Assembly: GCA_037447095.1 (NCBI GenBank)
Contig: JBBIHI010000001.1
Location: 1-38,798, forward strand
DNA length: 38,798 nt
Source of the DNA: Thiotrichaceae bacterium
GTDB lineage: Bacteria > Pseudomonadota > Gammaproteobacteria > Thiotrichales > Thiotrichaceae
Direction: 5' to 3'
A program made the translations under genes and the position numbers. The first letter of the stretch is position 1. Each line of letters begins with the position of its first letter. This document shows positions 1 through 38,798 of this stretch, in pieces. Under the pieces are notes generated by a model, which ran no database searches, was not told the origin of the DNA, and saw only the letters and a program-made list of their open reading frames with translations.

Positions 1-791
1 AAATCGGCCTCATTAATCCGGCGCTGCGGTTTGAACAAATTAGGCAGGTGTGCATAGTTGAACACCGAGATACGATCCGGGGACAAACCAATAATGGTAT
101 CCAGGGTCTGCCGGAAACTGTCCACCGTCTGGAAAGGCAGGCCATAAATCAAATCGACGCTGATCGACTTCGCACCATATGCCCGACATGCCTCAATCAC
201 GGCACGGGTCTGTTCAATCGGCTGGATGCGGTTTACCGCCACCTGCACACGCTGGTCGACATCCTGCACACCCAGACTGAAACGGTTGAAACCGATTTCC
301 CGTAACACACCTATCGTATCAGGCGTTACCGAACGCGGGTCAATTTCAATGGAATAATCACCCTCATCCGTAATATGCAGGGAAAAGTGCTGGCGCGTCT
401 TATCCATCAAGGCACGCATTTCATCGTGGTTCAGGAAAGTAGGTGTACCGCCCCCCCAATGCAACTGCTCCACAGTACGGTCACGATCATACAATTTTGA
501 CTGCATTTCGATTTCGCGGAACAGGTACCTTAAATAAGTATCTGACAGGCTACGGTCTTTGGTCGCTATTTTATTACAGGCACAGTAAAAACATACGGTA
601 TCGCAAAACGGGATATGGAAATACAGTGACAGGGGCAACGGAATCGGGTCTTCGTTGCTCATATAGGCATGAGCCTTGTATTCGTCTTCGGTGAATGGTG
701 CAAAGGCAACCGCTGTCGGGTAAGAGGTATAACGCGGCCCCGCCGTATCATAACGACGGATTAAATCTGCATCAAACTGGACTATGCTCAT
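1..791 (-). CDS. hemN: Oxygen-independent coproporphyrinogen III oxidase (radical SAM); 3' end runs off the window
   Basis: Not in the ORF track; translated by hand from ATG at 791 (RBS GAGG): MSIVQFDADLIRRYDTAGPRYTSYPTA...SLYFHIPFCDTVCFYCACNK (CxxxCxxC)...HWGGGTP...SIEIDPR...NYAHLP. All segments checked are in the same frame down to base 1. Confidence 0.96.
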   Translation of the reverse strand, partial: MSIVQFDADLIRRYDTAGPRYTSYPTAVAFAPFTEDEYKAHAYMSNEDPIPLPLSLYFHIPFCDTVCFYCACNKIATKDRSLSDTYLRYLFREIEMQSKLYDRDRTVEQLHWGGGTPTFLNHDEMRALMDKTRQHFSLHITDEGDYSIEIDPRSVTPDTIGVLREIGFNRFSLGVQDVDQRVQVAVNRIQPIEQTRAVIEACRAYGAKSISVDLIYGLPFQTVDSFRQTLDTIIGLSPDRISVFNYAHLPNLFKPQRRINEAD

Positions 792-882
792 ATTAACCTC
801 TTGAAACACCCGGATGGGCGGCTACATAAATGCGATATGCCGCGCGTAAATGCAAGTTTGCGATAACAAAGCTTATGCTAAG

Positions 883-896
883 TTGACCTGCATCAA
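883..896. promoter_or_regulatory. FNR/ANR box upstream of hemN
   Basis: TTGACCTGCATCAA against consensus TTGAT-N4-ATCAA (1 mismatch); hemN is a classical FNR target. Confidence 0.85.
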
Positions 897-930
897 GAAA
901 CCCGCATCGCATGGATTGTATCCCCCACAC

Positions 931-1057
931 AAAACAGGTTTAATGATTTCCGAAGCCTGCTGGCATCGATGTTCGTTACCTCCTCTGGTTAGCAGGCTTC
1001 ATCAACGCTCTACATACCCTAAAGCACTTGACCCTCCTTTTGGAGGGTCTCCTTTTT
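931..1057 (+). ncRNA. Candidate small RNA divergent from hemN (ends approximate)
   Basis: Perfect 10-bp stem GAAGCCTGCT (952-961) / AGCAGGCTTC (991-1000) with a CCTCCT-containing loop, a + strand terminator at 1030-1057, no credible + strand CDS, and an FNR box centred about 41 nt upstream. Confidence 0.4.
1030..1057 (+). terminator. Intrinsic terminator on the + strand with no annotated gene upstream
   Basis: GACCCTCC-TTTT-GGAGGGTC followed by TCCTTTTT. Confidence 0.6.
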
Positions 1058-1067
1058 CAGGATACCG

Positions 1068-1108
1068 AAAAATACAAAAAGGCCACCACACTTTCCAGTG
1101 CAGCAGCC
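1068..1108 (-). terminator. Intrinsic terminator of ccoG-ccoH
   Basis: Minus strand reads GGCTGCTGCACT-GGAA-AGTGTGGTGGCC then TTTTTGTATTTTT; the stem needs G-U pairs that form only on the minus strand. Confidence 0.7.
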
Positions 1109-1131
1109 TCTCGACTACTTAGTGGCTCCCC

Positions 1132-1635
1132 TTACAGGGCCGGTTCCAGCTTTATCTCCTGGATGGATGCATTATCCATCGTCCCCCCCAGGCGCCAGCT
1201 TTCATCCAGCGGCAACAAATCCACAAACCATTTGCCCGCCGCCAAGGACTGGATCTGCCCTTCCCACAAACCAGTACCTGCTTTGTGCAAAGCTATCGCT
1301 TGGTCGTGGCCTGCTATGGTGGCATGGGACAGTTTCAACTGTAATTGCTGCGCGGACTCCAGTTGCGGGCTACTCATCGACAGTTGAACCTTATCCCCTT
1401 GAAAAGAAAGGGTTCCACTCAAACCCAACTTCTGGGCAAGCTTCCCCCGATCCAGTGAGCGGTTAATAGCCTGACCTTCCTTGTAATAGTCATCAACCAC
1501 CAACCCGTCGCGATTAGACGCCGCAATCGAATAGGTATAAAGCCCCGCCACCACCGCAGTAGCAGGCATCGCCATCAGTGCCCATGGCCAGAACTGGCGA
1601 TACCACGGTTTTGTATCCTCAACAACACGCATCAT
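1132..1635 (-). CDS. ccoH: FixH/CcoH family cbb3 oxidase assembly protein
   Basis: KPWYRQFWPWALM N-terminus, a TM segment and the DGLVVDDYYKEGQAIN motif; directly downstream of ccoG. Confidence 0.92.
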   Translation of the reverse strand: MMRVVEDTKPWYRQFWPWALMAMPATAVVAGLYTYSIAASNRDGLVVDDYYKEGQAINRSLDRGKLAQKLGLSGTLSFQGDKVQLSMSSPQLESAQQLQLKLSHATIAGHDQAIALHKAGTGLWEGQIQSLAAGKWFVDLLPLDESWRLGGTMDNASIQEIKLEPAL

Positions 1636-1655
1636 ATTTCAGCTAACTCCTGCCA

Positions 1656-3053
1656 TTATTTAACGGGACCCAAAAAACGGGCTTTCTGGTCTTCGGCAAG
1701 CTTGGGGTTGTCATCGGCAACGATATGGAACATGACTTCCTGGCTACGCGCAGTCATACGGTCAGGATTAGCACGCACACTTACAGGAACCTCTGCCACT
1801 TTACCCGCACCTACCTGAATATTTTCCGCACCCTGAATCTGCATACCTTCGATACCTGATACCGTTACCGTATATTTGTGGATCGCCTCATCCATATTGA
1901 TGACTTTCAGGGTGTAAATGTTCTCGACATTACCATCCCCCGTGTCGCGGAACAAGGCATTACGGTCACGGATAATATCCATCCCCAACGGTACACGTTG
2001 CAGGATGGAATACAGCAAGGCCAACGCGATCAACATCAACAAACCGGCATAGACAAAGGTACGCGGACGCAACACATGCGTTTTTCCACCATTCAGAACA
2101 TTTTCTGTCGTATAGCGCACCAAGCCCCGTGGATAGCCCATTTTATCCATGATGTCGTCGCAAGCATCAATACAGGCTGCGCAACTGATGCACTGGTATT
2201 GCAAACCTTCACGGATGTCAATGCCTGTCGGGCAAACCTGCACGCACATACTGCAATCGACGCAATCCCCTTTCCCGGCTGGCTTGTCCACACCACGTTT
2301 ACGGGCACCGCGAGGCTCACCACGTGCTTCATCATAGGAAATGATCAGGGTGTCCTTGTCAAACATCGCACTTTGGAAGCGGGCATAAGGACACATGTAA
2401 ATACAGACCTGTTCACGCAGGAAACCGGCATTACCGTAGGTGGCAAAACCGTAGAACAATGTCCAGAACAGTGCCCAACCGCCCAATGTGCCAGCAACAG
2501 CATCCTGCCACAGGTTTTCAATCGGGACGAAATAGCCAACAAAGGCAAACCCCGTTAACAAGGAAAAAGCCAGCCACAAGAAGTGCTTGATGACTTTTTT
2601 CTTGATCCTGGTTCCATTCCAGGGGCCATTATCCAGCTTGACCTGCTGGGGACGGTCGCCCTCCACCCATTGTTCAATCCAGATAAATACTTCGCTCCAA
2701 ACCGTTTGCGGACAGGCATAGCCACACCATACCCGCCCTGCCAGCGACGTTACGAAGAACAACAGTAATGCGGCCAGAATGAGCAGCACTGCCAGATAGA
2801 AAACATCCTGTGGCCAGAAAACCATGCCAAAGATGTAAAACTTCCGGGCTGGCAGATCAAACAAAACCAAGTGCTGATCATTCCACTTCAACCAAGGCAG
2901 TATGTAATATAAGCCCAGCAACCCCCACACACTCAGCTTACGCAAAACAGTAAACGTACCTTTGGTTTTGCGCGGATAGATTTTCTTGTGCTTCTGATAG
3001 AAGCTCCCAGCATCATCGTTCCCGGTGTCTGCCTTAACAGAGTTTTCGGACAT
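1656..3053 (-). CDS. ccoG: Cytochrome c oxidase accessory protein CcoG (4Fe-4S ferredoxin-type membrane protein)
   Basis: GRVWCGYACPQTVW, CIYMCPYARFQSAM, CVDCSMCVQVCPTGIDIR, CISCAACIDAC. Start placed at the second ATG on RBS spacing (ORF track gives 3059). Confidence 0.96.
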   Translation of the reverse strand: MSENSVKADTGNDDAGSFYQKHKKIYPRKTKGTFTVLRKLSVWGLLGLYYILPWLKWNDQHLVLFDLPARKFYIFGMVFWPQDVFYLAVLLILAALLLFFVTSLAGRVWCGYACPQTVWSEVFIWIEQWVEGDRPQQVKLDNGPWNGTRIKKKVIKHFLWLAFSLLTGFAFVGYFVPIENLWQDAVAGTLGGWALFWTLFYGFATYGNAGFLREQVCIYMCPYARFQSAMFDKDTLIISYDEARGEPRGARKRGVDKPAGKGDCVDCSMCVQVCPTGIDIREGLQYQCISCAACIDACDDIMDKMGYPRGLVRYTTENVLNGGKTHVLRPRTFVYAGLLMLIALALLYSILQRVPLGMDIIRDRNALFRDTGDGNVENIYTLKVINMDEAIHKYTVTVSGIEGMQIQGAENIQVGAGKVAEVPVSVRANPDRMTARSQEVMFHIVADDNPKLAEDQKARFLGPVK

Positions 3054-3185
3054 ATCCATACCCCTTTCACCTGATTCACACAGATGTGTAAGCTACCATC
3101 CAAAACCTTGGAATCATTTGACAAAAAGCGATTTGGAAAACAGTTTACTCTTTTACAAATCACTTTCACGACTTTTATCAAGAAA

Positions 3186-3214
3186 CAGGCCGTCATACGA
3201 CGGCCTGCTTTTTT
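3186..3214. terminator. Hairpin/terminator between ccoP and ccoG
   Basis: CAGGCCGTC-ATAC-GACGGCCTG flanked by A- and T-rich runs. Confidence 0.65.
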
Positions 3215-3232
3215 GTATTGGCTACTAACCAA

Positions 3233-4129
3233 TCACTTATGAGACAAGCTGTAAACGTAAGCTGCCAGCAGGTGAACCTTGTCGGCCCCAAGGAAATCAC
3301 CATGAGCAGGCATCTTGCCATTACGACCCTTGGAAATGGTTTCCTTGATGGTGTCAATGGAAGAACCATACAACCAGGTATTGTCAGTCAGGTTAGGCGC
3401 ACCCATTGCCTGGTTGCCCTTGGCATCAGCACCGTGACAAGCCACACAATCCAGGGTTGGATACATTGCCTTGCCTGCTGCGGCTTTGGCAGCATCCACA
3501 CTTTCAGTACGGCCACTCAGGCTGGCAATGTAGTTGGCAACCTTGTCAAGGTCTTCAGGACTCAAAGCCGGATGAGGCGGCATTGCACCCTGGCGACCCA
3601 TCATGATGGTTTGCTCAATCTGGGCAGGCTCACCGCCGTACAACCAGTCATTGTCAGTCAGGTTAGGGAAGCCTTTATTACCATGCGCATCAGAGCCATG
3701 GCAGATCGCACAATAGCTAAGGAACATACGACGTCCCATGCCCAGTGCTTCCTCATCCTTGGCAACCTGATCAATGGGCATGGCCGCATACTTCTTGAAG
3801 ATCGGGTCGTATGTTGCCGCAGCCTGAGCCATTTCGGCATCGTACTGGCTACCATGCGAACTCCAACCCAACACGCCCTTGAAGTTCCCCAGCCCTGGGA
3901 AGAGCACCAGATAACCCAAAGCAAAGACCATGGTAATGTAGAACAACCACAACCACCAACGTGGCAGCGGATTGTTATACTCTTCCAGACCGTCCCAGAC
4001 ATGCCCGGTCACGGAACCCTCTGCTGCTTCACCCGGACGACGCTTTGTTGTCCAGCGAACCAACCAGTAACAGGCAAAAATATTGCCCAGTGTGATCACA
4101 AGGTCGAAACGCCGACTCATTCCACTCAT
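3233..4129 (-). CDS. ccoP: cbb3-type cytochrome c oxidase subunit III
   Basis: TGHVWDGLEEYNNPLPRWW motif and two haem-c motifs (CAICH, CVACH). Confidence 0.97.
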   Translation of the reverse strand: MSGMSRRFDLVITLGNIFACYWLVRWTTKRRPGEAAEGSVTGHVWDGLEEYNNPLPRWWLWLFYITMVFALGYLVLFPGLGNFKGVLGWSSHGSQYDAEMAQAAATYDPIFKKYAAMPIDQVAKDEEALGMGRRMFLSYCAICHGSDAHGNKGFPNLTDNDWLYGGEPAQIEQTIMMGRQGAMPPHPALSPEDLDKVANYIASLSGRTESVDAAKAAAGKAMYPTLDCVACHGADAKGNQAMGAPNLTDNTWLYGSSIDTIKETISKGRNGKMPAHGDFLGADKVHLLAAYVYSLSHK

Positions 4130-4305
4130 TTGTCTACCTCCTTAACTGACGCATCGTGTAATTTCTGCTCTTCTTCATCGAAAATGGAGTTGGCGTCATC
4201 TTCAAAGCGCTTTTTGCGCCTGCCGCTATACGCCCACCACACTACGCCAAAAAAAGCGATCAACACCATCAGCGTCGTTATTCCACGGAAATCGTCATAA
4301 CTCAT
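4126..4305 (-). CDS. ccoQ: cbb3-type cytochrome c oxidase subunit IV (59 aa, not in the ORF track)
   Basis: Hand translation MSYDDFRGITTLMVLIAFFGVVWWAYSGRRKKRFEDDANSIFDEEEQKLHDASVKEVDK*; the stop overlaps the ccoP start (ATGA). Confidence 0.93.
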   Translation of the reverse strand: MSYDDFRGITTLMVLIAFFGVVWWAYSGRRKKRFEDDANSIFDEEEQKLHDASVKEVDK

Positions 4306-4312
4306 ACCATTA

Positions 4313-4927
4313 TCACCGTTTGGTCTTAATGGCAGTTCCCAGATTTTGCAGGTAAGCGATCAGGGCATCCTGTTGGGTTTTACCCTTGACCTCATCCTGC
4401 GCCTTGGCAATTTCCTCATCGGTATAAGGTACGCCCAAAAACTTCATGGTCTTCATCTTGGCAGCCGTATCCGCACCATCCAGTACGTTTTGGGACAACC
4501 AAGGGAAGGCAGGCATGTTGGATTCAGGAACCACATCACGAGGATTATTCAGATGCGCACGATGCCAGTCATCGCTGTAACGCCCACCAACACGTGCCAG
4601 ATCAGGGCCAGTACGTTTGGAACCCCATTGGAACGGATGGTCGTAGACAAACTCACCGGCAACTGAATAGTGCCCGTAACGTTCAGTTTCAGCACGGAAA
4701 GGACGGATCATCTGTGAATGGCACAGATAGCAACCATTCTGGAGATACACATCACGCCCTTCCAGTTGCAATGCGGTATAAGGTTTCAAACCTTCAACCG
4801 GCACGGTCGTGTCCTTCATGAAGAAGAGTGGCACAATCTCGGCCAACCCACCCATGCTCACCACGATCACAATCAACAAGGCCAACAGCCCTGTGTTTTT
4901 CTCAACTAACTCATGTCCGCTACTCAT
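4313..4927 (-). CDS. ccoO: cbb3-type cytochrome c oxidase subunit II
   Basis: [21 protein letters not shown] and [18 protein letters not shown] motifs. Confidence 0.97.
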
Positions 4928-4939
4928 GATCCATCCTCC

Positions 4940-6376
4940 TTAGTGGGCAACTGCCGGAATGACTGCATCAACAGGCTTGGTGCCAACGACAGTTTTCCAC
5001 ACGTTGTAAGCCATAATGAACATACCGGCCAGAACCAGCACACCACCAACGAAACGCACGAAGTAGAACGGATACATGGCTGCCACAGACTCGACAAAAC
5101 TGTAGGTCAATGTCCCGTCAGGGTTGACTGCACGCCACATCAAACCTTGCAGTACACCAGAAATCCACATGGCTGCAATGTAGAACACCACACCGATGGT
5201 CATGACCCAGAAATGCACTTCAATCAGTTTGGTGCTGTACATTTTTTCACGACCAAACAGTTTTGGGATCAGCGCATACAGGGAACCGATAGAAACCATG
5301 GCTACCCAACCCAAAGCACCGGAATGGACGTGACCGATAGTCCAGTCAGTGAAGTGGGACAGTTCATTAACAGTCTTGATGGACATCATCGGGCCTTCAA
5401 AGGTAGACATACCATAGAAGGACAGGGAAACGATCAGGAAGCGCAGGATAGGGTCAGTACGCAATTTGTGCCATGCACCAGAGAGGGTCATGATACCGTT
5501 GATCATACCACCCCAGGATGGAGCCAGCAGGATCAGGGAGAACACCATACCCAAGGATTGGGTCCAGTCAGGCAGCGCAGTGTAGTGCAGATGGTGGGGG
5601 CCAGCCCACATATAAGTGGAGATCAACGCCCAGAAATGCACAACAGACAAACGGTAAGAATAAATCGGACGTTGCGCCTGCATTGGCACGAAGTAGTACA
5701 TCATCCCCAGGAACGCTGCTGTCAGGAAGAAACCAACCGCGTTGTGGCCGTACCACCATTGAACCATTGCATCAATCGCACCAGGGTAAACGGAGTAAGA
5801 CTTCCACCAGTCATGGCCACCGAACAATACAATCGGAATCTCGGCATTATTGACCAGATGCAGCAAAGCGATGGTCAGGATATACGCCCCAAAGAACCAC
5901 AGTGCCACATAGATGTGTGAAGTCCTGCGTTTCATGATGGTGCCAAAGAACAGGATTGCATAGGCCACCCATACAATGGTGATCAATATGTCAATCGGCC
6001 ATTCCAGCTCTGCATATTCCTTGGAAGAGGTAATCCCCAACGGGAACGTAATCGCCGCCAGCAAGATAATGAGCTGCCAACCCCAGAAGACAAAAGCAGC
6101 CAGCTTGTCGGAAATCAAACGCACGTGGCAGGTACGCTGTACAGCATACAGCGAGGTCGCAAACAGGGCGGAACCCCCGAAAGCAAAAATGACTGCATTG
6201 GTATGCAGCGGACGCAGACGGCTGAATGTCAGTTCAGGAATACCAAAATTCAGTTCCGGCCAACGCAACTGTGCAGCAATGATCACGCCCACCAACATGC
6301 CGACGATCCCCCAGACCACCGTCATAATGGCAAACTGCCGCACGACCTTGTAATTATAGGTCTGCTGATTTTCCAT
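4940..6376 (-). CDS. ccoN: cbb3-type cytochrome c oxidase subunit I
   Basis: [45 protein letters not shown]. Start ATG at 6376 follows a GGAGG RBS. Confidence 0.98.
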
Positions 6377-6492
6377 AAGTCCCTCCGAAAAAGTTGAACA
6401 CCTCACCGGGGAGCCATGTAATCACACAAGCACGCTGTGTGAAATCACACACTCCGGTGCGTCAAGCATCTACTAGAGCCGTGCTAACATGT

Positions 6493-6506
6493 TTGACTAA
6501 AATCAA
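6493..6506. promoter_or_regulatory. FNR box (proximal) upstream of ccoN
   Basis: TTGACTAAAATCAA (minus strand TTGAT-TTTA-GTCAA). Confidence 0.85.
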
Positions 6507-6552
6507 CATTGGCTGTGGCAGATTGGAGACACTGATACAAAATTCAAATTCG

Positions 6553-6566
6553 ATGACTTATATCAA
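6553..6566. promoter_or_regulatory. Second (distal) FNR-like box upstream of ccoN
   Basis: Minus strand TTGAT-ATAA-GTCAT, 60 bp from the proximal box. Confidence 0.6.
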
Positions 6567-6588
6567 GTAATCTCCAATCTTCTGGCGT

Positions 6589-9495
6589 CTAAACAGGACG
6601 CGAACCTGTTGAATTTCTGGTGAAATAAAGCGCAGCCGACAAAGCGTGTTGGTTAAAATCAACCCGAACCGTACTATCAACCGGGCTTTGCCTTATGCCG
6701 CCCTGTGCCCATTCCAGATATGGCACGACCATTTTGTCGCGCTCCTGAACCGTAAGGCTGTCCAGGAAAGCAAAACCTTTCAGGCAAGCTTCCGCAAAGT
6801 TCCGGTAGTTCCATCCCCCGTTTCCGTGTGCGTACATGACTGAAGCAACGGCAGCGACCGCTTCCAGATAGACTGCGGTCATGTAATCTGCCCTGCCATC
6901 CGTTTGCTGCCAGGTTGTAAAGCCACCATCCTGCATTGACTGGAACTGCACAATCCACTCGCACATTGCGTTGGCCTGTTCCAGCCATTCGGAGCGGTGT
7001 TCCATCTGCCAGCAGGCAACCCATGCCTGGGCAAGCCAACTGACCTGATCAGCGCGGCGCTTGTACTGGAAACGATGCCAGTAATACGCCTGCGCCCGTT
7101 GCAACTTTCCTGCATCAAGCTTGCTCAATCCCGCCTGACAGGCCAAGGCCAAAGCCAGCAGCACCTGCCCTGGGATATAATCCTGGTAAACATCCTGCGG
7201 GTAGGAAACATTGGGGTAAATGTAATTCTCGATCCGGCCATGTGGATCAATGGCTCCCCACAAGGTTTCCGCCAGTTCTGCAGCAAGGCTGGCATCTTCC
7301 AGGGAACACGAATCCTGGCTACTCAACGCCATCAGTAACAGGGAAGCACCTGCCAGTGTGTCATAACGGCGTTCTGCGGGATTAACCGTTTCCGCCAGCC
7401 AGCATTTCCCCGCATCCCGCTGCACGAAGCCTTTAAGGTAAACCAGCAACGCATCCAGTTTGCCTCCATCAACCACCGCCATCCCCTGTTGGCGGGCGCG
7501 TGACAATACCCACGCCGCATGGGCTGTGCGTACATTATCCATGCTACCCGTCACCTGATGTGCAAACGGCTGGTAATAAAAGTGCATACCTCCCTGTTCG
7601 GTCTGCTGGCGCTGGATATACGCCGCCCAGCTATCGCATAGCGGTTGCAAGCGGGTTTCCATATCACGGTCTGCGGCAGATGGGCGGGGGAAAGCTTTTT
7701 CCAGCCATTGTACGTTCTGCCCATCATCCAGCCAGGTACTGCATTCATAGCGCCGCCACGCATACGGCCCTTCGGTAATACCGGCCTTGTCCAGCAAGGC
7801 TTCGACATATCCCTTCTCATCGTAACCTGCTGTTACCGGCCAGTCAGGCAGTAACAATGCCTCACGCCCACCCTGATGAACCATCAACGCCTGCTCGGCA
7901 AAACGCACTGGCGTCATGACTTCATCCGGCTGGTACGCCCCCAGTTCCAACGGCGCATACAACAGGGAAATTTTTACTTTCAAGCCATCCAGATCACCTA
8001 CGTCCAGGGTAGAGGCAAACCGTTCATCATGCAGTGCTGCTTCTGCCAATACCCGCAAATCACTGTCCAGATCGCCGACCTGTTTGCCCATGCAACCCAG
8101 CATCCGGTAGCCGGAATAAATGCTCAGGAACAGGGAATCCAGCGCCGGGCACAAATTCTCTGGCAACGCCCCGCCCCTGACTGCCTGCCCAGTAACAGCC
8201 GCCTGTATGTACGCCCGTGCCCGCTGGCCAATCAGCCGCGCAATCGCCGCAGACTCAAACCAGCGGGGTTCAGTACCTGAGCGCCCTACCCCACTTTTCT
8301 GCCAGTCCACATCGGCCTCAACCAGCTTGAAAACATCATGCCGGTACAAGGTATGTGGTTCGAAAGACACCAGCCCGGCATTATTGCGGTAGGCATACTG
8401 GAACTGTTGCCCACTGACCGCAATACCCGGCATACGTGGCAATGCGCCCCCCATTTTGTCGGGACGTTCATTGCTGCGCACCACAATCCCATAGCGGTCA
8501 TTATCCAGATCACCTACCGAGCAGGCTTCCAGACGGGAAAAGAATGTCACCGCAATGGCGCAGCGTTCCAGCATGGCAATCCCTTCCGCGCCATGTGGCA
8601 AATGCAAACCGGCCTGCCAGCTTGCCAGCACCACATCCCTGGCGGCGCTATACACCGGCTCGCCCGGAAAATGCCAGAAACCATCCCGCGCCGGACGCAC
8701 CTGGATATTGTCACGCTCACGCAAACTGACGTAACAACCACCCTGATGGCTATATTGCCGGTCAAGCGTTTCCGGCGGGCGTAACAGTTTTCCCGATGCC
8801 AGAAATTCTCCCAGTACCTGACGGGCAAGCGCCATAGGTGACAAACCTTCTGCTGCCGCCTGCTCATGCCACTGTGGCGTAACCCGTGTGTAATGCTTGC
8901 TCGGGTTCAGTACTGGCCTCGGCTCATTTTCCAGGCACGGGGCAATGTCACGGTCAACATCAAACAAGGTTTCCATGTGATAACCCTGTTCCTGCATCAA
9001 GGCAAAACCGCCATACCAGTCAAACCGTACCAGACAAACGCCCCCTTCCACCCGGAATCCTTCTGCTTCCAGAATATCGCGGCACTTTTGCATGGAAATC
9101 CCGGAACTGACCGAATCATCAATCAGGATCACCGGCTCATCGCGCTTGGCACGCCCTTCGATCAGCTTCAGGGAACCGTGTGCCTTACGTTCCTTGCGTA
9201 CCAGCAACCCTTCATAACGCCCGTTGGATTGCATGACACAGGCTGTCAGCAAGGGGATGGCGGTCGTACCATAGGTTGCAATTTGCCTACCCTCAAACTT
9301 GTCCAGTAATTCCAGCAGGCAGGCGGCAGCCAGATTCAGCCCCTCGTGGGAAAGTGATACGCATAAGGAATCCAGCATCCAGCGCCCGGTGGTGCCATCA
9401 CGGGACAGGACAGGTTGGGTTGCGGTTCTATACAAAATGCCATCGCGGACAATCAGGGATAACAGGCGGGCTTTTTTCTCAGGTAGGGTATCCAT
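6589..9495 (-). CDS. Multidomain protein: orotate-PRTase-like domain + two AMMECR1 domains + C-terminal alpha/alpha-toroid (six-hairpin/terpene-cyclase-like) domain
   Basis: aa ~1-185: LVRKERKAHG..LIEG and PRPP loop VILIDDSVSSGISM. aa ~218-393: GGCYVSL, YGIVVR, GGALP, NAGL, LYRHDV. aa ~415-590: LFLSI..MLGCMG, AALHDERF, ALLLP, LLDKAGI. aa ~612-960: helical repeats with QW-like YIQRQQTEQGGM and WIVQFQSMQDGGF, plus YIPGQVLLAL and VRVDFNQHALSA. Domains called by motif recognition only. Confidence 0.8.
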   Translation of the reverse strand: MDTLPEKKARLLSLIVRDGILYRTATQPVLSRDGTTGRWMLDSLCVSLSHEGLNLAAACLLELLDKFEGRQIATYGTTAIPLLTACVMQSNGRYEGLLVRKERKAHGSLKLIEGRAKRDEPVILIDDSVSSGISMQKCRDILEAEGFRVEGGVCLVRFDWYGGFALMQEQGYHMETLFDVDRDIAPCLENEPRPVLNPSKHYTRVTPQWHEQAAAEGLSPMALARQVLGEFLASGKLLRPPETLDRQYSHQGGCYVSLRERDNIQVRPARDGFWHFPGEPVYSAARDVVLASWQAGLHLPHGAEGIAMLERCAIAVTFFSRLEACSVGDLDNDRYGIVVRSNERPDKMGGALPRMPGIAVSGQQFQYAYRNNAGLVSFEPHTLYRHDVFKLVEADVDWQKSGVGRSGTEPRWFESAAIARLIGQRARAYIQAAVTGQAVRGGALPENLCPALDSLFLSIYSGYRMLGCMGKQVGDLDSDLRVLAEAALHDERFASTLDVGDLDGLKVKISLLYAPLELGAYQPDEVMTPVRFAEQALMVHQGGREALLLPDWPVTAGYDEKGYVEALLDKAGITEGPYAWRRYECSTWLDDGQNVQWLEKAFPRPSAADRDMETRLQPLCDSWAAYIQRQQTEQGGMHFYYQPFAHQVTGSMDNVRTAHAAWVLSRARQQGMAVVDGGKLDALLVYLKGFVQRDAGKCWLAETVNPAERRYDTLAGASLLLMALSSQDSCSLEDASLAAELAETLWGAIDPHGRIENYIYPNVSYPQDVYQDYIPGQVLLALALACQAGLSKLDAGKLQRAQAYYWHRFQYKRRADQVSWLAQAWVACWQMEHRSEWLEQANAMCEWIVQFQSMQDGGFTTWQQTDGRADYMTAVYLEAVAAVASVMYAHGNGGWNYRNFAEACLKGFAFLDSLTVQERDKMVVPYLEWAQGGIRQSPVDSTVRVDFNQHALSAALYFTRNSTGSRPV

Positions 9496-9530
9496 TATTT
9501 CAGTGCCTTATTGTTGGTTTATGCGTATAA

Positions 9531-9562
9531 GCAACGGGATACCCTGACAGGCATCCCGTTGC
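9531..9562 (-). terminator. Intergenic RNA hairpin (stabiliser or leaky terminator)
   Basis: Minus strand GCAACGGGATGCC-TGTCAG-GGTATCCCGTTGC (13 bp, one G-U), followed only by a weak TTAT tail. Confidence 0.65.
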
Positions 9563-9576
9563 AACAGGCTCAGCGT

Positions 9577-10293
9577 TTAGCAGCGTGAACCGCCGGAATG
9601 GCCACCGCCAGAGTGGCCGCTATTGCCACTACCACAACTTGGTGGAGACGATGTAACAGGCGGATCAATGCGGCATTCAGGGCGTACTTCCGTTTTCACC
9701 TCGGGGCGTATTTCTGGACGCACCTCGGGGCGGCATTCCGGGCGGGCTTCAGGACGCACTTCTGGTTTTACCTCTGGGCGCACTTCAGGCTTCACTTCGG
9801 GACGTACCTCGGGACGGCATTCCGGGCGGGCTTCGATGATCACTTCCGGCTTGACCTCAGGACGTACTTCAGGACGCACTTCCGGTTTCACCTCTGGCTG
9901 CACTTCGGGACGAACCTCTGGTTTCACCTCCGGGCGTACTTCAGGGCGTACTTCGGGGCGAACCTCACATGATGGCGGGGTATGGCCACCGTGACCATGA
10001 CCACCGACACCACCGCCGTGGCCACCGTTGCCTTGGCCGCCATTGCCACCGCAACCACAACCGCCGCCCTGGCCTGACCCGTTACCAGCATCCTGGATCA
10101 TTTGCATCAAGGATACGACCAGTTGCAACAATGCCATCATGCCTTGTTGGTCAAAACCACCCATCCCCATCCCGAAAGACGGACACGAACTCCCTCCGCT
10201 AAAGTTTCCCATCGCATTTGACCTGGAGGTGTACGCATCCTGCGCTCCCCCAATGTCCATGGATTTATATCCACCATAATTGCTATTGATCAT
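9577..10293 (-). CDS. Gly-rich low-complexity protein with (P-E-V-R/K)n tetrapeptide repeats; function unknown
   Basis: Strong RBS AAGGAG 6 nt before the ATG. The repeat DNA varies mostly at synonymous positions of this frame, and the gene is co-oriented with the downstream 968-aa gene. Confidence 0.85.
   Translation of the reverse strand: MINSNYGGYKSMDIGGAQDAYTSRSNAMGNFSGGSSCPSFGMGMGGFDQQGMMALLQLVVSLMQMIQDAGNGSGQGGGCGCGGNGGQGNGGHGGGVGGHGHGGHTPPSCEVRPEVRPEVRPEVKPEVRPEVQPEVKPEVRPEVRPEVKPEVIIEARPECRPEVRPEVKPEVRPEVKPEVRPEARPECRPEVRPEIRPEVKTEVRPECRIDPPVTSSPPSCGSGNSGHSGGGHSGGSRC
9670..9969 (-). repeat. Coding tandem repeat, 25 x 12 nt (PEVR/PEVK/PECR...)
   Basis: Units such as cccgaagtacgc, cctgaagtacgc, ccggaggtgaaa, ccagaggttcgt on the minus strand. 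Confidence 0.95.
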
Positions 10294-10580
10294 AGCTAAC
10301 TCCTTTTACAGTTAAGACTGGTGCCGACATACGCCTGCACCACTTACGGTTGCCAGCTAAAACGCAAGGAAAGTCTTTCCCTCCGACTGGCAGTACAACC
10401 GTATAAAGGATTGAATCCGCACACTACCGCACCAACAATGGGCGGTAAAACCAGCAGGACAAACGGCTTTTCCAGTTATCGCCCCAACCCGCCCGGCTAC
10501 CCAAACCCGGCATGTCACTGATCAACACGGGTGTTATGTTCAAAACACCCCCTTATGATCAGCCTGATACTGCTATTCCG

Positions 10581-11810
10581 ATGCGTAAGAAAACCAGCCA
10601 GATTCATGTTGTCCACATCATTACCAGCCTGGCAGCAGATGGTACGGGTAGCATGTTGTACCAGCTTTTGACCCACACCAACCGCCGCCAGTTTTTCCCG
10701 GTCGTCATTTCACTGGAGACGGAAACCCCGCTTGCCCGCAAAATACGCTCGCACGGCATTCCGGTGCATTGCCTGAACATGGTGAACAGCCTCAGCTCCG
10801 GCTGGCATATCCTGCGGTTGGTACGCCTGTTGCGCGAACTGACGCCCGACATCATCCAGGGCTGGATGTATCACGGCAATCTGGCCGCCTCCATCGCCAA
10901 TCTGGCGCTGTCCAACCACTACCCTGTACTGTGGAATATCCGTCAGAGCCTGTATGGCCTTGAGCATGAAAATATCCCGAAGCAGTGGGCCATCCGCCTG
11001 TCTGCCAAGCGTTCCAGTAAACCTGAACGGATTTTGTATAACTCCTACCTGAGTGCGGAACAGCACACCAATTTCGGCTTTGATGAAAGCAAAACCCACA
11101 TCATTGCCAACGGTATCGACACCGGGAACTTTGTCCCCAACCCATTTGCGGGCCATACCATCCGTGAAAGCCTTAGCATCCCGCCGGATGATTTTGTCAT
11201 TGGCATGGTCGCGCATTACCACCCCATGAAGAATTACACCCTGTTCCTCGAAGCGGCCAATTTTCTGGGAAAACACCAGCAGCGCGTCCACTTTGTACTG
11301 GCGGGGCAACAAGTCGACCGCAGCAACCGTGAGTTCAACACCTTCTTTGCCCGCCACCCCCACCTGCAAGGCAGGTTGCATCTGCTGGGTCAACGTGAGG
11401 ACATCCCCGCGATCCTCAATGCACTGGATGTTTTCACCCTGACCTCTTCCCATGGCGAAGGCTTCCCCAATACCATCGGTGAAGCCATGGCTTGCGGCAT
11501 TCCCTGCATTGCCACGGATATTGGCGATACACCGCGCATTATTGGCAACACCGGGCAGACCCTGACGGCAGCTACGCCCTCCCAACTGGCCTTTGCCTGG
11601 CTGGAATGGATACGTGCGGGGAAAACCTGGAGGCAGGAACAGGGGCAGCGGGCAGCACAACGCATACGCCGCCATTACGACATACGCGACATCACCACCC
11701 AATACCAGGAGCTATACAAGGAAATCTTGCAGGAAAGGCAATATAGCGAGGAAACTCAGCCGTTCATGAAAAACGACTCATCAAACATTTCAATGAACCT
11801 TCTGGCCTGA
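10581..11810 (+). CDS. Glycosyltransferase family 4 (GT-B fold)
   Basis: VVHIITSLAADG, PDIIQGWMYH, HPMKNY, EGFPNTIGEAMACGIPCIATDIGD (E-x7-E). Start uncertain (10512, 10536 or 10581). Confidence 0.9.
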   Translation: MRKKTSQIHVVHIITSLAADGTGSMLYQLLTHTNRRQFFPVVISLETETPLARKIRSHGIPVHCLNMVNSLSSGWHILRLVRLLRELTPDIIQGWMYHGNLAASIANLALSNHYPVLWNIRQSLYGLEHENIPKQWAIRLSAKRSSKPERILYNSYLSAEQHTNFGFDESKTHIIANGIDTGNFVPNPFAGHTIRESLSIPPDDFVIGMVAHYHPMKNYTLFLEAANFLGKHQQRVHFVLAGQQVDRSNREFNTFFARHPHLQGRLHLLGQREDIPAILNALDVFTLTSSHGEGFPNTIGEAMACGIPCIATDIGDTPRIIGNTGQTLTAATPSQLAFAWLEWIRAGKTWRQEQGQRAAQRIRRHYDIRDITTQYQELYKEILQERQYSEETQPFMKNDSSNISMNLLA

Positions 11811-12661
11811 GGGGTGAAAAACTTGCCGCGCCGGACAATCAGGCCATAACTGCGTGACGGGAAATAATCGCTGAGGGGGAAAACTTTGACGTTCTCATGT
11901 CCGGTCAGGCAAACCTCGGTGACAATGGAAACCCCCAGCCCCATTTCCACGTATTTCTTGACGATTTCCCAGCCACCGGCCTCCATTGCCACGGAATACG
12001 GCACTTCATTCTGGCGGAATACCGTATCCACCATCCGCCAGGTGCTCATGTTGCGCGGTGGCAGGATCAGGCCGTAAGGGCTGATGTCTTCCAGTGACAC
12101 ATTATCCTGCATTGCCAGGGGGTGATCTTCCGCCGCAATCAGGATGGAGCCAAAGGAAGCAAACGGCTTGTAGATAATGCCTTCAGGAACCTGCAACAAC
12201 GGCCCCACCGCGAGGTCAACCTGATCCTCCAGCAACATTTTCATGCCGCTTTGCCCAGCCACACTGTGCAAATTGATGCGGATACCCGGATAGGCGCGGT
12301 GGAAACGCCGCAGGTATTCCGGCAACACATACAGTGCTGTCGACTGCCCGGCGGCAATGTTCAACTCACCCTTTTCCATCTTGCCGAGGTTGGCGGCAAA
12401 GGTTTCCCGTAAACTGTCAATCCCGGCAGCCAGCGGTTGCACCAATTGGTAAAGTACCTTGCCTTCCGGGGTCAGGCGTACACTGGGGCCACGCCGTTCC
12501 AGCAACTGCTCGCCCATTTCACGCTCAAGCGCCTGGATTTGCAGGGAAACGGTTGGCTGGCTGATGTGCAGTTGCTCAGCGGCATGGGTAATGTTTTCCT
12601 TCTGTGCCACCACGCAAAACGTCCGCAACAGCTTGTAGCGTGTTTGCTTGTAATAATGCAT
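11756..12661 (-). CDS. LysR-family transcriptional regulator (CysB-like subgroup)
   Basis: HTH NITHAAEQLHISQPTVSLQIQALEREMG..LLER, LTPEG, and a LysR substrate-binding domain. Start may be 12667 or 12682. Confidence 0.93.
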   Translation of the reverse strand: MHYYKQTRYKLLRTFCVVAQKENITHAAEQLHISQPTVSLQIQALEREMGEQLLERRGPSVRLTPEGKVLYQLVQPLAAGIDSLRETFAANLGKMEKGELNIAAGQSTALYVLPEYLRRFHRAYPGIRINLHSVAGQSGMKMLLEDQVDLAVGPLLQVPEGIIYKPFASFGSILIAAEDHPLAMQDNVSLEDISPYGLILPPRNMSTWRMVDTVFRQNEVPYSVAMEAGGWEIVKKYVEMGLGVSIVTEVCLTGHENVKVFPLSDYFPSRSYGLIVRRGKFFTPQARRFIEMFDESFFMNG

Positions 12662-12815
12662 CGCCAAGATTTTGCCCTCCATAACAATGTCATTATTGTG
12701 CTACACAATAGTAATAATTGAAACAATTGATTTTTTAATATCGGCTTTTTTAGGTATCGTAAGCCGCAGTTAAACATTCATCGCGAATGTTTATCTCATG
12801 CTAACTGTGGTGCTT

Positions 12816-12845
12816 GCGGCGTCGATTATGGACGCCGCTCTTTTT
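12816..12845 (+). terminator. Intrinsic terminator-like hairpin about 90 nt upstream of ppsA
   Basis: GCGGCGTC-GATTATG-GACGCCGC followed by TCTTTTT. Confidence 0.65.
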
Positions 12846-12933
12846 CCCCCTCCCTCCCTATGAAACAATAACCTGAAGCACACAAAAAAAGTAGAGCCTG
12901 ACAATCAACCCGCAACATTCAAGGAGTCATCAA

Positions 12934-15321
12934 ATGGCGGATTACATTCTTTGGTTCGATCAGTTGGGGATGCATGATGTCGGCATCGTCGGCGGAAAAA
13001 ATGCTTCCCTCGGGGAAATGATCAGCAATCTGGCCAACGCCGGGGTCAGCGTCCCGAACGGCTTTGCCACCACCACACACGCTTACCAGGATTTTATCCA
13101 CGCTGATGGCTTGTCTGGCCGCATCAACGCGCTCCTTGATTCACTGGACATCAACGACATTCACGCGCTGACCAATGCGGGTAAAACCATCCGTGACTGG
13201 CTGATGGATGCCCCATTGCCACAACACCTGCTAGATGATGTCACTGCCGCTTACCACAAGCTGGCGGAAGGCTCCGGTGATACTGCCTCTTTCGCAGTAC
13301 GCTCATCCGCGACGGCGGAAGACCTGCCGGACGCTTCCTTCGCAGGCCAGCAGGAAACCTTCCTCAATGTACGCGGCCTCGACAATGTGATTGCCGCCAT
13401 CAAGGAAGTCTTTGCCTCCCTGTATAACGACCGTGCCATTGCCTATCGCGTCCACCAGAATTTCGAGCACGACAAGGTATTCCTGTCCGCCGGTATCCAG
13501 AAAATGGTGCGCAGTGACATCGGCGCGAGTGGTGTCATGTTCACCCTCGACACAGAATCCGGTTTCCGCGACGCAGTTTTTGTCACCGGCGCGTATGGCC
13601 TGGGTGAAACGGTCGTACAAGGCGCGGTCAACCCAGACGAATTCTACGTTTACAAACCGAATATTGAAGCTGGCCGCCCGGCAATCCTGTCCCGCCGCCT
13701 CGGTGCAAAAGCCATCGAAATGGTTTACGCCGCCAGTGCGGGTGAAGCGCACAACAAGGCAACCCTGACCCGCGATGTAGAAGCTGCCCGCAGTATGCGT
13801 TTCTGCCTGACGGATGAACAGGTCGAGTCGCTTGCCCGTCAAGCCATCATCATTGAAAAACATTACCAGCGCCCGATGGACATCGAATGGGCGCTCGACG
13901 GTGGCGACGGCAAGCTCTACATCGTACAGGCACGCCCGGAAACCGTGGAAAGCCGCGCTTCCGCGACCATCATTGAGCGTTACCAGCTCAAGGAAAAAGG
14001 CAGCGTGATCGCCGAAGGCCGCGCCATCGGCCAGAAAATCGGTCAAGGCCCTGCCCGTATCATCAGCAGCATCAACCAGATGCACGAAGTGAAAGAAGGC
14101 GATGTACTCGTTACCGACATGACCGACCCGGATTGGGAACCGATCATGAAACGCGCTTCCGCCATCGTCACCAACCGGGGCGGCCGTACCTGCCACGCCG
14201 CCATCATTGCGCGTGAAATGGGCATCCCGGCAGTCGTTGGCTGCGGCGACGCCACCGACCGTATTGACAGCGGCGCGGAAGTGACCGTGTCCTGTGCGGA
14301 AGGTGACACTGGCTTCATTTACAGTGGCTTACTGCCGTTTGAAGTGCGCACTGCCGACACCGGCAACCTGCCAGACCTTTCCGTCAAAATCATGATGAAC
14401 GTGGGCAACCCCTCCCGCGCGTTTGCTTTCTCCCGCCTGCCTAACGCGGGTATCGGCCTGGCACGTCTGGAATTCATCATCAACAACACCATCGGCATCC
14501 ACCCGAAAGCCCTGCTGGAATACGACAACCTGCCGATTGAGCTGATGACCAGAATCGGCAAAAAGATTGCCGGTTATGCCAGCCCCGTCGATTTCTACGT
14601 GGAAAAACTGGTGGAAGGCATCGCCACCCTGGCCGCTGCTTACGCACCGCACAAGGTGATCGTGCGCATGTCCGACTTCAAATCGAACGAATATGCCAAT
14701 CTGGTAGCAGGCGACCGTTACGAACCGCACGAAGAAAACCCGATGATCGGCTACCGTGGCGTTTCCCGTTACCTGTCGGCTAACTTCCGTGATTGCTTTG
14801 AACTGGAATGCCGGGCACTGCGCAAAGTGCGCAACGACATGGGGCTGACCAATGTCGAAGTCATGATTCCGTTCTGCCGTACCCTGGAAGAAGCCCAACA
14901 AGTCACCGAATTGCTGGCGACCCAAGAGCTGAAGCGCGGTGAAAACGGTTTGCGCCTGATCATGATGTGCGAAATCCCGTCCAACGCGGTACTGGCGGAA
15001 GAATTCCTCGAATACTTCGACGGATTCTCCATCGGCTCCAATGACATGACGCAGTTGTCGCTGGGTCTCGACCGTGACTCTGGCCTGATTGCCCACCTGT
15101 TCGATGAGCGTAACCCGGCAGTGAAAAAGCTGCTGAAAATGGCGATTGATGCGTGCAAGAAGCAAGGCAAATACGTCGGTATCTGTGGGCAAGGGCCTTC
15201 CGACTACCCGGATTTTGCCGCATGGCTACACGAACAAGGCATCAGCAGTATCTCGCTGAACCCGGATACCGTGGTGGATACCTGGCTGTACCTTGCCGGT
15301 TTAGATGAAAACAAGGCATGA
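12934..15321 (+). CDS. ppsA: Phosphoenolpyruvate synthase
   Basis: [43 protein letters not shown] (phospho-His), [14 protein letters not shown]; AAGGAG RBS. Confidence 0.98.
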
Positions 15322-16160
15322 GTGAAACATGCAGAAAACGGCGGACGGTGTTTTACCTGTCCGACCGTACCGGCATCACCGTCGAGACCCTGGGTCACAG
15401 CCTGTTGACCCAGTTTGACGGCATCCAGTGGCGCAAGGTCAGCATTCCTTTCCTCGATTCCGAAGACAAGGCAAAGGAAACTGCTGAACAGATCAACCTG
15501 ATGGCGCAACTGGATGGTTGCCGTCCGCTGGTGTTCAGTACCCTGATCAACCCGGAAGTACGCCAGCATATCGAACACGCCGACTGCGCCATTTACGATT
15601 TTTTCGACAGCTTCATCGACTCGATGGAACGCGAACTCGGGCAACCCTCCTCCCACGCTATCGGGCGTTCGCACGGGCTGCACAACGATGCGTCCTATTC
15701 CAAGCGCATTTCCGCCATCAATTTTGCCCAAGCCAATGATGATGGCATCAGTGCTAAAAACTTTGCCGAAGCCGACATCATCCTGATCGGCGTATCGCGT
15801 TCCGGCAAAACACCGACCTGTCTATATCTGGCAATGCAATACGGCATCTACGCGGCCAATTACCCGCTGACTGAAGAGGATATGGACAGCAATAGCCTGC
15901 CGCGCATTCTCCACCCTTTCCGTAACAAGTTGTTTGGCCTGACGATTGGTGCAGAGCAATTGCAACGCATCCGTCAGGAACGCAAACCCAACAGCCGCTA
16001 CGCCTCGCTTGCCCAGTGCGAACAGGAACTGGAATGGCAGCAAAACCTGTACCGGCGGGAAAACATTCCTTACATCAATACTACCGCCATCTCCATTGAG
16101 GAAATTGCCACCACCATCCTCAACCGCAGCGGCCTGAAACGTCAGTTGTACGGGGAATAA
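15318..16160 (+). CDS. ppsR: PEP synthase regulatory protein (kinase/pyrophosphorylase, DUF299)
   Basis: [12 protein letters not shown] and [17 protein letters not shown]; overlaps the ppsA stop (ATGA). Confidence 0.95.
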
Positions 16161-16293
16161 ACCCGCACTTCTTCCCGGCACAGCCCGGAATAATCTGCTA
16201 ACATCTGCCCTTCTGTAGTGTATGCGGCTCTTGTGTGCGCTCAATCTTTATACCCTTCGGCATGCCCTGAGCTCACTCCCTCATAAGGTCATG

Positions 16294-17245
16294 TCATTCA
16301 TTTGGCTGGAATGCCCACCACTCCAGTCGATTCAATGCCCCAGTGTGCCCGCACGACCTGTCCCAGCCGTTCCGGGTTGGAGGCATCCATGCTGCTGATG
16401 AAGTAACGGGGGTTTCTTCAGTGGTCTTATCCTTGCATTCACGGATGGCAGTGACAGCGATAATGCTGGTCAGTTTTGTCCAATGGGGATGGTCTTTCTT
16501 CAGCCAGCCAATGTCGGAGGTAGCCCACACGATGCGGGTTTCAATCCGCCCATGCCCGCCATCATAAATGGTATGGCCAATGGGAGGGCAGGTACTGGCC
16601 GATTCAAAGAACAGCTTCACGTCCTGATGGAGCGTGCCCTGGTTGCCTTTCAGGCTGAGCAGGTAATCGGCTTGCTGGTCGACGATCTGCTGGGCAATGG
16701 CCGTTTGGCAACCCATCGCATCCAACGTCACTACCGCTCCTGTAATGTTCAGTTGCATCAATAGTTTAGGGATGGCAGTGATTTCGTTGGATTTATCATC
16801 CACGCGCTGTTGCCCCAGCACCAACTGATTCTGGGTCGCCCAGGCACTGACCATGTAGATGGCCGCCTTGTCCGAAGCACTGCCCAGGCTGCGGCGCAGG
16901 CATTTGCCATCAATCGCGATGATTTCACCATCACTGAGGTCGGACAGGTCAGCCACCCAGCGGCTGAAACATTCACTGAACTGCTGCGTGTCGATCAGGC
17001 CAAAAACGCGGCCAAAGGTATCGTGTGGGGGGGATGCCGTGTTGCAACCCTAACACCTCCGTGAACCATTTTTGCTTGGATTTGCCGAACAGCTCAATGG
17101 AAGCCCAATCATCCGCGCCGCAAATCACGGCGCACAGGGTAATGAAGAAGATGTCACTGAGTTTGTGCCGCTTACGGCGGTTCAGACGTGGATCAGGGAT
17201 GGAGGCAAAATGGTCAATAATGGCGGCGGTGGGGCAGAGTTTCAT
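16294..17245 (-). pseudogene. ISAs1-family transposase, frameshifted twice and C-terminally truncated
   Basis: FASIPDPR..KRHKLSDI, CAVICGADDW, IAIDGKCLR, KSNEITAIPKLL, DAMGCQ, LKGNQGTLH, GHGRIETR, RAHWGIE spread over three frames. Shifts fall in C-runs near 17027-17033 and 16408-16412; homology is lost after HWGIE. Confidence 0.92.
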
Positions 17246-17313
17246 AGGTTACCAAAAGCCACGCAGCTAAACCCTCGGCACAGCAATTTGTCAATAGCGT
17301 TTTAATGCGATTA
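16294..17313 (-). mobile_element. Degenerate ISAs1-family insertion sequence
   Basis: Transposase remnant plus a partial left end (minus strand TAATCGCATTAAAA at 17300-17313); no right IR found. Confidence 0.75.
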
Positions 17314-17314
17314 T

Positions 17315-17454
17315 AGGGCGACCGCATTTGACTTTTTAAATCACTTTAAAATCAATAGATTGATTACTTTTTAGGCATTGGTGCATTGATTATATCTCAT
17401 TGATTCATAAGAGTTTAAAATTTATATGCATTCACCGTGAATGCGATTACCCTG
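17315..17454. mobile_element. Short AT-rich MITE-like element with ISAs1-like imperfect terminal inverted repeats
   Basis: Left end AGGGCGACCGCATT against reverse complement of right end AGGGTAATCGCATT (11/14 identical); internal IHF consensus AATCAATAGATTG at 17350-17362. Confidence 0.55.
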
Positions 17455-17547
17455 CGTGAGAGAAGACTCTGTATTGTGCTAATATGTGCAGAGAGTCATA
17501 ATCAGCACACCATCTTTGTATATGTCATCAGTGTTAATGGGAAAGGA

Positions 17548-17988
17548 ATGACCACCAAAAATTCTGCGGGTAGTTTCGATATTATTCTCGGCATGGAAGA
17601 AATTAGCGGACGGAATAACGTCTGTATTGCTTTCGGGGCGGGGTTGTTCAGAAAACTTGGCTGGTCATCGGGCGACTGGATACAGTTTGACGTCAGCAAG
17701 GAAAGTTTCATTTCATTCCGCAAGATTCCAGAACCGAGTGAAACTTCATTCTATGCCAGAAAAATCAAGTTAACCTCAGGCTCCTATAGAATCTGTTTCT
17801 ATTCAAAGTATTACAGCTTCCCGCAAGACACATCCTTTGCCAAGGAAAAGGCCACCTATAATATTGAATCACGCACGCTGACGCTGGAAATTCCCGAAGA
17901 ATATTGCCTGCGCCCGGAAGAACAACCGCAAAATGAATCAAAACCACTCAGCGTTGATGATATAGCCGCTGCTTTCAGAAAACTCTGA
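17548..17988 (+). CDS. Hypothetical protein, possibly AbrB/SpoVT-like swapped-hairpin fold
   Basis: Open frame; VCIAFGAGLFRKLGWSSGDWIQFDV resembles the AbrB pattern. The ORF-track start at 17437 lies inside the MITE end and is unlikely; the true start is uncertain. Confidence 0.6.
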   Translation: MTTKNSAGSFDIILGMEEISGRNNVCIAFGAGLFRKLGWSSGDWIQFDVSKESFISFRKIPEPSETSFYARKIKLTSGSYRICFYSKYYSFPQDTSFAKEKATYNIESRTLTLEIPEEYCLRPEEQPQNESKPLSVDDIAAAFRKL

Positions 17989-18001
17989 CGATAAATACCT
18001 T

Positions 18002-18688
18002 TTAATTGCTGCTCGCAATAACCCGCAGCTTATTGGCATTGCGCAACTGGATGGATTGACGCTGTTCGCCAATGATGTCTTCACGTTTCCAGTGTGCGAA
18101 AAGCCGACTGACTGTTTCAATGGTCAAACCCAAAAGCTGGGCAATCTCCAGACGGGAAAGGACGAGGGGTTTCCACCTGTCAGATGGCGTGTCATCGCAC
18201 CATTCGAGCAGAAATGATGCCAAGCGTTCAGCCGAACGTTTCGCGCCGAGTTCCAGCAGGCGTTCATCGGCATGTTGCAATTCCCGGATGCACCTGACCA
18301 TTAACAAGCGTTCCACTTCGGGTTTATATTCCCCAAGGTTTTGCAGATCGGCAACAGAAATACGGCACACCTGTATCGGACGCAAAGGGACAGCGCTATG
18401 GTTATACATCGCATCAACCAGACCATCGAAACCAAATACCCCCCCTGGTTTGACTACCCGGATAATCTGGTTTTTTCCAGTCGCACTGGTTTTGAATAAC
18501 TTGATGTAACCTTCATTCAGGATATACACATCCTGTGCCGGGGAACCTGCCTCGTAAATGGTTTCAGTCGCCGCATAGGCCAGATTATCACTGGCCAGCT
18601 TTTCAAGTGCCGTCAAGACAGCCTTGCCTGCCCCTGCAAATACATCTGATGTATTCAGGCCGCAGCGGTCATTTGCCCTTTGTTCCAT
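18002..18688 (-). CDS. Crp/Fnr-family transcriptional regulator with FNR-type recognition helix but no N-terminal Cys cluster
   Basis: cNMP-like domain (IYEAGSPAQDVYILNEGYIKL), SAERLASFLL, HTH LSRLEIAQLLGLTIETVSRLF; GAGGA RBS. Confidence 0.92.
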   Translation of the reverse strand: MEQRANDRCGLNTSDVFAGAGKAVLTALEKLASDNLAYAATETIYEAGSPAQDVYILNEGYIKLFKTSATGKNQIIRVVKPGGVFGFDGLVDAMYNHSAVPLRPIQVCRISVADLQNLGEYKPEVERLLMVRCIRELQHADERLLELGAKRSAERLASFLLEWCDDTPSDRWKPLVLSRLEIAQLLGLTIETVSRLFAHWKREDIIGEQRQSIQLRNANKLRVIASSN

Positions 18689-18742
18689 GATATGTTCCTC
18701 GTACTACTGACGAGACTATCGGAGATTGCCCCACAGAATGCA

Positions 18743-18756
18743 TTGCGTTTTATCAA
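18743..18756. promoter_or_regulatory. FNR-like box upstream of the Crp/Fnr gene
   Basis: Minus strand TTGAT-AAAA-CGCAA, centred about 61 nt upstream of the ATG. Confidence 0.6.
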
Positions 18757-18785
18757 GGGTGTAACGGGCGTGGGTTCAACAAAGA

Positions 18786-18810
18786 AAAAGCCCCGCATTG
18801 CGGGGCTTTT
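18786..18810. terminator. groEL terminator (bidirectional)
   Basis: AAAAGCCCCGC-ATT-GCGGGGCTTTT. Confidence 0.9.
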
Positions 18811-18834
18811 CCGGGTGCAAAGACTTGGGGACGA

Positions 18835-20490
<1,656 letters not shown>

Positions 20491-20518
20491 TCAAATCTGG
20501 TTCGGGTGGAGTCGGGGC

Positions 20519-20806
20519 TTAGCCAACAATGGCCAGCAGGTCTTCTTCGCGCATGATCATCAGCTCTTCACCATCAATCTTGACGGCTGTGCCAGCGTAT
20601 TTGCCGAACAACACCTTATCGCCCACTTTGACTTGCAGTGCCATGCGCTCACCGTTGTCAGCCATTTTGCCAGGGCCTACAGCCAGGATTTCACCACGGT
20701 CTGGTTTCTCGGTTGCATTATCAGGGATGATGATGCCGCTGGCGGTTTTACGTTCTTCTTCCATACGGCGTACAACAACGCGGTCATGCAAAGGACGGAT
20801 ATTCAT
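20519..20806 (-). CDS. groS: Co-chaperonin GroES
   Basis: [24 protein letters not shown]. Confidence 0.99.
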
Positions 20807-20858
20807 AGTTGAAATTGCTCCTTAAACCATTCAGGTTGATCAATTCAGGGTTCATCTG

Positions 20859-20885
20859 TTAGCACTCTCGGCTAGTGAGTGCCAA
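20859..20885. promoter_or_regulatory. CIRCE element (HrcA operator)
   Basis: TTAGCACTC-N9-GAGTGCCAA, 1 mismatch from consensus, upstream of groES. Confidence 0.92.
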
Positions 20886-20886
20886 T

Positions 20887-20915
20887 GATAAGGTCGGGTT
20901 GGGTAAAGTCAAGGG
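20887..20915 (-). promoter_or_regulatory. Putative sigma32-type groESL promoter
   Basis: Minus strand CCCTTGAC...CCTTATC immediately upstream of CIRCE; resembles CTTGAA-N13/14-CCCCAT. Confidence 0.5.
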
Positions 20916-20949
20916 CGGGCAACTGAATTTTTTATCCGCACTATCGCCA

Positions 20950-21432
20950 TCAACTATCAGTGCCATCCCCACGCCCCACCACTTCCCCTTCAATATCACG
21001 GTACTGCCTCGTGGATGATGCTGGCTGGCGGAACACGGTAGATTCATAATGCGTAGTGCGGGTTTGTACAAACACCTGGCTACGGCTCAGCAGGACTTTC
21101 AGGATCAGTTTGCGTGACAAGGGGAACAGGCATAAAAAGCCCATTGCGTCGGTGAAAAAACCGGGCGTCATCAACAAGACCCCACCGACCAGCAAAACCA
21201 TCCCTTCCAGGATTTCATTTGCCGGAAGCTGGCCGTTGTGCAGGTTCTGCTGGAAACGTGCCAGCGTCGCCAAGCCTTGCTGACGGAGCATGAATGCCCC
21301 CAACACAGCCGTCAGTACCACCAGCAAAATGGTCGGGAAAGCACCGATAATTCCCCCGACCTTGATCAATAACCAGATTTCAATGAACGGGAGAACCAGA
21401 AACAGGACAGCAAAAATGGGAAAAACAGGCAT
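20950..21432 (-). CDS. fxsA: FxsA family membrane protein
   Basis: PFIEIWLLIKVG, LRQQG, GGVLLMTPGFFTDAMG and C-terminal DIEGEV; usual neighbour of groES. Confidence 0.95.
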   Translation of the reverse strand: MPVFPIFAVLFLVLPFIEIWLLIKVGGIIGAFPTILLVVLTAVLGAFMLRQQGLATLARFQQNLHNGQLPANEILEGMVLLVGGVLLMTPGFFTDAMGFLCLFPLSRKLILKVLLSRSQVFVQTRTTHYESTVFRQPASSTRQYRDIEGEVVGRGDGTDS

Positions 21433-21508
21433 CGGGCTTCACCACGGCAACAAGCAATATACCCGTATATTGCCCCTCCACACGGATTTTTCAAGCCTGA
21501 ATCAAGAA

Positions 21509-23485
21509 TCAGACGGCAATGGAACCGATGTTCCCCGGTTGCTTTTCACACAATTGTGCCAGTGGTACCGGACGTCCGCAGTAATAGCCCTGTGCGAAAT
21601 CCACCCCGATTTCGCGTAACTGCCGCATGGTCTGGGCATCTTCAACCAGTTCTGCAATGGTCAGCAAATTCATGACCTGCCCAACATCGCGCACCGCCTT
21701 GACCATCGCTGCATCAACCGGATTGGTGACGAGATTGTGGACAAAATTCCCGTCAATTTTCAGGTAACTCAGCGGCAGTTCCCGCAAGTAGTTCAAGGAT
21801 GAAAAACCACTGCCAAAATCATCCAGCACCAGACGGCACCCCAAACCATGCAAGGCATTCATCAACCGTTTGGCATGGACAAAATGGCTGATGGCAACTG
21901 ATTCGGATATTTCAAAGCAAATGATTCCTGGATTGATATTGACCAGTTTGACCTGCTGCTCCACATAAGCGAAGAACTCAGGATCCTGCACCGAATGGGC
22001 GGACAGGTTAATCATCAGACGGGGCATTGTCCCCGACGCCGCAGAGCAGCACGTCGTCAGCATTTCCAGTGCCTTACGGATAATCCAGCGGTCTATCCCT
22101 GCCATCAAATCCAGCCGCCCGGCCATCGGCAGGAAGCTTCCAGGACTTAACAAAGCCTGACGGAACGGCAGGCGCAGTAAAACCTCATACTGCCTCGGGG
22201 TATCCGCGTGCTGGTCGGAAAGGGGGAGTATCGGCTGAATGAACAGCATGAAACGGTCTTCACGCATTGCATCACGCAGCAGTTTGCTCCAGTCATGAAC
22301 CCGTTGGCTGGATTCAGGAACCAGTGGCTCCTGTTCATTGGCGTGGACAAACACCTGGTTACGCCCCAATGCCTTCGCGGTATAACAGGCACGGTCTGCA
22401 TCAGCAAAAAGCTGCTTGATTTGCAAATGGGCGGCAGGCATGAATTCCAGCAAGCCAATACTGGCACCAATGGAAAACACCTTGCCTTCCCAACTGAAAC
22501 GGAAATTGCGGATTTCCGTCAAAACCGCCTCCATAATGCTGCGCCCTTTCTCAAGGCCGCAACCTTCCAGGAACACCGCAAATTCATCCCCACCAATACG
22601 CGCAACCTTGTCCGATGTCCGTACAGAGTGACGGAATATCTGTGCAACCTGTTTCAGCAATTCATCACCGGCCAAATGCCCGCAGGTATCATTAATCGTT
22701 TTAAAATTATCCAGATCAACGCTGGCAAGCACATGGGTACGCAGCAAACTGGACGTATCATGCGCCAATTGCTCAACATACTGCTCAAAGCTGCTACGGT
22801 TCATCAAATCGGTCAGCGCATCCCGTGATGCTTGTCGGTAAAGCCGGTTGATGATCTTACGGTCTGCGGTCACATCCCTGAAAATGAACACAATGGCCTT
22901 GCAATCATTCAGTATGCAGGTCGTATGCAACTCGACAAAACGCGGATCACCAATACGGGGAAACAATTTGACCTGACCAAATTGCAGCGGATGCCCTGGG
23001 TGCACACGGTGCGCTTCAAACGCACGCTCCAATAATGAATTCCCCTGCAAGTCTTCCAGTTTCAGTATGTCACCAACATTTTCGCCAACAGCCTTCTCAC
23101 GTGACCAGAGCAACAGCTTTTCCGCACTGGAATTCATATAACTGATCTGGCCTTTGGGTGTGACCACCATGACACCACCTGCCAGTGCATCCAGCACCCA
23201 CTCGGTATTGACCTGCTCTGAACCGGAATCAGTATCAAAACGCCCTGCACCCTCAGCTTTCCCTGTCTCCCGGAGGCTGGTGCGAACATAGGAAAAAAGC
23301 AATAAACCTTGCAGGGTAATCATACCCAGCAACAGGTATAGCATCGACTGTGCGGAAAACGACACATCACCTGTATCCCCGCCCGATACCTGAAGCTCCC
23401 CATTGAGCCATCCCCAGACCAGAGCAAAAATCAGTCCCGACAGTGATAAAACAGGAACTGCGAAACGCATTGGATTCCCCTGCAT
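21509..23485 (-). CDS. Membrane-anchored PAS-GGDEF-EAL diguanylate cyclase/phosphodiesterase
   Basis: Two N-terminal TM segments, a PAS domain, DLDNFKTINDTCGHLAGD, RIGGDEF, YEVLLR, DDFGSGFSS, LKIDG, AQGY. Confidence 0.93.
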   Translation of the reverse strand: MQGNPMRFAVPVLSLSGLIFALVWGWLNGELQVSGGDTGDVSFSAQSMLYLLLGMITLQGLLLFSYVRTSLRETGKAEGAGRFDTDSGSEQVNTEWVLDALAGGVMVVTPKGQISYMNSSAEKLLLWSREKAVGENVGDILKLEDLQGNSLLERAFEAHRVHPGHPLQFGQVKLFPRIGDPRFVELHTTCILNDCKAIVFIFRDVTADRKIINRLYRQASRDALTDLMNRSSFEQYVEQLAHDTSSLLRTHVLASVDLDNFKTINDTCGHLAGDELLKQVAQIFRHSVRTSDKVARIGGDEFAVFLEGCGLEKGRSIMEAVLTEIRNFRFSWEGKVFSIGASIGLLEFMPAAHLQIKQLFADADRACYTAKALGRNQVFVHANEQEPLVPESSQRVHDWSKLLRDAMREDRFMLFIQPILPLSDQHADTPRQYEVLLRLPFRQALLSPGSFLPMAGRLDLMAGIDRWIIRKALEMLTTCCSAASGTMPRLMINLSAHSVQDPEFFAYVEQQVKLVNINPGIICFEISESVAISHFVHAKRLMNALHGLGCRLVLDDFGSGFSSLNYLRELPLSYLKIDGNFVHNLVTNPVDAAMVKAVRDVGQVMNLLTIAELVEDAQTMRQLREIGVDFAQGYYCGRPVPLAQLCEKQPGNIGSIAV

Positions 23486-23661
23486 AGATGACCATTATTG
23501 TTTTGATTACAGATTTTTCCCAATTATAAGCAAGTCCTTGATACAAGGCTAGGCCGTTTGTCTGATATAAAATGAACCCCAACCAAACCACCCTGGGCGG
23601 ACATTCAACAGGCCAATCCATAAAATATTTAAAACATTAAGTAAATATTAAAGAACTGCTC

Positions 23662-23689
23662 TTGACAATAATGAAAAGCAAAATAAAAT
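23662..23689 (+). promoter_or_regulatory. sigma70 promoter of hns
   Basis: TTGACA-N16-TAAAAT with an AT-rich upstream region. Confidence 0.7.
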
Positions 23690-23741
23690 ACAGGTCATCG
23701 TATTACTGTTCAACCCATAACATAAAGGATAGGTACTTACC

Positions 23742-24059
23742 GTGGCTAATGTTGATATATCCAACCTGAGCGTTTCAGAACTTGAAGCATTAAAAGGCAG
23801 CATCGAAAATGTAATCGTTGGCCGCCGTCAATCCGAACTGGTTAGCCTGCGTGCTACTTTTGAAGAAATGGCAGAAAATGCCGGTTTTACACTTGAAGAA
23901 GTCATGCAGGCAACTACCAGTAAAAAGCGTACTGTAGCGGCCAAATACCAGAACCCTGATGATGCAGCACAAACTTGGAGTGGGCGTGGCAGAAAACCAC
24001 GCTGGGTTGAAGACCTGATCGCTTCTGGTGGCAGCCTGGATAATTGTCTGATTGACTGA
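23742..24059 (+). CDS. hns: H-NS family nucleoid-associated protein
   Basis: KYQNPDDAAQTWSGRGRKPRW DNA-binding motif. Confidence 0.93.
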   Translation: MANVDISNLSVSELEALKGSIENVIVGRRQSELVSLRATFEEMAENAGFTLEEVMQATTSKKRTVAAKYQNPDDAAQTWSGRGRKPRWVEDLIASGGSLDNCLID

Positions 24060-24080
24060 TAATTCATAACATCAAACAAC

Positions 24081-24112
24081 AAAAAAGGGTCTGCATAGTC
24101 AGACCCTTTTTT
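24081..24112. terminator. hns terminator (bidirectional)
   Basis: AAAAAAGGGTCTG-CATAGT-CAGACCCTTTTTT. Confidence 0.9.
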
Positions 24113-24367
24113 GTTATTCCGGTACACTTGATATGTTGCAAAAAAACAACCTTGTTGCAGGAGGAACAACAAAATTATGTTGCGTAACAGCAACCTTAAC
24201 CGGTGATACAGGAAAAAATACCCAAGATGCGAAGATGTTTTGCTGATCACTGCCATTTAATCTACTATTAGCCGTGCCCAATAAATCACGGACAGATAGG
24301 ATGGCATATCTGCCCGGCTGGTTTGTCTGGCCACACCTTTAGGATGGACACAAGAGAGCACCCGAGA

Positions 24368-26683
24368 ATGAAGAAACTGTTCTGCTTTCTGCTTATGCTT
24401 GCAAGCCTGCAAGCCCATGCAACCGAGCAGGAAAAGCCCGCCTTCCTGGCGCCCGATCAGGCGTTCCAGTTCAAGGCAGAAGCCGTATCCCCTTCCATGG
24501 TCAAAGCCTCATGGGATATAGCAGAGGGACACTACCTTTCCCGTGAACAGTTCAAGTTTGAGACCGAAACCAGCGGGGTAAGCCTTTCGCCCGCCCAGTT
24601 TCCGCCTGGGGTAAGCAAAGAGGACGCGGCAACCCAAAGCAAGCATGAGGTTTACCGCAAACATGTGGACATCAACATCCCGGTTGAGCGCGGGCAGACC
24701 AGCGCACAGGCTGTCCAGCTTGCCCTCAAGGTAAAATATCAGGGCTGTTCGGATAACGGGCTTTGCCTGCCCCCTATCCGTAAAACCGCCGATTTACAGC
24801 TTGCAGCCATCGACGCTGCACCCAAAACGGCTGTTGCCGAGGCGGCCACCCCAGCAGAAACCCCCACGCCAGCACCAACCACCCAGCCCTCCTCCTCCAG
24901 CAGTATACTCCCGAACATATTCCAGAAGCCCCAGGCAGACGAACAGGGCAAACCACTACCGGTTGATGAGGCTTTTGCCTTTGACATGACGGCGGTCAAT
25001 CAGGGAATCCTGGATGCCCACTGGGCTATCCAGCCGGGTCATCATCTGTATAAACCCAAAATCACCTTTTCAGTTAAATCACCGCAAGGCGTTACGCTGG
25101 GGAAGCCTGTCTTCCCGACTGGACAGCAGGTTGATGATGAATACTTTGGAAAAATAGAAGTATTCAGCGATGATATTCATGTCCGGGTTCCTATCCTGCA
25201 AACAGGTGATCTGGAAAAAATCATTGTCACCACCCAATATCAGGGTTGCTCGGATACCACTGGCACATGTTATACGCCAGTCAAAAAAGACAATGAAATA
25301 AAACTGGCTGGTTTGCCTGCGGCGGATACCAGCAATATGGAAGAGGTTGCGGCTGCCCCGCAAAAACTGAATAAACAGGATGCACTGGCACAAAAGCTGG
25401 AAGGCAGTAACTTCTTCCAGAAAATCCTCATCATGTTTATGGCCGGTTTGCTGCTGGCATTTACCCCATGCATTTTCCCGATGATCCCGATCCTTTCCGG
25501 GATTATCGCTGGTTATGGCAATACATCTTCACGTAAGGCTTTCTTCCTGTCATTAACCTATGTGTGGGCAGGCGCAACCGCCTACGCCCTGATTGGTTTT
25601 GTATTCGGTTTCTTCGGCCAGAATCTGCAAACTGTCCTGCAACACCCGATTGCCATTGGATTGATGAGCGTGCTGTTTGTCCTGCTGGCCCTGTCCATGT
25701 TCGGATTTTACGACCTGCAACTGCCCAACAGCCTGCAAAGCCGCCTCAGCGAGATCAGTAACAAGCAGGAAAGCGGCAGTTTTATCGGTGCTGCCATCAT
25801 GGGTTTCCTCTCTACCCTGATCGTTGGCCCTTGCGCAGGCCCGGTCATTGCCGGAGCACTGACCTATATCGCACAAAGCAAGGACGCCCTGTTAGGGGCT
25901 ACCGCCCTGTTCTCGATGGGGGTAGGGATTGGCGTACCATTACTGTTGATTGGCATGTCTGCCGGACACCTGTTGCCGCGTGCCGGGGCATGGATGGATA
26001 CTGTCAAGGCCGTATTCGGCATCATCATGCTGGGCATTGCCATCTACATGCTGAGCCGGATCGTTCCCCCTGAAATCACCATGGCCCTGACCGGCATCCT
26101 GCTGGTGTCGTCCGGCGTCTATATGGGGGCATTGGAGAAAACCAGTGAAGAAGCTGGTGGCTGGGGACGCTTCTGGAAAAGCACCGGCATGATCCAGCTC
26201 TTCTACGGTGGGCTAATCCTGCTGGGTCTGGCGGCAGGCAGCCAGAACCTGCTGCAACCGCTGAAAGGGGTTTTTGCGGTCAGTGCCGGTGAACATGCAG
26301 AAACGGGTATCCATTTCCAGCGCATCAAAGGTGTTGCAGGGCTGGATGCCGCGCTGGAACAAGCCAAAGCACAGAACCGCCCGGTCATGCTTGATTTCAC
26401 CGCAAGCTGGTGCACGTATTGTCAGGGCATGGAAAAAACCACCTTCAAAAGCCCTGAGGTTGCCAGCGCGATGGGCAATACCTTGTTCATCCAGGCCGAC
26501 GTTTCCAAAAATGATGACGATGATCTGGAGCTGGAAAAGCGCTTTGGCGTTACAGGCCCGCCAGCCCTAGTCTTCTTCTCTGCCCAAGGGAAGGAACTGC
26601 GTTCACAGCGCCTGATTGGCAATGTGACACCTGAACAGTTGACCGCCCAGGCAGAAGACTTCCTCGCGGAAGCAGCAAAATAA
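24368..26683 (+). CDS. dsbD: Thiol:disulfide interchange protein DsbD with duplicated N-terminal (alpha) domain
   Basis: Signal peptide MKKLFCFLLMLASLQAHA; QGCSDNGLCLPP and QGCSDTTGTCYTP; TM domain FTPCIFPM / GPCAGP; thioredoxin WCTYC. Confidence 0.94.
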   Translation: MKKLFCFLLMLASLQAHATEQEKPAFLAPDQAFQFKAEAVSPSMVKASWDIAEGHYLSREQFKFETETSGVSLSPAQFPPGVSKEDAATQSKHEVYRKHVDINIPVERGQTSAQAVQLALKVKYQGCSDNGLCLPPIRKTADLQLAAIDAAPKTAVAEAATPAETPTPAPTTQPSSSSSILPNIFQKPQADEQGKPLPVDEAFAFDMTAVNQGILDAHWAIQPGHHLYKPKITFSVKSPQGVTLGKPVFPTGQQVDDEYFGKIEVFSDDIHVRVPILQTGDLEKIIVTTQYQGCSDTTGTCYTPVKKDNEIKLAGLPAADTSNMEEVAAAPQKLNKQDALAQKLEGSNFFQKILIMFMAGLLLAFTPCIFPMIPILSGIIAGYGNTSSRKAFFLSLTYVWAGATAYALIGFVFGFFGQNLQTVLQHPIAIGLMSVLFVLLALSMFGFYDLQLPNSLQSRLSEISNKQESGSFIGAAIMGFLSTLIVGPCAGPVIAGALTYIAQSKDALLGATALFSMGVGIGVPLLLIGMSAGHLLPRAGAWMDTVKAVFGIIMLGIAIYMLSRIVPPEITMALTGILLVSSGVYMGALEKTSEEAGGWGRFWKSTGMIQLFYGGLILLGLAAGSQNLLQPLKGVFAVSAGEHAETGIHFQRIKGVAGLDAALEQAKAQNRPVMLDFTASWCTYCQGMEKTTFKSPEVASAMGNTLFIQADVSKNDDDDLELEKRFGVTGPPALVFFSAQGKELRSQRLIGNVTPEQLTAQAEDFLAEAAK

Positions 26684-26693
26684 CGCACATAAC

Positions 26694-26723
26694 AAAAGCC
26701 CCGGCAGTACCGGGGCTTTTTTT
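26694..26723. terminator. Bidirectional terminator between dsbD and proA
   Basis: AAAAGCCCCGG-CAGTA-CCGGGGCTTTTTTT between convergent genes. Confidence 0.9.
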
Positions 26724-26738
26724 CATACAGCACACGCC

Positions 26739-27995
26739 TTATTGGCGGATATGCCCATCCCCCAGTACGATGAATTTTTGGGTTGTCAGCCCTTCCAGCC
26801 CTACCGGACCACGTGCGTGAAGCTTGTCGGTACTGATACCAATCTCCGCACCAAACCCGTATTCAAAGCCATCCGCAAAACGGGTGGAAGCATTTACCAT
26901 CACCGAACTGGAATCCACTTCACGCAGGAATGCCCGCGCCCTGGTGTAATTCTCGGTAATGATCGCATCCGTATGGTGTGAACCGTAATGGTTAATATGG
27001 GTAATGGCCGCTGCCATATCCGGTACAACGCTGATGGAAAGGATCGGGGCAAGGTATTCGGTCGACCAATCCTCTTCCGTGGCAGGGACACAGGCGGGCA
27101 GGATGGCACGGGTCTTTTCGCAGCCACGCAGCTCCACACCTTTGGCTGCATATTCTTCTGCCAATGGCGGCAATACTGCTGATGCAATCCCTTCCGCAAC
27201 CAGCAGCGTTTCCATCGCATTGCACACACCGTAACGGTGGGTTTTGGCATTCATCGCCACCTTGATAGCCTTGCCAATATCCGCCTGATCGTCGATGTAG
27301 ACGTGGCAAATACCATCCAGATGCTTGATCACCGGAATCCGTGATTCTGCACTGACACGCTCAATCAAGCCCTTTCCGCCGCGTGGGACAATCACATCCA
27401 CGTACTGCGGCATCCGCAACAACTCACCCACCGCAGCCCGGTCGGTCGTTTCCACGACCTGTACACAAGTCGCAGGCAAACTGGCGGCTTCCAGCCCTTC
27501 CTGCACACAGGCGGCGATGGCCTGGTTGGAATGGATGGCCTCGGAACCGCCGCGCAGGATCGAGGCATTACCGGATTTCAGGCACAAAGCTGCCGCATCC
27601 ACCGTCACATTCGGACGGGATTCGTAAATGATCCCGACCACACCCAGGGGAACCCGCATCCGTCCTACCTGAATACCGGAGGGGCGATAATTCATGTCGG
27701 TAATGGTTCCCACCGGATCGGCCAGTGTGGCCACCTGGCGCACACCCTCTGCCATTCCGGCAATGGTTTTATCACTGACGGTCAAGCGGTCAAGCATGGC
27801 GGCATCCAGCCCTTTTTCCCGACCTGCTGCCAAATCCCTGGCGTTTTCGGCCTTGAGCCATTCGGCACGCGCCAGCAAGGCATCCGCTATTTTCAACAGG
27901 GCATTGTTTTTAACACTGGTTTCCGTATTTGCCAGGGTTTGCGCGGCCTGTTTTGCCCGCTGCCCGATACCCTGCATATAACCCATCATATCCAA
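26739..27995 (-). CDS. proA: Gamma-glutamyl phosphate reductase
   Basis: [50 protein letters not shown]. Start placed at the TTG after a GAGGA RBS (uncertain). Confidence 0.97.
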
Positions 27996-28107
27996 GCTGT
28001 GTTTCCTCATGATTCCTGATCCATTTGCGGTGCATGATAGCATGGCAAGTGACTTGTTCAGCGTTTTCTGCTACAACTACGCCATTTTCCGCTGAGGCTA
28101 CAAGACA

Positions 28108-29809
<1,702 letters not shown>

Positions 29810-29812
29810 CCC

Positions 29813-30970
29813 ATGTCAGGCATGTTTGGCGACATCAGCATTGAAGTATTCCTGCGGGATTATTGGCAGAAGAAACCCTTATTGATCCGGCAGGCATTCC
29901 CCGGATTTGAATCGCCCATCACCCCGGACGAACTTGCCGGATTAGCCTGCGAAACGGACACCGCCCGGATTGTCCTTGAAAAAGGCGGGAAATATCCGTG
30001 GGAAGTCCGGCATGGCGCATTTGACGATGGTGATTTTGCCCATTTGCCGGAAACACACTGGACGCTGCTGGTTAATGACACAGACCAGCATTTACCAGAA
30101 CTGAAGGCAGTCATGGAACCTTTCCGGTTTATTCCCGATTGGCGTATAGACGACCTGATGATCAGTTTCGCGGTGGAAGGTGGTTCCGTTGGCCCGCATG
30201 TGGATGAATACGATGTCTTTCTGATTCAGGCACAAGGGCAAAGACGGTGGCAAATCACCACCCAGCCTGCCCACCCGAATAACTTCCTGCCTGACCTGGA
30301 ATTGCGCATCATGAAAGACTTCCAGCCGGAACAGGAATGGGTCGTCAATCCCGGTGATCTACTATACCTCCCCCCCAATGTGCCGCATTATGGGGTGGCA
30401 CTGAATGAATGCATGACCTACTCAGTGGGTTTCCGTGCACCATCCCAGGCGGACATGCTGGAAAAACTGGTCGAAAACCTGTTGGAAGAACCGCGCCTGA
30501 AGCAGCGCTTCAGCGATGCAGACCGTGAACAGCAAGGTAATCCGGGGGAATTGACTGAAGCTGACATGGATCGGCTGATTGATTTCGTGCTGGATGCCCT
30601 CCCCCAGGATACCCATGCATTACAATTGTGGCTGGGCAAATACCTGAGTGAATCCAAAACCGGAATAACGGCTGATGGGGTCGAGGAAATCAGTAAAACC
30701 GAGTTTGCCCGCCTGTTAAAGAAGAAGACCGTTTTCGGTAAAACACTGGATGCACGTTTCCTTTATTTTACGTCAGCAGAAGATGTAAACCTCTTCATTA
30801 ATGGCAAACATTATCCGCTACCTCTCGATCAGCTTGACTTTGTTCGCCTGCTGTGCATGTCAAATATTTTTCATTATGACGACTACAAAGCCTTTACAGA
30901 GAAAAAAGAAGGCGTTGCATTGTTGTATGAACTGTTTCTTGATGATTTGATTTTCATCAATGAGAATTAA
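29813..30970 (+). CDS. roxA: JmjC/cupin-4 ribosomal protein uL16 arginine hydroxylase (YcfD/RoxA family)
   Basis: FLRDYWQKKPLLIRQ, FIPDWRIDDLMIS, GPHVDEYDVFLIQ (HxD), PGDLLYLPPNVPHYG, YSVGFRAP. Confidence 0.9.
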   Translation: MSGMFGDISIEVFLRDYWQKKPLLIRQAFPGFESPITPDELAGLACETDTARIVLEKGGKYPWEVRHGAFDDGDFAHLPETHWTLLVNDTDQHLPELKAVMEPFRFIPDWRIDDLMISFAVEGGSVGPHVDEYDVFLIQAQGQRRWQITTQPAHPNNFLPDLELRIMKDFQPEQEWVVNPGDLLYLPPNVPHYGVALNECMTYSVGFRAPSQADMLEKLVENLLEEPRLKQRFSDADREQQGNPGELTEADMDRLIDFVLDALPQDTHALQLWLGKYLSESKTGITADGVEEISKTEFARLLKKKTVFGKTLDARFLYFTSAEDVNLFINGKHYPLPLDQLDFVRLLCMSNIFHYDDYKAFTEKKEGVALLYELFLDDLIFINEN

Positions 30971-31014
30971 TTAATCAGCCCTGTGTGCAAGAGTTTCCCC
31001 TTGAAATCAAGCCC

Positions 31015-31031
31015 GTTCATCGAAAATTCAG
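31015..31031 (+). promoter_or_regulatory. Putative PhoP box
   Basis: Direct repeat GTTCAT-N5-ATTCAG with 11-bp period, followed 11 nt later by a TAGCAT -10-like hexamer. Confidence 0.5.
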
Positions 31032-31130
31032 GCTTGTATTATTAGCATTGGCTATAGGTGTCGGTGTTCTACTTATGATCAAAGAAAGACATCCAATTGC
31101 GTTTTTATTTTTAACAGGGGAATTTAAACC

Positions 31131-31430
31131 ATGGGTTGTAAAAAATCCATTATTGTTAGTGCGGGTACATTAATCACCAGCGCACTCATAACAATGACGT
31201 ATCCATCCATTGCACAAGCTGCAATAAACTACATATCAGGCGCTACGCCACTTACCTTATCCAGCGCCCAAAAAGCAGCAACGACTGCTGCAATAGGTAG
31301 TGGCAAACCCGAATCGACCATTACGGTACTGAAGTCAATGAAAACGGCTACCCCGGGATTTCCTGACTGTCATACGGTTAACCTGTTAGCTAACGGCGAG
31401 CTGATGACCTATAAAGTTAACTGTAGGTAA
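31131..31430 (+). CDS. Small exported protein upstream of phoPQ (PepSY-like by position and pattern)
   Basis: AGGGG RBS, signal peptide ending ..AQA, two C-terminal Cys, and its own terminator. Confidence 0.65.
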   Translation: MGCKKSIIVSAGTLITSALITMTYPSIAQAAINYISGATPLTLSSAQKAATTAAIGSGKPESTITVLKSMKTATPGFPDCHTVNLLANGELMTYKVNCR

Positions 31431-31470
31431 GCTAGCCAGCAAGGGCGGACAAGGTTCCATCCTATACCAG

Positions 31471-31509
31471 ATGCCCGCCCTCTTGCTTGACGGCGGGCAT
31501 TTTTTATTT
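31471..31509 (+). terminator. Intrinsic terminator after the small exported protein gene
   Basis: ATGCCCGCC...GGCGGGCAT followed by TTTTTATTT. Confidence 0.8.
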
Positions 31510-31643
31510 AACAGCCATACTTGGTGTTTTTTTATTCCTGATAAGTTAGTATAGCCAGCGGGCTGGCTTGTCTGAAATTAGCAACATAAGCACAGAAGGC
31601 AAGTTGGAGGAATCGGCTAACCTAACCAAGAAGAAGATAACCT

Positions 31644-32345
31644 ATGCGCGTACTCATTGTTGAAGACGAAAAAATTATTCGTGAGCAGGTCGCAGAAGAT
31701 CTGAAAAAAAATGGTTTCACCGTTGACCAGGCGGCAGATTACTCACAAGGACTATACGTTGCCCTGGAATATCCAATTGATGTTGCAGTCATTGACCTTG
31801 GCCTGCCCAGCACCAAAGGTGCCCCGGTCAGCAATGAAATGGGGCTGGAAATCATCCGCACGGCACGAGCCAGAGGCAAGGATTACCCTATTATCATCCT
31901 GACGGCCCGTGACCGCTGGCAACACAAGGTGGAAGGTCTGGAAGCCGGGGCTGATGACTACATCACCAAGCCGTTCCATACGGAAGAATTGATTGCCCGC
32001 CTGCGCGTCCAGTTGCGCCGTACTGGCCGCTGGACCCAGGCTGAACTGAATTGCGGCCCTATCCGCCTGAATACCTCGGAACAACGTGTTTACGTTGACG
32101 GTGGGGAAATCAGCCTGACAGCCTATGAATACCGCGTTCTGGAACACCTGATGCTACATGCGGGTGAAGTCATTTCCAAAACCCGCCTCACTGATAGTTT
32201 GTACGAAGAAGATGCTGACCGCGACAGTAATGTTATTGAAGTCTTTATTCGTCGCCTGCGTATCAAGCTTGACCCTGATGACACCCTGAAACCGATTGAA
32301 ACCTTGCGTGGACGTGGTTACAGATTTACCTTGTCCCGCCTGTAA
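31644..32345 (+). CDS. phoP: OmpR-family response regulator, PhoP-like
   Basis: LIVEDE, VIDLGLP, LTARDRWQHKVEGLEAGADDYITKPF, DSNVIEVFIRRLR; near purB/roxA as in other gammaproteobacteria. Confidence 0.8.
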   Translation: MRVLIVEDEKIIREQVAEDLKKNGFTVDQAADYSQGLYVALEYPIDVAVIDLGLPSTKGAPVSNEMGLEIIRTARARGKDYPIIILTARDRWQHKVEGLEAGADDYITKPFHTEELIARLRVQLRRTGRWTQAELNCGPIRLNTSEQRVYVDGGEISLTAYEYRVLEHLMLHAGEVISKTRLTDSLYEEDADRDSNVIEVFIRRLRIKLDPDDTLKPIETLRGRGYRFTLSRL

Positions 32346-32386
32346 TGTACGATAACTGACCAATAAATAATCACGCAGACCAAGTT

Positions 32387-33853
32387 ATGTCCAGATCATT
32401 ACGGAACAGGCAGTTGATCAGTGGCTTCGGTGTCATCATGGTAGGGATCGTGATGCTCGGGGTTATGCTGCACTGGTTTACCTACCGCTATAAAATAGAG
32501 CAGAAGCAGAGTGAACTCAGTGAAATATCGTATAACATTCTGGGTTTCCTGGAGTTCCGTGATGGTACCTTCACCATCGTCGACGACCCCGATATTCGGG
32601 AAAAAGCCAGACAAACAGTCAGCCAGTACGGTTTGCAGGATATTGGCGGTCGCGCCCGCTTTGCCTATGTGATTGATGTATCGACTGGGCAAATCGTATG
32701 GGAAGCCTATGATCTGGCTTCTCCTCCCAGTAATACCCTGGATCAGTTCCTGTATTTCGACCTTGATAGCCACAAGTCGAACCTGGAGCCGTTTTTTTCG
32801 CAACAAAAGCCCGTCCCCCCACCCACCACTGAAGGCAAGCTGCAAAAAGGCCAGTCCGCATCTTCCATTTATAATCAGGAATACCTCCTTTCAGTACAAA
32901 ACTTCTTCATGAAGCCTTACGGCAAATACCAGTTTATCGTGGGTGTTTCCATGGCGGACGTGGACAAGGATATGCGTGCCATGCGCCGCAGCATTGCCAT
33001 CCTGTTGTTCTTCTCCGCAGTCCTGGTACTGATTGCCCAGCTTGCCCTGAGTTTCTGGGTCGTGGCTCCGATCAAGGAATTCGAGGAAGAGGTCAAATCC
33101 ATTGAGTCAGGGGAAAAGGAAAGCATTACCGACCCCTACCCGGAAGAACTCGTACCGGTACAAAATGCCCTGAACGCCCTGATCAGCTATGAAAAAGGCC
33201 AGAAACAACGCTACAAGGACTCGCTGGATGACCTTGCACATAGCCTGAAAACCCCCCTCGCAGCAATGCAAAACCAGCTTGACCAGCTAAACCGAATTAA
33301 CCAGCACGAACCACCGGTCAAGGCCGGTTTACTGGTGTTCGCCAGCCAGATTGACAGGATGCATGAAATCATTGCCCATCAGCTCCGCCGCGCCATGGTT
33401 ACAAACCAGGGGGCCATGCTGATGTCCAAGCCAGTCCGCCCGGTATTGTTCCGGCTACGTGATACCCTGCAAAAAGTGTACCGCGACAAGCCGTTTGAGT
33501 TCCGCATCAATGTTGACGAATACGCCAAATGCCGGATGGATGCGGAAGACATGATGGAACTGTTCGGCAACCTGCTCAATAATGCCTGCCGCTTCTGCAA
33601 GGATTTGGTGGAGGTTTCCGCGCACCATGAAAACAACATGCTGATCATCGACATTGATGACGATGGCATGGGCTTCCCGAGTGATAACCCTGCCAAACTG
33701 TTGCAACGCGGTATCCGCGAAGACAGTAAAAGTGACGGGCAAGGCATTGGTTTGGCAGTCAGTACTGAAATCATTTCCGCCATCGGTGGAAAAATCGAGT
33801 TGCTGGTTTCCCCGCATGTCGGGGCGCGGGTACGCCTGCACCTGCCGCTGTAA
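32387..33853 (+). CDS. phoQ: Sensor histidine kinase, PhoQ-like
   Basis: Two TM segments, RYKDSLDDLAHSLKTPLA (H-box), MELFGNLLNNA, IDDDGMG, GQGIGL. Confidence 0.8.
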   Translation: MSRSLRNRQLISGFGVIMVGIVMLGVMLHWFTYRYKIEQKQSELSEISYNILGFLEFRDGTFTIVDDPDIREKARQTVSQYGLQDIGGRARFAYVIDVSTGQIVWEAYDLASPPSNTLDQFLYFDLDSHKSNLEPFFSQQKPVPPPTTEGKLQKGQSASSIYNQEYLLSVQNFFMKPYGKYQFIVGVSMADVDKDMRAMRRSIAILLFFSAVLVLIAQLALSFWVVAPIKEFEEEVKSIESGEKESITDPYPEELVPVQNALNALISYEKGQKQRYKDSLDDLAHSLKTPLAAMQNQLDQLNRINQHEPPVKAGLLVFASQIDRMHEIIAHQLRRAMVTNQGAMLMSKPVRPVLFRLRDTLQKVYRDKPFEFRINVDEYAKCRMDAEDMMELFGNLLNNACRFCKDLVEVSAHHENNMLIIDIDDDGMGFPSDNPAKLLQRGIREDSKSDGQGIGLAVSTEIISAIGGKIELLVSPHVGARVRLHLPL

Positions 33854-33857
33854 CCTG

Positions 33858-36182
33858 CTACCGGTTAATGACGCGGATGGTAAGCTTATCCACCGCGCCA
33901 GCCTCATCCAGGACGGTCAGGGTGTAATCCCCGGCCTGCCTGAAAATATACCGTAGCGGCTCCTGATTTCCGATCCTGCCTGCCAGCTCACCATTGACCA
34001 GCCACAGGTAACGCCCCTGCCCACCCTGCGCCCGCAGGTCAATACTTACCGTTCCCTGCTTACCCAGTGTCAGCTTGCTGGTGTCATCCAGATCAAGGAT
34101 TTTCAGCTCATTACCGGCCTGCAAACGCATCCCTACCGGACAACTGGCATCAAAGTCCGGCAGGTGCATCCTGTCCAGCAAATCATCTGGCAGCCATGGC
34201 CATAACTCGACCGGCCATTGGGCAAACTGGTGTTGTTCTCGCAATGGGGAGGCGCATTCCGCCGTTACCCGCAAGCCACTGGCCGGATTAATCCAGTAAT
34301 GTTGCACACCCGCTGACCAGGATGGCTTTTGCAGGTTCGGCAAGGTAGGGGGAATACGCCCATCCAGCACCCATGCTGCCTGACGTACATGGCAGTCCTG
34401 CGGCAAGGTCTTTTCCGCTGCCTCCCCGAGTGGCCAGCAAATATCGGCCTGGGTAACACTGCCAGGACGGCGGCGCCCGCCTGATATTGAACGGGGCAAA
34501 GCGCGGAACACATCGAACAAAACCGGCCCGGCAGCATAAGCACCGTAGCGCCCCGGCAGAGGCGTGCCATCCGGGCAACCCGTCCAGACACCCACCGTCA
34601 GGCTGTCGCTGACCCCTACCGCCCAGGCATCACGGAAGCCATAACTCGTACCGGTTTTCCAGGCTATCCCGTCACGGTTGACCGAACCTTCCGGCGGGGC
34701 AATGTCCCGCAAGATTGCCTGGATGATCCACGCTGCACCCGGCGACAACATGCGCCGCTCCACCACTGGGTCTCCCGCCACGAATCGAGGGGCAACCGTC
34801 ATACCCTCCCGCCCCAGGGCACTGAAACCGCGCACCAGGTTTTCCAGGCTCGTCCCCGCCCCACCCAGGATCACACTCAGGTTCGGTTCCGTCTGTTCAG
34901 GGAAATGCATTTCCAACCCCCCGTTACGCAGCCGCCCGACAAAGCCCGCCGGGGTCAGGCGTTGCAACATATCCACAGCCGGAACATTCAGCGATTGCTG
35001 CAATGCCTGCGCCACACTGACCGGCCCGGAAAAGTTACGGAAAAAATCCTGCGGCGCGTAATCATCCAGTCTGACCGGCACATCACTCAACAGGCTGGCG
35101 GAATGGATCAGCCCGTCATCCAGCGCCATGCCATACAGGAAAGGCTTCAGCGTCGAACCGGGGGAACGCACCGCCTGCACCATGTCCACATGCCCAAACC
35201 GCGCGTCATTGTAAAAATCCGCCGAGCCGACATAAGCCTTTACCTCGCCAGTACGGTTTTCCATCACCAGCACGGCCAACGATGCTTTGTCCGGCAAACT
35301 GCCGGTACGGGTACGCACCACATTTTCCACCGCCCATTGCATATTGGCATTCAGGGTAGTCTGCAAACGTGCCCTGTTTTCCTCAAACGCCCGGTTTTTC
35401 ATGCGTCGGGCAAACAATGGCGCCATGGACGGCTGCTGGAAACTCGCCTGCACCACCGGCTCCTGCATGGCATCGGTGACGGTTTCCTGCGGCCATATTC
35501 CCTCGCTAGCCATACGCCGCAGTACCTTGTCCCGATACTGGCGGGCAAGCGCCGGGTGACGGTCAGGGCGTAAACGGGATGGTGCTTGCGGCAATACTGC
35601 CAGCAAGGCAGCTTCCGCATGGCTAAGCGCAGTGGCAGATTTGTGCAACCAGGCGAAGCTGGCAGTCTGCACACCTTCAATAGGCCCGCCAAACGGGGCA
35701 AGATTCAGGTAGAAGGTCAGGATTTCAGGCTTGCTGTAATGCCATTCCAATTGCAGTGCGCGGAAAATTTGCTGGGACTTTCCACCAACATCACGGCTGT
35801 GCGGAACCAGGATACGTGCCACCTGCATGGTCAGGGTTGATCCGCCCGACACTGGCTTGCCCGTCAGCAGCCATTGCCAGCCCGCCCGTGCCAATGCAAA
35901 TGGGTTAACCCCCGGATGCCAGTAAAACCAGCGGTCTTCGTATTCCAGCAGGGCTTCCACATACAGTGGGGAAACCTCATCCAGCGTCACCGGATAGCGC
36001 CATACCCCCTGATTGTCGGCAAACGCCCGTAACGGGGTACGGTCTTCCGCCAGGATCAGGACACTGCGCACCCGTTCCGGGTCGGGCAACGGCCACACCC
36101 AGTCTGCCAGCAGGAACATCACGCACAGGCTGATGCATGTGGCAACCAGCCCAATTCCCCACTTGCCTAGCCGCCTCCACAT
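33858..36182 (-). CDS. pbpC: Penicillin-binding protein 1C
   Basis: EDRWFYWHPGVNP, GGSTLTMQVAR, SPGSTLKPF, KTGTSYGFRDAW; downstream of the alpha-2-macroglobulin gene. Confidence 0.96.
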   Translation of the reverse strand: MWRRLGKWGIGLVATCISLCVMFLLADWVWPLPDPERVRSVLILAEDRTPLRAFADNQGVWRYPVTLDEVSPLYVEALLEYEDRWFYWHPGVNPFALARAGWQWLLTGKPVSGGSTLTMQVARILVPHSRDVGGKSQQIFRALQLEWHYSKPEILTFYLNLAPFGGPIEGVQTASFAWLHKSATALSHAEAALLAVLPQAPSRLRPDRHPALARQYRDKVLRRMASEGIWPQETVTDAMQEPVVQASFQQPSMAPLFARRMKNRAFEENRARLQTTLNANMQWAVENVVRTRTGSLPDKASLAVLVMENRTGEVKAYVGSADFYNDARFGHVDMVQAVRSPGSTLKPFLYGMALDDGLIHSASLLSDVPVRLDDYAPQDFFRNFSGPVSVAQALQQSLNVPAVDMLQRLTPAGFVGRLRNGGLEMHFPEQTEPNLSVILGGAGTSLENLVRGFSALGREGMTVAPRFVAGDPVVERRMLSPGAAWIIQAILRDIAPPEGSVNRDGIAWKTGTSYGFRDAWAVGVSDSLTVGVWTGCPDGTPLPGRYGAYAAGPVLFDVFRALPRSISGGRRRPGSVTQADICWPLGEAAEKTLPQDCHVRQAAWVLDGRIPPTLPNLQKPSWSAGVQHYWINPASGLRVTAECASPLREQHQFAQWPVELWPWLPDDLLDRMHLPDFDASCPVGMRLQAGNELKILDLDDTSKLTLGKQGTVSIDLRAQGGQGRYLWLVNGELAGRIGNQEPLRYIFRQAGDYTLTVLDEAGAVDKLTIRVINR

Positions 36183-36185
36183 GGA

Positions 36186-38798
36186 TCAGTGTGGAACAGT
36201 CAGTTTACCCTCGCTCAACCCCGTACCGTTCAGCTCGGGGCGATACATGTCTTCCACATGCGGCGGGGGAATGACAAACGTCCCGCCCGACACAACCCTG
36301 ACCATGTAGAACAGGTGGTGGCGGGTTTTCGCTTCCAGCGGCAGGGCGGCCACATAACGGTCATCGCGGAACTCCTGGGTACGCAGGGTACTGCTGTCGA
36401 GCAGTTCCGTCACTGGCTTGTTGGTGCCTTCCAGTTGCAAGGTCTGCAAATCCTCATTGTTTGCCAGATTGGTATTTTCAATCTCAAACCCGGCAGGCAA
36501 CATATCCACCACCAGGGCATCATGAACCGCCACATTGCTGTTGACGATCAGATGCACCAGCAACAAGTCGCCAGCCTTCACGGCATCCGGCTGCACCTTT
36601 TTGCCTTGCAGGTTATACCACTCACGTTTGATGTCTATCGGATCAGTGTCCAGTGAAGGCATGACCGCCGGATAGCCATCCAGTGACAGATCAACGTAAA
36701 CCGGATGGTTGCCAGTCGCCGTCAAAGTGGCTGCACCCTGTAAATCGGCAGCCGTCAAACTGCGTACCTGCATTCCCGAGCCAGACAGGTCAAGGCTATT
36801 GCCTGCCAGTTTCAAGGTGGCTTTCCAGGGTTCCCGGGATTTTTCCTGAATCTTCAAACCGGCCAGGAAAGCAAACAATTGTTCCTGGGTGCTGAGGTAA
36901 TTGTGGTCATGCACTAATCCGGCCAACTCACGCACACGGTCGCCCAGCTTGGGCACATCCACTTTGTAACGCAGCAACAAATACAGGATCGCTGCATCAT
37001 CGCGCAAGCGGCTACCATAATCACCGATGTATACCTTGTCGTCACGCACCAGTGCCAAACCTTTCTGGATGGCATCGTTGCCGCGTTTGCTATCCCCCAT
37101 GGCGTTCAAGGCCAAACCCAGGTGCACCAACGGCAAACCGGACGTTGCCTTGCTGATGTCCTTGTCGTAAATGACCCGCAGTGTACCCAAAGGCGCCTGC
37201 TTGACCCGCGACAATACATACGCTGCATAGGCGCGTGCCGCCAGATCAAGGTCTTCCGGTGTATCGGAGTAATCATAGCGGCTATCGATATACCGCTCAT
37301 TTTCCTGCAAACGTTCCCCCAGGTTCTTGAGTGCTGCCTGCAACAACCAGTCCGGCACCACAAAACCCTGATCCTTGGCATCCAGCAGGAAATCGGTGAC
37401 GTAAGGTGTCAGCCAGTACTCCTCCTCGCCGTAGTTGCTCCACAGCGTAAAGCCGCCACTGGACAACTGCATCCCGGCCAATTGCAACAGGGCGGCGTTG
37501 ACCCGCTCATTACGCTGTTTCATATCCAGCGGTTCCAACCCCAGACGTTCAGCAACACCCGGTTCCAGGAACAAATACGGCCACGCGGTACTGGTGGTCT
37601 GTTCCAGGCAACCATACGGATATTGCAACAAACCTTGCAACACGCTGCGCATGGGCAATACCGGTGTGGCGGACAAGCTCAGGCTGGCACGTAATCCGGC
37701 AGGCATCAGTCCTTGCAAGCCTGCAGCCCCCATATCCAGTGATTCACCGGGTTTCAGTTCACGTGACTGGCTGATATGCGTACCGGCATACGGCGGGCGT
37801 ACCGCGAGCTGCACCTGGCGGTGTGCGGTGAAATCCTTGCCGGTCAGCTCCAGCCTGATCTGGCCGCTACCCAATTGCTGGGCACTGGCAACAGGAAAGC
37901 CAAGGGTCTGGCGTTGCTTTTTATCCAGCGTGACATCCTGTAGCACCGGGGTAAATCCCAGAACCGGGTCAGCCCCGATTTTCAGCTTGACGTTCTGCAC
38001 GACATCCGTCGTATTGTTCAGGTCAACGGTCAGGAAGCTGCTATCACCAGTGGCGAGGAAACGGGGTGCCGCCATGCTCGCCACCACCGGAGACGCCACC
38101 TGCATCTCGCGCTCGGCACTGCCAAACCGGTCTGCCGATGCCGCCACTGCCATCAGCCGCAAAGTGCCGTCAAACCCCGGAATCGCCAGATCAATTTTCG
38201 CCTTGCCCTGGTCATCAAACTTTACCGCACCGCTGAACAGGGAAACGATGCGTACCCCGGCAGGAGGCAGGAAACCACCGTGCCGCCCGCCTGCATCACC
38301 ACCGAAACGCTGGCGCAGCGGCTGGCCGTCAACATTTTCAATGATCCTGCCGTAAGCATCGTGCAAACTCACCCCGTAAGCATGTTGGGCAAAATAGAAC
38401 GCAAACGGGTCGGGAGTCTTGAAATCGGTAATGTTCAACACCCCGACATCCACCGCTGCCAGCGTCACCACGGCTGAACCATTCGGCAGATTGCCTGCGG
38501 ACACCATCACACTGACCGTCTGCTCAGGCTGGATTTTTTCAGGCGCTTCTATCGCCAGGTTCAACTGCCGCTCTTCCCTGTCCAATGGCAGGAAAATCAC
38601 CCCCAGCGCCCGGTTAGGGGCAATTTTCTGCTGGCTGCTGGCCGGACGGAAGGAAGTCACAGTGATGTAGAGGTCATGCCGGTTCCATGCCTTGTCAACC
38701 GGAATATCCACGGTCATGCCATCTGCGGGCAGGCTGACCCGCGTTGACCACAGCATCGACTCACCTTCCACCGCCACAATCGCTTCCCCGGCAGACGG
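36186..38798 (-). CDS. yfhM: Bacterial alpha-2-macroglobulin (5' part outside the window)
   Basis: YPYGCLEQ thioester motif, AAVDVGVLNIT, YGSRLRD, LSTQEQ, EFRDDRYVAA, VEDMYRP; frame open to the window end; paired with pbpC. Confidence 0.95.
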   Translation of the reverse strand, partial: PSAGEAIVAVEGESMLWSTRVSLPADGMTVDIPVDKAWNRHDLYITVTSFRPASSQQKIAPNRALGVIFLPLDREERQLNLAIEAPEKIQPEQTVSVMVSAGNLPNGSAVVTLAAVDVGVLNITDFKTPDPFAFYFAQHAYGVSLHDAYGRIIENVDGQPLRQRFGGDAGGRHGGFLPPAGVRIVSLFSGAVKFDDQGKAKIDLAIPGFDGTLRLMAVAASADRFGSAEREMQVASPVVASMAAPRFLATGDSSFLTVDLNNTTDVVQNVKLKIGADPVLGFTPVLQDVTLDKKQRQTLGFPVASAQQLGSGQIRLELTGKDFTAHRQVQLAVRPPYAGTHISQSRELKPGESLDMGAAGLQGLMPAGLRASLSLSATPVLPMRSVLQGLLQYPYGCLEQTTSTAWPYLFLEPGVAERLGLEPLDMKQRNERVNAALLQLAGMQLSSGGFTLWSNYGEEEYWLTPYVTDFLLDAKDQGFVVPDWLLQAALKNLGERLQENERYIDSRYDYSDTPEDLDLAARAYAAYVLSRVKQAPLGTLRVIYDKDISKATSGLPLVHLGLALNAMGDSKRGNDAIQKGLALVRDDKVYIGDYGSRLRDDAAILYLLLRYKVDVPKLGDRVRELAGLVHDHNYLSTQEQLFAFLAGLKIQEKSREPWKATLKLAGNSLDLSGSGMQVRSLTAADLQGAATLTATGNHPVYVDLSLDGYPAVMPSLDTDPIDIKREWYNLQGKKVQPDAVKAGDLLLVHLIVNSNVAVHDALVVDMLPAGFEIENTNLANNEDLQTLQLEGTNKPVTELLDSSTLRTQEFRDDRYVAALPLEAKTRHHLFYMVRVVSGGTFVIPPPHVEDMYRPELNGTGLSEGKLTVPH

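Follow-up and report, generated by a model that had tools for sequence, protein, structure and literature searches.

A candidate two-gene system of a tetrapeptide-repeat protein and a four-domain PRTase-AMMECR1 enzyme in a Thiotrichaceae bacterium

The window, by which we mean the whole stretch of 38,798 nucleotides of a Thiotrichaceae contig that was analysed, carries two intact minus-strand ORFs inserted between ccoN and a GT4 gene. One encodes a repeat protein and the other a large multidomain enzyme (Table 1), and both had been called correctly in an earlier sequence-only reading. The enzyme gene is preceded by the RBS TAAGG, 10 nt ahead of its start. The hairpin that had been predicted between the two genes was also found, and its stability (z −2.94) was equalled by none of 200 shuffles. 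Because it has no U-tract, we did not score it as a terminator; it is likely to be a transcript-stabilising or attenuating element. An Rfam scan of positions 6300-10600 gave no matches, and a sigma-70 promoter scan gave no sites.

Table 1. Positions of the two genes and their features within the window
Feature	Positions	Strand	Remarks
Repeat protein gene	9577-10293	(-)	238 aa; intact ORF; likely substrate
N-terminal extension of repeat protein	9970-10293	(-)	amphipathic LLQL-type stretch
Tetrapeptide array	9670-9969	(-)	residues 109-208 of the 238-aa repeat protein
Strong ribosome-binding site AAGGAG of repeat gene	10300-10305	(-)	from the sequence; 6 nt before the gene
Intergenic hairpin	9531-9562	(-)	14 pairs including two G-U in the minimum-energy fold
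Four-domain enzyme, PRTase-AMMECR1-AMMECR1-toroid	6589-9495	(-)	968 aa
OPRT-like type I PRTase domain	8911-9495	(-)	residues 1-195
AMMECR1 copy 1	8296-8853	(-)	about residues 215-400 of the enzyme
AMMECR1 copy 2	7681-8253	(-)	about residues 415-605 of the enzyme
(alpha/alpha)6 toroid	6607-7668	(-)	about residues 610-963 of the enzyme; structure model

The repeat protein consists of a 108-aa N-terminal part rich in Ser, Gly and Asn, followed by 25 tetrapeptides and a short Gly/Ser tail. The array had been described as (PEVR)25. The count of 25 was right but the uniform sequence was a simplification, since only 9 units are PEVR, the others being PEVK (6), PECR (3) and further variants (7). Glu occupies position 2 in all 25 units and Pro position 1 in 22 of them. 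The units draw on every Pro codon (5/6/5/6 for the four) and on both Glu codons (16/9), and this codon spread rules out a chance tandem DNA repeat or slippage as the source of the array and therefore indicates that it is maintained at the protein level. The array is unique within the 2.53-Mb assembly. A database search with the whole repeat protein returned 75 proteins, mostly low-complexity matches, and the scores of an Atlas search were all below 0.8.

Of the domains proposed for the enzyme, the PRTase, the second AMMECR1 copy and the toroid were recovered, and AMMECR1 copy 1 is a candidate below the Pfam cut-off; all four have conserved pocket residues. The PRTase domain shares the type I fold of PyrE (TIGR00336; PDB 5hki, 2wns and 2p1z; Foldseek TM 0.84-0.85 on the target) and, like PyrE, has an R-K-x-x-K-x-H loop and a DD-x-x-S-G PRPP motif. 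The PRPP site is intact: the loop and the DD motif are invariant, with R100, K104, D126, D127, S131 and G132 unchanged in 77 sequences. The match to TIGR00336 (E 3e-15, 56.3 bits) did not reach the cut-off of 106.8. The enzyme has R157-F158-D/G159 where 2wns and 3qw4 have the D-R motif of OPRT, which we take to be orotate-binding. Unlike PyrE, this PRTase domain is fused to three further domains and has a rare and patchy distribution. A second enzyme subfamily (about 30% identity) retains the PRPP loop and DD motif.

The enzyme shares the fold of the AMMECR1 family (PF01871; TIGR04335; PDB 1vaj, 1wsc and 1zq7), and its two copies showed no significant alignment to each other. Copy 2 passed the PF01871 cut-off of 25 with 64.5 bits. 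It contains the GChG and DxRa motifs described for AMMECR1 in PMC2034487, as G467-C468-x-G470, with Leu in place of Arg before the GC, and D490-x-R492-F493; C468, D490, R492 and F493 are invariant. Copy 1 scored E 3e-4 (20.6 bits) when scanned alone and gave a weak second stretch of alignment to PH0010; its region is the top Pfam stretch in some second-subfamily proteins. It has no Cys, and its conserved residues are S257, R259, R267, R270, D331, Q364 and E379. The enzyme differs from known AMMECR1 proteins in having two copies, the first of them Cys-free. Against TIGR04335 (AmmeMemoRadiSam protein A) it scored 65.6 bits and did not reach the cut-off of 99. The AmmeMemoRadiSam partners are Memo and a MiaB-like radical SAM enzyme, whereas here the partner is the repeat protein: as the sequence-only reading had noted for the cassette, neither a Memo-like protein B nor a MiaB-like partner is present in the window, and both were absent from the recurring neighbours scanned.

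The toroid is evident from a predicted model (pLDDT 94.5). Among 51 sequences, no Pfam family reached its cut-off, and matches at E 0.002-0.05 occurred in 2 to 4 of them; a toroid profile gave 3 weak matches to PDB sequences, no toroid among them, and only unnamed clusters in the Atlas. The modelled fold resembles the (alpha/alpha)6 barrels of AGE-family sugar epimerases, GH76/GH88 and type II terpene cyclases (PDB 4z4j, 9l8i and 8paj), with Z of 27-29, an rmsd of about 3, and 290-333 residues aligned at 11-17% identity. It differs from them in its own Arg-rich pocket, and R656, D772, R808, W820, Q823, E878, R935, R944, D946 and H950 are conserved.

Among homologous loci, 94 had 3.2 kb or more of upstream sequence and were informative. 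Many are related Blastocatellia; the 94 fall into 28 groups at 80% identity and 12 at 70%, in separate clades and five phyla. A repeat ORF adjoins the enzyme at 90 of the 94 by a strict filter and at 92 counting two looser arrays. The sequence-only reading had named homologues lacking a repeat neighbour as the finding to look for against its proposal, and the pairing survived that search with strong support. Full-length Myxococcota loci located later had the repeat protein in 4 of 4 cases. The pairing is constant although gene order varies, the repeat gene being directly upstream of the enzyme (22), about 2 kb upstream (84) or downstream (3). One locus (L156) has no array, its contig stopping inside the enzyme, and another (L155) has a divergent array only; three broken enzyme copies have no array. 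When the repeat was used as a query in 60 relatives, there were 5 weak matches, none of them with an E-[V/I]-x-P array. For the second subfamily, gene context is based on a single locus, and there a P-E-x repeat ORF replaces E-[V/I]-x-P. Enzymes of this subfamily also occur in the named isolates Collimonas arenae, Paraburkholderia humisilvae, Cellulomonas alba and Microbacterium deminutum. A second-subfamily profile found the enzyme in none of 400 further genomes in each of two class samples, in 1 of 340 in a third (a frameshifted first-subfamily copy) and in 13 of 400 in another, just one being second-subfamily. No enzyme was found in plasmids, or in viral contigs searched with this profile.

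The repeat unit common to the family is E-[V/I]-x-P, and only Glu, the aliphatic residue and Pro are constant across repeats. Arg, Lys and Cys had also been suggested as acceptors, and this is not supported: the variable position is Lys or Arg in 775 of 2025 motifs, 11 of 100 proteins have neither there, and 4 of 100 have a Cys within the repeat region. Since these residues are not conserved, Glu is the sole invariant reactive side chain.

At other loci the pair is joined by enzymes of peptide-tailoring type. A TIGR03975-type B12 radical-SAM methyltransferase occurs in 56 of 61 long loci and is fused to the enzyme at one; a 2OG oxygenase and a carbamoyltransferase are frequent additions, all three being present at an Acidobacteriota locus (L052), and both TIGR03975 and TIGR03913 exceed their cut-offs in neighbours. 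The polytheonamide PoyB/PoyC and bottromycin methyltransferases are presumably TIGR03975 members. As in TIGR03975 RiPP loci, a small repetitive ORF lies next to tailoring enzymes, and the small ribosomal gene of the putative substrate is stably linked to the four-domain enzyme (92 of 94 and 4 of 4 loci). Unlike those loci, these have a core enzyme with no described counterpart, and the window has no methyltransferase; TIGR03975 was over cut-off in 0 of 5 Thiotrichales genomes, this one included. There is also no conserved leader or follower. The N-termini of homologous repeat proteins vary in length and sequence, the first motif following the last Met at a median distance of 16 residues; the LLQL-type extension is confined to Thiotrichales members, and a profile from four Thiotrichales N-termini failed to detect that of the 238-aa protein. 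No protease was found among 22 neighbour proteins scanned. With neither a conserved leader nor a recurring protease seen, this is probably not a canonical RiPP system, and the classical leader-core layout proposed earlier is not supported.

Our preferred reading, to which we give a probability of about 0.45, is that the enzyme carries out PRPP-dependent phosphoribosylation of the repeat Glu and that its remaining domains process the adduct. The two genes would be a mobile unit, with the repeat protein as the probable substrate. The PRTase domain would bind PRPP, not orotate, and transfer 5-phosphoribose to the Glu carboxylate, so that every E-[V/I]-x-P unit would gain 212 Da as an ester. For the AMMECR1 and toroid domains we predict binding of the repeat and further conversion of the adduct: the Arg-rich copy 1 may recognise the repeat Glu, and Cys468 of copy 2, with the Arg/Asp/Glu/His pocket of the toroid, could then act a second time, either on the sugar or on an activated acyl group. 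We would expect a protein decorated many times over, not short excised peptides. In other genomes the accessory enzymes would also C-methylate, hydroxylate and carbamoylate it; this genome would have the core reaction alone. Slightly more tentatively, we suggest that the polypeptide phosphoribosylates every repeat Glu to give a hyper-modified polymer, that the repeat-protein pathways form a leaderless class spanning five phyla or more, and that peptide glutamates are what AMMECR1 acts on.

Against the preferred reading, we are aware of no PRTase with a protein carboxylate as its acceptor, and an ester between Glu and ribose would be labile. Cys468 is present in 19 of 27 second-subfamily sequences, and the nearest folds to the toroid, sugar epimerases and terpene cyclases, are tied at their low identity. 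One paper (10.1101/2022.04.01.486688) left out the TIGR03975 clusters called by antiSMASH because they were likely to be false-positive RiPPs. The conserved PRPP site is equally compatible with an acceptor that is a small molecule, or with a role in activation only.

In the latter case, which we consider unlikely, PRPP would merely activate the Glu carboxylate and no sugar would be retained, the outcome being iso-Glu/D-Glu isomerisation, a cyclic imide or an isopeptide cross-link via Cys468 or the toroid. The conserved AMMECR1 Cys has been proposed as a group carrier (PMC2034487), which fits, but cross-links would find no conserved Lys partner. The toroid lies nearest AGE-family epimerases (Z 28.8-29.1), with squalene-hopene-type cyclases within 2 Z units of them. 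In one clade of distant toroid relatives that lack a PRTase, all 7 loci (7 of 7) have an (Asp-Gly)n protein in tail-to-tail arrangement, which would suit activation, but these loci are 75-100% identical and so count once; other relatives, fused to an ATP-grasp or Asp/Asn hydroxylase domain, point the same way.

Just as improbable, in our view, is that the repeat is a multi-arm carrier, on whose Glu arms a ribosylated or nucleoside-like small molecule made by the PRTase would be tailored by accessory enzymes and then released. Nucleoside and aminoglycoside pathways use a PRTase, 2OG oxygenase, carbamoyltransferase and B12 methyltransferase, LysW-type proteins provide a precedent for Glu as a carrier arm, and the lack of a conserved leader and recurring protease is in keeping with a carrier. 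However, the cassette has no supply or export gene, this genome, like the other Thiotrichales genomes scanned, has no TIGR03975 protein over cut-off, and the carriers known to us are unlike 25 arms spaced four residues apart. Very improbable is that RNA or nucleotides are the target of the enzyme, a role put forward for AMMECR1 when it stands alone, with the repeat protein an unmodified scaffold or metal-binding partner: AMMECR1 was predicted to modify an RNA base (PMC2034487; PMC4075521) and the PRTase domain is nearest a nucleotide enzyme, but the fixed unit with free spacers and the adjoining peptide-maturase families would go unexplained, and the Memo and MiaB-like partners are missing from the recurring neighbours examined.

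A literature search, with subscription papers mostly outside its scope, found no description of the enzyme-repeat system; the supplements of PMC2034487 contain a list of AMMECR1 fusions that may be relevant to novelty. AMMECR1 is kept from archaea to humans without a demonstrated reaction, according to the portions of PMC2034487 and PMC4075521 cited. If the repeat Glu is indeed phosphoribosylated, this would be a protein modification so far undescribed, and action of a PRTase on protein would be a new kind of modification. Because both a candidate substrate (genetically) and a co-substrate are defined, two genes are enough for a direct test of AMMECR1 function, and this window offers the simplest bench version, having no oxygen-sensitive B12 radical-SAM partner.

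The window represents the two-gene minimum of the system, with accessory enzymes absent. The enzyme is rare among congeners (1 of 27), and its position between ccoN and GT4, as reported earlier, is borne out by 6 of 13 congener loci in which those genes are contiguous without the cassette. With this arrangement in congeners, and different flanks at other Thiotrichales loci, we rejected a link between the cassette and GT4, cco or the AcrB pump. The cassette contains no protease or exporter; an AcrB pump occurs at 5 loci and a MacB-like permease at 4, and unlinked genes could serve as protease or exporter. A type III system is present in this genome and in 18 of 22 congeners, and export of the repeat protein through it is a lead only.

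The sequence-only reading had proposed two co-oriented genes, the first with a strong RBS and the second with a weak one, separated by a hairpin. Both open reading frames were found as described, on the minus strand, and the sequence bore out the two RBS assignments. The hairpin was present and more stable than 200 of 200 shuffled sequences; a search of it for a U-tract found none. The supposed (PEVR)25 array does have 25 tetrapeptides, but its units vary (9 PEVR, 6 PEVK, 3 PECR, and 7 others). They occupy residues 109 to 208 of the 238-aa repeat protein, between a Ser/Gly/Asn-rich stretch of 108 residues and a short tail, and Glu is invariant at position 2. Synonymous codons are scattered along the array, and selection therefore acts at the protein level. 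A scan of the whole assembly showed this array to be the only one of its kind. The sequence TTGAC-N4-ATCAA upstream of ccoN is one mismatch from the FNR box, and no terminator was called between it and the enzyme stop codon.

Locations of the cassette and of other features in the window and its assembly (G000)
Feature	Location	Strand	Remark
Enzyme gene (968 aa)	6589-9495	-	
PRTase domain, OPRT-like	enzyme residues 1-195		profile and structure comparison
Hairpin	9531-9562		
Repeat gene	9577-10293	-	
TTGAC-N4-ATCAA	6493-6506		~80 bases beyond enzyme stop codon
DDE transposase fragment	16294-16956		between PEP synthase regulator and Crp/FNR-family gene
Unassigned 183-aa ORF	17437-17988		same interval as transposase fragment
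Type III secretion cluster (L220)	G000:C9:14450-26816		non-flagellar
Small Gly/Ser/Cys-rich ORF (L221)	G000:C132:1260-1601		without repeats

Among 7,996 candidates scored, 932 proteins matched the enzyme, and database names for it describe only its domains. We fetched 160 loci (the best 80 of 162 and the best 80 of 203). A strict filter found a repeat ORF at 109 of them; where the upstream sequence ran to 3.2 kb or more (94 loci), it found one at 90. Two of the four misses have looser arrays (L064 and L085), one has a divergent array (L155), and one has none (L156, whose contig ends within the enzyme). The 94 loci, many from Blastocatellia, collapse to 82 groups at 95% identity, 28 at 80%, and 12 at 70%. 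In a FastTree tree of 48 rows (the window, 41 hand-chosen loci, and 6 proteins of a second subfamily), the pairing was kept in separate clades of Pseudomonadota, Acidobacteriota, Myxococcota, Actinomycetota, and Omnitrophota. L064 and L066, from genomes marked unpublished, contribute one row apiece to the counts and tree, and the conclusions are independent of both.

When 60 genomes from one myxococcal family were searched afterwards, four new full-length enzymes were found, each with an array upstream. A copy that carries an internal deletion and a stop also turned up, and it had no array. Two further broken copies and one fragment likewise had none. Myxococcal copies L178 (G071:C37) and L249/L250 (G1655:C4) lack approximately residues 404 to 635 (AMMECR1 copy 2); an internal stop interrupts them, and no repeat gene lies next to them. 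As a control, searching 60 relatives for the repeat gave 5 weak matches and no E-[V/I]-x-P array. At the single second-subfamily locus, the adjoining ORF encodes Pro-Glu-x triplets and continues beyond one stop codon until the contig ends. Mycobacterium sp. OAS707 (G061) carries two separate cassettes (L061 and L177), each with its own repeat ORF.

The enzyme is rare among relatives, occurring in 1 of 27 congeners. The cassette is an insertion, because ccoN adjoins the GT4 gene at 6 of the 13 loci from congeners, and similarity at the DNA level to one of these ends at ~6576, just beyond the enzyme stop codon. The closest named homologues are from Thiothrix and Thiolinea. In genome G025 the enzyme precedes ccoN, and its repeats were likely lost in an assembly gap, because a similar small ORF begins at a contig end beside GT4.

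Across the family the repeat unit is E-[V/I]-x-P, preceded by Pro, Thr, or Val, with Ala, Arg, or Lys at x and free spacing (4, 6, 8, 12 residues and more). Lys/Arg and Cys, suggested earlier as further acceptors, fared poorly: Lys or Arg occupies x in 775 of 2,025 motifs and is missing there from 11 of 100 distinct repeat regions, and Cys is present in only 4 of the 100. Judged from these counts, Glu is the only constant reactive side chain, since the unit is conserved and neither Lys/Arg nor Cys is constant. The proposed leader-core layout did not hold either; the last Met lies a median of 16 residues before the first motif, and no leader is shared. In its workings the cassette is like a RiPP locus, apart from the missing shared leader.

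The predicted enzyme model is confident (mean pLDDT, 91.8). In 77 aligned homologues the catalytic loop and DD motif of the PRTase domain are invariant. The Arg of the D-R pair in OPRTs has a role in orotate binding; the enzyme aligns R157-F158 at that place, and it is not a PyrE. AMMECR1 copy 1 falls under the Pfam cut-off and lacks the Cys but has three conserved Arg residues. Copy 2 exceeds the cut-off and retains both the Cys motif and the DxRa motif, put forward as the active site in PMC2034487. The C-terminal domain is an (alpha/alpha)6 barrel in the model and matched no Pfam family; its closest folds are cellobiose 2-epimerases and squalene-hopene-type cyclases (Z, 27 to 29), at 11 to 17% identity. 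The second subfamily has the same four-domain architecture at ~30% identity; R100, D126, D127, R259, R267, R270, R656, R808, E878, R935, D946, and H950 are kept in 24 to 27 of its 27 aligned sequences, and C468 is kept in 19.

The repeat is very probably a substrate, in some covalent role; the enzyme presumably uses PRPP, and Glu is the putative acceptor. In our preferred reading (probability, about 45%), phosphoribosyl would be passed to the repeat Glu and then processed by the other domains. PRPP might instead serve only for activation, with isomerisation or a cross-link as the outcome, which we consider unlikely. We hold it equally doubtful that the repeat is a carrier of a small molecule. 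An RNA or nucleotide substrate is improbable. Our likeliest guess at the physiological function is that of a decorated polymer, which would be structural, used for storage, or exported.

Accessory genes include a B12 radical-SAM gene (138 of 160 loci; 56 of 61 long loci), a 2OG-Fe(II) oxygenase (64 of 160), a NodU-like carbamoyltransferase (44 of 160), and a radical SAM/SPASM gene (35 of 160). Scanned examples exceeded the TIGR03975 and TIGR03913 cut-offs. The TIGR03975 marker by itself proves little, because antiSMASH TIGR03975 clusters were handled as likely false positives in one paper (10.1101/2022.04.01.486688). At L077 the TIGR03975-type methyltransferase and the enzyme share one ORF. 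At L068 and L085 two different B12 radical-SAM genes flank the pair, and the units are longer ('PIxEVSPD'). No protease was found among 22 scanned neighbour proteins. The window likely contains the minimal system, since TIGR03975 exceeded the cut-off in none of five Thiotrichales genomes, the window's assembly being 82.5% complete. The cassette is not an AmmeMemoRadiSam system. The system is real, widespread yet rare, and its chemistry is predicted; the literature searched, passages of PMC2034487, PMC4075521, PMC7159879, PMC6393860, and 10.1101/2022.04.01.486688 among it, contained no description of it.

In the secretion cluster of the window's assembly, SctV, SctJ, SctD, SctR, and SctN exceeded cut-offs. 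Of 22 congeners, 18 also have SctV above the cut-off, as do all four of the other Thiotrichales genomes with the cassette. Among repeat proteins, only those of Thiotrichales have a Ser/Asn/Gly-rich N terminus; it resembles harpins, a likeness that a profile did not confirm. L221 has a similar 'QQLMQVLQTLL' stretch. PRTase-less distant toroid relatives (L187 to L192 and L194) lie tail to tail with long (Asp-Gly)n-tract proteins at all seven loci of one clade; other relatives carry a fused ATP-grasp domain (P0342), Asp/Asn beta-hydroxylase (P0318), or D/G-rich tract (P0273).
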